Source: Escherichia phage VEc74. Taken from it: 64,000 nt of DNA. Position 1 is the stretch's first letter. The number at the start of each line of letters is the position of its first letter. Made by a program: the position numbers and the translations under genes. Shown here one piece after another: positions 1 through 64,000 of the stretch. The stretch is from the sequence record MT932213.1; one strand, 5' to 3'. The notes under the pieces were generated by a model. That model searched no databases. It saw only the letters and a list, made by a program, of their open reading frames with translations, and had not been told where the DNA came from.

Positions 1-2178
1 TTAGGCCGCAAGGGCCTTCATAGTTTTAGCGATTTGGGAAACTTCATCATCACTTAAAGAGTTGCGATAACCGATGAAGTCAGAAACAATACGGAATTTC
101 TTGGTAAACTCAGCAACCATTTTATCACTGTTTTTTGAAGCATTATTTGATAATACATCAAAAAGATTAGTTACTGTCCAGATGTCATGACCGATGGTAT
201 CTCTTCCACCATTAAAATATACACCCTGTAATGAACTAACCATATTAGCAAGTCGTGTATATTCTTCAGAAACTTCATCTACACTGAAGTACTTCATCAT
301 AAAATCTAACTCAGGATACTTGATAATTTTATCAATATATCGTTTAGCTGAACTTGAATAACCTACATACTTATCATAATCTACATCATCAAAAGCATCT
401 ACATATAAATCACGCAAAGCTTCAAAAATACATTGGCACTGACCGAGTTCTTTTACCTTTTTCTGTAAAAGCGGACGAATAACATAAAATTCATTAATTC
501 CAATAAGATTAGCCATACGAATCAAAATATTCATAGATGGATGACAAAGAGATGTAGTACCATCCATAGAGAAAATATCAGAACGATGCATATACGCTAC
601 ATAACCAGTAATTTCATCTGCTTCTGACGTAAGTGTAAATAGTTCCTCTTTTTCCCAACGCCCATCTTTAATTTCAAACTTAAATGCTGTAGCAGCTTTA
701 GGACGAGGAGCTTTACTTTTAACTACCTTTGGAATATAGCTTTTAACTAAAGCTTCAATTTCTGACAAATAATGAATGTTAACTTCATCACTTTCGAACA
801 TCGCCATAATATCAGGGAGTAAATCAATCTGCGATTCTACTTCTGGATTAATAAACAGAAGACGCTCATTGTGATGAATATTCAAAGTGTTATTAAATTC
901 ACTATCATCTAACGCACGTGCTAATCCACGGACAATATTAACACGATTTTTAATATCATCAATAACGATATTAATTTTTGTTGTATTAATACCAAACAGA
1001 CGATAGCTTGATGCAACGGCTGAAGTTTCATGGCTTTGCTTAATACGTTTCAGCCGAGGGTCAAGATTTACTTCATACACAACTCCTGCATTGCATAACT
1101 TACTATCAGGTTCAAACATGCTCTGCATCTTTTTATATGACAGATTTTTAGTCGTGAATTTGACTGAATTACTAATCATATAATCTCGAGCAGAATACCC
1201 CATCTTCATCAATTCACGATATGTATGACGAGGAGATGTAGATTCTTTAAATCGTTTTACATCTTCATTAAATGCTTTCTCACTGAGTTCTTTAACTCGT
1301 TCAATAATATTTTTACGAGTACGATCATCCAGTGAAAGAGCCTCGCGAGATGGAGCAATATCAAGTGAACCCATTGGAAACTTAATGTAATTCACTTCAT
1401 TGCGAATGCTTAGCCAGTTACGGTCTCTAATAACACCATCGATAGGATAAACAATACCGCCGTAGATAGCATACAATCCACCACGATCAGGCCAGTATCT
1501 TTCTGGATTTACGCCGTAATAATCATCGAAATCCGGAAAATAATCAATTTCGCGGTCAAGACCATTAATGATAGCCAAATCTTTGAACGGTCGCATGATA
1601 TAAGAAACTTCATAAGCAAAGTTTCTAAAGTCTTTTTCTTCAACTGGAACTACGATTTCAATACCAGTTTTATCATCTGGACCCATTTCTTTTACGAATG
1701 TAGGTTTAATTTGTGGACCATCGCCATCCATGTAAGCTACATAACCACGAATTTCACCTTTATGATATGAAGTAATACTAAACGTATCAGTATAACTAAA
1801 CGGAGATTTAGAACCTAAACCAAATCCGCCAATAAAGTCATTAGATTCAGCTTTAGATGAACTGAAGTATGAATTATACAGACCAGGAGAATTATCATCA
1901 CCTTGAATATCAAAATCACTCATACCCGGACCAAAATCTCGGCAAACAAATCGCGGGTCTAATCGTCCTGGAACTTGAATGATAAATTTTTCAGGATTTC
2001 CATTGAGAGCATGGGCATCAATCATGTTAGTAATCAATTCACGGACTACTGCGCGAATCTTGTTTGTATACAAATCAGATGACAGAATTTTAAATACTTT
2101 AGGAGATGCTGTGATGCTAAATGCTTTTGATTTAGAACCATTACCAAGAATTGTTTCTTTTTCAGTGGTGATAATCAT
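1..2178 (-). CDS. rIIA: rIIA protein (rapid-lysis / exclusion locus)
   Basis: 725-aa ORF whose stop codon is at the window edge; length and position directly upstream of the gene 39 region match T-even rIIA. Confidence 0.85.
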
Positions 2179-2188
2179 AATTTCCTCA

Positions 2189-2392
2189 TTAATTCATATT
2201 ACGTTTAATAACTTCGGCAACTTCTAGTAGTTCATCTTTAGTTGCAGTGTCGGATTGAATTTTATCTCTAATATCTTTAAAGCGGTTTTTAAATTCTTCG
2301 GCTTCTCCCATATCGAAAAAGCGTTGAATGATTCTATATTCTCGATGAACTGCTTTATCAAAAAGTTCTAAATTTACTTTATATGATTTCAT
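2189..2392 (-). CDS. small hypothetical protein (rIIA.1 position)
   Basis: 67-aa ORF between rIIA and gene 39, same strand, preceded by an early promoter. Confidence 0.5.
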
Positions 2393-2417
2393 TTCAATAT
2401 CCTCATTTGCCCAATTA

Positions 2418-2447
2418 ATTATACCACATCCTTGTGGTAAAGTAAAC
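2418..2447 (-). promoter_or_regulatory. T4-type early (sigma70) promoter
   Basis: minus-strand GTTTAC, 17-bp spacer, TGGTATAAT extended -10, 26 nt upstream of the 2392 start codon. Confidence 0.6.
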
Positions 2448-4264
2448 TACTGGCTCATCCATTCTTTGCGAAGGTCAGCATTATCTCCCATGAGCATTTC
2501 AAAAAGCTCTTTCCAGTTCTCAGGAAGTTTAACAACATCATATACTGGGTTTTGAATCATCTCACGATATTCAGATTTTTCCAAAGAGCCAAGTCCTTTA
2601 ATATAACGGATGCTATGTTTAGGTAGAGCATCTTTGGCACTCTCATATTCAGCGACTGTATAAAACCATTCTTGTTTTTTACCGACCTGAGCGATGATTA
2701 CAGGAGTTTTGACAAAGCGAATTCGTCCTTGCTCAAACAGTTCTGGCCAATTACTAAAAAATCCGAGCAGAGAAGGATAAATGCTTCCTAGACCATCATG
2801 GTCAGCATCAGTCATAATAGCAATATTATGATAATTCAAGTTTTCAGCTTTTTCACCAAGAACTAATCCAGTGATTGCGCAAATATCAAATAGTTCTTTG
2901 TTTTTAAGCATATCTGCATAAGACATACCCCAACTGTTGAGAACTTTACCACGCAATGGATAACCACCGTGAAGTTCTTTATCACGAACATCAATAAGAT
3001 ATCCGATAGCCGAATCACCCTCAGTCAAGAAAAGAGTAGTGTCAGCATCTTTACCACAAAGATTCGCTTTGATATGTTTATGAACCTTAGCTTTAGAAGC
3101 CTTTTTAGCTGCTTTAGTTTCTGCTGCTTTTTCTGCCGCCAATTTACGAGCCAAAGCAGCTTCAATAATCGGCATTAGAATTGCTTCATTATTTAGAATA
3201 GCACGTGAAATCTTTTTAGCATCAAGTTGAATATGACTACGAATTTCGCCAAATGGAGAAGTCAAACGCTCTTTAGTTTGAGAATCAAATCGCATGTTTT
3301 TCATATCACGGACAAACATAACGATAGTCAAACATTCTTTGACACGCGCTTTAGTCACATCAATTTTGAACTTACGTTTGATTTGTGGAATAAGGTCTTC
3401 ACAAATATCATCCATAACACAGTCAATATGATGGCCACCATTCTTAGTATGAATGTTATTCACATAAGTTAATTGACGAAAACCATCCGGTGAACGACCA
3501 ACCGCAATAGAACAATTTTCTTGTTCTTGAACAATAGCATGTTCATCATACTGTCGTGCATATTTCTTAAAATTACCCTGAACCTTTTTACCATTAAAGG
3601 TAAATTGAATATCAGGATAAACAACAGCAAGTGTCTGGAGACGATCTAATGTAATGTCAAGATAAACTTGGGACAGCTCATTAGTTTCAAATGACATAAA
3701 ATCAGGAATGAAAGTAACACGAGTTCCTTTCCATTTTCCAGGAATATCTTCCCATGATTTATTTTCCATGCCATTTGAACAACGAACTACAATATTATTT
3801 TGACCGTCGCCAGTTTCACCGACAAACATCACAGAAAAAATGTTTGTCAAACTAGAACCAACACCATTCATACCGCCAGTGACGCGCTCTTTATCATCAC
3901 CGAAGTTACCACCTGCTTTTGGAATAGTCCATGCGGCAACAGGACCAGGAATTTCTTCACCGGTAGGTGTTTTAACCATCGCCTGTGGAATACCACGACC
4001 GTTATCTTCAACTGTTACTTGATTGTTTTTAATAGTAACATTAATTTTATTTGCGAATTTAAACTTAGTACGAATACCTTCATCTACTGAGTTATCGATA
4101 ATTTCATCAATAAGCTTAACAAGACCAGGTACATACTGAACACTTTCCCATTTACCAAACAGAAAGCGCTCATGCATTTCATTAGCTGAAGAGCCAATGT
4201 ACATGCCGCTACGCTTTTTGATATGTTCAATATCGCTCAGAATTTTAATTTCATTCTTAATCAT
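2447..4264 (-). CDS. 39: DNA topoisomerase II large (GyrB-like ATPase) subunit, continuous gene 39+60 form
   Basis: 605-aa ORF with GHKL ATPase and TOPRIM-like motifs; uninterrupted, unlike the split 39/60 arrangement of T4; ATG is the second codon of the tracked ORF. Confidence 0.9.
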   Translation of the reverse strand: MIKNEIKILSDIEHIKKRSGMYIGSSANEMHERFLFGKWESVQYVPGLVKLIDEIIDNSVDEGIRTKFKFANKINVTIKNNQVTVEDNGRGIPQAMVKTPTGEEIPGPVAAWTIPKAGGNFGDDKERVTGGMNGVGSSLTNIFSVMFVGETGDGQNNIVVRCSNGMENKSWEDIPGKWKGTRVTFIPDFMSFETNELSQVYLDITLDRLQTLAVVYPDIQFTFNGKKVQGNFKKYARQYDEHAIVQEQENCSIAVGRSPDGFRQLTYVNNIHTKNGGHHIDCVMDDICEDLIPQIKRKFKIDVTKARVKECLTIVMFVRDMKNMRFDSQTKERLTSPFGEIRSHIQLDAKKISRAILNNEAILMPIIEAALARKLAAEKAAETKAAKKASKAKVHKHIKANLCGKDADTTLFLTEGDSAIGYLIDVRDKELHGGYPLRGKVLNSWGMSYADMLKNKELFDICAITGLVLGEKAENLNYHNIAIMTDADHDGLGSIYPSLLGFFSNWPELFEQGRIRFVKTPVIIAQVGKKQEWFYTVAEYESAKDALPKHSIRYIKGLGSLEKSEYREMIQNPVYDVVKLPENWKELFEMLMGDNADLRKEWMSQ

Positions 4265-4291
4265 CACTTATCCTCGTTTGGTTTCGGGAAT

Positions 4292-4317
4292 ATTATACTC
4301 CGGTAATCATAAAGCTA
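4292..4317 (-). promoter_or_regulatory. middle-promoter candidate (MotA box TAGCTTTA, 12-bp spacer, TATAAT)
   Basis: minus-strand TTTAGCTTTATGATTACCGGAGTATAAT about 28 nt upstream of the gene 39 ATG. Confidence 0.35.
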
Positions 4318-4334
4318 AAGGCCCGAAGGCCTTT
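4317..4334 (-). terminator. GC hairpin (GGCC-UUCG-GGCC) followed by a U-rich tract
   Basis: inverted repeat aaaggcc cgaa ggccttt immediately 3' of the 4334 stop codon. Confidence 0.45.
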
Positions 4335-4603
4335 TATTTAAAACGAATAGTTGAATCCTTAAAGAACAGCCCAGAACATACTGTTCCTTCTACTTTCTGC
4401 CCGGTAGGTCCAATAGCACGAAATCCAGTATGCTGGAAATCATTTTCAGAGCAACCGAACCAATTATATCCAGTGATTTCAATATTAGTAAAACCACTTG
4501 AAGACAAAACTTTAGTTGCATTATCAGCATCAGTACATCCTACTAAAGACACTGCTAATACTAATGCTGCGATAGAACGATTAATATATTTCATAATTTT
4601 CAC
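4334..4603 (-). CDS. predicted lipoprotein
   Basis: 89-aa ORF with signal peptide and lipobox (LVGC). Confidence 0.5.
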   Translation of the reverse strand: MKIMKYINRSIAALVLAVSLVGCTDADNATKVLSSSGFTNIEITGYNWFGCSENDFQHTGFRAIGPTGQKVEGTVCSGLFFKDSTIRFK

Positions 4604-4971
4604 TTAAATTTAATGGCTTGAAGAAGACTAATAACTCTCAAGCGACTTCTTTCATCTTTAACTGTAAAGGAAAGAGGGTCACCAGATTTCATAGTGATAG
4701 TACATGCAAAATCAAAATCTTCTGTGACTTCTTCGAAGAAGTCAAATTCTTCATCATAAATTAGAACACTACTTTGCAGACTGTGAAGAGTTTTTCCAGC
4801 ATTTCCAGATGCTGTACCAATCATTGTAACATTATGACCTTTCATATCTTCAACGATAAATTCACTAGTCAATATTACAGCATTAATAGAACTATTCCTA
4901 TTACTAGCAGAAAGTAGAAATTTCTGTTCTTCACCTTCGCGAATACGATATTTCTTATCCATTTTAAACAT
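4600..4971 (-). CDS. hypothetical protein
   Basis: 123-aa ORF, start overlaps the stop of the upstream gene. Confidence 0.45.
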   Translation of the reverse strand: MFKMDKKYRIREGEEQKFLLSASNRNSSINAVILTSEFIVEDMKGHNVTMIGTASGNAGKTLHSLQSSVLIYDEEFDFFEEVTEDFDFACTITMKSGDPLSFTVKDERSRLRVISLLQAIKFK

Positions 4972-4973
4972 AA

Positions 4974-5150
4974 TTATCCCTTAAGTAAGTCGTAAAATCC
5001 GCCATTCACATGCTTAGGAGCAGAAGCCCGACGAGTAGACAAACGATGACATTTAGGGCAAACATCATTTTCTCGTTCAGAAATCTTTTTAATTTTTTCA
5101 TATTCATGCCCGCAATCTTCGGATTGGCATTTATAATCATACATTGGCAT
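4974..5150 (-). CDS. small zinc-ribbon protein (CxxC...CxxC)
   Basis: 58-aa ORF MPMYDYKCQSEDCGHEY...CPKCH, hand-translated; fills the gap between two tracked ORFs. Confidence 0.4.
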   Translation of the reverse strand: MPMYDYKCQSEDCGHEYEKIKKISERENDVCPKCHRLSTRRASAPKHVNGGFYDLLKG

Positions 5151-5152
5151 AA

Positions 5153-5572
5153 TTATTCCTTAAAATGTGCTTTCAACATCTGATACAAGGACCATGCCTG
5201 TTCATTATTTTCAATAGTAACTTTCATTACCGGGAATTCTGTGAAATCTTCTATTTGTTCTTGCTCTTCCTGCTCTTGTTCTTCAGCAGCCTGATATGGA
5301 TTTTCCACTTCATCAAAGAACCCAGCTTCGTTAGTAGAGAGCCAGATAAAGTTTTCGTCAAGAATATCACCGTGTTTTGCATATCCAATTGTGCCAGTAG
5401 ATGTCACAATTTTAGTAGGACGCCCAAGATAATCAGCATCTAAAATTTTAAAAGGTTCCATACCTAAACGTCGTGCGTAGATTCCGTTATCAGTATGGTC
5501 TTTAATAAAATTTTCTTGAGCTTGTTTATTTTTGAATTGATACCATTTATTAACTTCAAATTTAATAGCCAT
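5153..5572 (-). CDS. hypothetical acidic protein (goF position)
   Basis: 139-aa ORF with an [10 protein letters not shown] acidic tract. Confidence 0.45.
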
Positions 5573-5787
5573 TAATAAATTTCCTTCCAGTAAGTTGTGC
5601 CATCTTCAGTAATTTCACGAAATACACCGTAAATTGGTTGTTTATCACCAACCTTTTCATACACATAAACCGAAGTCAAGTGAGTAAACTTAATGGTGTG
5701 TTCCTTTTGAACTACTACCAAATCTGGATCAAATAATACATCTTCAAATTCGTCATTAGTGCAGTTCTGAACAATTTTACGTTTCAT
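5572..5787 (-). CDS. hypothetical protein (cef position, 71 aa)
   Basis: 71-aa ORF with ATGA-type overlap to the upstream gene. Confidence 0.4.
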
Positions 5788-5800
5788 TACAATTTCCTCA

Positions 5801-6070
5801 TTAATTGAACAGTGGAGCGATGCGTTTCAGAAGAGTAGCAGTACCTTTGGCAAATTTTACATCATGAAAAACAGTTTCTTCTTCTGTAACAACACGAACT
5901 TTAATGTTTTCACAATCCCAATTTTTACGAACAATCTTCAAAAGCTCCAGTAAATCTTTACATTCAGCAATATCGATAACACATCCACGAGAATCTTCCA
6001 TTATCGCACGATAACCGTAAGCCATACCATAATCGTTGAAAGATTGCTCGATGATAATTAAGTTTTCCAT
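5801..6070 (-). CDS. hypothetical protein
   Basis: ORF starting MENLIII at the ATG; the tracked upstream extension uses a TTG. Confidence 0.45.
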   Translation of the reverse strand: MENLIIIEQSFNDYGMAYGYRAIMEDSRGCVIDIAECKDLLELLKIVRKNWDCENIKVRVVTEEETVFHDVKFAKGTATLLKRIAPLFN

Positions 6071-6091
6071 TTTATTCTCCAAGTTGTTTTC

Positions 6092-6140
6092 TGCATCAGT
6101 AGTTGATATTGATATAGTACCATAATCAACTACTGATGCA
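6092..6140. repeat. perfect 16-bp inverted repeat (stem-loop) with a 17-nt loop
   Basis: TGCATCAGTAGTTGAT ... ATCAACTACTGATGCA; the loop carries a promoter -10-like TGGTACTATA. Confidence 0.7.
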
Positions 6141-6168
6141 TATAGTTTTATGAAAAAAATTTTAAACT

Positions 6169-6657
6169 TTATGCATAGAGAGCATTGCTATAGTGTTTAA
6201 TCCAGCTTTCAGGAATGACTTTATATGTTCCTAAAAATACCACATTGTACAGCTTAACGCCATCTTCTACCCATTGATCAGTAATGTATCCACACATAGC
6301 GCGAGTATAAACAGCCTTTCCATCATCTTTGATAAATTTAAATTCACAAGGAGCAATGAACTTGATAGCTTGACCGAGTTTCCACTTAAAGTCTACACCT
6401 ACATGCGAAGTATCAATCGTTTCAATTCCTTTAGCAGGAACAGCTTTCAAAAACGCAGGCTCAAGAAATTTCCATCGAACATAACCAAACTGAGGTTTAG
6501 ACTTTCCATCTTTAGGAATGATACGCACTTTTACTTCAGAATCTTCATCTTTAACACCATGTTTAAGCTGAATGCTTACAATTTCAACCAATTTTCCTGC
6601 TGCCTTAGAACGGGATTTATCAGATACACGAGCAATTTCACCGATATTAATATTCAT
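6169..6657 (-). CDS. motB: MotB-like protein
   Basis: 162-aa ORF at the motB position (T4 MotB is 162 aa). Confidence 0.5.
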   Translation of the reverse strand: MNINIGEIARVSDKSRSKAAGKLVEIVSIQLKHGVKDEDSEVKVRIIPKDGKSKPQFGYVRWKFLEPAFLKAVPAKGIETIDTSHVGVDFKWKLGQAIKFIAPCEFKFIKDDGKAVYTRAMCGYITDQWVEDGVKLYNVVFLGTYKVIPESWIKHYSNALYA

Positions 6658-6733
6658 AATTATCTCTCACTTGTTAAAAAGATTTTATACTCCACAGGAC
6701 CATTATACTCTGGTCCCAAGAGTTTGTAAACTA

Positions 6734-7273
6734 TTAATTCAAAATAGCTACCACTGCACTACGAGGTACTACGCTAAAATCACCTGCATGAACAACGTTC
6801 AGAAGTTCAACACCATCTTCAATCCACTGGTCTGTTACCCAACCACAGACCGAAACAAATGGGGTCTTGATAGCTACAGCACGAGTTAGAAGGTCAGTAG
6901 GATCGCATTCTTGAAAGAGGATGAACTCTGCTTCAAAAACTATAGTTTTAATTACTTCATCATTATCTAAACGGTGTACTCGAATCACGTAAGCTTTATT
7001 CTTATCATACCAGTTACTTTTTGAAAAGCTTTTAATCACAAACTCGCCTTCACCAAAAACATTAGTCAATGCTTTATAACCCAAATTTAGTTCAGTAGTT
7101 TTAATTTCAGTTTCAACCAGTTTGTAGGTTTTGCCGATTTCAATAGCGGTAGTCATAGTAGGTTCCTTAATTTCCAGCGGTTTAACAGGGCATACATAAG
7201 TGCTTACAACATCAAAATCAATCAGCTTAGCTACCGGATTTGGTGTGTATTCAGGATTATAATTAAATTTCAT
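6734..7273 (-). CDS. MotB-related paralog
   Basis: 179-aa ORF whose C-terminus (GWVTDQWIEDGVELLNVV) parallels that of the adjacent MotB-like protein (GYITDQWVEDGVKLYNVV). Confidence 0.45.
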   Translation of the reverse strand: MKFNYNPEYTPNPVAKLIDFDVVSTYVCPVKPLEIKEPTMTTAIEIGKTYKLVETEIKTTELNLGYKALTNVFGEGEFVIKSFSKSNWYDKNKAYVIRVHRLDNDEVIKTIVFEAEFILFQECDPTDLLTRAVAIKTPFVSVCGWVTDQWIEDGVELLNVVHAGDFSVVPRSAVVAILN

Positions 7274-7275
7274 AA

Positions 7276-7776
7276 TTATCTCATTTCAATAAAATCTACG
7301 AGTTCAGCATGCGATTTGCGGAACATTACTTGGTGCCCACCAATGATAACTTCATCTTCAGGAACTTCATATATAGCAAGATAAAATCCTTTAGAAGCTA
7401 ATTCTTCACGCTCTTCTCGTGTGAACCATCTCATCATATCATATTCACTAGCGAAAGCAAAATGATAAAGAGCTATAAACCATCCTGGAATATGATATTC
7501 TACTCCAACATAATCTTTCTTGAACTTAGTATTAATTACTATATTAGCGTTTTTAACTAATAGTTTATCTTCGTGTGGTAAAGGAATTCTTTTATTATTA
7601 TCGCTATGATGCATAAAATTAGGTCTGTCATAACCTACGTGTAATAGCCACTCTTCGCTCCATGAATCTATTATACTCCTGTACGGCGTTATTTGAACAC
7701 AAAGATTTCGACGTATTGTTATAGCATCTTCATAATCAAGAATACTAAACGATGATTCAACACGATAAATTTTCAT
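7276..7776 (-). CDS. hypothetical protein
   Basis: 166-aa ORF downstream of an early promoter. Confidence 0.45.
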   Translation of the reverse strand: MKIYRVESSFSILDYEDAITIRRNLCVQITPYRSIIDSWSEEWLLHVGYDRPNFMHHSDNNKRIPLPHEDKLLVKNANIVINTKFKKDYVGVEYHIPGWFIALYHFAFASEYDMMRWFTREEREELASKGFYLAIYEVPEDEVIIGGHQVMFRKSHAELVDFIEMR

Positions 7777-7803
7777 TTTATTATCCTCAGTAGCTATGGT
7801 GTT

Positions 7804-7833
7804 ATAATACCATAACTAACCGAGGAAGTAAAC
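7804..7833 (-). promoter_or_regulatory. T4-type early promoter
   Basis: GTTTAC, 17 bp, TGGTATTAT on the minus strand. Confidence 0.5.
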
Positions 7834-7839
7834 AACTTT

Positions 7840-8523
7840 TTATCGTTTTGTTGGAAGAGACAGAGGATCGCAATCTTCCTCTGACGGAGCATCTTCAAGA
7901 CCCATAGCGTATCGCAAAGCATACTTCATCATCAGGATGTCTTTCGCACAGTCATGAATAGAATCATGCGCAACGAATCCATCTAAAGTTCCTTTTGGAA
8001 GAGGACACGTGGTCATATCACGAACAAGCAGAAGTGCTTCAATTCTGGTACGAATATCACGCTGATTCCAGAATTTACATGGTTCTAACTTAAATGTGTC
8101 AAGCTCATTCTCAGAAACACCATTAAAACGTTGAATATCACGAATAAGATCGACTAAAATTGGAAAATCAAACGACATTCCACGGCACCAGCCTTGAGAT
8201 TTCCAAGGATCGATATTATGTGCATTGATGTAATCATTAAATTTTGCAATACCGTCAATAGTGCTTACATCTTCATCTGATGGTGCAATATTTTTTCTAG
8301 CTTCAGGTGATTGATTTTTCCACCATTCAATAGTGCTTTTAGTAAAAAGACGATGTCCTTTTTGGCTTTTTAAATCAAATTTGATTTTAATGCCACGTGA
8401 AACTAATTCATCAAACGTTTCAACGACTTCTGGATTAGGGTCAAAAGCAATTACAGCCAAATCAATAACAGCTGCTTTTTCACCACTTCCCATTGTTTCA
8501 AAATCTATAATAAAATCAAACAT
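7840..8523 (-). CDS. dexA: exonuclease A (DnaQ-like 3'-5' exonuclease)
   Basis: 227-aa ORF with an N-terminal DxE exonuclease motif (FIIDFETMG). Confidence 0.8.
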   Translation of the reverse strand: MFDFIIDFETMGSGEKAAVIDLAVIAFDPNPEVVETFDELVSRGIKIKFDLKSQKGHRLFTKSTIEWWKNQSPEARKNIAPSDEDVSTIDGIAKFNDYINAHNIDPWKSQGWCRGMSFDFPILVDLIRDIQRFNGVSENELDTFKLEPCKFWNQRDIRTRIEALLLVRDMTTCPLPKGTLDGFVAHDSIHDCAKDILMMKYALRYAMGLEDAPSEEDCDPLSLPTKR

Positions 8524-8765
8524 TAAACTTTCCTCGCTAAATCGCGAATTTGGCCTACAGTATAGTCTTGAATATAAACTTTATTAATAGGTTCATCAAT
8601 AAATTTTGCCATAGATTCAATATCTTTTTGCATCTCTTCAAGACTGTATATTATCTTTAAAGCTTTTTCGCGAATAGTAATATTTTCAGGACCAGAATTT
8701 TTCTCAATGACAGCTTTAACATTTGTCATAAGAGATTTAAATTGGTACCAACTTAATTCAATCAT
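8523..8765 (-). CDS. hypothetical protein (dexA.1 position)
   Basis: 80-aa ORF. Confidence 0.4.
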   Translation of the reverse strand: MIELSWYQFKSLMTNVKAVIEKNSGPENITIREKALKIIYSLEEMQKDIESMAKFIDEPINKVYIQDYTVGQIRDLARKV

Positions 8766-9018
8766 TAATAATCGCCTTATAAAGATAGCTAATTTCGCCT
8801 AAAACATAATCATTGATTGTAACAGTTTTCACTTCACCGCAAAAGAATTCTAACGCAATTAAATCTCGTTCAATTTCTTCTAATTGAAGCATCAACTTAC
8901 TAGATTCAATTTTTACAGTTTCACGATTTTTGCTATAAGCTATTTCATAAATTTCGCTTACTTTATCTTGAAGAAGATAAAACTGATCTTTAGTTATTTC
9001 CACTAATAGCTTCCTCAA
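8758..9018 (-). CDS. hypothetical protein (dexA.2 position)
   Basis: 86-aa ORF. Confidence 0.4.
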   Translation of the reverse strand: MRKLLVEITKDQFYLLQDKVSEIYEIAYSKNRETVKIESSKLMLQLEEIERDLIALEFFCGEVKTVTINDYVLGEISYLYKAIIND

Positions 9019-9024
9019 ATTTAA

Positions 9025-10344
9025 TCATACATAAAATACATCATAACGACCACGGGTAACACCAACATAAAGAAGTTGTTGAGCTAATTCAGCATCTGCA
9101 TAATGAATACAAGGCGTATAAATGAAAGCACGGTCTACAGACATACCCTGAGCTTTATGGAATGTTGATGCAGGAAGTGCTTTCACTTTACTGAACTGTG
9201 ATTTAGCATCCCAAAAATCGCTCCATGGGGCTTTTCCGCCTTTATTCCAATTTTTATAAGTTTCTGCCGTTTTACCTAAAAATAGGTTAAACTTATACAA
9301 TTCTTCATCGGATGAAATTATTTTAATCTTTTCACGATAATATTCATCATCGCCGTAAGTTTCTACTGTTAAATCCCAATGACGAATTAGATATTCTCCA
9401 GGAACACCACGAGCTTTAACAAATGTTGATGTATACTCTGCTTCTATAATACGAACTAATTGTCCGTTATTAAAAATAATTTCTGACACAGGCTTTCCAT
9501 CAATTTTATATGTTTTAATTAATGGTTCCTGCATTACAATAATTTCACCGACAATAAAATCTTTATCAGTTTCAAAAATCTTTTTACGAATAATGCTATT
9601 TAACTTGTCAACAGATTTATTCGTAAATGCCATTACGCGATTTTCAAACAAATCATCTAGTGATTTGACGATTGAAAAATAATTTACCATAAAATCGCGT
9701 AAAGCGGTATCACCAGTAAATCCACGTACTCCATGCCCGTCAACAACTTTATCATAAATCCACTTACCGTTACGAACGTCAGTAGCTACATCAATAATAG
9801 GAGCATTACTGCGTTTAACTTCAGTAAGTTCACACTGATAAAAATCTTTGTGTGTAAAGAATGGACTGATATAAGCAGTATTTTCTCCTGGGTCAACAGG
9901 TCTAATTTGCTTATTATCACCTATTCCAATTATAGTACACCAAGGTGGAATAGTTGAAAGCAAAATTTTAAATAGCTTTCTATCATACATTGACACTTCG
10001 TCGCAGATTAATACTCTGCATTTAGCTAAATCCGGTACTTCTTTTTGTTCAAAAAGAACGTTTTCTTCATATGTTACCGGGTTAATTTTAAGAATACTAT
10101 GAATAGTACTTGCTTCTTTCCCTGATAGTTTTGAAAGAATCTTTTTAGCTGCATGAGTAGGAGCTGCTAAAATAATACCAGTTTCACCCGTAGATATTAA
10201 AGCTTCAATGATGAACTTAGTAAGAGTAGTCTTACCAGTACCAGCAGGTCCATTAATAGTTACATGATGTTTCTTTTCTTTAATAGCCTTCATAACAATG
10301 TTAAAGGCATTTTTCTGGCCTTCTGTCAAATCATCAAATGTCAT
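9025..10344 (-). CDS. dda: Dda DNA helicase (SF1B)
   Basis: 439-aa ORF with Walker A GPAGTGKTT and helicase motifs; matches T4 Dda length. Confidence 0.85.
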   Translation of the reverse strand: MTFDDLTEGQKNAFNIVMKAIKEKKHHVTINGPAGTGKTTLTKFIIEALISTGETGIILAAPTHAAKKILSKLSGKEASTIHSILKINPVTYEENVLFEQKEVPDLAKCRVLICDEVSMYDRKLFKILLSTIPPWCTIIGIGDNKQIRPVDPGENTAYISPFFTHKDFYQCELTEVKRSNAPIIDVATDVRNGKWIYDKVVDGHGVRGFTGDTALRDFMVNYFSIVKSLDDLFENRVMAFTNKSVDKLNSIIRKKIFETDKDFIVGEIIVMQEPLIKTYKIDGKPVSEIIFNNGQLVRIIEAEYTSTFVKARGVPGEYLIRHWDLTVETYGDDEYYREKIKIISSDEELYKFNLFLGKTAETYKNWNKGGKAPWSDFWDAKSQFSKVKALPASTFHKAQGMSVDRAFIYTPCIHYADAELAQQLLYVGVTRGRYDVFYV

Positions 10345-10652
10345 CGGAAAGTCCCTGCAATTGGAATACTAACAATACGCCCAGTATCTAAAATTCGCTG
10401 ATATAATCTTTGTGTGTCTACGTCAGGCTTAACATGTTTAACTTCTATTTTATTAAACCAAAATTTACGTGGAGTCTCAACTAATCTTGGAATTCCCTTA
10501 CCTAAAGCTAGTTGATACTGCTCTTTAAGAGTGGTAAATACTTTATCAGCAATCTTCCATTCAAAAAATACAGCAGGGCGATGTTCATCAAGCGGAACTG
10601 GCGCCGTAAATCCGTCTTTGTCTCGGTAAACTATCGCATATACATAAACCAT
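10341..10652 (-). CDS. hypothetical protein (dda.1 position)
   Basis: 103-aa ORF. Confidence 0.45.
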   Translation of the reverse strand: MVYVYAIVYRDKDGFTAPVPLDEHRPAVFFEWKIADKVFTTLKEQYQLALGKGIPRLVETPRKFWFNKIEVKHVKPDVDTQRLYQRILDTGRIVSIPIAGTFR

Positions 10653-10653
10653 A

Positions 10654-11400
10654 TTATCCTCGGATAAGTTTAAAAATTGAACAATTCAGCGGATATCCTT
10701 TTTTCAGTTTAAGTTTATCAATAAAAGACAAGTTTTGATACCGCTCTACACCTTGAATAATTTTATCACACATATCATATTGCATTTCTGCTTCTGACAA
10801 CTTTTTCACAATTTTCCAATCCGAGCCTTTAAGAAGAACGTTCAGTTTAACAACTTCAGCGCCTTCTGCTATGCGAGAACCATCAATACGAGCTTTAAGT
10901 GCTATAATCCTCAGCTTAATGTCAGAGGTCTGTTTTGATTTAGAAAGCTGAGAAATGTGTTCAATTCGGTTTTCACGTTTTTTCTGTATAGCTTTAATTT
11001 GATTATAAGTCTTTTTGATTTTAGCCCATTTCTTTTCATCTAAATTTAGTTTATGAACTTTTTTCGCAGATGAACGACCAATTCGCAAAGCAAATAAATC
11101 ACGCTTTTCAATCAACTCTTCTAAAGTATAATCAGAACGAAATGTATTATACTTTTTCTTTACTGCAATAACATTCCCTTTAATGTATCCAATGTTATTA
11201 TCAAAACGTTCTAATGATAATTTCTCTCCTTCAATACGATTATCAAAAGGTTCTCCTGAGTAAGCACAAACTTTTTGATCTAAAATGTTCTTAATGTAAT
11301 TGAAGTCTAAGTTAAAATCTTTAGAACGTCTTTTTGCAGATGCCTGAGTATGCTCTAGACGACGTTTAATTTTACGAATTTGATTATTAGACAGTTTCAT
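10654..11400 (-). CDS. hypothetical basic protein at the srd position
   Basis: 248-aa lysine/arginine-rich ORF between dda.1 and modA. Confidence 0.4.
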   Translation of the reverse strand: MKLSNNQIRKIKRRLEHTQASAKRRSKDFNLDFNYIKNILDQKVCAYSGEPFDNRIEGEKLSLERFDNNIGYIKGNVIAVKKKYNTFRSDYTLEELIEKRDLFALRIGRSSAKKVHKLNLDEKKWAKIKKTYNQIKAIQKKRENRIEHISQLSKSKQTSDIKLRIIALKARIDGSRIAEGAEVVKLNVLLKGSDWKIVKKLSEAEMQYDMCDKIIQGVERYQNLSFIDKLKLKKGYPLNCSIFKLIRG

Positions 11401-11437
11401 ATTTTTCTCACATCTTACGGACGGGTTAACTACTTAT

Positions 11438-11467
11438 ACTATAACATTTTTACTTTAACTTGTAAAC
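11438..11467 (-). promoter_or_regulatory. T4-type early promoter
   Basis: GTTTAC, 17 bp, TATAGT, with an A/T-rich upstream element. Confidence 0.5.
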
Positions 11468-11523
11468 AACTTTATGAAAAATGCTTTAAAACTTTCATGG
11501 TATAATGAATCTAAGTCCTTCCA

Positions 11524-12126
11524 TTATAGATTAAATCCTTCAAAATCAAGAGTATAGATAGTGTATGTTGAATACTTTTTGTACTCATATCTATCTGCAA
11601 TTCTAAATACACTTCCAGCTGGTATCATTACTTCTTGTTCATCTGAAACTAATTCCATATTACGATAACGATGACTATCCGGAAACTTAAAGTTTGGATT
11701 GTATTCTTTACAGCGTAGAGCTTTTATAGCATACTCCTGGAAATTGAATACCATAGGAGCTTTGAATTCAAAAATAACTTGTGTGTTATATTCTAAACCA
11801 GAAGCAAAATGTAGAGCTATATTTTTATCATATGAAGCTGATACTACTTTATCAAATGTAATAATATCAATTCCTTGATTTAATACTTGTTTAGTCTCAG
11901 CTGGAACACCTCTCCAAAGAGGTTTATCGTTTGGTTCCAAACGAGATTTGATTATTTCATTTAACCAAGTATGGTCATCTGGCTTATTAGTAATACAATG
12001 AATTAAAAGTTCAATTTCAGATAAATTAAACCCTTCAGAAAGTAATTCTTCACGAATAGAAGCACGCACCGATGCATCCATTGATTTTATTTTAAAATCT
12101 TTTAGTTGCATTACTGAGTATTTCAT
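11524..12126 (-). CDS. modA: ADP-ribosyltransferase ModA
   Basis: 200-aa ORF with R-S-E type motifs (LWRGV, VSAS, EQEVMIP); tandem with a ModB paralog. Confidence 0.75.
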   Translation of the reverse strand: MKYSVMQLKDFKIKSMDASVRASIREELLSEGFNLSEIELLIHCITNKPDDHTWLNEIIKSRLEPNDKPLWRGVPAETKQVLNQGIDIITFDKVVSASYDKNIALHFASGLEYNTQVIFEFKAPMVFNFQEYAIKALRCKEYNPNFKFPDSHRYRNMELVSDEQEVMIPAGSVFRIADRYEYKKYSTYTIYTLDFEGFNL

Positions 12127-12746
12127 TCAACTACCTCAATATCATAAACTTTAAATGTTCCAAATGAATCGTGTAATTTTTCTTTTGAAATAGAAGTTAT
12201 TCTATACTTTCCAGTTGGAATCATCCATTCTTGTTCACGCACAATCATCATTAAGTTATCAGTACGCTCTGAATCTAGCCCATCAGTATCTTCATACGTG
12301 TACTTAAACTCAGTATTAGGAGAAGAAAGTATAATATCGCTGATATGGTCAGAGTAATTAAAAGCTTTATCAGTTTTTAAACGAAGTATTGTTTCAGTGA
12401 AATATTCAGCATAAGAAAAAGAACACGCTGTATGCAAACTAGTAGTAAATGAATCTACCCTATTTGTTGAAAATACATCTCCAACCTGTAAATTTTCTAT
12501 TATTTCTTTTGTCGATTTTGATATACCACGATATAATTGATAAGGCGATTTAGTTAAATGCTTTTTAATGATTTCATTTAAATGCTTATGAAGAGCTTCA
12601 TTCTTTTTGGCTTCCATACATTGCCAAAGAATTGACTGTTCAAAGTCAGTAAATTTTTCACAGACCTTTTTATACATATCATATTGAAAATCAACGCTTT
12701 CAGCTTTTATAGATAACTGTTCAACATCTGCAAGATTAATAATCAT
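12123..12746 (-). CDS. modB: ADP-ribosyltransferase ModB
   Basis: 207-aa paralog of ModA (YRGIS, EQEWMIP). Confidence 0.75.
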   Translation of the reverse strand: MIINLADVEQLSIKAESVDFQYDMYKKVCEKFTDFEQSILWQCMEAKKNEALHKHLNEIIKKHLTKSPYQLYRGISKSTKEIIENLQVGDVFSTNRVDSFTTSLHTACSFSYAEYFTETILRLKTDKAFNYSDHISDIILSSPNTEFKYTYEDTDGLDSERTDNLMMIVREQEWMIPTGKYRITSISKEKLHDSFGTFKVYDIEVVE

Positions 12747-12772
12747 GATAGCCTCCGTATACTTCAGAAGCT

Positions 12773-12802
12773 ATCATATCATTGTTAGAAAGGAAAGTAA
12801 AC
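12773..12802 (-). promoter_or_regulatory. T4-type early promoter
   Basis: GTTTAC, 17 bp, TATGAT upstream of modB. Confidence 0.5.
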
Positions 12803-12813
12803 AACTTTTTGAA

Positions 12814-12996
12814 TTATTTTGCCCAGGGAGCCCAAGGCGGAGGGTCAAGATGGTATGAAGCTAGTTCTTCTAGAAGAGCATCTGGGGCTTCAATTCCATA
12901 ATTCTGTAATACTATACGGTACTCTTTCTTATAATCACTAGAATCATTCTGGATATTCGTAGAATGATTATCTTCTAACATCTCAAATAAATCCAT
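12814..12996 (-). CDS. hypothetical protein
   Basis: 60-aa ORF. Confidence 0.4.
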   Translation of the reverse strand: MDLFEMLEDNHSTNIQNDSSDYKKEYRIVLQNYGIEAPDALLEELASYHLDPPPWAPWAK

Positions 12997-13004
12997 ATTA
13001 ATTC

Positions 13005-13475
13005 CTAGCGATAAAAACCAAATTGACGATTAGCTTCAATAATCTTTCTTTCTTCTTCGGACATTCTCCAGCGTAGTCCAACATCAAAATGAGCCCAGAC
13101 CATCTTAACAAATGCGTGTATGTCTTTAATATCTTCAATAATGAACGTTTTACTTTTAAAAGGCTGACTCGCTAATTTAACTTTATCATCTTCAAACAGG
13201 TCAAAAAGACCGTATTCATGAGCTCTTTTATAGCCTTTAATAGTTAAAGCCTCAGAAGAAGAAAACGGTGAATCGGTATTATGCAAAATATCTTCAGTAT
13301 GCTTTATAATTAGAATAACATTTTCTGGATATTTTCTTTCTTTTATATCTTTAATTAAACTATCTGGATTTTCTGCTAAAGGAATAATCAATGAGCAATT
13401 TTTATCAAGCGTATTTACTGATTTACCTTCTTTAGACATAAATTCTATTGAATAATGTTTTGCTACTTCAATCAT
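13005..13475 (-). CDS. hypothetical protein
   Basis: 156-aa ORF. Confidence 0.45.
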
Positions 13476-13632
13476 GTGATTTCCTTTTGCCTACTAATGG
13501 ACCGTCGGGAATTTTGTTTTCCTGGATATACTTCTCATTTTCTTCCATCATTTTACTACCAATTTTAAGAAGCAAATCCATTGCTTCATTTGCTTTAGCT
13601 TTAGCCTCTTCTAACGTCATATCTTTGTTCAT
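13468..13632 (-). CDS. small hypothetical protein
   Basis: 54-aa ORF with ATGA overlap at both ends; hand-translated. Confidence 0.35.
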
Positions 13633-13832
13633 GATTTATCACCATAGATGTCTCTCATCAATTTAAGCGCTGAGCGTTCTAATTTCTTTTCTTTCTCAGC
13701 ACTAATCATTGATTTCATCCATTCTTCCGATTCATTCTGCATTTCTTTATTTGCTTGTTCAACCCAACCATCATCAATATACATTGAGTTTGGTCTACTG
13801 AACCATTCAAGCATCTTCTTCAGAACTTTCAT
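13629..13832 (-). CDS. hypothetical protein
   Basis: 67-aa ORF. Confidence 0.4.
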
Positions 13833-14304
13833 TTGTTTTACCTAAAACAATAGTAGGAGCATCGTCAAATTCATGAATTTTGAGTAAATTTGGATTTAAA
13901 TTATTCCATACATAATAAATAAAGTATGATAAAGCATCTTCACTCGCAATTATAAATTTATTTCCTTTATCTATTTTCCAGTCATATACTGAATCGTACG
14001 AATAAAAAGATAAAGGGTTATCATTATATTGTTCTGCGCTAACATTAATGTATTCGGATTTAGTAAATGCTTCAATTGCTCTAAACGGACTATTTGACAC
14101 AGTTTCAATAATTCCGATCTTTTTAAGTTTTATTTCAGCATCTTCTGGAACTGGCATTGAAACGAAATTTTCTACGAGATACATAGGGTTACGATAACCC
14201 TTATCAATCATTACGGCTACAGTAATTGGAACATCTTTAGCAAACGACATACTATTACTGCTAATATACATTTCAAACAAAATCGCTTCCATAATTTTCC
14301 TCAA
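13807..14304 (-). CDS. hypothetical protein
   Basis: 165-aa ORF. Confidence 0.45.
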
Positions 14305-14642
14305 TCACAAGATGTAGATGAACAACTAGAATCACAAGAACTTCCACATGAATCGCCCGTCCATACATGAACAGGAACATTAGTATCATATGAATCAGAA
14401 CTAGACTGTGTATTCTGTGTATTAGATGATGTAGTAGGTGTTGACCAGCGCCAAGGATTTTTATAATATTCTTGGGCTTCTTCATAAGTCATAGTAACTG
14501 CTTCTACTGTTCCATCTCCCATATAAACATATTCAACTACAGTTAAAGGAAGGTAATCGTTTGAAATAGGAACTACACCTTCCCCAGGAGTTGTAGAGAA
14601 AAAATCCGTAAAGAAACTTTTAAACCAATTAAAGATAAACAT
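14301..14642 (-). CDS. hypothetical protein with a Cys/Ser-rich C-terminal tail
   Basis: 113-aa ORF ending [18 protein letters not shown]. Confidence 0.45.
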
Positions 14643-14854
14643 TACAAAAAGCCTCTTTGAAATTCGACTCTTTGAAATCCACCCCAGTCAGTGTATCGCA
14701 TTTCAGCATTGAACTCGACTGAACCATCTGCATGCATCATGAATGAATGCGTGACGATATCACAATCCCAGCTTTTCATACCCCATTTATCAGAGATAGC
14801 TTTATCAAGAACCTTCTGGAGGTCTTCATTTGGTTTAATCCAACGATTTAACAT
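14642..14854 (-). CDS. hypothetical protein
   Basis: 70-aa ORF downstream of a hairpin-plus-promoter unit. Confidence 0.4.
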   Translation of the reverse strand: MLNRWIKPNEDLQKVLDKAISDKWGMKSWDCDIVTHSFMMHADGSVEFNAEMRYTDWGGFQRVEFQRGFL

Positions 14855-14880
14855 GGTGTTCTCCTCTATAAGATATTTTT

Positions 14881-14910
14881 ATTATACCATACTCATTTTG
14901 GAAAGTAAAC
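14881..14910 (-). promoter_or_regulatory. T4-type early promoter (part of a PeSL-like unit)
   Basis: GTTTAC, 17 bp, TGGTATAAT. Confidence 0.55.
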
Positions 14911-14924
14911 CGTTTAAATGAAAA

Positions 14925-14946
14925 AAGGACTCCCGAAGGAGTCCTT
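14925..14946 (-). terminator. rho-independent terminator after soc
   Basis: GGACUCC-UUCG-GGAGUCC hairpin followed by UUUUUU on the minus strand. Confidence 0.65.
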
Positions 14947-14950
14947 AAAT

Positions 14951-15196
14951 TTATTCACCAGTTACTTTCCACAAATCTTCATTTGCAGCAATCCATGCAG
15001 CACGTTGATTTTCTTCATATACTGTAGAATATGCTGCTTTTTCTGAAGGGAATATCTGGTAATGAGCACCAGAAATTTTGTGAACGTCAGAATAAAGAGG
15101 GAAAGCTACAGAAATTTCCTTTCCTTCAATTTTCTTATTTCCATCTAATTTCTGCTCAAATGTTTTGATATTAACATAACCGCGAGTACTAGCCAT
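14951..15196 (-). CDS. soc: small outer capsid protein Soc
   Basis: 81-aa ORF between the mod region and gene 56, with a late promoter and terminator. Confidence 0.75.
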   Translation of the reverse strand: MASTRGYVNIKTFEQKLDGNKKIEGKEISVAFPLYSDVHKISGAHYQIFPSEKAAYSTVYEENQRAAWIAANEDLWKVTGE

Positions 15197-15226
15197 GTAA
15201 TTCTCCTTTTATTTAAATTACATGAT

Positions 15227-15234
15227 TATTTATA
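15227..15234 (-). promoter_or_regulatory. late promoter (TATAAATA)
   Basis: exact TATAAATA on the minus strand about 30 nt upstream of the soc ATG. Confidence 0.6.
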
Positions 15235-15278
15235 ATAATTCTCACGGCTTTTAAGTCGTCGTTTAAATAAACGAGCTA

Positions 15279-15797
15279 TTAATAACCTCGGTCTTGACGT
15301 GCGAAATTTTCAGCATTTTTCAGGTAATAAAGTTTAAAGATTTCTTCAGCCGTAAGACCAAGACCTTGGAACATGTTCAGAACAAAATGGAGAATATCAA
15401 TCATTTCAAATTTAATTTCCAACTGGTCTTGTGGAGACAAATCAGTAATCAAAGTTTCACGGCGTTCACCATGCTGCGACTTCCAAGGTTTCCATACAGC
15501 AGATGCATCTTTTTCGCCGTTGCTCATACCACCAAGAGAAGTCAAAAGTTCGCGGAATTCATCATCAATATAATCTTTCTGATTGCGCAGCCAATCAACA
15601 ACTTCACCTGCAGTAGCCAAATCATCAGGATGACGGTTATATTCAGGTTTATCTTTAGCTAAACGAACCTGCAAAGATTTCTGCATATCAAGCATAACTT
15701 GCAGCGGGTCTTTTTCATCACCGAGAATATCCCAGTATTCATTTTGAGCTTTATCAGCGCCTTCGATCAATTGTGAACATTCATTAAAGTATGCCAT
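15279..15797 (-). CDS. 56: dCTPase/dCDPase gp56 (MazG-like)
   Basis: ORF starting MAYFNE at an internal ATG with an AAGGA RBS; the tracked N-terminal extension is hydrophobic and likely spurious. Confidence 0.7.
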   Translation of the reverse strand: MAYFNECSQLIEGADKAQNEYWDILGDEKDPLQVMLDMQKSLQVRLAKDKPEYNRHPDDLATAGEVVDWLRNQKDYIDDEFRELLTSLGGMSNGEKDASAVWKPWKSQHGERRETLITDLSPQDQLEIKFEMIDILHFVLNMFQGLGLTAEEIFKLYYLKNAENFARQDRGY

Positions 15798-15868
15798 TAT
15801 TTTTCCTTTCAATTCATGGATTAGTAGATTAATTATACAATAAATATATAAAGCAATAAGGAGGACAT

Positions 15869-16069
15869 ATGGTACAAAAATTAATGGCACTTGTTAATGC
15901 CATCAAAGGTAATAAAAAGCGTATAGCTTTTACTATTTCTGCTATGGTAGGAATTTTACTCTGGAACTTTATTTTATCACCTGTTGCAATTGCGCATGGT
16001 ATTAATATTCCAGTAGTTACTCTTGATACATTCGTAGATTTAGCATTTGCTTTAGTTGGGTTAATTTAA
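15869..16069 (+). CDS. small hydrophobic protein encoded on the opposite strand
   Basis: 66-aa ORF with two predicted TM segments, AAGGAGG SD before the ATG, no minus-strand ORF in the 56-61 intergenic interval. Confidence 0.35.
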   Translation: MVQKLMALVNAIKGNKKRIAFTISAMVGILLWNFILSPVAIAHGINIPVVTLDTFVDLAFALVGLI

Positions 16070-17094
16070 ATCTTAGCATATTTAGATAACCGCATTTTAG
16101 CCATCAACCCCTGGGCAATATTATTTTTCATATATTCCATAATTTGTTCAGGGGTTGCACCTTCCTTTCTAATCATATCATTAACATCTTTTGATTTCCA
16201 GGGAGATTTATCCCAAAACATAACCCTTTCTCCTGCATCAACTAATTTAGTCATTCGCTTAATAGTGTCAGGATGACGAGGTTCATTATCTAAAACCCAC
16301 ACTCGTCTATCTTTAAATGGAACAATTTCTAGGTCTAATTGACCACCCGTAATAGCTATACCATTTTCAATAAAAAGTGAATCTATAGGTCCTTCTAGAA
16401 CATATACATCGCCATCTTTAACTCGTTCGACTCCATAGATTTTTGTTGCCTCAGGATAAGCTTTGATGGTGATATATTTTTGAGGAGCATCTTTCTTTAA
16501 TGCACGTCCTTGAAAAGACTCAGCTTTTCCACTAGCATTATAAATTGGAATAACGAGACGAGGCTCAGGTATTTCCTTTTTATATGTTCCCGGTGCTATG
16601 CTATTAACTAATTTAGGCCATTCAGTTGTAAACCAAAGATATTTCCATTTATCCTTTGGAATACAACGAGCTTTTACGTATTTTATAATTGGATGGTCTT
16701 CCGTCAGTTTATCTAATCTAACACATGACGGAAGAGATTTAATTATTTTCTTCTCAGGTTGTTTAGGAAGTTCTTTAGGTTTTTCTACTGGACGACTTTT
16801 ACCTTTTTCTTTTCTTATTTCAAAGATATACTCACGATATAAATCAGGTTCAAACTCCTTTAAATATATTCCGATTGGTGCATGATAGTTACAGTTATAA
16901 CAATGAATATTTCCTTCATTATTATCACCATAATACCATCCACGAGCTTTATTCTGGTCGGTTTTTGAATCTCCACAAACAGGGCATCTAAACCGTAATT
17001 TAAAAGTTGAACTATTATTTACTTGTGTGAATTTAGGTAAATGAGCTAATGCACGATACGCAAACTCATTATCAATCCAAGGTATTGATGACAT
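16066..17094 (-). CDS. 61: DNA primase gp61
   Basis: 342-aa ORF with an N-terminal zinc ribbon (CPVCGDS...HCYNC) and a TOPRIM-like core. Confidence 0.85.
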   Translation of the reverse strand: MSSIPWIDNEFAYRALAHLPKFTQVNNSSTFKLRFRCPVCGDSKTDQNKARGWYYGDNNEGNIHCYNCNYHAPIGIYLKEFEPDLYREYIFEIRKEKGKSRPVEKPKELPKQPEKKIIKSLPSCVRLDKLTEDHPIIKYVKARCIPKDKWKYLWFTTEWPKLVNSIAPGTYKKEIPEPRLVIPIYNASGKAESFQGRALKKDAPQKYITIKAYPEATKIYGVERVKDGDVYVLEGPIDSLFIENGIAITGGQLDLEIVPFKDRRVWVLDNEPRHPDTIKRMTKLVDAGERVMFWDKSPWKSKDVNDMIRKEGATPEQIMEYMKNNIAQGLMAKMRLSKYAKI

Positions 17095-17096
17095 TT

Positions 17097-17261
17097 TTAC
17101 TCTTCTTTTTCTTTAGATTCCTCTTTTTTCTTTTTAGGAATCTGTTCAGGACCTTTATTTACTACAGCGCCTGACGTTGTTCCGGTAGAGATATTTTCAG
17201 GATTACCACCTGAATCTCCAGCGACCATATCTTCTTTGATAAATTCTTTATATGTTTTCAT
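17097..17261 (-). CDS. small protein with a capsid-targeting-sequence-like N-terminus
   Basis: 54-aa ORF MKTYKEFIKE..., GAGG RBS, start abuts the stop of the upstream gene; hand-translated and below the ORF-track cutoff. Confidence 0.4.
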   Translation of the reverse strand: MKTYKEFIKEDMVAGDSGGNPENISTGTTSGAVVNKGPEQIPKKKKEESKEKEE

Positions 17262-17262
17262 A

Positions 17263-17889
17263 TTAACCTCTATTCATAAAAGCATTAAAAATTTGGTCAT
17301 CAATAGAAACATTTACTTTAGACTGTTTTTCTGATGGTAATTCATATCCACATATTACAATTTTGTGATCAATATCAAAATACACAGAAGCAATATGATT
17401 AATGATGTTTTCAGTAAAGTCTAAATCAACATCAATATCTTTTTGACCACAGCCCAAAGGATAAATAATGCGAGTAATTCGATTATCTTTAACAAAGATT
17501 CCACCGACATACTCTGTGCTGCGTTTAAAGTCTACACGCCGACGAAATGAAAAATATTCAGGCTCTTTATGAGCTCGGCTCATAGGGCACAACGAATAAC
17601 TAGAATAAGAGATGTCAAATCCTACGCCTTCAATATGAACTAAATTGTCATGATTAAACCAATTATAATCATATGCCAAGTCCATTAGATTGTCATATGT
17701 GAAAGGCACCGGATTAACATCATTGGTCACAAGCATATAATTGGCAACTGCTATAATTTCATTATTTTTAACGAATACAAACCGTGATTGATGCGAATGA
17801 CCTGGACCTGCGTTTTCACGATTAATGATATAACACTGGGCACCTTTATATTTGTACGTGTCTTTACACTTGTGCATTTGATAAAGCAT
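17263..17889 (-). CDS. hypothetical protein (61.1/61.2 position)
   Basis: 208-aa ORF. Confidence 0.5.
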   Translation of the reverse strand: MLYQMHKCKDTYKYKGAQCYIINRENAGPGHSHQSRFVFVKNNEIIAVANYMLVTNDVNPVPFTYDNLMDLAYDYNWFNHDNLVHIEGVGFDISYSSYSLCPMSRAHKEPEYFSFRRRVDFKRSTEYVGGIFVKDNRITRIIYPLGCGQKDIDVDLDFTENIINHIASVYFDIDHKIVICGYELPSEKQSKVNVSIDDQIFNAFMNRG

Positions 17890-18182
17890 TATTCACCTAC
17901 TACTTCAGCGATGATATTTTTATTATTGAAGTTTTTATCGCAATACAGAACATAATTATACTGCATTACACCACCAGACTTAAGTTGTTTTTGCACTTCA
18001 GCTTTCATTTCAGGACGATCGCGCTCAACGATATTCATAATATCTGCTTCAATTTGAGTTTCAACCTCAGTCTGATCAGCAGTCATAGACCATTCGCACA
18101 AATCTTTATCATAACCTGCCATAGCAGGCTGAGCAGCACAAGAAGCTAAAGCAAAAATTGTAGCAAAGATAAATTTTTTCAT
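17889..18182 (-). CDS. sp: Spackle periplasmic protein (superinfection exclusion)
   Basis: 97-aa ORF with a signal peptide at the 61.3 position; T4 Sp is 97 aa. Confidence 0.6.
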   Translation of the reverse strand: MKKFIFATIFALASCAAQPAMAGYDKDLCEWSMTADQTEVETQIEADIMNIVERDRPEMKAEVQKQLKSGGVMQYNYVLYCDKNFNNKNIIAEVVGE

Positions 18183-18210
18183 GATAATCTCCTCAGTAGT
18201 TTATGTTTAT

Positions 18211-18240
18211 ATAGTATCTCAATTTCCAATAAAAGTAAAC
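18211..18240 (-). promoter_or_regulatory. T4-type early promoter
   Basis: GTTTAC, 17 bp, TACTAT. Confidence 0.5.
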
Positions 18241-18242
18241 AG

Positions 18243-18539
18243 TTATTTTAAAACTTTTGCATAATCACATGTTACAAACTGTTTCTCTAGCTTGACGATT
18301 TTACGAAAGTATCTTTTGCATTGACGAATCTGCCTCTTCGTAGGACGTACAGCAAACTTAATAAATTCCACTCGACCAAATGGAGGACTTTCTTCTGCTG
18401 GAATATCTAACACCAATTCCCACGTATCTGCAATAAGTGCTTTGAATTGCGTATTTTTCCTGACGTTATACGGAGTAGGTTTAAATAAAACAATATGCAT
18501 ATTATCCTCGGCAATCCACTTCACATACTTTCTTGTCAT
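18243..18539 (-). CDS. hypothetical protein (61.4 position)
   Basis: ORF overlapping the dmd 3' end; start taken at the first ATG. Confidence 0.4.
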   Translation of the reverse strand: MTRKYVKWIAEDNMHIVLFKPTPYNVRKNTQFKALIADTWELVLDIPAEESPPFGRVEFIKFAVRPTKRQIRQCKRYFRKIVKLEKQFVTCDYAKVLK

Positions 18540-18684
18540 CAATGAAAGCTTTAACTAATGCTTTATTAACTTCAGCATATTGAGTAGTAGCCCATTGAAC
18601 GTCATCTTTCATCATTGTGATTTCTTTAGTAAACATGCTTTCATTCTTAAACCACCCCATAAAAACTACCTTTACCAATTCCAT
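18502..18684 (-). CDS. dmd: Dmd (discriminator of mRNA degradation)
   Basis: 60-aa ORF immediately downstream of gene 41; size and position match T4 61.5/dmd. Confidence 0.55.
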   Translation of the reverse strand: MELVKVVFMGWFKNESMFTKEITMMKDDVQWATTQYAEVNKALVKAFIDDKKVCEVDCRG

Positions 18685-18713
18685 AACAATCTCCTCATTT
18701 AACCAACAAGACT

Positions 18714-18743
18714 ACTATACCATAGTCTTGTCAGCTTGTAAAC
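18714..18743 (-). promoter_or_regulatory. T4-type early promoter
   Basis: GTTTAC, 17 bp, TGGTATAGT; the -35 overlaps the gene 41 stop codon. Confidence 0.5.
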
Positions 18744-20170
18744 TAAAATTTTAATTCATTTGCCAAAGCATCTAACTGAGCTCGAGCTGATTCGTTTCTT
18801 TGATAGCGATTCTGTTCAGCCTGAATCTGTTGTGAACCTGCTACTTCGTTCACTTCAGTTGGAGTAGAATCTTGTTCAATTTCTACCCATTTCTGATTTC
18901 CTTTTTGAACACCCATCAAAAACTTATTCCATTTATTCTTATCACCATATCGTGATTTGATTTGCTTAATGAGCTGTTGTTCAGCAGCTGCTAGCTCCTC
19001 GGTTTCAATGACCGCAAGCATAAAATCAGCTGTTGCTGGAAGACCAGCAGATTCTGCAATATCGCTCATGTTAACATCAGAAGAATCCCAAGCTTGTTTG
19101 CCGACCTGTGCTGCAGTCCAAAGAACAGTTTCGGTTTCAACAGCCAAAGCACGCAATTCCTCTGCAATAGCTTTAACAGTTGTGTAACTATTTTCTGAAT
19201 AAACTCTGATGCGGCAAGATTTACAAATACCTAGATAGTCGACAATAATGATTGTTGGAACAAAATTCTTTTTGAGCTTCAATTCGTTTAAAAGTGATCG
19301 AAATGTATTAGCATCTGCTCCGCCAGTAGGATACTGTTTAACGATTAAACGACCGAGAGTAGATTTCTCACGCCATTTTTCCATTTTTCCTTTATACTCA
19401 GCGTAAGAAATATGCCCATCATCAATGTCATCAAGAGAAACATCAAGCATATTAGCATCAATACGTTTAGCACAGACTTCTTCTGCCATTTCCATGGAAA
19501 TGTAAAGAACATTATGTCCGAGCTGCAAATAATCTGCTGCCAATGAACACAATCCTAATGACTTACCAACGTTAACGCCAGCCATTAAAACGTTCAGTGT
19601 TCCAGTCTCAGCTCCGCCTTTAGTAATTTTGTTTAGAATTCTGAGTTTAAATGGAACCTTACGAGCTTTATTCATATAAGATAGCCAACGTGCTTCGTAG
19701 TCATCCATCCAATCATGACCAACGTAGCTATCAAATGAAATAGATAATGCTTGGCGCATGATGTCAGGAATAGCACCAACGTCCGGCATTTTCTTATTTC
19801 GTTTTTCCGGAGGAAGCTCAGCATTAGTTTGAATTTCGATTATTTTAGACGTAGCATTAAACATCGCCCTTTGCTGAACATATTTTTCTGTTTCTTTTAT
19901 TAACCAACTGTGGTCTTCTGGAGAATCAGCTAGTTTTGAAATAAGTGTTTTTACACCAGAATATTCTGTTTCAGTAAATGAACTATTTTCTAATGCAACA
20001 TTTAACGCATTAATAGATGGAACGCTATGATACTCATTGACATGAGATTTAATTAATTTGAATGTATTTTTAGCTGGACCACTTTCAAAATATTCTGAAT
20101 CCATATATGGCCAAACTTTTGAAAAATAAGCTTGATCAAATATGAGATGAGAAAGAATAATTTCTACCAC
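18743..20170 (-). CDS. 41: replicative DNA helicase gp41 (DnaB-like)
   Basis: 475-aa ORF with Walker A GVNVGKS and DnaB-family motifs. Confidence 0.9.
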   Translation of the reverse strand: MVEIILSHLIFDQAYFSKVWPYMDSEYFESGPAKNTFKLIKSHVNEYHSVPSINALNVALENSSFTETEYSGVKTLISKLADSPEDHSWLIKETEKYVQQRAMFNATSKIIEIQTNAELPPEKRNKKMPDVGAIPDIMRQALSISFDSYVGHDWMDDYEARWLSYMNKARKVPFKLRILNKITKGGAETGTLNVLMAGVNVGKSLGLCSLAADYLQLGHNVLYISMEMAEEVCAKRIDANMLDVSLDDIDDGHISYAEYKGKMEKWREKSTLGRLIVKQYPTGGADANTFRSLLNELKLKKNFVPTIIIVDYLGICKSCRIRVYSENSYTTVKAIAEELRALAVETETVLWTAAQVGKQAWDSSDVNMSDIAESAGLPATADFMLAVIETEELAAAEQQLIKQIKSRYGDKNKWNKFLMGVQKGNQKWVEIEQDSTPTEVNEVAGSQQIQAEQNRYQRNESARAQLDALANELKF

Positions 20171-20179
20171 ACTTACTCC

Positions 20180-20524
20180 TTAAAAGAATTTAAATTTTTT
20201 CTTTGACCTTTTATTAAATGCATCTTGTAGTTGCATTGTAATACATTTTTCTACATGAGGAGCTAACTCAGCTTTTCTTTCTTGGTCAAGAACAGCAAAG
20301 TCCATTACAACCTTTCCATCAACCCAATCCAGTTTAGTTACATACACTATATGTGTAGAACCATCTTCTAGTTTAATGACAATCTCCTGGATAACATTTT
20401 CCATAGCGGATTTAATTATCTTAAGAGACTCATTAAAAAGACGTTCTTTTCTTTCTTCTTCCCCCTCCGAAGAGGGGGATTCATCGATAATTTCTAGATC
20501 TAAATCTAAATCATCTTTATTCAT
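20180..20524 (-). CDS. 40: gp40 (head vertex assembly chaperone)
   Basis: ORF of about 114 aa between uvsX and gene 41; start placed at the ATG overlapping the uvsX stop. Confidence 0.5.
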   Translation of the reverse strand: MNKDDLDLDLEIIDESPSSEGEEERKERLFNESLKIIKSAMENVIQEIVIKLEDGSTHIVYVTKLDWVDGKVVMDFAVLDQERKAELAPHVEKCITMQLQDAFNKRSKKKFKFF

Positions 20525-21698
20525 TAAATTCTTCCATATCACTTAACTGTTCGAGGTCAGTTTCTAAATCAGCTGCTGATTTACTTTTACTTTCTGGAGA
20601 TTTAAATTTTTCAACCTTTGAGTTAATCAATTCATCAACTTCAGCTTCAACAATTTCATTACTATCAATAGCACCTAACTGATAAGCACGTTTAATAGCA
20701 TCTCGGAATGGTTGATGCTTAAATAAAGGCCCCCAGAATGTAGTGCAGTTAGTATCTTTTGCACGCCAAGATTTTTCTTCGCGAATCATCTCGCCGGTTT
20801 CTTCATCAAGAAATTCACGAGCATACCAACCATTCTTAGGTTTTACTACAAATCCTAATTCTAGAGCCATATCTAACAATCCAGAATAAGGATCGATACC
20901 ACCGTCAAATTTAACATCAATAAAGAATTTACTTTTTTCTTTAACTGTACGAGATTTTTCTACATTTAGAACAAATTGATACCCCTGAAGATCAGAACCA
21001 TCTTTAATTTGACGCTTACCGATAATGAATACGGTATCAGCCGAATACATTACGCCTGTACCACCTGTCATCACGGTTTTACTGAACATTTCAATGGTTT
21101 CAATTGTATGGTTAACCGCGACGCACGGAATATTTTTAATGCTAAAATAAGGAGTAACAATACGGAATAATGACTTCAGTGATTTAGCACGAGTCATATC
21201 TGCCACAGATTTTTCATTCAAGGCATCTTCCGTTTCTTTCTTAGAAGCCATATTACCGATTGAGTCGATGAATACAATAACTTTTTCACCGCGCTCAATA
21301 GCTTCAAGCTGATTCACCATATCAATTTTCAGTTGTTCAACTGACTGGATTGGCGTATGAATTACTCGTTCCGGGTCAACTCCCATAGATCGCAAATAAG
21401 CTGGAGTGATACCAAATTCGCTATCATAGAATAGACAAACCGCGTCAGGATATTTGTTCAAATACGCCGCAACCATAGTCAAAGACATATTTGATTTAAA
21501 GTGTTTAGAAGGACCTGCAAAAATGGTTAAACCAGACTGCATACCGCCATCAATCGCACCGGAAATAGCGATATTAAGCATTGGAATTTTAGTACGAATT
21601 ACATCCTTTTCATTAAAGAATTTAGATGTAGTCAGTTCAGCAGTCATTTTAGAAGTGGAAGCTTTAATCAAACGGGATTTTAAATCTGCAATAGACAT
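20517..21698 (-). CDS. uvsX: UvsX recombinase (RecA-like)
   Basis: 393-aa ORF, clearly T4-UvsX-like over the N-terminal region but not identical. Confidence 0.9.
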   Translation of the reverse strand: MSIADLKSRLIKASTSKMTAELTTSKFFNEKDVIRTKIPMLNIAISGAIDGGMQSGLTIFAGPSKHFKSNMSLTMVAAYLNKYPDAVCLFYDSEFGITPAYLRSMGVDPERVIHTPIQSVEQLKIDMVNQLEAIERGEKVIVFIDSIGNMASKKETEDALNEKSVADMTRAKSLKSLFRIVTPYFSIKNIPCVAVNHTIETIEMFSKTVMTGGTGVMYSADTVFIIGKRQIKDGSDLQGYQFVLNVEKSRTVKEKSKFFIDVKFDGGIDPYSGLLDMALELGFVVKPKNGWYAREFLDEETGEMIREEKSWRAKDTNCTTFWGPLFKHQPFRDAIKRAYQLGAIDSNEIVEAEVDELINSKVEKFKSPESKSKSAADLETDLEQLSDMEEFNE

Positions 21699-21775
21699 TC
21701 ATTTTTTCCATAGGCATCATTATATTTTCCTCACTGGTTAAAGATAGAGTAATTATAACACAATAAATTTAGGCA

Positions 21776-22624
21776 TTAATCAACTGCTATTGGATGAATA
21801 GCATTAAACTTATGAAATGCTTCTGATTTTTCTTTACGCGAAACACACATGCGAAGAACCTTTAATGGCTCGTCTTCTTCACCCAACGATTTTCGTTTTT
21901 CAATATTCGATGTTTTCCAACGAGCTTGCTCTGGAAACTCTCTATTGATTTGCTCAAGCGCTCTATTATGTTTAGAATTACTACGAATTGAACTGCACCC
22001 ACCAGGAGCTTGTGCTTTTCCAGATACAACCAGATATTTGAACAAGGCCAAATGCGGATAACCTTGATTAATTAAATTGAGAAATGCATACATATCTTCA
22101 CATAAATCAATTTTTCCATACCCAATTTGTTCTGTCGTAAGTTTTCCGAGGTCATACCATGTATTCGTGAATCCATATGAATTTTCACGATAATTACCCC
22201 AAGATGAAGTAATTTTAAAAATAGGTAGACGAGCATGGCCATGATAATACCCACAATCCATGGCATCTTCAACGTATTGAATCAATTCATAGAACTGTTC
22301 ACGAGTTAATTGATTGACTTTATCTACGCAACGCCGATCATCTCTTTTTCGCATTGAACTCATACGAATAGTAGTATCATCGTCAATCATCCAAATTCGT
22401 TGACCTGCATACATATCAGTAATTGCTTTACGAGTTCCAGCAATTCCGTTTACATCATCAGGAATAGTTATAATTTTAGCTCTAGACCCATAGGCATCAT
22501 AATAAGCTTTTTCTTCATGTTCACGCACTACAATATGCGGTTCATAATCAGTCGGAAACATATCAAGGGCAGAAACTGCCCCGACACGCTGATAACTTGG
22601 AATTACGAATTGAATCATTTCCAC
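21776..22624 (-). CDS. putative DNA (hydroxymethylcytosine) glycosyltransferase at the beta-gt locus
   Basis: 282-aa ORF with a DDD (DxD-like) motif, between uvsX and gene 42 where T4 encodes beta-gt. Confidence 0.4.
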   Translation of the reverse strand: MEMIQFVIPSYQRVGAVSALDMFPTDYEPHIVVREHEEKAYYDAYGSRAKIITIPDDVNGIAGTRKAITDMYAGQRIWMIDDDTTIRMSSMRKRDDRRCVDKVNQLTREQFYELIQYVEDAMDCGYYHGHARLPIFKITSSWGNYRENSYGFTNTWYDLGKLTTEQIGYGKIDLCEDMYAFLNLINQGYPHLALFKYLVVSGKAQAPGGCSSIRSNSKHNRALEQINREFPEQARWKTSNIEKRKSLGEEDEPLKVLRMCVSRKEKSEAFHKFNAIHPIAVD

Positions 22625-23355
22625 TCACCTTTATAGTCTTTTTTCACAATATGAGTTTCGCCAGTATTCCACCAATGATCAACCAAGTAAAAATGACGAG
22701 AATATACATGAAGACTTCCAACATTCCATATAATAGAACCTGCTTTATACTGACGAGTTGAATCGCCTGCATTCAAATCAGATACTAATTTATCTAATAC
22801 GTATTTTTGCCATGCATAATCATTACGGAATCCGAAGACCACGTCATTTGAGCGCATGCTTACTACTGCATTGACTTTCTTATCACGAATCAGGTATTGT
22901 ACTGTATTAGTACACATGAAATCTGACATACCATCTTTATTGTAGTCAAATTGCATGGATGGACGAGTATAAATCATGATACCACGTCGAGAATCAGGAT
23001 TTTGACCAAGTTCAGCTAAACACATATCATACTGAGCATAGTTATCTTCTGACCAGATAGCCCAACCATAATTCGAGTTAATTTCACCTTTAGAAGATGC
23101 TACTTGTTGCCAAATCTTCGGTGTTTCACCCGGAATATCTTTAACGAACAAGCTTTTAGATTTATACCATTCAAGTTCACGCTGAATGTATTCATCATTA
23201 AGAGCGCCAAAAATAAACGGTTCATCTGCTACAAATGATGCGCCAATAATTTCAATAGTTTTAACGCCGGTTTTATCAACTACGAAATCTTTTTCCTTTA
23301 ATGCAAGTCCCAAATGAAGACGGATTTCTTCAACTGTCATAGAGTCACTAATCAT
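22615..23355 (-). CDS. 42: dCMP hydroxymethylase gp42
   Basis: 246-aa thymidylate-synthase-fold ORF; T4 gp42 is 246 aa. Confidence 0.9.
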   Translation of the reverse strand: MISDSMTVEEIRLHLGLALKEKDFVVDKTGVKTIEIIGASFVADEPFIFGALNDEYIQRELEWYKSKSLFVKDIPGETPKIWQQVASSKGEINSNYGWAIWSEDNYAQYDMCLAELGQNPDSRRGIMIYTRPSMQFDYNKDGMSDFMCTNTVQYLIRDKKVNAVVSMRSNDVVFGFRNDYAWQKYVLDKLVSDLNAGDSTRQYKAGSIIWNVGSLHVYSRHFYLVDHWWNTGETHIVKKDYKGEWK

Positions 23356-23362
23356 TTAAACC

Positions 23363-23512
23363 TCAATTGATACATTCATATTTAACTTGTAACAGTAATA
23401 AGCTCCAACCTAAAATAATAGTTGGAATCATAAGAGGAACCGTTACACTATAGTATATACTTATTATAATCATCAAGATTAAAAGCAACACTGCTATAAT
23501 TTTGCTTTTCAT
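23363..23512 (-). CDS. small membrane peptide
   Basis: 49-aa hydrophobic ORF with ATGA overlap to the imm stop; hand-translated. Confidence 0.35.
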   Translation of the reverse strand: MKSKIIAVLLLILMIIISIYYSVTVPLMIPTIILGWSLLLLQVKYECIN

Positions 23513-23760
23513 TCCTTCTCTCTGATGATAATTACTTGATTTGGCTGTGCAGACTTTTTGGTTTCACCCGCAATTGACCAAATAAATGTAATAAACCAAC
23601 CAATAATTGACCAGTTAAACAGTAAAGACGTGAAAAAGATTCCTACTGTCGATTTTGACCCACGCATCAAGGCGATGAACCATGGAAGCATGTATATAAT
23701 AATAGCCAACACGCCTGAAACTAAAACCATAAAAATCGAACCTGCTACTAAAGTTTCCAT
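23509..23760 (-). CDS. imm: immunity (superinfection exclusion) membrane protein Imm
   Basis: 83-aa two-TM ORF between gene 43 and gene 42. Confidence 0.8.
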   Translation of the reverse strand: METLVAGSIFMVLVSGVLAIIIYMLPWFIALMRGSKSTVGIFFTSLLFNWSIIGWFITFIWSIAGETKKSAQPNQVIIIREKE

Positions 23761-23767
23761 CTTTTCC

Positions 23768-24148
23768 TCACTTAGTCAAATTTTTTACGCATGAATTATA
23801 AGAATTCACTACATACTCCATCGGAGCATTTTTACCAGTACGCCATTGGTAATTATTAGCCCAATTAGCCCAAATTTCGGCGCAGTAGTTTTCAATTTTT
23901 TCTTCGCGTGTAATTACATCCGAATTACGATATGCTTGAGCAGATTCATCTGGACGAATAGCTTCGTCAAAATTCGCCTGCATTTGTTCTACTGTTTGCT
24001 TTGGAGCTTCTTTATAACACTTGACATTAGGATTATAAAATTTGCTTGAACAGTTTACAATTTTTCCTACATCAGACTGATTTACTACCGGTCCTTGAGC
24101 TACACAACCAGTAAGACCTAATGCAATAACCAAAATAGCGATTTTCAT
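23768..24148 (-). CDS. predicted lipoprotein
   Basis: signal peptide with lipobox (LTGC); start taken at the ATG, the tracked start is a TTG. Confidence 0.5.
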   Translation of the reverse strand: MKIAILVIALGLTGCVAQGPVVNQSDVGKIVNCSSKFYNPNVKCYKEAPKQTVEQMQANFDEAIRPDESAQAYRNSDVITREEKIENYCAEIWANWANNYQWRTGKNAPMEYVVNSYNSCVKNLTK

Positions 24149-24182
24149 TTCATTCTCCAAATCCGTATCAGTTGATAGTTGT

Positions 24183-24212
24183 ATAGTACCATGGAAGAAC
24201 AGTCTTGTAAAC
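24183..24212 (-). promoter_or_regulatory. T4-type early promoter (part of a PeSL-like unit)
   Basis: GTTTAC, 17 bp, TGGTACTAT, plus an A/T-rich upstream element. Confidence 0.55.
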
Positions 24213-24295
24213 AGTTTTGTGAAAAATTTTTTAGGGAATTCTAAAGGTCCAGAATCATCTGTTTTTCATAAGTATAGATTTATATTACTTGTATG

Positions 24296-24320
24296 AAAAA
24301 GGGACCCGGAGGTCCCTAGA
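24296..24320 (-). terminator. rho-independent terminator after gene 43
   Basis: GGGACC-UCCG-GGUCCC hairpin followed by UUUUU. Confidence 0.6.
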
Positions 24321-24329
24321 TTTATTCTA

Positions 24330-27026
24330 TCAGCCAAACAGGAAGTCTAACGAAGCTTTTTCTTCATAGTCCATACCAGCCGATTCACACATGCCCGCAA
24401 GCGGTTTAACAAACGATTTTTGGAACAAAGTTGAGTAGTCAATCCAAGATAGTACATCAGAACGAATTTCTTTTGGAAGTTCTGTGCCCGACGGCCAAGC
24501 AATGCACTTGTCACCAAATGGATTTCCTTCACGTAATGGAAGAACCATTACTTTATTTCCATCCAAAATTGGAGCTACACCCAGACCGCTAACAGCTCGA
24601 CGATAAGTTAGCACACCACGAATATGGAACGGACATTTAAATCCTGGCCAACCTTTATCATCATATTTCGCTATATCGTTCGCAGTTTTTACTTCAGCAA
24701 TAACTTTATAGTCGAGTTGACGATATTCTTTCTCGAAGTTCTTGTAATATTCTTGGACAGACTCTTCACCTTCTTGAAGAATACGCCGAATACTTTCTTC
24801 GAGAGCTTCTTGCACTGCTTTTGGTGTTGAACTCTGTTGAGTTTCCATACCCATGATTTTTAGATGCGGTTCAGCAAATCGCTTATCTTCCATATCATAA
24901 ACGTTCAGAGCATAACGTTTTTTCGCTTTCCAAAATCCACCAACGCCCTTTGAACCAAGTGGAGGACAAGAAATAGCTTCACGGTCCATATGCATCAGAT
25001 GCTCGCGGTTATTCATATAATCACATAACTCGCGATATGCAACATCAATCATAGGTTCCATCTTTTTCTTACCGAACTGATTCATGAATTCAACCAAATC
25101 GTTCTGCTCTTTGAATCGGTCAAGACCAACTTTTTCAATAACTTTATCTACACAAACATATACCGAATCAGTATCACCTGCTGCGATGAAATCTTCACCA
25201 TTAGTTCCGCATACTTTATTCAGATATTCATTAATTTTACGAGCAATCCACTGAATACCAACTTGACCGAAAATTGTGATAGCAGTAGCATTTCGCAAAT
25301 CATAATAACGGAAATGAATATTACCAAGAGCACCATAAAGACTGTTAATAAGAATTTTACGGTTCAGCTGATTTGTATTAGCAAGTGTAGCTGCTTTTTC
25401 ACATTCCTCAATCAGACTATTGAGAACAGATTCAGTATAATTCGATAGTTCATTTAAGAAATCATCACTGAACTTAACATATCGTTCAACTTCTGGTTTA
25501 GTTGAACAGGACCCTGCGCCTTTCATAATAATCTTTTTAATAGCTTCGGCATTCATTTCTTCAGCGAACATTTTCTTTTTCCAATCTTTACGCTGGAAAA
25601 ATACTTTAGCGATTTCCTTTGGAATGATACCTTCTTGATGCTTATCATACATCCATCCATTCGGAGAACAAGAATATTCATCACTCGGTTTAGGAGCTGT
25701 TCCTGCGATATATTCATGAATTGGATGAACTTTAAACTGCCCACGAATAGTCTCAGGACTAATGTTAACCTGACGAATAATGCTCGGATACAGAGACGTC
25801 AAGTCAAAACTCATAATATATCGACGAGCAATTGGTTTAGGTTCAAATACAAATGCACCCGGAAAACTTTGTTTAACGTGCGAACCTTGCTGAGGAATAA
25901 CCTTATGTTCACCTTTCAATGAGTTAAAAATAATAGCATCCCAAGTTTTAATAGGACTCATTACACCAGAAAAAGGCATTTTAGCATAATAAGACATACT
26001 TAAAACTAGATCGATAAACCCACGAATTTTATCAATTGCTTGAACTGATTCTACGTCAATGATGTTATAACTAATGTATCGTTGATGATTAGTCTCACGA
26101 AGTTTATTAATAGGACCGTCGTATGGTAATTTACCCTTTTTGGTTTCATGTTGAGCAACTGATTCCAAAGAGAATGACGGCAAATTAGTAAAAGCGAATT
26201 TCTTGTACAAATCTAAATAATCAAGAATAGATACGCCATCAATAGAATAAATTTCTTTGCTACCGTACATATTTTGAATTAGTTTAGATTTTACCCGACC
26301 GATTGGAGAGAAGCGTTTCATACTACGTTCACCGAGAACCATTTTAACGCGATTCATGATATACGGAACGTCAAATCCCTCAATATTCCAACCAGTAAAA
26401 ATAGCAGGTCGTTTCTGTTCCCAGAGATTGATATATTCCATGAGCATATCACGCTCATTATCGAATGGCATATAAATTACTCGGTCAAGAATTTCTTGAG
26501 GAACTTCATCACCACCTTCACAGTCAAGCTTAGCAGCTAACTTTGCATCCCATTTTGATACTGAACCATACATTGAATTCAAAAGGTCGAAAACATAAAA
26601 ACGATCATCAATTGAATCATAATGAGTGATAGCATCAATTTCATATTCAGCTTTCATTGGGTCAGGAAATTTATCACCAGTAACCTCAATGTCACAATTA
26701 GCTACACGAACAAATTTTCGGTCATAAACAATTTCTGAACCGTATGTATCACTGATATAAGCGAGTTTAAAATCGTTCATACCGAGAGCTTCGAGACCGA
26801 TGTCTTCCATTCGTTTCATCCAATCTCGAGCATCTTTCATTGATGGAAATTTTTGAGGAGCACAGTTTTTACCATAGATGTCTTTATATTTTGACTCTTC
26901 CTTACAATGCCTAAACATAGTTGGAAGATATTCTACTTCACGAGTACGTTCCTTTCCGTTTTCATCAATATAACGTTCAACAATGTTATTTCCGACTGTT
27001 TCGATAGAGATATAAAATTCTTTCAT
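24330..27026 (-). CDS. 43: DNA polymerase gp43 (family B)
   Basis: 898-aa ORF with exonuclease and polymerase motifs; identical length to T4 gp43. Confidence 0.95.
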   Translation of the reverse strand: MKEFYISIETVGNNIVERYIDENGKERTREVEYLPTMFRHCKEESKYKDIYGKNCAPQKFPSMKDARDWMKRMEDIGLEALGMNDFKLAYISDTYGSEIVYDRKFVRVANCDIEVTGDKFPDPMKAEYEIDAITHYDSIDDRFYVFDLLNSMYGSVSKWDAKLAAKLDCEGGDEVPQEILDRVIYMPFDNERDMLMEYINLWEQKRPAIFTGWNIEGFDVPYIMNRVKMVLGERSMKRFSPIGRVKSKLIQNMYGSKEIYSIDGVSILDYLDLYKKFAFTNLPSFSLESVAQHETKKGKLPYDGPINKLRETNHQRYISYNIIDVESVQAIDKIRGFIDLVLSMSYYAKMPFSGVMSPIKTWDAIIFNSLKGEHKVIPQQGSHVKQSFPGAFVFEPKPIARRYIMSFDLTSLYPSIIRQVNISPETIRGQFKVHPIHEYIAGTAPKPSDEYSCSPNGWMYDKHQEGIIPKEIAKVFFQRKDWKKKMFAEEMNAEAIKKIIMKGAGSCSTKPEVERYVKFSDDFLNELSNYTESVLNSLIEECEKAATLANTNQLNRKILINSLYGALGNIHFRYYDLRNATAITIFGQVGIQWIARKINEYLNKVCGTNGEDFIAAGDTDSVYVCVDKVIEKVGLDRFKEQNDLVEFMNQFGKKKMEPMIDVAYRELCDYMNNREHLMHMDREAISCPPLGSKGVGGFWKAKKRYALNVYDMEDKRFAEPHLKIMGMETQQSSTPKAVQEALEESIRRILQEGEESVQEYYKNFEKEYRQLDYKVIAEVKTANDIAKYDDKGWPGFKCPFHIRGVLTYRRAVSGLGVAPILDGNKVMVLPLREGNPFGDKCIAWPSGTELPKEIRSDVLSWIDYSTLFQKSFVKPLAGMCESAGMDYEEKASLDFLFG

Positions 27027-27084
27027 AGATATTCCTTAGTTTATAGCCCGAGTTATTAGGCTCTTGATATATTATACTCCAATT

Positions 27085-27102
27085 AAGGGGCCGAAGCCCC
27101 TT
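27085..27102 (-). terminator. GC hairpin (GGGGC-UUCG-GCCCC) between regA and gene 43
   Basis: inverted repeat directly 3' of the regA stop; weak U-tract. Confidence 0.45.
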
Positions 27103-27104
27103 GC

Positions 27105-27473
27105 TTAATTACCAATCGTATATTTAGGAACGAGTTTCCATTCATGTTTTTGTTTAAAAGAAATAACTCGGAAGTTATTAGTTAAATCTTTCATAAAAGT
27201 TCTTTGACCAGGAACGATTTCAATCAGTCCCCAATCTTCTAATAGCCATGCAATCGAATCACGACGAACTTCATCTTCTTCTGTCATTTCAACTTGGCGA
27301 CCATCCATACGAAGCATTTCTTTAAAATGAACGATATAGTATAGTCCTTTTTTCTGAAGAATATGACAGGACTGATACAGAACTTTATCTTTATTATTAG
27401 CAATTCCCATACGAGTCAAAGTTTCTTTTACTTTCAGAAAATCTTCAGGTTTTTTAAGAGTAATTTCAATCAT
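27105..27473 (-). CDS. regA: translational repressor RegA
   Basis: 122-aa ORF between gene 62 and gene 43. Confidence 0.8.
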   Translation of the reverse strand: MIEITLKKPEDFLKVKETLTRMGIANNKDKVLYQSCHILQKKGLYYIVHFKEMLRMDGRQVEMTEEDEVRRDSIAWLLEDWGLIEIVPGQRTFMKDLTNNFRVISFKQKHEWKLVPKYTIGN

Positions 27474-27474
27474 T

Positions 27475-28038
27475 TTACCATTCCAATGCTAGTTTTTTGA
27501 GTTGTTTCTGTTCTTTTACGTTCTTAGTCACTTCTTTCAAAAAATCATCCGTGACTAAACCTTTTAGTTCTTTTAATACTAAAGGTAGTTTTCCGTTTTT
27601 AGTAAGAATTGATTTATAGTTAATTGCATCATTTGTATTAACTTGATACCGCTTAGCAAGTAACTTAATAATCAATACTTCGGTGGAATCTTCAACCAGT
27701 TTTGCCCATTTACCATATCTTTTACCACGAGGAACTGCAGCCATCAGATAATTAAAATGAGCTTCATCACTTAATCCAGAACCGATTAAATTCATAGCAT
27801 ATACAGCTGGCATGCACTCTGGAAATTGTGATAATGCATTTTCGACCATGAATTTTGAATAATCTTTTTGAGCAATAGAGCATTTAGTTTTATTATTAAT
27901 AGCTCCAATTATTTCAAAAAATTCATTTTCAGCTTTTTCCTTAAAAGAATCAGCAGCAGATTGGACAGCTGTCCAATCTTTTGAATACCAAGCAACTTGA
28001 TGCTCGTTTAATTGAATATCATCTTCAAATAAGCTCAT
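27475..28038 (-). CDS. 62: clamp loader small subunit gp62
   Basis: 187-aa ORF adjacent to gene 44. Confidence 0.8.
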
Positions 28039-28039
28039 A

Positions 28040-29014
28040 TCACTTCCACTGCATTTCGCATGCCAATTGAATGAAAAGATATGCTAAATGTAACTCAGTA
28101 TTAGCCGCAATTCCATGATACTGGTTATTTTCACCAACAATTTCATACATACGAATAATACTTTGCGGAGTTACACGTGAATAAATTTCTTCGGCAAGTT
28201 TACCTACGAACCACGAATAATCAGCTGCATATTTTGGCGCTAAAGCTCTGAGCTGTTTAACATCTTTATTTTTGAGAGATTCAAGAACATCATCAATAGC
28301 ACCACGATCGTTAGTAACCAGTGATAAAATACCAGCATCCAAAACACCTTTAGATGAATAACTATCGAGCTCACCAATAGTTTTACGAAAATCAGGAAAA
28401 TTCTTTTTAACCAAAGCTGCTACAACTTTCATATCAGCTATAGCAATTCCTTCGCGCTTACAGATTTCAGTCAATCGCCGAATCATCTGCTTCATCATTT
28501 CAATTTTATCTTCATCGGTCGGTTGACCGAACGTAATAACTCGGCAGCGTGACTGAAGCGGTTTAATAATACCATCAATATTGTTAGCAGTAATAATAAT
28601 ACTACAGTTTGAACTATAAGCTTCCATAAAGGAACGAAGATGTCGCTGAGACTCTGCTAACCCTGAACGGTCAAATTCATCAATAACAATTACTTTTTGA
28701 CGACCATCAAATGAAGCTGCACTAGCAAAATTAGTCAAAGGACCACGAACGAAATCAATTTTACAATCTGACCCATTCACAAACATCATATCAGCATTTA
28801 CGTCATGACACAATGCTTTTGCTACAGTTGTTTTACCTGTTCCTGGAGAAGGAGAATGAAGAATAATATGTGGAATCTTACCTTTACTTGTAATAGATTT
28901 AAAGGTTTCTTTATCAAAGGCGGGAAGAATACATTCATCGATAGTAGATGGACGATATTTCTGTTCAAGAATGTGTTCTTTTTCATTTACAGTAATCATA
29001 ATTTCCTCATTCAA
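28040..29014 (-). CDS. 44: clamp loader ATPase gp44 (RFC-like AAA+)
   Basis: 324-aa ORF with Walker A SPGTGKTT and Walker B VIVIDEFD. Confidence 0.9.
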
Positions 29015-29030
29015 GTTTTAGTGTAAATTA

Positions 29031-29050
29031 TAAAGGGCCGAAGCCCTCTA
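29031..29050 (-). terminator. GC hairpin (GGGC-UUCG-GCCC) after gene 45
   Basis: inverted repeat followed by UUUAUAAUUU. Confidence 0.45.
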
Positions 29051-29737
29051 TTAAAAATCGTGGGTAGAATCAGCTTCAAGAGCTACTACATAATTCGCAT
29101 GTTCACCTTCAAATTTAGCAGCACCTTGTTTACCTTTTGCCCAGAGCAGAAGTTTATAATTTCCTGGTTGCATTTTCATATTTGCCATATTGATAATGAA
29201 ATTAAATGTATTTTCACCATCATAATCACCAAGAGTCAAAGAATATTTAACACGAGTCAAAGCAGAATCTTCTACTTTATTAAAACCGTTAATTACGATT
29301 TTACCTTCTTTTACTGTGATAGCAATTGTATCAATCTGCAGACCACGAGATACACGCAACAGCTGTTGAAGGTCTTCAGCTTTAATTTCAGTAACAACAG
29401 ATGCTACCGGGAATGGAATTGGTTTATTAGGAGCAACTACTGTACTCGGATCGGCTGCTGGCCAAAAAATTGTTGAGCGGGCATCAGCAATTTTAATATT
29501 TCCATCTTCTGACTGGGAAATTTCTGCATCATCATTAACTAGAGACAGAATACCGAGAAAACCGTTCAAATCGTAAATTGCTACATCAAAATCAATAACG
29601 TCAGAAATATTTGCTTCCGCATAAGTTGTACCATTAACTGCACGAGTCATAATAAATTGACCAGATTTAAGCATAATACCGGAGTTAATAGTAGCGAAAT
29701 TTTTAAGCAGAGCAGTAGTATCTTTAGACAGTTTCAT
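29051..29737 (-). CDS. 45: sliding clamp gp45
   Basis: 228-aa ORF; length and position match T4 gp45. Confidence 0.85.
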   Translation of the reverse strand: MKLSKDTTALLKNFATINSGIMLKSGQFIMTRAVNGTTYAEANISDVIDFDVAIYDLNGFLGILSLVNDDAEISQSEDGNIKIADARSTIFWPAADPSTVVAPNKPIPFPVASVVTEIKAEDLQQLLRVSRGLQIDTIAITVKEGKIVINGFNKVEDSALTRVKYSLTLGDYDGENTFNFIINMANMKMQPGNYKLLLWAKGKQGAAKFEGEHANYVVALEADSTHDF

Positions 29738-29766
29738 GTAATTTCCTTCAATTCAAATGAGATTTA

Positions 29767-29792
29767 ATTTTATAACTAATTTAATAAAGCAA
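29767..29792 (-). promoter_or_regulatory. middle-promoter candidate (MotA box TTGCTTTA)
   Basis: TTGCTTTA followed 11-12 bp later by TAAAAT/TATAAA upstream of gene 45. Confidence 0.35.
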
Positions 29793-30182
29793 TTAACGAT
29801 TAAAATCAGCTGCGATTGTTTCGGCAACAATTTGAGCAGCAACAATCAGACGTTCATCTGCATTACCGCAATAATCATCTTCAAGACGTTCACCACATGA
29901 AGTCATAATAAATTTAGCACCGGCGTTTAGGGATTCTGCAGTATGTTTGCGCATTAGTTCAATCCATTTATTACTTACTTCACGATCGATAGCTTCATAA
30001 TACGCATGACGAGCAGGTGCAGATTTAATTTTATTCTGAATAACTTCCATTGCGTTATCAGAAAGAGACAAAACCCATGCTCGACGAATTTTATTTTGGT
30101 TTTGTGGATTTGATTCAGAACGCACGTGTTTTGGCTGAATATCTTTTACATCAACAGTATAATTCACAGTAATTTTAGTCAT
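29793..30182 (-). CDS. rpbA: RNA polymerase-binding protein RpbA
   Basis: 129-aa ORF between gene 45 and gene 46. Confidence 0.55.
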
Positions 30183-30191
30183 AATACACCT

Positions 30192-30380
30192 TTAGTCATA
30201 ATAATCAGTAACAGTCCAAGCTTCATTTCTATTGGACATTATTTTCGTATATTCTGCTTTAAATGCATTCTTAAGCATAGATTCAGTAACTATATGCTCT
30301 TCATTAGAAAAATTATTTCTCAGAATATATCGTTTTATTTCAGGAATAGTTAATAGATGCTGTCCAGTTGAATATTCCAT
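30192..30380 (-). CDS. hypothetical protein
   Basis: 62-aa ORF. Confidence 0.4.
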   Translation of the reverse strand: MEYSTGQHLLTIPEIKRYILRNNFSNEEHIVTESMLKNAFKAEYTKIMSNRNEAWTVTDYYD

Positions 30381-30435
30381 GTTTTTCCTCCATAGAGATT
30401 ATACTCTAATAAATTAAAGCATAATCTCTTATAAA

Positions 30436-32118
30436 TTAAACCATTACAGTAAATCGACCAACTTTTTTCATTTGAAGATGCTGACCATATGCTTGTGGGT
30501 CATGGTCTCTATGTGAAATAACAAAAACATTAGTATTTTTTAAACTATCTAAAATAGTTGAAATAGCTTTTACGCCTTCAACATCAGTTGCTGAATCAAA
30601 AACTTCATCAAGAATTAGTGTGTTTATTTTAACACCTGAAACTTTTTCAGCAATATCGCGCCAAGTAAATAAAAGAGCAATATCAATTCGTGCTTTTTCA
30701 CCTTGACTAAATGAAGCATAACTAAAATCTTCACGACCACGGGATTTAATTGTCTCATTAAATTCTTCATCTAATGTAAACACATAATCCGCTTCCATTA
30801 TTTTAAGATAATGGTTAATCTGCTTATTAAATAATGGAATGTACTTTTTAATAATAGCACCTTTAATACCAGAATCTTTGAGCATATCAGTCAAAATTCC
30901 TCTGTGGTATTTTTCCATTACTAAATTAGTTTTTGTCTTAACAATTTTATCAAGTTCTTCTTGAAGCAGTGCTATTTCATCGGCATGGTCAATAAACTCA
31001 GATGATGCTTTTTCTATAGCCGCTTTAACTTTTTTAGCTTTATCTACCGTCGTGATTAGAGATTGCTTTTTATTGCGAATATCATTTGCCAACGTCTGCT
31101 GGGTTTTAATATTATCTCGGTATTCATCAACAAGAACTTTTAAATTATCACGGTGTGTTGAAAGCTGTTCAAACGAATGCGTGCATTCAGAAACTTTATC
31201 TTTAATTTTAGAAACAACTTTATCACCGGAACTTAATTGTGACAAACAGGTTGGACATAATCCACCTTCGTGATACATATTAATGACTTTATTATACGAG
31301 TCAATTTTTGATTTAATTAAAAATGCTTCTTGGCCGATTTTATTAAATGCATCAGTCGGGTCTTCATCCAAAACAATATTAACTAATCTTTCATTAGCTT
31401 CTTCTATTTCCGATTTTAGCGTTCTAGCTTCCTTTGCCAAATCGTCATACATATTCTGTAGACGAGTAAGGTTGTCACCAGACAATTTTTTCTGTCGTTC
31501 AACATTATCGTTATATATTTTAATTTGTTGGATAATACTATCTTTTTTAACATCAAGCACTTGGTTTTGTGAATTTAATTCACGTATTAGTGCTTTATTA
31601 AGCTTATCCATTTCAGCTAATGTTCCTACCTCGAGCAGGTCTTCGACAAGTTTTCTTCTTGCAGGAGTGGATAGGCCCATAAAAGGGGTATATCCAGCCG
31701 TGCCGAGTACGACGATCTGTTTGAAACTGGCGTATGACATTCCGATAAGCTGTTCAAATTCTGCTTGGAAATCTTTACTGCTGGCAGATTCATTAAGACG
31801 TGTACCGTTAACGGTGATTTCGAAAACATTTGGTTTTTGTCCTCTTTTAATATAGTATTTTTTCTCATCATATTCCATCCACAATTCAACTAAAAGTTCT
31901 TTCTTATTTGTACTGTTTATTAATTGGCCTTTCTTTACATCACGAAATGGCTTGCCAAAAAGCCCAAATGTGATGGCTTCTAACATAGTAGACTTTCCAC
32001 CGCCATTTCGTCCAGTAATAAGAGTTTTTTGAACCTTATCTAATTGAATGTCAATAGGATTTCCACCTACTGACATTATATTTTGATACCTAACTCGGTT
32101 TAGTTTAAAATTCTTCAC
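30436..32118 (-). CDS. 46: recombination endonuclease subunit gp46 (Rad50/SbcC-like ATPase)
   Basis: 560-aa ORF with Walker A GRNGGGKST, central coiled coil with CPTC zinc hook, and C-terminal signature/Walker B. Confidence 0.9.
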   Translation of the reverse strand: MKNFKLNRVRYQNIMSVGGNPIDIQLDKVQKTLITGRNGGGKSTMLEAITFGLFGKPFRDVKKGQLINSTNKKELLVELWMEYDEKKYYIKRGQKPNVFEITVNGTRLNESASSKDFQAEFEQLIGMSYASFKQIVVLGTAGYTPFMGLSTPARRKLVEDLLEVGTLAEMDKLNKALIRELNSQNQVLDVKKDSIIQQIKIYNDNVERQKKLSGDNLTRLQNMYDDLAKEARTLKSEIEEANERLVNIVLDEDPTDAFNKIGQEAFLIKSKIDSYNKVINMYHEGGLCPTCLSQLSSGDKVVSKIKDKVSECTHSFEQLSTHRDNLKVLVDEYRDNIKTQQTLANDIRNKKQSLITTVDKAKKVKAAIEKASSEFIDHADEIALLQEELDKIVKTKTNLVMEKYHRGILTDMLKDSGIKGAIIKKYIPLFNKQINHYLKIMEADYVFTLDEEFNETIKSRGREDFSYASFSQGEKARIDIALLFTWRDIAEKVSGVKINTLILDEVFDSATDVEGVKAISTILDSLKNTNVFVISHRDHDPQAYGQHLQMKKVGRFTVMV

Positions 32119-32330
32119 AAAAGATTCCTTTTAATGTATCTTTTAGACCATTCTATCATATCATCATAATCTAAAAAGTATTCATCAAATTCAGCCATGC
32201 AAACAACACCTTGTGCTGCTTTTGATGTGATATAAATTATTCCAACATATCTAGAATCTTCTTCGGTGTAATCAATATTTGCTATGAATTCATCGTTAAT
32301 GTCAAATGTCGAAAACTTCACAGTATGCAT
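32115..32330 (-). CDS. hypothetical protein (46.1 position)
   Basis: ORF starting at the internal ATG (MHTVKF). Confidence 0.4.
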   Translation of the reverse strand: MHTVKFSTFDINDEFIANIDYTEEDSRYVGIIYITSKAAQGVVCMAEFDEYFLDYDDMIEWSKRYIKRNLL

Positions 32331-32565
32331 CCTTAATACAAGATACAGCCATATCTTGTAATGATTTAGGTGTGTCATTATCTAAAATGTTGAAGTTAAA
32401 AGATACAGCCCAGTCAGTGCAGACCGTAACCTTTTTAATACAATTATCTTCAACCTCTAGTGGTTCAAACCAGTATTCAATAATTTCTTTATGCCCAATA
32501 TCATCTTTTACTTCGCATTCAAAATGCTGACTCATCATAACATTTTTAAATTCATCAAAAGTCAT
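32302..32565 (-). CDS. hypothetical protein (46.2 position)
   Basis: 87-aa ORF. Confidence 0.4.
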   Translation of the reverse strand: MTFDEFKNVMMSQHFECEVKDDIGHKEIIEYWFEPLEVEDNCIKKVTVCTDWAVSFNFNILDNDTPKSLQDMAVSCIKDAYCEVFDI

Positions 32566-33581
32566 TGTGTTGCCTCTACATATAACTGATTTGCATATTG
32601 AATAAGTGCTTCGCGATCAGAATCAGTGATGTCTGGAATTGCATTAATGTATTCTTCCATCAACGTCTGAAGAGATTGAACTTCAACCTCTTCGCTATCA
32701 TCTGACTCGACAGAGTTATCAATCTTTGACACAACTCGTAATGAATGCACAACTTTTTCTAGTTCAGATTCGAACTTCGTCAGATTTTTGTCTACCTCAG
32801 TTACTATAACACGTACTGATAGATTTGTAAAATCTTTATAGTCAATTTTTCCCTTAAATGGATATTGAATTCGACGATGCCAGGTAGTGTTGTTTGGAAT
32901 AAATTCCATTCGTTCTGTTTCTGTATCAAACATCCAGAACCCACGAGGGTCATTCTCGTCACCTGCTGTTAGTGTCCATGGTGTCCCAATATATCTGACG
33001 TTAGCAGCCTCAGAGATAGTATGGAAGTGACCAGACCACACCTCTTTATAAGTCTTAAGGAAATCAGGTTCAAGACCGTGAGATTTCATTCCTTTATAAA
33101 AATAAAATCCATTCAGCTCCCAATGACCAACACAAAAAGAAGCAGATGAAGTTTTGATGTGTTCAAGAATTTCACCAGTATTTTCTTCACACATCCAAGG
33201 AATTAAATCAATCAAGCATCCGTCAAAATCTACTGTAGTAGGCTTATCATATACTTTAACATTAGGATATTTAGCTAAAAGCTCAGTAGAAGCATTTGGA
33301 GTTAAAGTATTTTTAAAGTGCATATCATGGTTTCCTACAACAGTATGTAGGGTAATACCAGCATCATCAAGCATTTGAACTATTTCACGGGCAAACTCCA
33401 TAGTTTTATGTGTGATTGCTTTTCGCACATCAAAAATATCGCCGTATTGAATCCATGTAGTAATTCCGTTTTTCTTAGAATATTCTATCGCTTGCTTAAT
33501 TCCATCTAATTGGATTGATTGAATCCACTCATCATCAGCTTTAACGCCTAAATGCCAATCACCTAAATTTAAAATTTTCAT
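32562..33581 (-). CDS. 47: recombination endonuclease subunit gp47 (Mre11/SbcD-like phosphoesterase)
   Basis: 339-aa ORF with metallophosphatase motifs (GDWH, GNHD). Confidence 0.9.
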   Translation of the reverse strand: MKILNLGDWHLGVKADDEWIQSIQLDGIKQAIEYSKKNGITTWIQYGDIFDVRKAITHKTMEFAREIVQMLDDAGITLHTVVGNHDMHFKNTLTPNASTELLAKYPNVKVYDKPTTVDFDGCLIDLIPWMCEENTGEILEHIKTSSASFCVGHWELNGFYFYKGMKSHGLEPDFLKTYKEVWSGHFHTISEAANVRYIGTPWTLTAGDENDPRGFWMFDTETERMEFIPNNTTWHRRIQYPFKGKIDYKDFTNLSVRVIVTEVDKNLTKFESELEKVVHSLRVVSKIDNSVESDDSEEVEVQSLQTLMEEYINAIPDITDSDREALIQYANQLYVEATQ

Positions 33582-33718
33582 ATATCAAGAACCGTCATTG
33601 AAATGCAAAATAAAATTATTGAAATAAATCCATCTGGAGTGCTAAAGAACCCAATCCAACATGCTCTAGTGAATAGATAAAATGCGAGAAAAAGTATCAC
33701 ATATCCAAGAAATATCAT
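33578..33718 (-). CDS. small hydrophobic peptide
   Basis: 46-aa ORF MIFLGYVILFLAFYLF..., stop overlaps the gp47 ATG; hand-translated. Confidence 0.35.
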   Translation of the reverse strand: MIFLGYVILFLAFYLFTRACWIGFFSTPDGFISIILFCISMTVLDI

Positions 33719-33741
33719 TATATCAAACTCCGTATAAAGCT

Positions 33742-33759
33742 AAAGGGCCGAAGCCCTTT
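33742..33759 (-). terminator. GC hairpin (GGGC-UUCG-GCCC) overlapping the alpha-gt stop
   Basis: inverted repeat followed by UUUAGCUUUAUA. Confidence 0.45.
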
Positions 33760-34960
33760 ATTTTGTAATAATGTCAAACTGCTCTTTAAAGCAGAAGCTT
33801 GAATCTTGATGCTGATACAAAAATTCATAAGCTTTTTCGCGTTCACGGTCATAAAGAGCTCGGTCAGATGACAGTTCTTTAATACGTTCAAATGTTGATT
33901 CCATGTCATTTTCATCAAACCAAACGATACCGCTATCGTGCGAAATTAATGGAGTATTATCAACACGGAATTTTAAATTTTCGCCAGTAGATTTCCAAAA
34001 TACTGGAATTGTTCCACATGCACCAAGCTCGAGATGAGTATATTCTAAAGAACGCTGTAGATATTTTTTATCTAATTTACTCAGCTGATAACCAAATCCG
34101 GATTTACTCATGCGTTCAAGCATTTCGCTATTTACATAACGGTCGAGAATTTGCGTCGGCAAATTAGGAGCAATTTTAATTTGGTCTACTTGATGAAGAC
34201 GATAATACTCGTATGGAATTCCTTTTTCTTTAATAGGAATGAACGCTGGAGAACGTTCCAGACCTTCCATAATAGTACTTAGTCCTGCAGGTTTAAGATG
34301 TTTTTCGTGAAAATCAAACATCTGATAAAAGCCTTTCCATGTAGTAGTACGACCAATCCAACGATTGATATTCATGTTAATTTCAGAAACATCTTTCCAG
34401 TAGGTTGATCGAACCTTCGCAATATCCATGGGAGGCTGAAAGTTATATACGGTCGGTGCTTCTTCAATATCATCAAATAGAGAAACAGTTTCCGGATACC
34501 ATTCTTTCATCAGAACTTTATTAAAATCACCATTATCAGAATGGCTAAAAATAACATCAGCCCGACGAACAGTTTCTTCTAATCCCAAATTTCGACGCAA
34601 AGAAAGAGAAGAATGGTCATGCTGATAAACTACAACACGAACCGAAGGTTTAATGTTATCAATAATTTTTTTATAGTTATTAATGGTGTCTTCTTCAACT
34701 GAAGTAGCAGGAACTGAATTGATAACTAGAATATCACAATCATTTACCAGCTTAAGCGTTTTATCGTATTCTTTTGCCAATAAAACCGGAATTGAAAATG
34801 ATTTATAATCATGCGCGCAATTACGAGTAAATGATTTATCTTTAGCATAAACCAAAGTTACTTCATGACCATTTTTAATAAACCAATCACGCTGCTCAAG
34901 AGAAAATTTAGTTACACCGCAACCTTCAAGACCTCGAGCCATAAAAATGCATACTTTCAT
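33758..34960 (-). CDS. agt: DNA alpha-glucosyltransferase
   Basis: 400-aa ORF; length and position (between 47 and 55) match T4 alpha-gt. Confidence 0.8.
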   Translation of the reverse strand: MKVCIFMARGLEGCGVTKFSLEQRDWFIKNGHEVTLVYAKDKSFTRNCAHDYKSFSIPVLLAKEYDKTLKLVNDCDILVINSVPATSVEEDTINNYKKIIDNIKPSVRVVVYQHDHSSLSLRRNLGLEETVRRADVIFSHSDNGDFNKVLMKEWYPETVSLFDDIEEAPTVYNFQPPMDIAKVRSTYWKDVSEINMNINRWIGRTTTWKGFYQMFDFHEKHLKPAGLSTIMEGLERSPAFIPIKEKGIPYEYYRLHQVDQIKIAPNLPTQILDRYVNSEMLERMSKSGFGYQLSKLDKKYLQRSLEYTHLELGACGTIPVFWKSTGENLKFRVDNTPLISHDSGIVWFDENDMESTFERIKELSSDRALYDREREKAYEFLYQHQDSSFCFKEQFDIITK

Positions 34961-34984
34961 TTAATATCCTCATTGTTTTGGTTT

Positions 34985-35009
34985 ATTTTACCAAAAATTT
35001 ATAAAGCAA
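34985..35009 (-). promoter_or_regulatory. middle-promoter candidate (MotA box TTGCTTTA, TAAAAT)
   Basis: box and -10 correctly spaced, about 25 nt upstream of the alpha-gt ATG. Confidence 0.3.
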
Positions 35010-35026
35010 TATAGGAGCCGAGGCTC

Positions 35027-35200
35027 CTATCCGCATAATACGCCATACAGAGGCTCATTAGAGCTTCTAAATTTTATGCGCTTATATGTTATAGTTCCTT
35101 CTGCTTTAGCTTTATCGTGAGCCTCTTTAAAGCGTCTCATCATTTCTACTTTAGAGGAACGAATTTTATTATAATCTATTTCAGAAGTCTGGGTGTTCAT
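35027..35200 (-). CDS. small basic protein
   Basis: 57-aa ORF, hand-translated; its stop overlaps a GGAGC/GCUCC hairpin. Confidence 0.35.
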   Translation of the reverse strand: MNTQTSEIDYNKIRSSKVEMMRRFKEAHDKAKAEGTITYKRIKFRSSNEPLYGVLCG

Positions 35201-35203
35201 CTT

Positions 35204-35410
35204 TCACAGTTGCCACCATTTTTTGACTTGATAAGAATCAACCCACACTTTCATATTAGGGTCTGCTCTTACAATAGGAGGATTAACTTCTTTAATTGAA
35301 CTATCATGGTATTCTTTTTCAGAAATTTTCACACAAAGATGACCGTTCAAAGATTCAGTAAATCCTGCATTAATTTTAAGACGCTTGAATTTTACGTGTG
35401 TAAGCATCAA
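35204..35410 (-). CDS. hypothetical protein
   Basis: 68-aa ORF. Confidence 0.35.
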   Translation of the reverse strand: MMLTHVKFKRLKINAGFTESLNGHLCVKISEKEYHDSSIKEVNPPIVRADPNMKVWVDSYQVKKWWQL

Positions 35411-35693
35411 TCATATCCTCAATCTGCGATCTAGTAGTCTTCCAAAGAATACTAATGAGTTCATCATTATATGGCTGTTTTAGAATATCCCGACTTTTCT
35501 TGATAGCATATTCGTATTGAGCAAAATTATTGTTTTCAGCTGCAATTTGAGCGTGTTTATAAAGACGGTTCAGTTCGCGTTTGTTTTTAGACAATAACTT
35601 ATTTGCTTTTCTTTCTGCTTCAAGACGGTTCTTTTCTTCAATAGAAGAAATAAGCTTTTCCACTTCATCATTAATTTCGGGTTTATCAGTCAT
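35376..35693 (-). CDS. hypothetical protein
   Basis: 105-aa ORF. Confidence 0.45.
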   Translation of the reverse strand: MTDKPEINDEVEKLISSIEEKNRLEAERKANKLLSKNKRELNRLYKHAQIAAENNNFAQYEYAIKKSRDILKQPYNDELISILWKTTRSQIEDMIDAYTRKIQAS

Positions 35694-35694
35694 A

Positions 35695-35913
35695 TTATTT
35701 CTCTAATATAAAATAAAAATCATCATCTGTTAAATGATACCGATAGTTTAATTCTACACCATTAGATTTAAAAGCGGTATCATACGGATTTTCTGGATCA
35801 ATATCAATGTCAAGAGCTAAAACTTCCCTGAGATACATTTTAAGTAAATAGGGAATAGCTTCAACTTCAGGTATTTCTTCCAAGAATCCGGAGAGGTTAA
35901 TCGTTAGCCTCAT
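35695..35913 (-). CDS. hypothetical protein
   Basis: 72-aa ORF. Confidence 0.4.
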
Positions 35914-36460
35914 ATAAAAAATCCAAACTAGGAGAATCGTCTACAACACTTTTCTTTTCAGCCCCTGGTGTTCTATAGGTTGATTCTTCGTAATGCGTCA
36001 TTTTATCGTAGATGTCTTGAATAAAAGTTTCATCTACTAACGCAACCATATCGTCGTCACGACTGTCATAGACATTGTGAACGAAGTAACTATATTTCTT
36101 TGCAACTTCCTTACGTTCTTTTTTAATACGTTGGACGAATGCATTAAAACAAGCTTGAGTTATATATGCATGTGGGTTTTTATATTTCGTTTCATCAAAA
36201 TTATGAAGTCCCTTAATAGAAGCTTCTATACCATCTGCAATCATTTCTTGTTTCCAAGACTGGGTGTATCCTGAAAAGTTGAAACGTTTAGATAAGCCTT
36301 CTGCAATAAGCATAATGGCTAATCCGATAGTATCATTCTGACGAACTACTTTATTTGGGTCTTTATTATTTGCTAATTCTGTTTTCCAATCAATAATAGC
36401 TTGTAAAAGCTCTTTATTGTTTACGTAATTATATTTAGGCTTAGTTTCTGGCATTTTCAC
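35897..36460 (-). CDS. 55: late-transcription sigma factor gp55
   Basis: 187-aa ORF at the expected position; true start may be 2 codons downstream. Confidence 0.85.
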
Positions 36461-36534
36461 CTCTTAGCTCAATTCATAGATCTATTATATCATAATATTT
36501 GAAGATCTATCTTAAAGCATAGAGGATGAATCAG

Positions 36535-36804
36535 CTATCTAAGTAAACAGTATGCTTGGAATACTTTCTCCATCATCTTTTTAAATTCATGAATATCTAT
36601 ATAATGACTAGTTAAATCAGCATGATATAAAAAGTCTAAAAACTTTTCATGTGTGCTAACATATTCGCTTTCATTTAATTCAGAAACATGGCTTTCCCAA
36701 TATCCAACACCAGTCTTATTTGGGAAAAATGAAATTTTCATGTATTGGTCAACATAGAAAATGCCATAATTTTCAATAGTAATAGAAATATTAATAAATT
36801 TCAT
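36535..36804 (-). CDS. hypothetical protein
   Basis: 89-aa ORF. Confidence 0.4.
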   Translation of the reverse strand: MKFINISITIENYGIFYVDQYMKISFFPNKTGVGYWESHVSELNESEYVSTHEKFLDFLYHADLTSHYIDIHEFKKMMEKVFQAYCLLR

Positions 36805-37016
36805 ACATTCATCAACTTAGCCGCTTCAAGAGCTGCATCTAGTGAATCAAATTGATCGACATATTCAATCAATTCGCCGTAATTAGCATATAACCACCAT
36901 TGGCTAAATTCATACTCAAGGATAAATCCATTTCCTTCAATTTGAGTTAAACCAATGCCATTTGTATTTACTTCATATCCGGCAAGACGCAAATCATTGA
37001 TAAGAGATTCATTCAT
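36801..37016 (-). CDS. hypothetical protein
   Basis: 71-aa ORF. Confidence 0.4.
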   Translation of the reverse strand: MNESLINDLRLAGYEVNTNGIGLTQIEGNGFILEYEFSQWWLYANYGELIEYVDQFDSLDAALEAAKLMNV

Positions 37017-37018
37017 AA

Positions 37019-37345
37019 TTATACCTTAGTAATTTTCAGATCAGCAAATTTTTTCTTGCGTTGATTTTTCATACGACGAATAGTTTTATCAGAAATTTCA
37101 TGCTTTTGATAAGCTTTAGATTCTACACCAAAAGCTTTAACATCAAATTCTGACAAGATATATTGAACCAACAATTCACGAATAGTATTTCGTCCAATTT
37201 TCTGATCATTCTGTTTCATCATCTGATGAAGCTCTTTTTCCCATTTATCCAAAATTTGAGGAGTTACAATATCGCCTTTTTCTAGCAGAGAAACTACTTT
37301 ATCATATGCATAAGAATTGATGGCGTTTTTAATTTGAATAGTCAT
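37019..37345 (-). CDS. hypothetical protein
   Basis: 108-aa ORF. Confidence 0.45.
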   Translation of the reverse strand: MTIQIKNAINSYAYDKVVSLLEKGDIVTPQILDKWEKELHQMMKQNDQKIGRNTIRELLVQYILSEFDVKAFGVESKAYQKHEISDKTIRRMKNQRKKKFADLKITKV

Positions 37346-37380
37346 ACATTATCCTCAATTGCGTTAAAATTTTATTATCC

Positions 37381-37400
37381 AAAAAGGGCCGAAGCCCTTA
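37381..37400 (-). terminator. GC hairpin (GGGC-UUCG-GCCC) followed by UUUUU
   Basis: inverted repeat overlapping the 37398 stop codon. Confidence 0.55.
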
Positions 37401-37598
37401 GCTAAACTGTTTGGCGCCCTTCCAGCCTTCGTACATCATTGCGGCTGATATTAATATTGCTCCTGCGCATTTTGAATATTTGTGATTCCAAAACCAGTTC
37501 AGAAAAACTTCGTCATCAATACCTTGTGCTATCATATTTTCAAAGAACTGACGACGAGCTTCAGCAATTCGCTGCGATAATTTAGATTCAGGATTCAT
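37398..37598 (-). CDS. hypothetical protein
   Basis: 66-aa ORF. Confidence 0.4.
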   Translation of the reverse strand: MNPESKLSQRIAEARRQFFENMIAQGIDDEVFLNWFWNHKYSKCAGAILISAAMMYEGWKGAKQFS

Positions 37599-37737
37599 TT
37601 AAATTTCCCAATTACCGTTTTCATCAATAAATTTAATCCAGTCATTTACTGACCATTTGGTCGTATCGCCTTTTGGAGAAACATTTAAAGTGTATAGCCC
37701 TTGCTTAAAAAGCATGCGTTTGATATTCATATTTTCC

Positions 37738-38031
37738 TCAGCTGTAACGATAACACTCGTTTGATTTACGTTTAGCAACTCGTTGAGAAGTATTATAATC
37801 AAAATCATCGTCAATGTAAACTGATTTTTTCAACTTTCTCACTTCGCCGCGTAATTGACGATTTAACTCATCTTTAACTTCTGAATCAATGCCTTTCATT
37901 CTACGCCATTTATCTGAGCGAAAAATGTTTTCAACCATATCTTTATGACTTACACCATCAGGAGCTTTACGCTTTCCGAAATAGTCATAATCACGCACTT
38001 TTAAGTCTTTACGACGATACGTTTTACCCAT
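37738..38031 (-). CDS. hypothetical basic protein
   Basis: ORF starting at the internal ATG (MGKTYRR); the ATG overlaps the stop of the upstream small ORF. Confidence 0.4.
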   Translation of the reverse strand: MGKTYRRKDLKVRDYDYFGKRKAPDGVSHKDMVENIFRSDKWRRMKGIDSEVKDELNRQLRGEVRKLKKSVYIDDDFDYNTSQRVAKRKSNECYRYS

Positions 38032-38200
38032 GGAGTTTAATTTCCTTAGCAACTGAACTAAATACAGCACGATCACAAATCATACGTTTGTTCCATTTAA
38101 TCACAGTATAATGAACATCTAGATCATCGACTGCTGTAACAATAACGATATGTCCGTTAACACGATAATACTGGTCAATTTTAATCTCTTTATCAACCAT
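38024..38200 (-). CDS. small hypothetical protein
   Basis: 58-aa ORF downstream of an early promoter; hand-translated. Confidence 0.35.
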   Translation of the reverse strand: MVDKEIKIDQYYRVNGHIVIVTAVDDLDVHYTVIKWNKRMICDRAVFSSVAKEIKLHG

Positions 38201-38230
38201 ATCAATTCCTCAAAGGTAATTCATATGTTA

Positions 38231-38260
38231 ATAATACCACGGTTTGAACTTGTTGTAAAC
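38231..38260 (-). promoter_or_regulatory. T4-type early promoter (part of a PeSL-like unit)
   Basis: GTTTAC, 17 bp, TGGTATTAT with an A/T-rich upstream element. Confidence 0.55.
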
Positions 38261-38340
38261 AACTTTGTGAAAAATATTTTAGGGAATGATAAGAAAGGAA
38301 CGATAGCTTAGAATGGTAATATACAGAATGTGAGAAAGAA

Positions 38341-38356
38341 AGGCCCAGAGGGCCAG
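38341..38356 (-). terminator. GC hairpin (GGCCC-UCU-GGGCC) followed by a UUUCUUUC tract
   Basis: inverted repeat directly 3' of the nrdH-like stop. Confidence 0.5.
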
Positions 38357-38358
38357 TC

Positions 38359-38682
38359 TTAATCTTCTATGATATCTCTATCATATCCAAGTGAAATGAG
38401 AGTTTCTTTGAAGTGTTTAATGTTCTTTTGTCTAGAATCATTAATGAAAATGACTGGATAACGAATGTTAAGAGATGTGAATCCAGCGCGTTTAGCAAGA
38501 GATACAATCAGCGGACGATCATACTCAATCTTACCATTATTTGTAAGAACTTTATAGAAAGTAAAAGGAGCATTGAGCTCCTTTAGAAGTTTTGTAACTG
38601 ATTGACATCCAGGACAACGACCTACTTCATCTGGAATTCCATAGACTTCAATCTTATTCTTTAAGTTCGAGTTTTGTTCCAC
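38359..38682 (-). CDS. nrdH: glutaredoxin-like protein NrdH
   Basis: CPGC active-site motif; start inferred at a GTG preceded by AAGGAA, since the tracked N-terminal extension overlaps the next ORF. Confidence 0.5.
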   Translation of the reverse strand: MEQNSNLKNKIEVYGIPDEVGRCPGCQSVTKLLKELNAPFTFYKVLTNNGKIEYDRPLIVSLAKRAGFTSLNIRYPVIFINDSRQKNIKHFKETLISLGYDRDIIED

Positions 38683-38965
38683 GAGAAATAATTCCTTGGT
38701 AAGCCCAATAAGGAGGATTAACAGAATCCTCACCAGAGTTTTCTTCAGGAAAATAAACCTGGATAACGAAGCCGGATTCATCAAAGGTGAAATAAGTAGT
38801 AGGCAGTTCACCTAACAAATCGGCACGAGCGTTGATTTCTTCGAGGTCTTGTTCACGTCCAGCCCAGAAGCTTGGGTTCAGACTACATTCATAGAAATAA
38901 TAGTCATTACCGAACATATCAAAACCATTCCAACTCTCTACTACATACCGCTCAAAACTAATCAT
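38654..38965 (-). CDS. hypothetical protein
   Basis: 103-aa ORF. Confidence 0.45.
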   Translation of the reverse strand: MISFERYVVESWNGFDMFGNDYYFYECSLNPSFWAGREQDLEEINARADLLGELPTTYFTFDESGFVIQVYFPEENSGEDSVNPPYWAYQGIISRGTKLELKE

Positions 38966-38967
38966 AA

Positions 38968-39183
38968 TTAAGCCTTTTTATCAAGAACCGCATTCAGCTT
39001 GTTAGTAATTTTATCCAGACGCTCATTGAACTCACTAGAAGATAAGCCCTTTTCTGGAGAAATTAAACTAATCACGAAAAATATAGCAATAAAAGGAATA
39101 AGGAAAATAGCTCCAACTGCCATAAACAGAAAGAATGTTACAGTTGTAAGAAAATCAGCTAAACCTTTACGAAATTTATACAT
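38968..39183 (-). CDS. small membrane protein
   Basis: 71-aa ORF with two hydrophobic segments. Confidence 0.45.
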   Translation of the reverse strand: MYKFRKGLADFLTTVTFFLFMAVGAIFLIPFIAIFFVISLISPEKGLSSSEFNERLDKITNKLNAVLDKKA

Positions 39184-39298
39184 ATTTTACCCTTAATTGA
39201 TTAACCAAGCATTGATAAGCACTAAACTATACTGCGAATAAAATTCTGGACCAAAATGAAAAATCATATCATTTATAGTATCCATAATATAATTCAAT

Positions 39299-39769
39299 TT
39301 AATCATGTTTCCACACCCCATCGGTATTTGACCAAAGTCGCTGATTATCTGATCCTCGCCACAGCTTTTTAGTCGGAAGATTTTTCTCATACTTCCCATC
39401 AATAATAACATCAACATATTTAAGCATTTCTAGTTGTTTAATATCTTCAAATTTATATCCTGTCCACAACCAAATGCTTTTATTGGGATAAAGATTTTTT
39501 ACTGTTTGAACGATGCAATGAATAACATCTCGGTTATCAGGATAGAGAGGGTCTCCTCCAGTTATAGTTAATCCTTCTATATAATCATTATTCAAACATT
39601 CAATTAATTGTTCTAGTGTTTCACCAGTGAATGGAATACCATTTCTAGCATTCCATGTTGATTTATTATAACACCCTTCACATTTATGCAAACAACCTGT
39701 AACGAAAAGAACGACCCTGCAACCAGGGCCATTCACAAAATCGCAAGGATAAAATCTATCATAATTCAT
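39299..39769 (-). CDS. nrdG: anaerobic ribonucleotide reductase activating protein NrdG (radical SAM)
   Basis: 156-aa ORF with a CxxxCxxC cluster (CLHKCEGC). Confidence 0.9.
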   Translation of the reverse strand: MNYDRFYPCDFVNGPGCRVVLFVTGCLHKCEGCYNKSTWNARNGIPFTGETLEQLIECLNNDYIEGLTITGGDPLYPDNRDVIHCIVQTVKNLYPNKSIWLWTGYKFEDIKQLEMLKYVDVIIDGKYEKNLPTKKLWRGSDNQRLWSNTDGVWKHD

Positions 39770-41583
39770 TGGTGTTTAACCCTATGCATGATTTCTTTAT
39801 TTTTGCCGAGATTAAATCCACGTTCGTTCGGATTTCCCAAATAACCACATGTTCTTCTTATGGTATTCATCTTTTTAGGATCAGTTTCTCCACAAATAGA
39901 ACAAACAAATCCGTTTTCAGTAGGAGTCATTTCATGGGTACTTCCACATGTAAAACATTTATCCACTGGCATATTAACACCAAAATAATCTAAATGTTGT
40001 GCAGCATAATCCCATACGGCCTCAAGACCTTTCAAGTTATTTTTCATATCAGGAAGTTCAACATAAGAAATGTGACCACCTGTCGCAATGAAATGATATG
40101 GCGCTTCACGAGAAATCTTTTCAAACGGAGTAATATTTTCTTCTACTGAAACATGGAAACTGTTAGTGTACCAGCCTTTATCGGTAACATCTTTTACACT
40201 TCCATATTTTTCTGTATCAAGTTTACAGAAGCGATAACAAAGGTTTTCAGCAGGAGTCGAATATAAACTAAAAGCAAATCCGGTTCTTTCAGTCCACTGT
40301 TTAAGATGAGCATTCATTTTAGTTAAAATTTCTCGTCCAATATCACGACCGGCAAGAATATTCAATTCGTGAATACCAATGTATCCTAAAGACACTGAAC
40401 TTCTGCCGTTTTTAAATAACTCAATTATATCGTCATCAGGTTTAAGACGAACCCCGAATGCACCTTCTTGATAAAGAATAGGAGCAACAGTAGCTTTAAC
40501 TCCTTTTAAGGAACTAATTCTACACATCAAAGCTTCAAAACATAAATCCATTCGCTCATTGAACAATTCGATAAATTTCTGTTCATTGAACTGTGTTCCA
40601 ATATAAGAATCTAATGCGATACGAGGAAGATTCAGTGTTACAACACCAAGATTATTACGTCCATCAAGAATTTCATTACCGGTTGAATCTTTCCACACAC
40701 CCAAGAAACTGCGGCAACCCATTGGAGAAACAGGAATAGATGAGCCGGTGATAGCTTTATTGTTCTTAGCTGAAATAATATCAGGATACATTCTTTTGCT
40801 TGCGCACTCTAGAGCAAGCTGCTTAATATCATAGTTCGGATCGTCTTTATAAAGATTAACACCTTCTTCAACAAACATAACAAGCTTAGGGAAAATAGGA
40901 GTTATCCCATCACGACCAAGACCTTTAATACGATTTTTCAGAATTGCTTTCTGAATCATTCGTTCAGTCCAGTCAGTTCCCGTACCAAATGTAATTGTTA
41001 CAAAAGGCGTTTGTCCGTTTGAACTAAAGAGAGTGTTTACTTCATATTCATAAGCTTGAAATGCATCGTATACGTCTTTTTCTGTTTTAGATTGAGCATA
41101 ATTCAACGCATCAGCGATTTGCCATTTTTCTGCATCCTCAATATGTTTTGCATAGGTGCGTTTAACATAAGGAGAAAGTACTTTATCTACATTCGCAAAA
41201 GTCGTTCCGCCGTATTGGTGAGAAGCAACCTGTGCAGTAATTTGTGCCATAATTGCAGTAGCAACACCGATTGATTTAGGAGTTTCAATCTGTGCATTAC
41301 CAAGCTTAAATCCATTCTCAAGCATTCCTTTTAAATCTACTAAACAACAATTAGTAAATGGAAGAGCAGGGGAATAATCAATATCGTGGAAATGGATAAT
41401 TCCGCTTTCATGCGCTTTCATAATAAAAGACGGGACCATATTTTTGGCAATGTGTTTAGACACAATACCAGCCATAAGGTCCCGTTGAGTTGGAAAAACA
41501 CGAGAATCTTTATTAGCATTCTCGTTTAAAAGGTCTTTATTAGTTTTATGAATCAATCCTTCAATTTCTTTTTCAATTGTCAT
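39766..41583 (-). CDS. nrdD: anaerobic ribonucleoside-triphosphate reductase NrdD
   Basis: 605-aa ORF with a C-terminal zinc ribbon and glycyl-radical region; T4 NrdD is 605 aa. Confidence 0.9.
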   Translation of the reverse strand: MTIEKEIEGLIHKTNKDLLNENANKDSRVFPTQRDLMAGIVSKHIAKNMVPSFIMKAHESGIIHFHDIDYSPALPFTNCCLVDLKGMLENGFKLGNAQIETPKSIGVATAIMAQITAQVASHQYGGTTFANVDKVLSPYVKRTYAKHIEDAEKWQIADALNYAQSKTEKDVYDAFQAYEYEVNTLFSSNGQTPFVTITFGTGTDWTERMIQKAILKNRIKGLGRDGITPIFPKLVMFVEEGVNLYKDDPNYDIKQLALECASKRMYPDIISAKNNKAITGSSIPVSPMGCRSFLGVWKDSTGNEILDGRNNLGVVTLNLPRIALDSYIGTQFNEQKFIELFNERMDLCFEALMCRISSLKGVKATVAPILYQEGAFGVRLKPDDDIIELFKNGRSSVSLGYIGIHELNILAGRDIGREILTKMNAHLKQWTERTGFAFSLYSTPAENLCYRFCKLDTEKYGSVKDVTDKGWYTNSFHVSVEENITPFEKISREAPYHFIATGGHISYVELPDMKNNLKGLEAVWDYAAQHLDYFGVNMPVDKCFTCGSTHEMTPTENGFVCSICGETDPKKMNTIRRTCGYLGNPNERGFNLGKNKEIMHRVKHQ

Positions 41584-42053
41584 TTTAAACTCTTTCTAAG
41601 CTGCTTCTTAAATGAAGCTATTAACTGTGTTTTGGTGTCAGATTCATTATATTCAAATCCTCTTTGAAGCATCTCGGCCATCATTTCCTCTTTTCCTAAA
41701 CGAGAAAATTCCTTTGATTTATCTCCAACAAAGTTAGGGTGAATATTATTTTGGGTGTAATCGGATTTTAAATAAGTAAGTAAATTTTCTAACCATTCAA
41801 GATAATCAACACCTTGTCCCTTTAAGCCAGAACGATTAAATTTATGCTTCATTTGACCTTCTGCGGCATTGCAGAGATTACAAAGCAATCCACGCACCTT
41901 TCCTGCTTTTGGTCCATTTAATTCATGGTCATGGTCAAGATGATTAGCTTGAACATCAGGATTTAGTTCTCGTTGGCAAATTAAGCATTTACCGTTTTGT
42001 GCATCATAAAATTTCTGTTTTTCTTCTTTATATAATTTGCCAGTCAATAACAT
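41580..42053 (-). CDS. 49: endonuclease VII gp49 (Holliday junction resolvase)
   Basis: 157-aa ORF with an N-terminal CxxC zinc site and HNH-like core (DHDHE). Confidence 0.85.
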   Translation of the reverse strand: MLLTGKLYKEEKQKFYDAQNGKCLICQRELNPDVQANHLDHDHELNGPKAGKVRGLLCNLCNAAEGQMKHKFNRSGLKGQGVDYLEWLENLLTYLKSDYTQNNIHPNFVGDKSKEFSRLGKEEMMAEMLQRGFEYNESDTKTQLIASFKKQLRKSLK

Positions 42054-42094
42054 AATAAACCCTTACCTTAAATAGATAAGGGTATTTATTATTT

Positions 42095-42580
42095 TTAAGT
42101 ATTGTAAAACATTTGATGCAATCGCTTATATTGCCGAATCATTTGGTCAGAAAAAGAAATTTGAGTTTCAAGCCATTCAATGTACTCTGCGGCAGCTTGC
42201 ATTAAATTTCCTTCATAACCATCGTTATTTTCTTGTGCAGCTAATTTAGCTAATGCGTATGAAATATGTTCACCTTGAAAATCGGCTTTAGGCTTCTGAA
42301 CAACTTGATTAGTTCGCTCTACAACTTCTTCAATTTCGCCATTTTCGACTGATTCAGTATTCCACAAACACCAATACGTAATTGGTTTATCGTAGATGTT
42401 AATAATCTTTCCATCAGAAAGTTCAATTTCAATAATTCCAGTATCAGGCTCTATATCATCTTCACATTCTTTTGCAAGTTCACGAACTTTAAAGACAGTA
42501 CCTGCGCTAAGTTCCGGCCAGTAATTACATAGCCCTGTATCAGCACGATTAATTCTAAACCACTTATCTACTGTAATCAT
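42095..42580 (-). CDS. pin: Pin (inhibitor of host Lon protease)
   Basis: 161-aa ORF from the ATG, at the expected position after gene 49. Confidence 0.5.
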   Translation of the reverse strand: MITVDKWFRINRADTGLCNYWPELSAGTVFKVRELAKECEDDIEPDTGIIEIELSDGKIINIYDKPITYWCLWNTESVENGEIEEVVERTNQVVQKPKADFQGEHISYALAKLAAQENNDGYEGNLMQAAAEYIEWLETQISFSDQMIRQYKRLHQMFYNT

Positions 42581-42703
42581 GTCCCATCTCCATATCAATT
42601 AAGTCATTTATCGTTGGTTCATTATATACTGTTTCTTCATCAGTGTAAACCGGTTCTTCCGGCTCTGGCTCTACAGTTTCCCATCTAGCCGCCCACCAAG
42701 GTT

Positions 42704-42889
42704 TTATAGCGTAATCCATTCTCGTACTGTCTGAGTTACTACACGTTCTCGAAGCTCAACCAGTTCAACGGTAGGAACTGCATAATACCAGTCAGAATGA
42801 TAAGAACCTGAGCGAGATTCATTTACAGCCACATGTACATTATGTTTTGGACTAAAAATAAACACACTGACGATATTGGCATTTACCAT
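42704..42889 (-). CDS. hypothetical protein
   Basis: 61-aa ORF. Confidence 0.4.
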   Translation of the reverse strand: MVNANIVSVFIFSPKHNVHVAVNESRSGSYHSDWYYAVPTVELVELRERVVTQTVREWITL

Positions 42890-43036
42890 CTTGCACCCAG
42901 TCTTCTATTTCGATAGGTTTAAGATAATCGGAAAAATCGAAATCATAGTTTTCTGAAAATGCATCGTGGTCTTCGATGATTTCGCTCAGAACTGCATCAA
43001 CATCTAATTTATTTTCAATAGTCATTTTTTCACCAA

Positions 43037-43246
43037 TTAATTTCGCAATTTATTAAGTTCTTCATAATCAATCCAGGATTCTAATCCTGATGGCAAATCA
43101 GATTCAATTTCCCAAAGAAGTTCTTCAATTTTATGAAGACGATCTAATTCTTCAGCTGGAATAGTAACCATTGATGGAGTTCTTGATACACTAATATCGT
43201 AAATCATATTTACCCCAGTTTGACCATACAATCGCCGTATTTCCAC
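43037..43246 (-). CDS. hypothetical protein
   Basis: 69-aa ORF. Confidence 0.4.
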   Translation of the reverse strand: MEIRRLYGQTGVNMIYDISVSRTPSMVTIPAEELDRLHKIEELLWEIESDLPSGLESWIDYEELNKLRN

Positions 43247-43425
43247 TTAGAAATAGACTTTTCGCCGTTAGAATAATAAACTTCGAGTTTAGCACGATTA
43301 TTTTTAATTTGAATAACCTTGGCTGTCATCAAAGTTCCATACCCATAGTAAACTGCAACTTCATCACCTACATATACCGCGCTTCCGCGATAATCATGGA
43401 TATAATCAGTTCCTTCGAGCATCAT
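43210..43425 (-). CDS. hypothetical protein
   Basis: 71-aa ORF. Confidence 0.4.
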   Translation of the reverse strand: MMLEGTDYIHDYRGSAVYVGDEVAVYYGYGTLMTAKVIQIKNNRAKLEVYYSNGEKSISKWKYGDCMVKLG

Positions 43426-43685
43426 TTAAAGTATTCCCGCAATTGGTCAAATCCACCAATATGACTTCCATCAGGAGCAAATACCTGGGGCATTGTCAAG
43501 CCGATTTGAGTATCACGACCTAGTTTAGTCAGAAGCTCAGCGATTTTCTCATCATCAAAAACACCTTTTTCCGGCATAATGTTGATAAATTCAAACGGCT
43601 GTTTCTTCACGGTCAAAAGACGTTTTGCATTATCGCAATACACACATTTATGAATGTTGCTATCATAACCATATACTTTAAACAT
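43422..43685 (-). CDS. nrdC: glutaredoxin/thioredoxin NrdC
   Basis: 87-aa ORF with a CVYC active site; T4 NrdC is 87 aa. Confidence 0.8.
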   Translation of the reverse strand: MFKVYGYDSNIHKCVYCDNAKRLLTVKKQPFEFINIMPEKGVFDDEKIAELLTKLGRDTQIGLTMPQVFAPDGSHIGGFDQLREYFK

Positions 43686-43686
43686 A

Positions 43687-43929
43687 TTATTCCTTAATTC
43701 CTAGTACTTGTTTAAAAGTCTCGTCGTAATCAAGACTTTGGCCCGTTTGTTCTTTATGTTTGTATATAATATCACTTACTTCTGATAGCATATTTTTATA
43801 TGAACGAGTTAAAGCAGATTTAAGCACGCTGTATCTATCAGGAAATTTACCATGTTCATTATAATAAGCTATTGCTAATTCACGGACTGCCTTTTCAGCA
43901 GTCTCCATATATTCTTTACGCTTGGTCAT
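43687..43929 (-). CDS. hypothetical protein
   Basis: ORF from the internal ATG (MTKRKEY); the tracked extension overlaps the upstream gene. Confidence 0.4.
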
Positions 43930-44230
43930 TTTCTTCTCGGTCAAATCGGTGTTTACAATGGCGACATTTATAACGAAGATTATTAGTCTGCCAATGGACC
44001 AATTGCACCTGTTCAGTTCCACATTCAGGGCAATTAGGAACGTTTTTAGAAGCGCGTTCGCGGCGTTCAACCATGACCATTACAGAATCCCAATTAATAG
44101 GGCTGCTATAATCATCACAACCATGAATCTTTCCACGCATTTCCAAATCGTCTTCTTCACCAGCCATAATAATTTTAATTAGACTAGAATTACTTGAAGC
44201 TGCAATGTCTTCTAATAGACGCTTTTTCAT
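43916..44230 (-). CDS. zinc-ribbon protein
   Basis: 104-aa ORF with CPEC...CRHC. Confidence 0.45.
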
Positions 44231-45153
44231 TTCAATACCTCAATAGCATTACGTAAACCATTTGCTTTTGCATTAAGAGCTTTTAACAATTTGGTGTGTT
44301 CTGCAATTTGGGCTTCAACTTCAATCAAACGAGCATTGAGATATTCGCGTTCTTCTTTCATAGTATCATTCCCATGATTGGATTTTGGCGTAGGTTTAAA
44401 TTCACTAGGGTCCTTTAATTTAATAACAAATTTAGTTTCAAACAGTGAAAGACCATAATTCGTATTATCATCAAAGGATTTGACTACATCCATATCAGAT
44501 AATAACACGCGCAAATTATAAGCCAAAGAACTAATAGTTTCGTTATGTTTATTAGCTTCGCGTGGTTTCATATATGGAAGATTTTTATATATCTCGTGCG
44601 GAGCACAAATGATAATTGACAATTCAAATTGTCCATTTTGGGATGATGGAGTGAATTTAGCCGTAACCCAGTCTTTTACATTCACATTAATAGTACGGTT
44701 ATCACCATGACAAAACAGTCTACGAGAATGCTTAAAAAGCATATTCACGTTATTATTGAATTCGTGTGAAAATTCACTAGCAAATTTTTCTTTACTATCT
44801 TTAGAAAACCATTCTTCTAAATAAGTTCTTTTCACGTCGTTAATAATATTAAATGTAACAACACTAGCATTTGATACATTAGTCTCAATGTAGTTTGGAT
44901 ACATAAATTTTTTAACATTATTAACAGCTATCACAGAAGATAGTAATCGGGAACGTTTGAACCACTCGAGCAAAGAACCAAGAGAATGTGAATACGCATT
45001 TTGTGTATCTTTACAAATATGGTTTTCCCATCCAATATAGTCTAAAAAATCACGAAGAATATTATTGATTACTGCTCTGTGTCCGATCTGATAATTACGG
45101 TGTTTAGTAATAAGACTGTCAAAATAATCAATATAATGTTTACGAGTTTTCAT
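44227..45153 (-). CDS. hypothetical protein, member A of a four-gene tandem paralog family (C-terminal coiled coil)
   Basis: 308-aa ORF; shares central and C-terminal heptad-like motifs with the next three ORFs. Confidence 0.55.
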   Translation of the reverse strand: MKTRKHYIDYFDSLITKHRNYQIGHRAVINNILRDFLDYIGWENHICKDTQNAYSHSLGSLLEWFKRSRLLSSVIAVNNVKKFMYPNYIETNVSNASVVTFNIINDVKRTYLEEWFSKDSKEKFASEFSHEFNNNVNMLFKHSRRLFCHGDNRTINVNVKDWVTAKFTPSSQNGQFELSIIICAPHEIYKNLPYMKPREANKHNETISSLAYNLRVLLSDMDVVKSFDDNTNYGLSLFETKFVIKLKDPSEFKPTPKSNHGNDTMKEEREYLNARLIEVEAQIAEHTKLLKALNAKANGLRNAIEVLK

Positions 45154-45207
45154 GTTCTTCTCACTTGGTTAATGGTTTATACTCCGAGCCATCCTTGGCT
45201 TTAAATT

Positions 45208-46209
45208 TTACTTAATTAACTGTAAAGCTTGTTCAAGACGATCCAGGCGATTAACAGATTCTTCCCAAATCCTTTTAGCCTGCTCATATTCTTTCTGCGC
45301 TTTGTTAGAAATTTCTAGAACTTCTTTATAAGCTTTTTCTAGTGCAATAACTTCTGGACGAATTTCTACCGGTTCAGGTGAATCATCAAGATTATCCATT
45401 AGTTCCTCAAGGGTAGTTTCTTCTTTAGGAGTATTCACAATTTCATCACATTTTTGTTGGTAAATTTCTTTATCAGTAGGTGAATAAGCACATTTCACTT
45501 CACGAAGACTAATTACAATTTTATATCCTTCCCAGCCGCACATATTCTTAAAAGGATATGTATGAATATTTTCTACTGTTTCCATACAAAGTAATGCGGT
45601 CTCTAATTGACGAGTTATAGTGCTAGCAATTGAGAAAAATTTATTAATATTCTTTTGGTTAGCTTCTGGTGTAAAAAATCCATAATTCACAAAAATAGAT
45701 ACTTTATTTTTATCAAGTTCATATTCTTTTATGATAATCATATCAGAAGCCAAAGGATGAATTTGACGATAATCGCCATAACATAATTTAGAAGCTGATT
45801 TTAGAATTTGCTTCTTAAAAAGTCTGAAATTACTAATCCAACGACGAGTAAAAATATTCTCAGGGTCTTCTTTGACATTAAGATGATAAGAATTAACATC
45901 ACCGAACCAATTATATCCTACTACATCTTTGGTTCGTTTAATTTCTTTCCCAAAATTACCAAGAATATCCCGATTAACCAAATATGAAAGAAGACGAGAC
46001 TCTTTAAAGGTTTTCTTGATAACATCTTTATCTACACGGCTAGAAATTTTACGAATTTCATGAATAAATTTAGTAGAAGAAACAATACTTGCATCAACAC
46101 TATTGAGCCACTGATTGATAATAGAAATAACGCTATTTTGGCCAAACATCGGTATAGCTTTACCATCAATAACGCTATTGAATGATTTGATATATTCGTT
46201 ACGAGTCAT
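45208..46209 (-). CDS. hypothetical protein, paralog family member B
   Basis: 333-aa ORF from the ATG (MTRNEY); the tracked TTG extension lies inside the promoter. Confidence 0.55.
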   Translation of the reverse strand: MTRNEYIKSFNSVIDGKAIPMFGQNSVISIINQWLNSVDASIVSSTKFIHEIRKISSRVDKDVIKKTFKESRLLSYLVNRDILGNFGKEIKRTKDVVGYNWFGDVNSYHLNVKEDPENIFTRRWISNFRLFKKQILKSASKLCYGDYRQIHPLASDMIIIKEYELDKNKVSIFVNYGFFTPEANQKNINKFFSIASTITRQLETALLCMETVENIHTYPFKNMCGWEGYKIVISLREVKCAYSPTDKEIYQQKCDEIVNTPKEETTLEELMDNLDDSPEPVEIRPEVIALEKAYKEVLEISNKAQKEYEQAKRIWEESVNRLDRLEQALQLIK

Positions 46210-46237
46210 AATAATCTCCTCAGTAGAAAGTAAGAAC

Positions 46238-46267
46238 ATTATACCACATCCTTGTGGCAAAGTAAAC
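46238..46267 (-). promoter_or_regulatory. T4-type early promoter
   Basis: GTTTAC, 17 bp, TGGTATAAT; near-identical to the promoter at 2418-2447. Confidence 0.6.
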
Positions 46268-47286
46268 TAGTTCAGTGCATTTAGTGCATTGTTCAGTTTA
46301 GAACGTTGCTTTGTCAGATTTTGAACCCTTGACTGAGCTTGTTCTAACGCCTTTTCAGCTTCTAACACTTCATTGGTCGCTTTAACGAGTTCATCATCTA
46401 CTGCCTTAAGGGACTTCTCAATCGCATCCGCGTGCCATTTTTCAACAGGTTTAAGACTCGGATTTTCAATAGGAAGAAAATTCACTTTATTGAATTTCCA
46501 TGCATCTTTATTACCTGAACTATACATCCAAAATTTAGGATCATTTGACGAGTAATTAGATAAATTTAAGTTATCTTGCACTTCCTGCTTTTTCTCTTGC
46601 GGGACTTCGTCCTTTCTCAAAAAATCGTATTTAAATGAAACGATCATATCAAGTTCATATGATGTTGTATCTAACTTAAATCGTTCAAAACGAGGTAAAA
46701 TCTTAGATTGAACAGCAGCAACAACATCCATATACTTAAATGCTTCTGTCAACTGTGATTTAAGGCATTCACAAATTGAAAGAGAATTTTTTGTATTAGG
46801 TTTAAAGCTAATTCGTGCAGTTCTATTATTTTCTTTTAACGGTCTTACTTCCATCTGAAGAGTATAACCATCAAATTTCAGATTCTTTAAGTTAATATCA
46901 GAGCCTTTTAATCGACTAGCAGTAGACAAAATTTGCTTTAATTGTCTACGGAACAGAGCAATAAATCTCCATTCAATACGATAATGATTTGGATTGAAAA
47001 ATCCAGATGATAAATCGACCTTACTTTGACCAACGCCTTGAACAAATAGAGGATTTTTATAATCAATAGTTTTACAGAAATCGGTGAGCTGCTCACGAGC
47101 AGTCATTTGTGTAATATACCCCGCTTTATTAAAATGACGTAACCATTCACTGCTATTCATATATTTAAAGTGAATATCACGATTAACTTTATCAGGGTCT
47201 AAATTATTTTGGCACAAAAATGTCATAACATCACGAGTATAGCTGGCATTACGAACCATATCTTCAATTTGAGAACGAGTTTTCAT
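46267..47286 (-). CDS. hypothetical protein, paralog family member C
   Basis: 339-aa ORF. Confidence 0.55.
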   Translation of the reverse strand: MKTRSQIEDMVRNASYTRDVMTFLCQNNLDPDKVNRDIHFKYMNSSEWLRHFNKAGYITQMTAREQLTDFCKTIDYKNPLFVQGVGQSKVDLSSGFFNPNHYRIEWRFIALFRRQLKQILSTASRLKGSDINLKNLKFDGYTLQMEVRPLKENNRTARISFKPNTKNSLSICECLKSQLTEAFKYMDVVAAVQSKILPRFERFKLDTTSYELDMIVSFKYDFLRKDEVPQEKKQEVQDNLNLSNYSSNDPKFWMYSSGNKDAWKFNKVNFLPIENPSLKPVEKWHADAIEKSLKAVDDELVKATNEVLEAEKALEQAQSRVQNLTKQRSKLNNALNALN

Positions 47287-47294
47287 GGTGTTCC

Positions 47295-48209
47295 TTAAGA
47301 TTTAAGTAAATCAACAATTTTAATTAACTTTTCACGCTCAGATTTAGCTTTACTACTCAATCCGGATAGTCTGAAAATTTCATCGTCATATTGTTGAATA
47401 GAAATATTCAGCTCTTCAATTTGCTTATTAAAATAATCAATTTGTTCAGAATGTTTTTCGTTACTACGAACTGGTACAGGTTTTGTAGGCAATTTAGTTA
47501 AACTGGATTCATCCGGGCGATAAATTAAAATGCAATTTGAACCAATAGGGCATTTTGCACCAGATGAATATTCTAATGTTCCGGCTTCTTTTAAAACTTC
47601 AAAAGCTAAACAGAGATGATGCCCCATATTGACATAATCTGTAGAGTGAGCGCTGACGTAATAATCATCTCCACGAGTACTAAATTTAAAGCATTTAAGG
47701 TCTTCTGTATTATTAGTTTTAAAAATCATTTGTTTATCTAGACCTTTAGCCAATCGAGCGCCTAATGCTAATAATCGTCGTTGATTTTCCCACAAATCCG
47801 CAATCATTTGGTCGAATGATAATTTCGGCATTAGTCGACCATAAAGGTCGTATCCTTTATTATAATTGCGAAGGATTTCACTCGCATTAATACGAGACAA
47901 TGCTCCAATTTTATTAAGGGCTTTCATAATGCGATTAGATAAACTCATTCCAGACCCGTTTGTTCGCTGTAAATGTTTTTCTAATCCAAATCCAATATCA
48001 ACTTTAAATTTATCTAAAATTTCAGCATGAACATCTCTGTCAATAACATTCAAATCCAAAGTTGGGTTAAATCTATGAAAAAATTTATCTGGCTCTCCAC
48101 GACGAAATACAGTCCATTCATTCATCATTTTTTTATTAACTAAAGATTTAATTACTGCATTGACATTATTAATTACTACTGACATATTTTCCTCACTCAA
48201 TTTTACCAA
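47295..48209 (-). CDS. hypothetical protein, paralog family member D
   Basis: 304-aa ORF. Confidence 0.55.
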   Translation of the reverse strand: MVKLSEENMSVVINNVNAVIKSLVNKKMMNEWTVFRRGEPDKFFHRFNPTLDLNVIDRDVHAEILDKFKVDIGFGLEKHLQRTNGSGMSLSNRIMKALNKIGALSRINASEILRNYNKGYDLYGRLMPKLSFDQMIADLWENQRRLLALGARLAKGLDKQMIFKTNNTEDLKCFKFSTRGDDYYVSAHSTDYVNMGHHLCLAFEVLKEAGTLEYSSGAKCPIGSNCILIYRPDESSLTKLPTKPVPVRSNEKHSEQIDYFNKQIEELNISIQQYDDEIFRLSGLSSKAKSEREKLIKIVDLLKS

Positions 48210-48594
48210 TTACGCGGAATAAGATTGAACAGACTATATAAGTACCACATATAGATTGAACTAATGCCATTCCAAAGAACCAAACAATATTATCAAACCA
48301 TGTCTGTTTTACGTCGAAAGGACGTAAACTTACAGTAATATTATCACCTTTTTCTATTGATGAATACATCTCTGGGGAAATATATTCGCTAAATCTATAA
48401 CCGTCTTTGAGTTCATATACAGCAATAAACGATAAACTAGACCCCTTTCCTTGAGTTCCTGTAAGGGTATTAACTACAGTAACATCATAATCTTTATAAT
48501 GCATATAATCATTAATAGCATAATAACCATATGCAACTACTACACATAAACAGCATATCAATAAATTCAATCTTTTAATTATCAACTGTTTCAT
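48193..48594 (-). CDS. membrane protein
   Basis: 133-aa ORF with N- and C-terminal hydrophobic segments. Confidence 0.5.
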   Translation of the reverse strand: MKQLIIKRLNLLICCLCVVVAYGYYAINDYMHYKDYDVTVVNTLTGTQGKGSSLSFIAVYELKDGYRFSEYISPEMYSSIEKGDNITVSLRPFDVKQTWFDNIVWFFGMALVQSICGTYIVCSILFRVIGKIE

Positions 48595-48623
48595 AATAAT
48601 CTCAATTAAAAGGGCTTAGAACC

Positions 48624-48648
48624 ATTATACCATCCTTAGTATAAAGCG
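48624..48648 (-). promoter_or_regulatory. middle-promoter candidate (CGCTTTA box, TGGTATAAT)
   Basis: box, 12-bp spacer, and extended -10 upstream of the 48594 start. Confidence 0.3.
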
Positions 48649-48649
48649 G

Positions 48650-49177
48650 TTATGCGAGTACCGTCTTTAACCGTTCTTCAAACTTCCGAAGAGTATTCTG
48701 GCGTTCAGCTCTTTGCTTTTTGTAAGTTTCGATACGCTCTGAAATGAGAGTGTATCGTTCATTTACTGATTCTTTCATAAAATCAGGAATTTCACGAGAA
48801 GCTTTAATCTCGTCAAATTTATCAATAACAGCTTGCTCTTCAGCAATTAAGTTATCATACATCAAAATATCTTTCTTGATGAACTCAATATCTTCTTGAG
48901 TTACACGAGATAATTTAGATGCTTTATCCTTTTTGTACTGTTCGTTAGTATCACGAGACCAGTGTAATGTACGATTTTTATTCGTATTTTTGTAAATTTC
49001 TACAATACCAATCTCATCAATAATAACGATCCAATTCCAACGTGATTTGTAAATTTGTCCTCCATCAACAGTGATTTCACCTCCGATTGAGATGTCATTA
49101 AAGAACTTGCTTTGTGCTTCAGATTTAAATTTACCATCGTTGTAATTTACCAGGTTGAAAATATCTTTAGCGTTCAT
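48650..49177 (-). CDS. hypothetical protein
   Basis: 175-aa ORF. Confidence 0.5.
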   Translation of the reverse strand: MNAKDIFNLVNYNDGKFKSEAQSKFFNDISIGGEITVDGGQIYKSRWNWIVIIDEIGIVEIYKNTNKNRTLHWSRDTNEQYKKDKASKLSRVTQEDIEFIKKDILMYDNLIAEEQAVIDKFDEIKASREIPDFMKESVNERYTLISERIETYKKQRAERQNTLRKFEERLKTVLA

Positions 49178-49205
49178 TTTGTGTTCCTCCGTAGTTGATA
49201 GTTGT

Positions 49206-49235
49206 ATAGTACCACAGAGGAACAGTCTTGTAAAC
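49206..49235 (-). promoter_or_regulatory. T4-type early promoter
   Basis: GTTTAC, 17 bp, TGGTACTAT. Confidence 0.55.
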
Positions 49236-49237
49236 CA

Positions 49238-49552
49238 CTAAAAGAAACTTCTTTCACAATTTTTTCCACTGAACCACGCGCTCACTGCTTTCTTAGTCTC
49301 AGGAGCAGTGTTATCCATAAACCATTCAAAGGCAGCCTTTTTATGATTCTGGAGGGCTTCTCGGGCTTTAATCTGTTCACGGTCTATTAACACTAACATA
49401 TGAGCCTTTCTTGTCACCATGGGCTTCTTATGATTTTTTGAATATTCCCAATCATTTGTCCATCGCATCGTTGTTGCGAATTGAAGTACAGCTTCTTTAA
49501 TCTTAGTTTCGTAAATTTCACGAGCCTTTGAGTATAACATCACTACCTCCAT
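49238..49552 (-). CDS. hypothetical protein
   Basis: 104-aa ORF. Confidence 0.45.
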   Translation of the reverse strand: MEVVMLYSKAREIYETKIKEAVLQFATTMRWTNDWEYSKNHKKPMVTRKAHMLVLIDREQIKAREALQNHKKAAFEWFMDNTAPETKKAVSAWFSGKNCERSFF

Positions 49553-49641
49553 TTACCAGTTTAATTCTAGTCATCTTTTTAATGGCAGTCCATATAATCT
49601 ATTTCTGAACTGCCTTTTTGTCTTAGAAGGCCTCTTATGAA

Positions 49642-50610
49642 TTATTTCAGAAGAGTAACCTCAGCAATTTCTTCCCAACCGTTTTTGTCGGTCATAATAA
49701 AGTCAGCAAGATAAAGAGCAGTACGCAGTGAAACATTGCGTAAACGGTTAACATTGACTTTCATCCATGATAATGCTTTATAAGTTTCTTCATCAGAAAG
49801 ACCGCGCTTTTGCATCATGTCGGTTGAAAGAATAACATCTTCAACCCTGACCATAATTTCTTCATTAGTGTGAACACCCAAATCCAAATAAACTGAGCGG
49901 GACACTAATGCTTGTAAATGTGGAGCAAGTTTAGTACCACGGTCTAATTCGCGGTCAATATCAACGTTTGTGATAAAAACAATCGTTCCTTTAAATTCAA
50001 ACTCACGGTCAATGCCTTTTTCTTCTAAGTAAGAAGATGCAGTGCTCCAGCAGACTTTACGGGTCTCTCCAGTGTCCAGAGCAGCTTTCAGAAGATTAAG
50101 AATGTCCATATCAGAGAAAACATCCACATCATCAATCAAAAGGACAGAATTCTCTTCACGATTATTCCAAAGCTGCTCATAAAGACCGATACCCGAGATT
50201 TTACCATTGATGCTTTTATATTCAATGTATCCAATATCATTTGCTTTATTCAAAGCTTTATCTAAAGAATACGTTTTACCAATACCTGCTGCTCCCGAGA
50301 TAATTAATGAACGAATGTTTCCGTTAATAATACCATTCGTCATCATTCCCATAACATTAAATCTTTTATTAATGCGGGTTTTCATATCTTCATATGATTC
50401 TTTAACTTCTTCAACTTTTACACCATCATATGAAATGTCTGATTTGTAAACCCAAACACCGCGACGTTTACCATCAATTTCAACAAAAACTTTACCATCT
50501 CCTTGTGCATCTACCGGAGCATTATCTGGGAACCATTCGCCTAAGAGCTCAAAAGTTCCAGAGATTTCTTTACCGAAGTAGATACCCTTATTGATAGTTA
50601 CAGTTTTCAT
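49642..50610 (-). CDS. AAA+/P-loop ATPase
   Basis: Walker A GAAGIGKT and Walker B VLLIDDVD; start at the ATG (MKTVTI), the tracked start is a TTG. Confidence 0.6.
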   Translation of the reverse strand: MKTVTINKGIYFGKEISGTFELLGEWFPDNAPVDAQGDGKVFVEIDGKRRGVWVYKSDISYDGVKVEEVKESYEDMKTRINKRFNVMGMMTNGIINGNIRSLIISGAAGIGKTYSLDKALNKANDIGYIEYKSINGKISGIGLYEQLWNNREENSVLLIDDVDVFSDMDILNLLKAALDTGETRKVCWSTASSYLEEKGIDREFEFKGTIVFITNVDIDRELDRGTKLAPHLQALVSRSVYLDLGVHTNEEIMVRVEDVILSTDMMQKRGLSDEETYKALSWMKVNVNRLRNVSLRTALYLADFIMTDKNGWEEIAEVTLLK

Positions 50611-50644
50611 TTTATTCTCCAAATCTGTATCAGTTGATAGTTGT

Positions 50645-50674
50645 ATAGTACCATAAAGCTTTATGCTTGTAAAC
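50645..50674 (-). promoter_or_regulatory. T4-type early promoter (part of a PeSL-like unit)
   Basis: GTTTAC, 17 bp, TGGTACTAT. Confidence 0.55.
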
Positions 50675-50699
50675 AGTTTTGTGAAAAATTTTTGAAATA

Positions 50700-50722
50700 A
50701 AAAAAGGAGCCCGAAGGCTCCC
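50700..50722 (-). terminator. rho-independent terminator
   Basis: GGAGCC-UUCG-GGCUCC hairpin followed by a run of 7 U. Confidence 0.6.
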
Positions 50723-50724
50723 TA

Positions 50725-51738
50725 TCATTTATAATAACTTCGGTGGTTTTCAAGATAAACCTTCTCAAGGAAGTCATCCCAAAAACCCATGTCTACTTTT
50801 TGCTGCATACCGTTCTTAGAAGCTTCAGTAGATGCTGCTTCTACTTGATCGACCACATCTTCCAAAAACTCTTGAACCGTTTTAAATGGATGTTTACCCA
50901 ACTTCACGTCGAGAATAAATGGAGCGTCTTGAAGTGGATAAACCAAGTCACCAGTTTTGTAAATTTCCAATAGTTGAAGTCCACCACGACAAGCATGGCT
51001 CAGAGCTTTCCAGTCAATACCTTCGTTGGCTTCGGCCTTACGGGCACGTTCACCATATTCAGCATCTAATTTGTTCAGTGACTGCTTAAGCTCAATAAGA
51101 GAAAGCGTTGTCTGATATTTACGACCCAACACAGTGTAGAACGTTTGTGGGCCTGTTTTCTCATGATTATGGAACACCCATTCACAGAATTCGTTTTCTG
51201 GAAGACGATGCTTAATATCTTCAACTTTAGTACGACGCTGCTTAATGGAACCGTCTTCTTGGTAATCAACCCATTGCTCAGGGATTTGATTAACTACTTT
51301 CAATACATCACGTAATGCAGCCAAACGAGAACCCTTGACCCCGTATTTAGAAGCTTGCTTACGGACATATCCTAAATAGGATTTCATGTTAGTCGTATAA
51401 AAACGAGAACGGTTGTCTTGAATAAACTTCCACACATCAGGCAAATCAGATTTAACCATTAGTTCAGGTGGAGTGTGAAGCATATCTAATGCTACGGTTT
51501 CACCATCTGCTGCTAATTTAAAGAAATATTTAAGACTGTATAGTTCATGGTCAATATCATCTTTAGTGTTTTTAGATGATGTGTTGTTAGTGTTTTTACT
51601 CATGTGCTCTTTGACATTTCCGATAAGAATATCACGAGCAGGAGGAACAAAAATTTCTTTAAAATCTACATCAGATTCTGGGGTAGAAGTTCCATAAAGA
51701 TGACTACCAAAATAGCTTTTCATTACTGTTTTCATCAT
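50725..51738 (-). CDS. predicted nucleotidyltransferase (Pol-beta superfamily fold)
   Basis: N-terminal GS-x9-DVD motif (GSHLYGTSTPESDVDF) with downstream acidic residues. Confidence 0.55.
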   Translation of the reverse strand: MMKTVMKSYFGSHLYGTSTPESDVDFKEIFVPPARDILIGNVKEHMSKNTNNTSSKNTKDDIDHELYSLKYFFKLAADGETVALDMLHTPPELMVKSDLPDVWKFIQDNRSRFYTTNMKSYLGYVRKQASKYGVKGSRLAALRDVLKVVNQIPEQWVDYQEDGSIKQRRTKVEDIKHRLPENEFCEWVFHNHEKTGPQTFYTVLGRKYQTTLSLIELKQSLNKLDAEYGERARKAEANEGIDWKALSHACRGGLQLLEIYKTGDLVYPLQDAPFILDVKLGKHPFKTVQEFLEDVVDQVEAASTEASKNGMQQKVDMGFWDDFLEKVYLENHRSYYK

Positions 51739-52196
51739 TCAGCCTTATATTCAATAACAGGACATACTTTAGCTTTACGAGCTTTTAAAAATTCGACGAT
51801 AATCGATTTCTTGGGTTGAATAGGAGGTAAACCTTTATACGCCCTATCAATATTTTCTACGTGTAAAGCATAATCCTTTTTCCATTTATAGTCTTTATAT
51901 TTTTCATGCAAATGTGCAGGAATAACAAATGAACCGATAATAAGTAAAACAACCAAAAGCGCAAGTATAAATGCCGATGGAAGAAGAGTCCATAAACTAC
52001 CGAAAATAAGCCAACGTTGTAGGCTTTCTGCACAAATAATTGTTAGCCCTACGAGTATAGCACACCCAAAAATAGAAACGAAAAATGTAGGAATGGCAAT
52101 AGACCAAAAATATGCGCATAGTGTCTTAGGTCGTTGCCATTCATCGTTAAACAATTTGAATAATTTATAGTGCCAAGAGTTTTCATTAATAATCAT
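51735..52196 (-). CDS. membrane protein
   Basis: 153-aa ORF with three or four hydrophobic segments; ATGATGA overlap with the nucleotidyltransferase start. Confidence 0.5.
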   Translation of the reverse strand: MIINENSWHYKLFKLFNDEWQRPKTLCAYFWSIAIPTFFVSIFGCAILVGLTIICAESLQRWLIFGSLWTLLPSAFILALLVVLLIIGSFVIPAHLHEKYKDYKWKKDYALHVENIDRAYKGLPPIQPKKSIIVEFLKARKAKVCPVIEYKAE

Positions 52197-52198
52197 AA

Positions 52199-52720
52199 TT
52201 ATCCTTTCATTGAAGGCGTAACGGTTGTTAAATACTTAATCATAGCTTCAGCTTCTGATTTTGATAATGAAATTTCTCCATTGTTTTGACGAATAGAAAT
52301 AAAATCCGGATGACGGTCACCACCAGCTTTTAAAACACACATATAAGTATCAGTTTCATCTTCAATATCTGAAATGATTGAAGCAGTTCCACACGAATGT
52401 GGTTTTTGATAAATCAATACAGCTTTTCTTCCACCGTTTGACTGTTCATAAACTTTTAACACATCAAACAAATCACTTCTTTTATCAATAGCTAAGATGT
52501 TGTTTTCATCTTCAATATTAAATCCTTCGGATACTTCATAAAGTGTCACCCATAAATCACCTATATCGATAGTAGCATTTTCCTTTCCATGACTTTCAAG
52601 AGCATGACAAATTTTCTTAATTTCGTCATAACTCATTTTAATAATATCATCTCCTTGACTAAGGAAGATGTCATTTTTAAATTCAACACGAATTAAACCG
52701 CTTCCACTTGAAATAAACAT
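52199..52720 (-). CDS. hypothetical protein (paralog pair, member 1)
   Basis: 173-aa ORF; C-terminus resembles that of the next ORF. Confidence 0.5.
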   Translation of the reverse strand: MFISSGSGLIRVEFKNDIFLSQGDDIIKMSYDEIKKICHALESHGKENATIDIGDLWVTLYEVSEGFNIEDENNILAIDKRSDLFDVLKVYEQSNGGRKAVLIYQKPHSCGTASIISDIEDETDTYMCVLKAGGDRHPDFISIRQNNGEISLSKSEAEAMIKYLTTVTPSMKG

Positions 52721-52726
52721 ATTTCC

Positions 52727-53260
52727 TCACTTTGAAATCATAGTTGGAATAACAGAATCAAGATAAGTTTTTAGTGCAATAGCTTCGTCTTTGTTTAATG
52801 TAATGATATGTGATCGAAAATCGTCAATTTGACGAATAGATACTATATTTCCCTCTTCATAGCATTTTGACACATTTAAAATAGTTTCATCATTATGATT
52901 ACAGGAGTTAGTAATAATAGCATTACATTTTTTAAACCATTTTAAATTATGTTTTATTTTAGTAGAATCATAAAAATATTTAATGTTAGTTATAAAATTA
53001 TCCCAATTATTAATTGATAAGCACATTGACTCGCTTTTAATATTAAATCCTGGGCATGAAGAATAAAAATGAATTTTATGCTCATCATTAATGCTTACAA
53101 TTTTATCAGTGTAAGCATATTCAATTTGGGTTAAACGAACAATTTCGCTAAGCGTAAAATATAACATGTCATCTTCTTGCGTCAAACGATACATGTTATT
53201 TACTTTTTCTATAGCCAATTCACCAAAAAGTGGACTAACTTCTAATACTAATCGTTTCAT
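52727..53260 (-). CDS. hypothetical protein (paralog pair, member 2)
   Basis: ORF from the ATG (MKRLVLEV); C-terminal similarity to 52199-52720. Confidence 0.5.
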   Translation of the reverse strand: MKRLVLEVSPLFGELAIEKVNNMYRLTQEDDMLYFTLSEIVRLTQIEYAYTDKIVSINDEHKIHFYSSCPGFNIKSESMCLSINNWDNFITNIKYFYDSTKIKHNLKWFKKCNAIITNSCNHNDETILNVSKCYEEGNIVSIRQIDDFRSHIITLNKDEAIALKTYLDSVIPTMISK

Positions 53261-53419
53261 ATTGATTCTCTTCGACTCGCTCACAATTACATACTCCTTT
53301 GAATAATATCAATAATGTTGTTCACCAAATTATAAGTAAACATTGGGTAATTATATTGAATCATCACATACACAACAAACAAAACTTTCATTCTCTTCTC
53401 CTTGGCAGTTGACAAGATT

Positions 53420-53449
53420 ACTATACCATAACCTTGCCAACTTGTAAAC
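53420..53449 (-). promoter_or_regulatory. T4-type early promoter
   Basis: GTTTAC, 17 bp, TGGTATAGT. Confidence 0.5.
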
Positions 53450-53451
53450 CA

Positions 53452-53625
53452 TTAAATGACGTTTTCAATAAAATTCTGAAGCTTTGTGTGAGCATCAACC
53501 ATGATTTTCATTTCTTCTTTGGCGAAAGCTGTACCTCTTTCCCGAGAAGAATATTCATAGTCAGAAACTGCATTAGCATATTCTTCAATTAGCTTCATTA
53601 AAAACATCTGCTTTTCAGTTTTCAT
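53452..53625 (-). CDS. small hypothetical protein
   Basis: 57-aa ORF with a GGTGG RBS; hand-translated. Confidence 0.3.
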   Translation of the reverse strand: MKTEKQMFLMKLIEEYANAVSDYEYSSRERGTAFAKEEMKIMVDAHTKLQNFIENVI

Positions 53626-53809
53626 TATTCCACCTAATCATTTCAAGATATTGAACTAACTTAGCTTTAGATTTGTCCAAATCCTTTTTAGTTGCTTCTA
53701 TACCGTCGTATGAATATCCTTCACAATGCTCAACTGCCAATTGATATGAATCTATTTCAATATCACGTGCTAATTTAATGATTTTTTCAAACTGTTCACG
53801 TGTTAGCAT
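53615..53809 (-). CDS. hypothetical protein
   Basis: 64-aa ORF. Confidence 0.4.
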   Translation of the reverse strand: MLTREQFEKIIKLARDIEIDSYQLAVEHCEGYSYDGIEATKKDLDKSKAKLVQYLEMIRWNNEN

Positions 53810-53811
53810 AC

Positions 53812-54015
53812 TTAAACTCTCGTATTATGATCGATAATTTCATCAAGAAACATATCTAACGCTTCTAAAGCATTATCCACTTTAGTTTCAAAGTCTTTAA
53901 TGCCTTTATTCGAAATACCCGATGAATACCAAGCAAAGTCAATCAGCTCTTCATCTGCTTTACGAATTAAAGCTACCAATTCCTTAATTTTATCCGCTTG
54001 TTCGATACTAATCAT
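53812..54015 (-). CDS. hypothetical protein
   Basis: ORF from the internal ATG (MISIEQ). Confidence 0.4.
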   Translation of the reverse strand: MISIEQADKIKELVALIRKADEELIDFAWYSSGISNKGIKDFETKVDNALEALDMFLDEIIDHNTRV

Positions 54016-54203
54016 TATTCCACCACATATGAAAGAGAGAATATTGCACACGCCATGTGAGTTGCAACTTCATCACACATATTATAACGTTTCTTGAGAA
54101 GTTCTACAAGTTCTTCACTAGTAACTTCATCCATGTCGACGAAAAAATCACCATTAATGATGACGTAGATATTTCCTTCTTGATTAAGTGCTTCAATTTT
54201 CAT
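54015..54203 (-). CDS. hypothetical protein
   Basis: ORF from the ATG (MKIEALN) with an AAGAGGAG RBS. Confidence 0.4.
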
Positions 54204-54231
54204 GATGTTCTCCTCTTTATCCGATGGTTGT

Positions 54232-54261
54232 ATAGTACCACAGCTCAAACGGAAAGTAAAC
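54232..54261 (-). promoter_or_regulatory. T4-type early promoter (part of a PeSL-like unit)
   Basis: GTTTAC, 17 bp, TGGTACTAT. Confidence 0.55.
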
Positions 54262-54271
54262 CGGTAAAATG

Positions 54272-54296
54272 AAAAAAGTCTCCCGAAGGAGACTAA
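54272..54296 (-). terminator. rho-independent terminator
   Basis: GUCUCC-UUCG-GGAGAC hairpin followed by UUUUUU. Confidence 0.6.
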
Positions 54297-54298
54297 TG

Positions 54299-54685
54299 TT
54301 ATTCGAGGGAAAGAAGATACTTACTTTGGTAAAACATTCCAGTAATATCATCTATCGTGCTTTGAATGGCTGGAGGCATTTCTTTATAAATGCTGTTAGA
54401 TTGATCTAGTATGTGATCAATCATTTTAATTGTGTCGGTAGGAAGTTTACTGGCATCTGGAATTGAAGGTGTGTATTTTCTACCAGAATACCCCAAATAT
54501 TGCTCACCAAATTTATCAATCAAATCTGGCAACTCGGAGAAAATAAAATCGTATGCTTTGTGTCTAGCATAACTTTTAGTTTCAAAATGTGCAGAATGAA
54601 AATAAGCTTGTGCAGCCATTAATAAACCTAAGTATTCATCTGCCTTTGAAGGTTTTCCACTTTGTGAAAAGTCGCTGAATTTCAT
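54299..54685 (-). CDS. hypothetical protein (rI.-1 position)
   Basis: 128-aa ORF. Confidence 0.45.
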
Positions 54686-54975
54686 TCAGTCTCCAATTTA
54701 ATGTTCATAATTCTAGCGTATGATTGTGCCATCTCCGCGCCTCGCTCTATACATTCAAAATCAGAAGAGCACGGGTCATTTTTATAGGTCGTTCTCATAA
54801 AACTATAGAATTGTTCAGACGATTCTACGCTTTTATTTTCAAAAAGCATATAAACGTGCCTAATACCAGATTCCATAAATTTATCAAAATGAGGATCGAC
54901 ATTCGCTTCAATCGATGGAGATAAAACAAATGACAATCCTAGCATGGCAAATAGTGCCGTTGCTTTTAAGGCCAT
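54682..54975 (-). CDS. rI: lysis-inhibition regulator rI (periplasmic)
   Basis: 97-aa ORF with a signal peptide directly upstream of tk; T4 rI is 97 aa. Confidence 0.65.
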   Translation of the reverse strand: MALKATALFAMLGLSFVLSPSIEANVDPHFDKFMESGIRHVYMLFENKSVESSEQFYSFMRTTYKNDPCSSDFECIERGAEMAQSYARIMNIKLETE

Positions 54976-54987
54976 AAAGGCCTCCTA

Positions 54988-55200
54988 TCATTTTTGTCCT
55001 GTATTTACTTTATGCCGATGCACGGCCTTAACTTTATCAAGGTATTTTTCAAAATTTCGCAATCTAGTATAGTCTGCCGGAGATTGGTTGAGTGATACTT
55101 CTCGACGCAAAGCTGAAATGATATTTCCAACTTCCCTACGAATTTCATCTAATTGAAGCACAGTAAGATTGCGAAGTTGCTTTTCAGTTAATTGTAGCAT
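54988..55200 (-). CDS. hypothetical protein (rI.1 position)
   Basis: 70-aa ORF. Confidence 0.4.
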
Positions 55201-55242
55201 ATATACCCCTTTAGTTAGATAAACCTATTTATAACTTTTGCA

Positions 55243-55824
55243 CTAACCGAGCTTTTTAGTTAATTCATTCCAATGTTTTCTACACAAAGAAACATAAATT
55301 TCATCGCCAATACAGATTTGATTACCTTCTTTAACTGGTGTTCCATCTTCCATTAATCGAGCTGTCATAATCGCTTTTTTACCACAATGACAAACTGCTT
55401 TTAGTTCAATAAGTTTATCTGCAATCGCTAAAAGTTCTTTAGAACCTTCAAATAATTTTCCAGCGAAATCAGTCCTTAGCCCATAAGCCATAACAGGAAC
55501 ATTATATGTATCAACAATTCGACTTAATTGATGCACTTGTTCAGTTTTTAAAAACTGAGCTTCATCTACAAATACGCAATGAATATCTTTTTGTGCTTCA
55601 GCCCATTTATAGAACTCGAAAATATCCATATCATCTGTAATAATATTCGCTTCCTGCTTAATTCCAATGCGAGAAACGACTTCACAGACAGAATCGCGAG
55701 TATCAATAGCAGGCTTAAGAACTAATACACTCATTCCACGCTCTTTATAATTATGCGCAGCAGTCAAAAGAGAAGCAGATTTTCCAGCATTCATTGCTGC
55801 ATAAGTAAAAATTAAACTCGCCAT
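55243..55824 (-). CDS. tk: thymidine kinase
   Basis: 193-aa ORF with P-loop AAMNAGKS and a C-terminal zinc site (CHCG...C). Confidence 0.9.
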   Translation of the reverse strand: MASLIFTYAAMNAGKSASLLTAAHNYKERGMSVLVLKPAIDTRDSVCEVVSRIGIKQEANIITDDMDIFEFYKWAEAQKDIHCVFVDEAQFLKTEQVHQLSRIVDTYNVPVMAYGLRTDFAGKLFEGSKELLAIADKLIELKAVCHCGKKAIMTARLMEDGTPVKEGNQICIGDEIYVSLCRKHWNELTKKLG

Positions 55825-55825
55825 C

Positions 55826-56014
55826 TTAGTCCTTAGTTAAATTTTCTAAATATGTTTCTAAATCATTTTCAGCTTTATCGATAGATTTTACTAATTCGTA
55901 ATATGTTTCGGCATCTCCATAATCAGAAGATAATTCAAAAGACAAATCCTTTTCTAAACTAATAATTTCACCAACTAAAAATAATATTTCGTTCTTTTGT
56001 TCGCGAGTAATCAT
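55826..56014 (-). CDS. hypothetical protein
   Basis: 62-aa ORF. Confidence 0.4.
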   Translation of the reverse strand: MITREQKNEILFLVGEIISLEKDLSFELSSDYGDAETYYELVKSIDKAENDLETYLENLTKD

Positions 56015-56202
56015 AAGGAATTTATATAATCAATGAGTTCTTGTTCTTTATTATCGAATTCTTTAGAAAGTTCTTCATACTCGTTTGCACTAAAAGGACC
56101 ACATTCATTACAAACTTTTTCCAATTCACTATTTTTATCCATAACTTCGTGGATAAGAGAAAAGAGTTTGTCTTTTTGTTCTTTGCTTAAACTCATAACC
56201 AT
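56011..56202 (-). CDS. hypothetical protein
   Basis: 63-aa ORF. Confidence 0.4.
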   Translation of the reverse strand: MVMSLSKEQKDKLFSLIHEVMDKNSELEKVCNECGPFSANEYEELSKEFDNKEQELIDYINSL

Positions 56203-56420
56203 GTCACCTTTAAGCAGTATTCTTCTACATGCTGTTTACGACCTTTCTTATCAATAAAGGTATATTCAACGAATGTTCCAATGTAGTCTTTATCTACATC
56301 ATGTGGACTATTAATTGGACATTTAGTGCGACAAATGCGTTCCCATTGACGAATAATTACTGCCTTATTCTTTGGGTCATATGGATGTGGATAATGTATA
56401 TTCATAATAATGGTTCCCAA
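56193..56420 (-). CDS. hypothetical protein
   Basis: 75-aa ORF. Confidence 0.4.
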   Translation of the reverse strand: MGTIIMNIHYPHPYDPKNKAVIIRQWERICRTKCPINSPHDVDKDYIGTFVEYTFIDKKGRKQHVEEYCLKVTWL

Positions 56421-56869
56421 TCAACAATCACAATTTCTAATTTAGAGGAATACGTATCTAAAATCCCCTCAATAATATCCCAGTTCCCTTTACCTATGCC
56501 TGCACCAATCCTAGGCATATAGATTGTAGGTTTAATCAGTTTATTTTCACCGAACTCATTTAATTCTAACATACAATTCATTAAAGCGGAATATTCAAAA
56601 TGAGGTCCTGGTTGAAATTGAGTATAAAGATTAAAGCAGTAAGCTTTATGAGTCCTAAAGTATTTTTCATAAACTGAGTAAGAACCAAGTTTAGTTACAT
56701 CACCCCATTCAGTCTGTAATTTATCAGCTTCCAAAATTTTAGGGAAAGCTTTGGTTAATTGACCCGCTACGCCTGAACCCATAGTATGAAAACAATTGCA
56801 TCCATGCGCAATATTTTTACCTTCAGCGAAAAGGGCGACAATATCGCCCTTGATATATTTTACAATCAT
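56402..56869 (-). CDS. macro-domain protein (ADP-ribose binding/processing)
   Basis: 155-aa ORF with macro-like motifs (HGCN...MGSGVAG; IGAGIGKG). Confidence 0.5.
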   Translation of the reverse strand: MIVKYIKGDIVALFAEGKNIAHGCNCFHTMGSGVAGQLTKAFPKILEADKLQTEWGDVTKLGSYSVYEKYFRTHKAYCFNLYTQFQPGPHFEYSALMNCMLELNEFGENKLIKPTIYMPRIGAGIGKGNWDIIEGILDTYSSKLEIVIVDWEPLL

Positions 56870-57213
56870 CTAGTACTCAATCCTCGATTATAAGAATCTA
56901 CCAAACGGTCAACCATTGAATGACAAGCGGCTTTATCTTTCTCCTCCGCAACTGAACATTCTAAAGTATTCCACTTTTTAGCATATCGTTTTAATAATGT
57001 ATCGTTTTTGTATCTGCTTGATTTATCTCTTTCTCCGTCTTTATATGCATATATTAATTTCTGTGCAAATTCAGCTTGGCATGCTTTATTTTTCCCACAA
57101 TAATCTGCCGCAGTGCGGTTTACATATTCTCTAATTTCAGTATATGATGTATCTGCTGACGCAGAAGCAGAAAATGAAATTAATCCTATACATAAAACCA
57201 AAATTTTAGTCAT
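56866..57213 (-). CDS. secreted protein (vs position)
   Basis: 115-aa ORF with a signal peptide. Confidence 0.45.
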   Translation of the reverse strand: MTKILVLCIGLISFSASASADTSYTEIREYVNRTAADYCGKNKACQAEFAQKLIYAYKDGERDKSSRYKNDTLLKRYAKKWNTLECSVAEEKDKAACHSMVDRLVDSYNRGLSTR

Positions 57214-57751
57214 TTACTATTTCCAAAAGTTTATTATTTTTAAGGTAATTAGCCTTTTCTAGGACTTCAGAAGCATATTTAGAACCAGCTTTAACATTCC
57301 ATCCCGAATTATAAGAGGATATTGCTTTTCTTATATCGCCCTTATGTATATTTAACCAATAAGAAAGTTCAATGTACGCCCAGGAAGCTGAATTGGATCG
57401 TTTATTCAACATTCTTTTTATTTCAGCATCGGTCATATTATAACCAAGTTCCTTAACTCTCGCTCGCATAGTAGGCAAATAATTTTGGAACATTCCATAA
57501 GCGTGATGCTTTGGTTTAGATTTTAAATTAACTCCGCCAGAGCTTTCTTGCCATAAAATAGCAGCCATTATATGACCTAATCCGCTCTTGTGGATATTTT
57601 TATGTGTTTTATATTTTCCATCCTTAGAAAATTGTTCCCCGAATTGATACGCGTAACGCATGTTATCGAGTTGGACATTACTGAAAGTATGCTCGGAGCT
57701 ATGTGCCATCATTGAAATGGCCAATAGACCAGCGAGTAGTGCTTTTCTCAT
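57206..57751 (-). CDS. periplasmic lytic-transglycosylase-like protein (SLT domain)
   Basis: signal peptide plus ILWQESSG...GMFQ motif. Confidence 0.5.
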   Translation of the reverse strand: MRKALLAGLLAISMMAHSSEHTFSNVQLDNMRYAYQFGEQFSKDGKYKTHKNIHKSGLGHIMAAILWQESSGGVNLKSKPKHHAYGMFQNYLPTMRARVKELGYNMTDAEIKRMLNKRSNSASWAYIELSYWLNIHKGDIRKAISSYNSGWNVKAGSKYASEVLEKANYLKNNKLLEIVND

Positions 57752-57758
57752 GCTTACC

Positions 57759-58220
57759 TCATTGAGTTTTAATTACTGCTTTAGAAGCCTTTCCTGGTAA
57801 ACGACGACTGTTAATAATTGCCATCCTGCATTGAAGCGACGGGTCTTTGAACTTCGCATTAGGTTTACAAACTGTAAATCCAAGCCAAAGATTTCCATCT
57901 GTGATTTCTAAACGTCCAGGACGATATTCAACCCCATCAATAAAATCCTCGTCAATGTCAGGACGCGGAGGCATACTCAGGAATTCATTAACTTCTAAAA
58001 CATGGTCTTTTATTTTATGGAATAATTCAAAAACGTATGTCTCATCAATCTCCCGTTGAATTGCGCGATCAAGAAGATGCTGAGAATATTTTAGATGAAA
58101 CGATGAGACTCCTGCTGCTTTTGACGCCTCACGAATCTCATTGTTAATTTGACGAAACTCCGACTCAAAGTGACGACGAAGCTTATTTCGACGGATAAAA
58201 ACTTCTGTATTGATAGTCAT
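57759..58220 (-). CDS. regB: RegB endoribonuclease
   Basis: 153-aa ORF; size and position match T4 RegB. Confidence 0.7.
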   Translation of the reverse strand: MTINTEVFIRRNKLRRHFESEFRQINNEIREASKAAGVSSFHLKYSQHLLDRAIQREIDETYVFELFHKIKDHVLEVNEFLSMPPRPDIDEDFIDGVEYRPGRLEITDGNLWLGFTVCKPNAKFKDPSLQCRMAIINSRRLPGKASKAVIKTQ

Positions 58221-58247
58221 GTTATTCTCCTCTTAACTGATAGAAAA

Positions 58248-58277
58248 ATTATACCACAGTCAAGAGGAAAAGTAAAC
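58248..58277 (-). promoter_or_regulatory. T4-type early promoter
   Basis: GTTTAC, 17 bp, TGGTATAAT upstream of regB. Confidence 0.55.
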
Positions 58278-58279
58278 AG

Positions 58280-58600
58280 TTATTCTTTAAATCTAATCAA
58301 TTTATTCATAGACTTTGAAACTTCGGCACGAACCTCATGTAGATTTTTGAGCTGTTCAAGACGCTGCGTATAGTAAGCAATTTCATCTTCTTCGAGACAG
58401 TCCTGTGAATCTTCTTTAAGATAACGTGCATAGTCCTGGAAAGCTTTACGGACTACTTCCTGGAAGTCATCAAGACTTTGAATTTTCTTAGGAGCAACAG
58501 ATACACGACGAGGGGCAGTATAATACTCATAACCAAACCCTGCGCTTAATTGAGCCATTAGTATTTTTCCTCTGGTTGGAACACTGCACGACAAGCCCAC
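58280..58600 (-). CDS. hypothetical protein
   Basis: 106-aa ORF. Confidence 0.4.
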
Positions 58601-58860
58601 ATACTGGCTTCTTTGAGTTTCGTTTTAGCAATAGTTAACTGATCGAGGCTTTCGGCGTAATTCTTCGCGAGTTCATCATCTTCACAGCTATCAAATGCTT
58701 CCCAAAATTCATCGTATAAAGCATCAAAGATAAGTCCTAAACGAACTTCAGCGTCTTTAATAGCATTTACTTTACCGATTTTTTCGTCGGTATGTGGCTT
58801 ATAACCTTTAATATCTTCAATCATATTTGACTTCCTCACCAGTACATAAATCGTATTCAA
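58558..58860 (-). CDS. hypothetical protein
   Basis: 100-aa ORF. Confidence 0.4.
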
Positions 58861-59038
58861 CTAAACGAATAGGTTCATGAATGCCATATCCCTGAACAGA
58901 AATTTCTGTAGTAGGATAAATTCCATTAATATCACCCATGTTCCATGCTTCGTTAAATTGCTGTTCGCCTGAATTACTAAACCATTCGGCGAAAGCATTT
59001 AGCACATCTTCAGAACCTTCAATAATTATCTTTGCCAT
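58817..59038 (-). CDS. hypothetical protein
   Basis: 73-aa ORF. Confidence 0.4.
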   Translation of the reverse strand: MAKIIIEGSEDVLNAFAEWFSNSGEQQFNEAWNMGDINGIYPTTEISVQGYGIHEPIRLVEYDLCTGEEVKYD

Positions 59039-59400
59039 TACAAACTCTCGGTAAAGGTACGAGCGATAACATCGCGCTGCTGTTCCGGAGTCAGAGAGTT
59101 AAAGCGAACTGCATAACCGGATACACGAATGGTCAGCTGCGGATATTTTTCCGGATGCTTAACTGCATCTTCCAGAGTTTCACGACGCAGAACGTTAACG
59201 TTCAGGTGTTGACCACCTTCAATTTTAACTGTAGGCTGTGGCTCAATTTCAATTTCACGGGCATGCAAACCATAGAAAATTTCTGGGTCTACAAAAGAGT
59301 CCTCTTTAAAGGTTTTAGAAACGATAATTCGTGCTTGAATACCATCTTCAAAATAAATAGTACCTTTATGTGTGCCTTCAAGAATTTGATATGCTTTCAT
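59038..59400 (-). CDS. autonomous glycyl radical cofactor (GrcA/YfiD-like)
   Basis: 120-aa ORF with the glycyl-radical signature RVSGYAV near the C-terminus. Confidence 0.75.
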
Positions 59401-59407
59401 ATAAACC

Positions 59408-59740
59408 TCAATTAGAAAATAAATTTATCCAAGATTGTTCTTTAATTAAAAATGGCTCAGAATCATATGCCATTAAACTCTGTGTGATTAGTCCTTTAAA
59501 AGGCCCATCAATAAATTCCATGGTAAAATATGGAATTTTATTCATTAGCCGTGCATTAGGAGCAGTGCACAAAACTCTGCATCCTTTGAATACACCTTTT
59601 TGTAATTTGTATTGTTTGGGATAAAATTCGCTTAAAATGTTGTTATTTGCCAAAATTTCAAAATGATTCACCAATTTATTTTTAATAGTTTTTGGCGAAA
59701 AATAAAGATATTCGAAAAGCTGAGTGTCTGTCATCATTGC
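59408..59740 (-). CDS. hypothetical protein
   Basis: ORF from the internal ATG (MMTDTQ). Confidence 0.4.
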
Positions 59741-60273
59741 ATTCCAATTACGAAAAACTGTGGACGAGTAATACCACCAATACAACATTTAATATTACAG
59801 CAGCAGTGTACAGTGTCAATATGGACACTATAAATCTTATCCATATCAGGAGATTTGACAGGCTCATCAATTATATATAAAATTCGCGAAAGCGATAAAC
59901 CTCTGAACTTGCTTCCTTTATTACCAATAAAACTGCGCACAGAATCAGTAAATAAACGAAAACGTATATCATCATTAGAATAACGCGAAAATTCCTTTTT
60001 AATGTTATTTGCAGAAATTTTAGCGTAAGCTGAAGTATTAGAAAGAACAATAACTGTTCCGCCATCATACAACCAATTAGCAGCAAAGTTAGTCACAGCA
60101 ATTGATTTACCGGATTGACGTCCACCATCTAGTCGAAGTGTACAATACTGTTTAAGTAAGTCTTCAAATGGCGGGATATATTCGTTTTTACAAATTTCTT
60201 CTACTCTAGCATCAGAATGGTGTGTAAAAGCATTCATCAGGGATAGATAAGGACCAGTTAAAAATGTTCTCAT
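59734..60273 (-). CDS. P-loop NTPase-like protein
   Basis: Walker A GGRQSGKS and Walker B ILYIIDEP; start at the internal ATG (MRTFL); the Cys-rich C-terminal tail overlaps the next ORF. Confidence 0.4.
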   Translation of the reverse strand: MRTFLTGPYLSLMNAFTHHSDARVEEICKNEYIPPFEDLLKQYCTLRLDGGRQSGKSIAVTNFAANWLYDGGTVIVLSNTSAYAKISANNIKKEFSRYSNDDIRFRLFTDSVRSFIGNKGSKFRGLSLSRILYIIDEPVKSPDMDKIYSVHIDTVHCCCNIKCCIGGITRPQFFVIGMQ

Positions 60274-60309
60274 TTTATTCTCTCTAAATTTGGGCCATTC
60301 CATGGCGCA

Positions 60310-60341
60310 TGAATTGTCCATTTCTGTATTTACCCATTACC
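60310..60341. repeat. 32-bp direct repeat, copy 1 (flanks the ip cassette)
   Basis: TGAATTGTCCaTTTCTgTATTTACCCATTACC; 30 of 32 identical to the copy at 60946-60977. Confidence 0.6.
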
Positions 60342-60414
60342 GCACTTGGGCTCGACCTTATTACAGGTTGGCGGGAATCCCTCACAGAATCATGAGGTCC
60401 AGGTTGTTCCCATG

Positions 60415-60888
60415 TTATTTGAACGATTTAACGTACTGAATAGAACCTTTACTATTCACAAAGGCAATTTTACCATTTTTGTTATACATAGTAGCAGTAC
60501 GTTGATAGCCATAAGTTTGCTTACCAGATTGATAACCAACTAATGCAAAATTATCTTCACCCATTTTATTCTGTTTAGCGCGAATGCGTTCATGACCATG
60601 TGCCATAAGAACCTTAGCATCACCAGTTGCAATGGATCGACGAGTTTTTTCATCTTCAACTGTATTAACAAAGTCGTCAAATGAATCAAATTTAGCATGA
60701 GATTTATTATACAGTTTTCCATCTACTGCATAATTATATCCTTGTACATCCATCTCAACTTCTGTACCATCATCTAATACAGCAGTAATTTTCTGTCCTT
60801 TTTTAAATTTCAAAAGATCAGTAAAAGATTCAGCAATAATTTGAGAATTAATAGCTGCCTCAGTAATAAATTCTTGATATGTTTTCAT
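60415..60888 (-). CDS. internal protein with capsid targeting sequence (IPII-like)
   Basis: 157-aa ORF starting MKTYQEFITE, the CTS shared by T4 internal proteins. Confidence 0.6.
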   Translation of the reverse strand: MKTYQEFITEAAINSQIIAESFTDLLKFKKGQKITAVLDDGTEVEMDVQGYNYAVDGKLYNKSHAKFDSFDDFVNTVEDEKTRRSIATGDAKVLMAHGHERIRAKQNKMGEDNFALVGYQSGKQTYGYQRTATMYNKNGKIAFVNSKGSIQYVKSFK

Positions 60889-60945
60889 GTATATCCTTTA
60901 AATGTAAATAGTTTTATTCTTTAAGTTTTGGACAATTCATGCGTG

Positions 60946-60977
60946 TGAATTGTCCGTTTCTATATTTACCCATTACC
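60946..60977. repeat. 32-bp direct repeat, copy 2, preceded by a 10-bp stem hairpin
   Basis: TGAATTGTCCgTTTCTaTATTTACCCATTACC with GGACAATTCA/TGAATTGTCC hairpin at 60930-60955. Confidence 0.6.
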
Positions 60978-60996
60978 AGGTTCGAACTCGGCTTTA

Positions 60997-61561
60997 TTAA
61001 GAATTACCGCGGGCTGCATTAGCAACGGCGTAAGCGTACTGAACATTAGCGTCTTTAAACGTACCTTTAGAGGTATCTAGTTCTGCCTTAAAGCCACCTT
61101 TAGTCATAACCTCGGCGAATTCTTTACGGAAAGCCATTGCATCAAGACTTCTCCATGATGATTTGTGCTTGGCGAATTCAAGACCAGCGTAGTTGACAGC
61201 CTTAGCTAATTTATTATCAATAACCCATTTACCAGCTTTAGGCACAAACACCGGGCCTTTCTGTTTAGAGAACAGTTTTAAATTCCAGCGACGAAGGTCA
61301 CCGTCGGCTTTAACAAAAGCTGCGTCTAAGTTACTAGCAACAACATCCTGAATATGGCCAAATTTAAGCCCATCAACTTCAATATTTAGATCGGTACGCC
61401 AGCGAAGTCCTTCCCAAGCGAAAGCTTTAAAGTCGGAAGCCTTTGTAGCTAAGTACCGTTCAATAGGAGCCGTTTCCCGATCGATAGGTCCACTCATCTT
61501 TATTAATGCCTTTGGCCTTTTCCACAGAAGCTTCAGCGATAAATTCTTTATACGTTTTCAT
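60997..61561 (-). pseudogene. internal protein III-like gene with its CTS leader in a different reading frame
   Basis: 33-codon ORF MKTYKEFIAEASVEKAKGINKDEWTYRSGNGSY (61460-61561) overlaps the 166-aa body ORF (60997-61497) in another frame; the junction lies at a G-run. Confidence 0.45.
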
Positions 61562-61577
61562 GTGTTTCCTTTAATTT

Positions 61578-61895
61578 TTATTCTTTAGGGAAGTTTTTAG
61601 AATATGCATCATAAAGCTTATTTCCAATACGGCGGAAAACTCTAGCCGCAAAACGATTTTCTGGGTTTTTAATCATGATTTGCATCATATAAGTACCCGC
61701 GTCAGAAAGAGCTTCTTCATAGTACCCATTAATTTCTTTAAGAGTCCTACGTTTACCACCAGGACCATCAACAGTGATTTTCCATTTACCTGTAGAAGTG
61801 CGACTTGGCGGCTCAACTTGTTCAATCCAGATATAACCACCTTCTACACGTTGTCCTGCAGCAGATTCTGCAATAAATTCTTGATAGGTTTTCAT
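61578..61895 (-). CDS. internal protein with capsid targeting sequence
   Basis: 105-aa ORF starting MKTYQEFIAE. Confidence 0.6.
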   Translation of the reverse strand: MKTYQEFIAESAAGQRVEGGYIWIEQVEPPSRTSTGKWKITVDGPGGKRRTLKEINGYYEEALSDAGTYMMQIMIKNPENRFAARVFRRIGNKLYDAYSKNFPKE

Positions 61896-61949
61896 GTGTT
61901 TCCTTTAAATATTTTAATTAGTAATTTGTCTCTTCAAGTAACTGTGAAT

Positions 61950-61979
61950 ATACTATCACAATTCCAAGAGAAAGTAAAC
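61950..61979 (-). promoter_or_regulatory. T4-type early promoter
   Basis: GTTTAC, 17 bp, TAGTAT. Confidence 0.45.
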
Positions 61980-61983
61980 AACT

Positions 61984-62952
<969 letters not shown>

Positions 62953-62971
<19 letters not shown>

Positions 62972-63315
62972 TCACTCACAAACTCTTTCATTGACTCATT
63001 TTCAATATAAGACATGTAGCTATTATATTCCTTTAATTGTATTTTGTAATCCTTTTTTCTTTGCCAATTTATTTTAAAATTATCATAATGAAAATATAAA
63101 ATGATACCAAAGAATGAAAACAATGAAATAATTTTAGTATAACAAAGCTCACTCCAAACTTCTGTTATATTTACTGTGCCGTCGATGTTTAAAATAAGAC
63201 AGTCAATTAACAATCCAAAAAGACTACCCGCAAGAGCTGCAGCCAACGCCACAGCAAAAATTAAAAATGACTCAGGAAACGAATATTTGACTTTATTTAG
63301 TTTTGGCTTTTGCAT
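62953..63315 (-). CDS. membrane protein
   Basis: 120-aa ORF with two hydrophobic segments. Confidence 0.45.
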
Positions 63316-63689
63316 CGTGATTCCTTAACAAATTTCATAATTTCATCAAATTCATACGCAGCAAGTTTAAGCTGATGTTCCTTTTTAATCTTTTTACACT
63401 GTGCTTTCCAATCACGTACGCGTTTACGATAATGTCTTCCTTGATACCAGTATCCTACCCAATTTACGGGTACTAATAAAAGTGGAACTATTAATGGAAG
63501 AATTAGCATTAACACAAGTATTTCGCCAGAATCAATATCAGTCATAACATCTAAAACACCTCCAATAATCAATAGAATTACAAATGATATAAGTATAACA
63601 GGACCTATTAATACATCAGTAGAAATTATCTGACGCTTTAATTCATACTTCAACGGTTTACTTGGAAGGTATAGTGATGGTTTTGACAT
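63297..63689 (-). CDS. membrane protein
   Basis: ORF from the internal ATG (MSKPSLYL) with two TM segments. Confidence 0.45.
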   Translation of the reverse strand: MSKPSLYLPSKPLKYELKRQIISTDVLIGPVILISFVILLIIGGVLDVMTDIDSGEILVLMLILPLIVPLLLVPVNWVGYWYQGRHYRKRVRDWKAQCKKIKKEHQLKLAAYEFDEIMKFVKESRCKSQN

Positions 63690-64000
63690 ATTCTCTACAT
63701 TCCTTAACAAATTTTTCTAGTAATAAATCACTTTCAAAATTAGGATTTTCCACTAATTTATCAAAAAGATCATCAACAATATTCAAGATATTTCTTTTAC
63801 TAAGAATACGTTTATTTTCATGCTTCGTTTCAGAATCAACTATAAGAGTAAAGAAATATTTCTTTCCCTGAAATTTTACCGTAGTATCAATATAGAATAA
63901 ATTTGACTTTTGTAAGTTACGTTTAAACCATGCGTCACTTAAACTATAAACACCGAGATAATCAAAATCGTCGTTTAAATAACAAACTGTCCATTCAGGA
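63670..64000 (-). CDS. hypothetical protein, 5'-truncated by the window edge
   Basis: open minus-strand frame from the window end to a stop at 63670-63672; hand-translated. Confidence 0.35.

Follow-up and report, generated by a model that had tools for sequence, protein, structure and literature searches.

Gene content of the e-vs.8 interval

The window analysed here comprises 64,000 nucleotides of Escherichia phage VEc74 (MT932213.1), and its e-vs.8 region is assigned to a T4-like phage (Tequatrovirus). The segment 59700-62000 is matched by 880 phage records, among which the best full-length matches (ECO07P2, SCS4, Shfl2, ECML-134 and PST) are 92-98% identical. The genes of the interval lie on the minus strand and, read in that direction, begin with the lysozyme gene e (62478-61984), an internal protein gene, ip, of 105 aa (61895-61578; PHROG 3966) and a frameshifted homologue of ipIII (60997-61561; PHROG 5341); these are followed by copy 2 of a 32-bp repeat, the gene ip4 (60415-60888), copy 1 of the repeat, vs.8 (59734-60273; 179 aa; PHROG 1488), vs.7 and vs.6. 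The ipIII homologue has lost its N-terminus; it carries a deletion near 61470-61475 of 17 nt that are present in ESh24, G4498, ECO07P2 and T4, its reading frame is shifted after 33 codons, and it is probably a pseudogene in VEc74. The gene bracketed by the repeats, described in the earlier note as IPII-like, proves instead to encode the internal virion protein Ip4, matching PHROG 3155 and Pfam DUF7412 at its full length of 157 aa and being named Ip4 in the annotation of Shfl2 and T2. Beyond the interval, vs.6 (59038-59400, minus strand) encodes a GrcA/YfiD-like autonomous glycyl-radical cofactor with the motif RVSGYAV, a T4 feature described before and recorded in the annotation of both T4 and ESh24.

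The interval from e to vs.8 is hyperplastic: 13 loci show at least eight different gene orders. Its fixed right-hand border is the leader of vs.8. Another repeat family (D1), which spans the ribosome-binding site (RBS) and capsid-targeting sequence (CTS) of ip genes, is found on the minus strand at 60852-60906, 61525-61579 and 61859-61913. Internal proteins are injected anti-restriction factors and, because Ip1-3 each block a different GmrSD enzyme (PMC12373910), the gain and loss of ip genes shapes host range.

Extent of the repeat

The two copies of the direct repeat lie on the minus strand at 60310-60341 (copy 1, TGAATTGTCCATTTCTGTATTTACCCATTACC) and 60946-60977 (copy 2, TGAATTGTCCGTTTCTATATTTACCCATTACC) and are identical at 30 of 32 positions, in agreement with the earlier note. 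Their similarity is not random: no further match to the 32-mer at three or fewer mismatches occurs in the 64 kb, none was obtained in 100 dinucleotide-preserving shuffles, and a gapped local alignment of the two regions scores 67.5, where 500 shuffles gave 15.6 +/- 2.5 with a maximum of 35. Ungapped extension gives 59 nt at 78% identity (60305-60363 against 60941-60999; repeat family D2), and the gapped alignment, which pairs 60274-60341 with 60913-60977, begins with GGTAAT and ends with AGAATAAA when read on the coding (minus) strand. The homology is about 65-68 nt, longer than the 32 bp first noted, and identity falls from 94% within the 32 nt to roughly 80% over about 65 nt. So extended, copy 1 takes in the last 68 nt of the vs.8 leader and stops at the base that precedes the vs.8 start codon, and copy 2 sits in the spacer between ipIII and ip4.

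Copy 1 belongs to the vs.8 leader

Upstream of vs.8 lies a non-coding leader of about 140 nt, and copy 1 forms its 3' part. This leader is present in essentially all T4-like coliphages, after ip4, ipIII or denV alike (in T4 it comes after the denV stop codon), and 554 records cover at least 80% of it when it is taken as 151 nt. It holds a conserved non-coding element (60324-60414, minus strand) made up of a covarying hairpin, P1 (60373-60411, minus strand), and an invariant 33-nt core (60336-60368, minus strand); the element lies upstream of the 32-mer and overlaps its first bases. In the T4 reference (NC_000866; locus L003 2254-2913) vs.8 is 219 aa long and starts inside this element. That frame is closed in VEc74 and most relatives, and no frame through the leader is conserved across genera; the leader is therefore non-coding. 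The relatives, and a PHROG profile whose 177 positions suit the 179-aa form, point to a protein of about 179 aa with the start MRTFLTG. A leader peptide and an N-terminal extension of vs.8 were both rejected, there being no frame with a start conserved across genera and no sharing of the T4 extension.

To interpret the 32-mer, the leader was aligned with those of T4-like phages further removed from VEc74, with vs.8 proteins of 61-88% identity. The homologous block in these phages reads GGG-TTTACA-(16/17 nt)-AATTAT or TAACAT, and in a Mosigvirus-type phage (locus L016) the arrangement TTTACA-16-AATTAT is promoter-like by a simple scan. In VEc74, T4 and copy 2 the corresponding block is TAAATA with a spacer 4-5 nt shorter, and a promoter scan calls no promoter-like site at either copy. 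On these grounds the 32-mer is best read as a decayed sigma70-type early promoter followed by a quasi-palindrome. In copy 1 it contains the end of the core (GGTAAT), the GGG strand that closes the core, and the decayed early-promoter block (TAAATA ... AATTCA).

Other identities were considered for the 32-mer and its surroundings. A working promoter was rejected, as the scan calls none there, and inspection by eye finds neither a MotA box nor a match to the late-promoter sequence TATAAATA. An intrinsic terminator on the coding strand was rejected, since there is no U-run and the sole match in the scan is antisense (plus strand, 60929-60956); ARAGORN finds no tRNA or tRNA remnant in the window. 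A search of 56000-64000 against Rfam 15 returned no match at E < 1 except a spurious lncRNA. The suggestion in the earlier note of a shared regulatory or RNA-processing element holds as far as derivation from a regulatory intergenic cassette is concerned, but the scan finds no promoter-like site in it and Rfam no known RNA family.

Distribution and form of copy 2

Copy 2 occurs in only 15 records, representing about 12 phages. The 10 sequences inspected all have it beginning at the ipIII stop codon (TAATAAAGCCGA...); in VEc74, 24 nt that include AAAGGA separate it from the ip4 ATG. Scored with a covariance model of the entire leader, copy 1 reaches 100.6 bits (E = 4e-25), within the range of 55-101 bits for complete leaders elsewhere, and copy 2 only 11 bits (E = 0.84), since it does not have the conserved hairpin module. 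The left end of copy 2, compared in register with the leader module, matches at 11 of 20 positions, and the module may have been lost either through decay in place or through a clean 23-nt deletion (TAATAAGGTCGAGCCCAAGTGCG) in the core. Where W143 has copy 2, the T4 ipIII-ipII spacer has a normal promoter-hairpin. At the two variable sites, copy 2 of SCS4 and of ESh24 has the copy-1 state, and recombination or gene conversion between copy 2 and copy 1 may still be occurring.

The earlier note had described a hairpin with a 10-bp stem at copy 2 and a degenerate counterpart at copy 1, and both are borne out. The copy-2 palindrome (60930-60955) is perfect, with a stem GGACAATTCA/TGAATTGTCC, a 6-nt loop and a predicted energy of -13.6 kcal/mol as RNA; the quasi-palindrome at copy 1 (60293-60319, minus strand) has the form GGACAAUUCAUG-CGC-CAUGGAAUGGCC at -7.5 kcal/mol, its arms being entered in our feature table as GGACAATTCATG-CGC-CATGGAATGGCC. 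Compared with shuffles, the copy-2 region folds unusually well (z = -2.5), and the stability of the copy-1 unit is unremarkable (z = -0.06). Three positions distinguish the 3' arms of the copy-2 and copy-1 hairpins, exactly those that perfect the palindrome, and this pattern has the apparent signature of templated quasi-palindrome correction. In T4 the early promoters that precede ipIII and ipII are overlapped by hairpins, which the arms ACAATTC/GAATTGT of the quasi-palindrome resemble.

The copy-2 loop exists in two orientations, CACGCA in VEc74 and TB004 and TGCGTG in G4498, ECO07P2, W143 and JE01. The hairpin of VEc74 is inverted with respect to that of G4498, the loop being the sole difference over 114 nt, and that of TB004 is inverted relative to W143 and JE01; the 26-nt palindrome has therefore flipped twice independently. 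In ESh24 an A-T pair of the stem is replaced by G-C through a compensatory change, and selection could be acting on the hairpin. Because the copy-2 hairpin is flipped in VEc74, a 15-bp perfect inverted repeat (I11; 60306-60320 and 60929-60943) brackets ip4, across which inversion of the ip4 segment could in principle take place.

The copy-1 quasi-palindrome includes a small hairpin, GCCAnGGAAUGGC (60294-60306, minus strand), which lies in the 5' UTR of vs.8 and is kept across T4-like genera with GGA in its loop, the first base of which varies among them. It is a possible protein-binding site of the CsrA-site type.

Rearrangement at the locus

The genes carried between copy 2 and copy 1 differ among phages: ip4 in VEc74, ECO07P2, G4498, ESh24, SCS4 and Shfl2, ipII with intact denV in JE01 and VIPECOOM01, and ipII with decayed denV in W143 and TB004. 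The type of cargo does not track the subtype of copy 2, since Shfl2 combines a W143-type copy 2 with ip4, and crossovers within the RBS/targeting-sequence region and vs.8 would explain the cargo swaps equally well. Between ipII and the vs.8 leader of W143 only the fused start and end of denV are left (L021 2476-2640), with an intact denV beside e, and in TB004 the open reading frame is truncated to 50 aa (L022 3033-3185).

The only rearrangement seen against a near-identical relative is provided by the viral contig L010, which is about 99% identical and equals the window minus 673 bp (60889-61561), that is, minus ipIII and copy 2. This indel ends inside the repeat AAAGGAAAC|ACATGAAAAC, spanning the ip RBS and capsid-targeting leader of family D1. 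When the copy-2 context and a synthetic junction were used as queries, a hybrid deletion junction between copy 2 and copy 1 was absent from 50,697 phage records, and the best matches to the synthetic junction were all split into two pieces.

These observations bear on the proposal in the earlier note that the repeats bound a recombination cassette. The hyperplastic locus and the differing cargo agree with it, but the deletion junction is missing from the records searched and the one indel seen against a relative about 99% identical lies at D1 instead. Nor does the repeat as such delimit an ip4 cassette: copy 1 belongs to the leader that vs.8 has universally, copy 2 goes with the ipIII 3' end and in about 12 phages only, and ip4 is found without copy 2 in SA21RB, L010 and L013.

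A conserved element in the vs.8 leader

The core of the element, ACCUGUAAnAAGGUCGAGCCmAAGUGCGGUAAn, is invariant over its 33 nt, bar three variable sites and rare singleton variants. The outer stem of P1 persists in at least six sequence versions (GGGAA/UUCCC, GGGAG/CUCCC, AAAGG/CCUUU, AAAGC/GCUUU, GGGG/CCCC, GGAAC/GUUCC, GAGGG/CCCUC, GAAUG/CAUUC), with both-sided changes in all five pairs and 93% of cells paired, and the inner stem shows a C-G to U-A change in L043. The covariation score of P1 was reached by none of 500 shuffles, and slid controls gave at most 0.17 against 0.35. Minimum free energies of the element are no better than those of shuffles (z = 0.31, 0.06 and -0.53), so only the covariation of P1 argues for its folding; the helices proposed inside the core are without any variation in the alignment.

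The distribution of the element extends well outside the T4-like phages. A 40-nt core occurs in 1,060 of the 50,697 phage records, almost always once per genome; among its carriers are T4-like phages infecting Escherichia, Shigella, Klebsiella, Enterobacter, Yersinia, Salmonella, Citrobacter and Erwinia, every rV5-like Vequintavirus (119 records, with no empty site among them) and 45-kb phages such as Ivi. Copies in other loci are placed at L016 3835-3942, L018 2469-2552 and L019 2467-2545. A sigma70-type promoter lies 0-80 nt downstream of the element in L016, nimi and Ivi, and in a KPV15-like Klebsiella phage (L030) the element stands between two ip genes. A metagenomic T4-like contig (L047) has two tandem copies (307-416 and 443-526; 70 and 42 bits), and in one rV5-like contig and one siphovirus-like contig different direct repeats, about 25 nt long, lie on either side of it (L041 around 1113-1290; L026 5230-5560).

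Searches of 5,426 E. coli genomes gave no match to the core even at E = 10, and there was none in a set of one genome per GTDB species, so that mimicry of the host, or an origin in it, was rejected. The single 'plasmid' match, at 100%, is to a 137.6-kb record that, by its size, may be a Vequintavirus-like phage genome. Rfam searches with the element alone and with the Vequintavirus copy yielded nothing relevant (all E > 4, unrelated families), and a literature search with the sequence string of the core yielded no paper; a RegB paper in which denV is mentioned deals with the Shine-Dalgarno site of that gene and not with this element.

No U-run follows the element on the coding strand and no consistent open reading frame passes through it; terminator-like sites were not found in L016, L018 or L019. 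Since its core helices never vary, its free energies resemble those of shuffles and neither U-run nor reading frame accompanies it, it may act at the level of DNA, for example as a protein-binding site. Our best guess is that the element would act as a 3'-end signal of the upstream transcription unit, through processing, termination or insulation, and would travel with early-promoter cassettes. More tentatively, it is possible that the element represents a new class of phage RNA or single-stranded DNA signal (for processing, termination, insulation or factor binding) that moves with such cassettes between unrelated virulent coliphages, the 32-bp repeat being a footprint of that mobility.

Origin of the repeat

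In proposing how the repeat arose we draw on the promoter-early stem-loop (PeSL) cassettes described in T4-type phages (Arbiol et al. 2010, PMC2839356; Comeau et al. 2014, PMC4122927). Our favoured contention, which we consider probable, is that the 32-bp repeats are the best-kept portion of a partial duplication of the vs.8 leader; they would be a scar, and possibly a minor substrate, of shuffling, and neither a boundary of ip4 nor a working promoter. The leader itself would be a composite PeSL-type cassette of stem-loops, early promoter, 5'-UTR hairpin, RBS and start codon, whose early-promoter block would have decayed in the T4 lineage, VEc74 included, while being kept in sister genera. In a small clade, a partial second copy would then have been placed directly after the ipIII stop codon without the upstream hairpin module, most likely by short-homology or illegitimate recombination or by template switching. 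The quasi-palindrome of copy 2 would subsequently have been converted into a perfect, flippable hairpin, leaving two copies that bracket whatever sits between ipIII and vs.8, be it ip4 or ipII with or without denV. As judged from comparison of the sequences, the duplicate has probably lost any promoter activity and would have no present function. A counterpoint is that the 32-mer is 94% identical between the copies, whereas the neighbouring sequence is far more diverged or deleted, and therefore a recent patch duplication or gene conversion is needed.

The repeat might alternatively be a shared cis-acting RNA element, the transcribed hairpin of which stabilises or processes the flanking mRNAs (vs.8 and ip4 or ipII) or tunes their translation. 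It is consistent with this that none of the 10 copy-2 sequences has lost the hairpin, ESh24 showing a compensatory change of one pair, that the copy-2 region folds better than shuffles (z = -2.5), that other genera also keep the GCCAnGGAAUGGC hairpin of copy 1 and that the orientation of the repeat is always that of the genes. We nevertheless regard the explanation as unlikely: most phages with ip4 or ipII (among them SA21RB, L010, L013 and T4) are missing copy 2, the copy-1 unit is not unusually stable (z = -0.06), inversion of the loop without other change argues against a loop recognised by its sequence, templated correction of a palindrome can mimic compensation, and the coding strand has no U-tract and so no intrinsic terminator.

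That the copies are active crossover sites, allowing ip4 to be duplicated, swapped or cut out (as a mini-circle, for instance), is in our view distinctly unlikely, in spite of a precedent in RB49 and phi1, where ORF-flanking PeSL pairs recombine and yield mini-circles (PMC2839356). The varying cargo and the copy-1 states in SCS4 and ESh24, which hint at gene conversion between the copies, point in the same direction as this precedent. The homology available is short, however (32 nt at 94%, or about 65 nt at roughly 80%), the hybrid junction was found in 0 of 50,697 records, the indel in the closest relative uses the RBS/CTS repeat, and the mismatched cargo of Shfl2, like the swaps in general, is explicable by crossovers in RBS/CTS and vs.8. 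Far more improbable is a small peptide (MGKYRNGQF...) encoded in two copies by the repeat. Both substitutions in the 32-mer are synonymous in its frame (TAC/TAT and AAT/AAC), but two such sites amount at best to about a 1-in-9 coincidence, the ATG has no preceding Shine-Dalgarno sequence, the 5-nt difference in length alters the frame of the conserved 3' block, and the leader frames have no conserved start and are interrupted or shifted between genera.

On our preferred reading, the 32-bp repeat is a mark left by shuffling and does not drive it; the documented rearrangement used the ip RBS/CTS repeat. The repeat itself is ordinary and the neighbouring conserved element is the notable part; it may outweigh the repeat in importance, being single-copy, unannotated, nearly invariant and non-coding, and present in more than 1,000 sequenced phages of unrelated families.

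Comparison with known systems

The changes within copy 2 are reminiscent of Ripley's model, reportedly first worked out in T4, in which template switching gives rise both to templated mutation of quasi-palindromes and to inversion of hairpins. In common with it, the 3' arm of copy 2 is changed only at the positions that perfect the palindrome, and the hairpin occurs in both orientations within otherwise near-identical sequences. The model does not provide a full account, since it covers the change to the hairpin and not the duplication of the segment, and the likeness here comes from comparison of sequences alone. The locus also resembles rho-independent terminators, in that a G+C-containing hairpin lies between two genes, and the P1 hairpin is marked as a terminator in SA21RB (WebGeSTer annotation); unlike such terminators, neither hairpin is followed by a U-run on the coding strand.

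Short homologies at the borders of IP genes let these anti-restriction genes shuffle, and Repoila et al. (1994, cited in PMC4122927 and PMC12373910) are said to have described both a conserved homology in the 5' leaders of IP genes and the polymorphism of IP loci among T-even phages. The present case shares with that system the locus and the idea of shuffling, and D1 bounds the 673-bp indel of L010. It differs in that the leader homology of IP genes consists of the RBS and the first 11 or so codons (MKTYQEFI...), while the 32-mer lies outside D1 and comes from the vs.8 leader.

The closest analogue is the PeSL. Like a PeSL, the vs.8 leader combines a stem-loop, a T4 early-type promoter, an RBS and a start codon, repeated between small non-essential genes, and the homologous block of the sister genera fits the PeSL promoter consensus of T4 and PST, TTTACW-N17-TAYWAT (PMC4122927). 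The location is likewise hyperplastic and adjoins indels and gene replacements, as the variety of gene orders attests; the stem-loop is present, as a perfect 10-bp stem in copy 2, imperfectly in copy 1 and as P1 in the full leader; and each unit leads into the Shine-Dalgarno sequence and start codon of the gene downstream, vs.8 for copy 1 and ip4 for copy 2. Unlike in a PeSL, a usable -35/-10 pair is missing from both VEc74 copies, the stem-loop is placed 3' of the -35 relic, copy 2 is no more than a fragment, and no recombinant between the copies was found in the 50,697 phage records; the full leader also adds to the PeSL description an invariant hairpin module that is common to non-T4 phages. 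'Degraded' PeSLs adjoining indels have been described (Comeau et al. 2014, PMC4122927), and the repeat is a degraded PeSL duplicate of the kind already known from hyperplastic T4-like regions. Shuffling by way of PeSLs and IP-locus homology is an established idea (PMC2839356, PMC4122927), and the first reading of the sequence was partly right, having correctly placed the repeat among the regulatory repeats of a shuffling region while mistaking its detail.

Follow-up and report, generated by a model that had tools for sequence, protein, structure and literature searches.

The ipIII gene in the window, by which we mean the whole stretch of 64,000 nucleotides that was analysed, is split into two reading frames by a 17-bp deletion, and we consider it likely that this is a genuine and recent null allele of ipIII in a T2-like Tequatrovirus. 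The window covers the initial 64 kb of such a phage. Its coordinate 1 aligns with coordinate 1 of T2, at the rIIA end of the record, its identity with T2 is about 97% over window positions 40-64 kb, and no near-identical genome is found among 50,697 phage records. A frameshift pseudogene, a sequencing or assembly error at a homopolymer and a programmed frameshift had been put forward in the original prediction, and the first of these is the best of the three.

The two reading frames and the lesion between them

The features of the gene, from its ribosome-binding site to the end of the protein body, are as follows.

61567..61572, minus strand: Shine-Dalgarno sequence AAAGGA of ipIII, 5 nt 5' of the ATG at 61561; anti-SD duplex -5.6 kcal/mol
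61460..61561, minus strand: truncated 5' ORF of ipIII (the leader), with its ATG at 61561, 33 codons plus TGA (61462-61460); product MKTYKEFIAEASVEKAKGINKDEWTYRSGNGSY
ATG at 61497 to TAA at 60999-60997, minus strand: 166-codon body ORF, in the +1 frame relative to the leader
61471..61497, minus strand: fortuitous 5' extension of the body ORF (MSGPIDRET), which is out-of-frame leader sequence
61467..61475, minus strand: deletion junction (the junction itself at 61467-61471), from the alignment with T4, ECML-134 and ECO07P2
60997..61470, minus strand: ipIII body proper, approximately residues 37-193 of intact IPIII (about 157 codons), with no further stops or indels

Both of the ORFs that had been predicted, a 33-codon leader ending at 61460 and a 166-aa body beginning at 61497 in another frame, could be located on the minus strand, and the suggestion that they are IPIII-like holds. 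Together they tile PHROG 5341 ('internal virion protein', 192 positions), with the leader matching positions 1-31 (E=1.2e-14) and the body positions 32-192, end to end. The body is in tblastn 90% identical to the IpIII of T4 and 98% identical to that of ECML-134, and the leader is 100% identical to residues 1-31 of the latter. A Pfam scan of the body gave no match, using a Pfam set that was without PF26861 (Phage_T4_IpIII).

Codons 1-31 of the leader are the authentic N-terminus of IPIII, and its last two codons (SY) and the stop are out-of-frame sequence from beyond the deletion. The first ten codons (61561-61532, minus strand) encode the capsid-targeting sequence (CTS) MKTYKEFIAE, 10 residues of which the final Glu is the gp21 cleavage site; it is identical to that of ECML-134 and differs by one residue from MKTYQEFIAE of T4. 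The AAAGGA motif is found at the same spacing in all three internal protein (IP) cassettes of the locus. No stop interrupts the body frame upstream as far as 61557, and the leader and body frames overlap over 61460-61557. There is no continuous ORF that holds both the CTS and the mature protein, as the stop at 61460 ends the leader and the body follows in the +1 frame. Judged from its sequence, the locus is a disrupted ipIII allele and not a functional member of the T4 IpIII / Ip3 family. Any product of the body would, as had been foreseen, be without a packaging signal, since the CTS sits in the leader ORF only.

When the locus is aligned with the intact ipIII genes of T4, ECML-134 and ECO07P2, a single gap of 17 columns appears in the window, GGAAACG-GCTTTGACCCTAAAACA-GCTCC, where GCTTTGACCCTAAAACA is the 17 bp of the intact alleles that is missing. 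As 17 is not a multiple of three, the frame is split. The alignment with other T-even phages, which had been proposed as a check, thus bears out the difference in frame, and the place that had been pointed out, the CGGG/GGAAAC run near 61470-61480, was also right. The cause was not: a single-base or homopolymer indel is ruled out by the 17-bp gap, and a sequencing error at a homopolymer is unlikely because the lesion is a loss of 17 bp between imperfect direct repeats of 8 bp. The two 8-mers, AAACGGCT and AAACAGCT, start exactly 17 bp apart in T4, ECML-134 and ECO07P2, and one hybrid copy, AAACGGCT, is kept in the window at 61475-61468. The perfect homology at the breakpoint is only 3 bp, and the breakpoint is ambiguous within GCT (61470-68).

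Since the deleted length equals the spacing of the repeats and one repeat is retained, the deletion pattern suggests slipped-strand mispairing or micro-homology recombination. Deletions between short direct repeats (slipped mispairing) are said to have been described in T4 by Singer and Westlye in 1988, e.g. in rII, and they are similar in that the deleted length is that of the repeat spacing and one copy is kept. The repeats of the window differ from these in being imperfect (7 of 8), and here we infer the mechanism and do not observe it.

Recoding and independent translation of the body

It is very hard to believe that a programmed recoding event joins the leader and the body, whether by a +1 frameshift or by a hop of peptidyl-tRNA-Tyr from UAU to UAC over the UGA. 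A bypass element is known from phages of the T4 type, in gene 60, and matching Tyr codons for take-off and landing, UAU (61465-63) and UAC (61455-53, in the body frame), flank the UGA of the leader at a distance of 10 nt. The UAU..UAC sequence is however ancestral and present in the intact alleles, and the pair can therefore not have evolved for hopping. At the junction there is no +1 site of the prfB type (CUU UGA) and no SD-like stimulator, and no stimulatory RNA structure beyond that of shuffled controls was found in a region of 121 nt (MFE -25.5 kcal/mol, with a mean of -27.5 for the shuffled sequences and z = +0.57). Neither is there any relative with two ORFs among those sampled (see below), and the programmed frameshift that had been proposed is thus unsupported. 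Any recoding event here would be fortuitous and of low efficiency. The likeness to the bypass of T4 gene 60, and to the -1 frameshifts of tail chaperones, lies in two overlapping ORFs that jointly encode one protein family, but the window is without a slippery site to the correct frame, a stimulatory structure or a conserved arrangement.

The leader does contain a canonical -1 slippery heptamer, G_GGA_AAC, at window positions 61472-61478 (minus strand), in register with the leader frame and also found in the intact ipIII of ECML-134. It was tried as a -1 frameshift site and rejected, as it leads to the wrong frame: the body lies in the +1 frame, whereas the -1 frame is closed after 7 codons by a TAG at 61451-49. 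This match to the heptamer pattern is probably coincidental.

A second alternative is that the body, without its CTS, is made at a low level, from the ATG at 61497 or by re-initiation after the leader stop, so that an injected protein has become an intracellular anti-restriction protein. The body ORF is fully intact, and a plasmid-borne IPIII without CTS complements an ipIII-deleted T4 on ECOR17 (PMC9391042), which are the points in its favour. The intactness of the ORF is on the other hand explained by the recency of the deletion, and the target is a restriction endonuclease that acts on incoming DNA, so that an inhibitor made after infection would presumably come too late. The start site is no better. 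The internal ATG had been predicted to have a weak RBS, and weak it is: an AAGG lies approximately 10-11 nt upstream, badly spaced, with an anti-SD duplex of -3.2 kcal/mol compared to -5.6 at three real IP starts. As a real start, however, the ATG does not stand up, since it is an out-of-frame reading of GAT GAG TGG that is shared by all intact alleles aligned, an accident, and it lies inside the translated leader ORF. No other ATG, GTG or TTG occurs in the body frame for 83 codons, and the remaining body codons appear to be without a credible start of their own. We find such translation of the body quite improbable.

The broader suggestion that the gene is not simply dead, either by low translation of the CTS-less body or by a fortuitous hop or +1 shift that lets some shortened IPIII be packaged, is likewise given little credence by us. 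If it were true, a low-level body or a re-joined IPIII would be a natural case of an injected anti-restriction protein that has been re-routed.

Age of the allele and quality of the sequence

A query of 70 aa that spans the junction, taken from the intact protein of ECML-134, has matches in 259 phage records, all with at least 80% query coverage, and in 40 rows sampled across this ranking the match is each time one in-frame piece covering residues 1-70. The two-ORF arrangement, whose presence in related phages had been named in the original prediction as something that would speak against it, is absent from these 40 of the 259 ipIII-bearing records. At the nucleotide level, a megablast of 50,697 phage records with 91 bp of the window across the junction gave no gapless match. 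The full-length matches come in two pieces that span 108 bp (91 + 17), and that of ECO07P2 is one gapped piece of 105 bp with a gap of 14 nt, as ECO07P2 has a 3-bp gap of its own. None of IMG/VR, the JGI metagenomes and the GTDB genomes contains the exact junction 23-mer, and a relaxed 20-mer has one unrelated chance match in IMG/VR and none in the metagenomes. The exact products of both ORFs are not on record among 153 billion gene positions, but the genome of this phage is probably not in that collection (a fragment of gene 49.2, described below, is also absent), and their absence therefore tells us little on the correctness of the sequence.

The allele shows no decay apart from the deletion. 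Compared in the ancestral frame, leader and body together differ from ipIII of ECML-134 by 15 synonymous and no non-synonymous codon differences, and from that of ECO07P2 by 16 synonymous and one non-synonymous. As there is no non-synonymous change relative to ECML-134, and no second stop or indel, we conclude that ipIII was under purifying selection until the deletion took place, and that the lesion is very recent, or an artefact.

The possibility of an artefact of assembly or sequencing, or of a minority variant that was fixed in the consensus, has to be taken seriously, although we regard it as unlikely. The real phage would then have an intact ipIII of 193 aa. The allele is unique in comparison with the 259 ipIII-bearing records and with all other collections searched, and a body entirely without decay is just as much to be expected of an artefact. 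In order to judge the quality of the sequence, ORFs of T2, PST and ECML-134 were translated and compared with the window by tblastn. Only two frame breaks in the 64 kb are specific to the window, the one in ipIII and one in gene 49.2. The latter, an extra A in an A4 run, is a change of a kind that a sequencing error could produce, and this second unique break also counts on the side of an artefact.

Gene 49.2 (window 42704-43025, minus strand) is split into ORFs of 57 and 61 aa by the additional A, at 42854. In T2 it is a single ORF of 106 aa, and every one of the top-ranked matches listed, including T4, is one base shorter than the window.

Against an artefact stands the lesion itself, since a clean loss of 17 bp between direct repeats is a classic product of replication slippage and is atypical for errors of base-calling or at homopolymers. 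The large essential genes of the window are intact, as are the other genes that were compared. The window and T2 differ by approximately 20 further indels that break a frame, and at nearly all of them PST and ECML-134, where they can be aligned, agree with the window. As they match the window without gaps, the deviant in nearly every case is T2. Published T-even genomes moreover routinely have a small number of split non-essential genes, T2 being an example with vs.8, nrdC.2 and mobD.1 annotated as fragments. Because the window is otherwise clean, and because such split genes are normal in T-even phages, a real mutation is favoured over poor assembly.

The T2 sequence used (MH751506) is short by exactly 2 bp at approximately ten sites in non-essential genes from nrdC.2 to vs.8, which correspond to the following positions of the window.

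44107, 44181, 44223, 48338, 52093, 52335, 53156, 58803, 59929, 60176: 2-bp gaps in T2

At all of these except 44107 at least one of PST and ECML-134 is gapless and agrees with the window; at 44107 there is no alignment of PST, and that of ECML-134 has gaps. Several of the sites fall in genes that are annotated as N- and C-terminal fragments in T2, and the recurrence of deletions of 2 bp is odd.

The internal protein locus and the loss of ipIII

The gene lies in the hypervariable IP locus adjoining the lysozyme gene e, a neighbourhood that is also found in T4, PST, ECML-134 and ECO07P2. On the minus strand the order in the window is e, a 105-aa IP, ipIII, ip4 and vs.8.

62478-61984, minus strand: e, lysozyme
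61578..61895, minus strand: upstream neighbour, a 105-aa CTS-bearing internal protein cassette (MKTYQEFIAE...), PHROG 3966
60929..60956, no strand assigned: 12-bp stem-loop in the spacer between ipIII and ip4, directly 3' of ipIII
60415..60888, minus strand: downstream neighbour, a 157-aa CTS-bearing Ip4 / DUF7412 cassette (Pfam DUF7412, E=6e-96)
60321-59734, minus strand: vs.8

The downstream cassette of 157 aa is annotated as ip4 in T2 and as ipIV in PST. The order of the three cassettes is also found in ECO07P2, there with an intact ipIII, and T2 has e-ip4-vs.8 and lacks ipIII. The exact 105-aa IP is common in T4-like genomes, where the 157-aa IP (ip4) comes directly next to it. Among genomes with an identical vs.8, the content between e and vs.8 ranges from no IP cassette to denV plus ipIII, and in many natural relatives an IP is missing altogether from this place. 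The ipIII of T4 has the same N-terminal CTS and type of RBS and the same position downstream of e, but it adjoins ipII, whereas that of the window lies between two other IP cassettes and has its CTS and body separated by the 17-bp deletion after codon 31.

All three tandem cassettes open with a conserved block of 55 nt, containing the AAAGGA RBS and the CTS codons, which is 76-85% identical between them (60852-60906, 61525-61579 and 61859-61913). The block is a likely substrate for the shuffling of cassettes among relatives, which have from zero to three of them between e and vs.8. A direct repeat of 59 nt (78% identical) flanks the ip4 cassette at window positions 60305-60363 and 60941-60999. 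Its copy on the vs.8 side holds the RBS of vs.8 and the start ATG GAC AAT TCA, and the copy just past the ipIII stop has the same sequence with the ATG changed to ACG. The pair looks like the footprint of an insertion of ip4 into an older ipIII-vs.8 junction. A run of T4-like phage genes, e, the 105-aa IP, ip4, vs.8, vs.7 and vs.6, abuts bacterial LysE and LysR-type genes in a contig of 489 kb (GCA_025336695.1, JAODFN010000001.1, locus positions 5253-6318), in which phage and host DNA have probably been assembled into a chimera.

What the deletion would mean for the phage can be judged from work on T4. IPIII begins with the capsid-targeting sequence, 10 residues that are needed for incorporation into the prohead core and are removed by gp21 (PMC9026906). 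The gene is non-essential, and IPIII- mutants have approximately half the normal rate of head assembly and a burst of about 40% of normal (PMC9026906). In three of five experimentally evolved T4 lines ipIII was lost, at the cost of infection of ECOR17, and IPIII supplied from a plasmid restored this infection even without the CTS (PMC9391042). Ip3 of T4 is a specific inhibitor of GmrS1/GmrSD2, a type IV restriction system of ECOR17, and T2 and T6, which are without ip3, are restricted by it (PMC12373910).

In the reading that we prefer, that of a genuine null allele, slippage or recombination between AAACGGCT and AAACAGCT would have removed the 17 bp, with a change of frame beyond codon 31. 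Ribosomes that start at the usual RBS and ATG would then make a peptide of 33 aa, the 10-aa CTS and 23 further residues, which would end at the TGA and be cut to 23 aa if it is packaged. IPIII would be neither packaged nor injected, and the protection against type IV restriction enzymes of the ECOR17 type, GmrS1/GmrSD2 (GmrSD), would be lost. As ipIII is non-essential and T2 lacks it, the phage should still grow on laboratory hosts, though its burst may be smaller. It would in this respect resemble the laboratory ipIII nulls of T4, i.e. the amber IPIII- and IP0 of Black, the toxIN-evolved ipIII deletions and T4 Δip2Δip3, in which packaged IPIII is lost and the phage is viable, and the shared phenotypes to be expected are a reduced burst and restriction by the GmrSD of ECOR17. 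Those are amber mutations, engineered deletions or large deletions, whereas the window would have a spontaneous micro-homology deletion of 17 bp in a T2-like genome.

As such a null allele it is an ordinary knockout of a dispensable gene, with no recoding device and no new mechanism. We recommend that 60997-61561 is annotated as a disrupted ipIII pseudogene, and not as a 166-aa 'internal protein' with a small ORF beside it. The predicted sensitivity to GmrSD of the ECOR17 type may be relevant to the host range of the phage and to its use in therapy. Loss of ipIII is common in nature, and what is new here is only the route, which would be a natural example of how T-even phages readily lose accessory anti-defence genes through micro-homology deletions.
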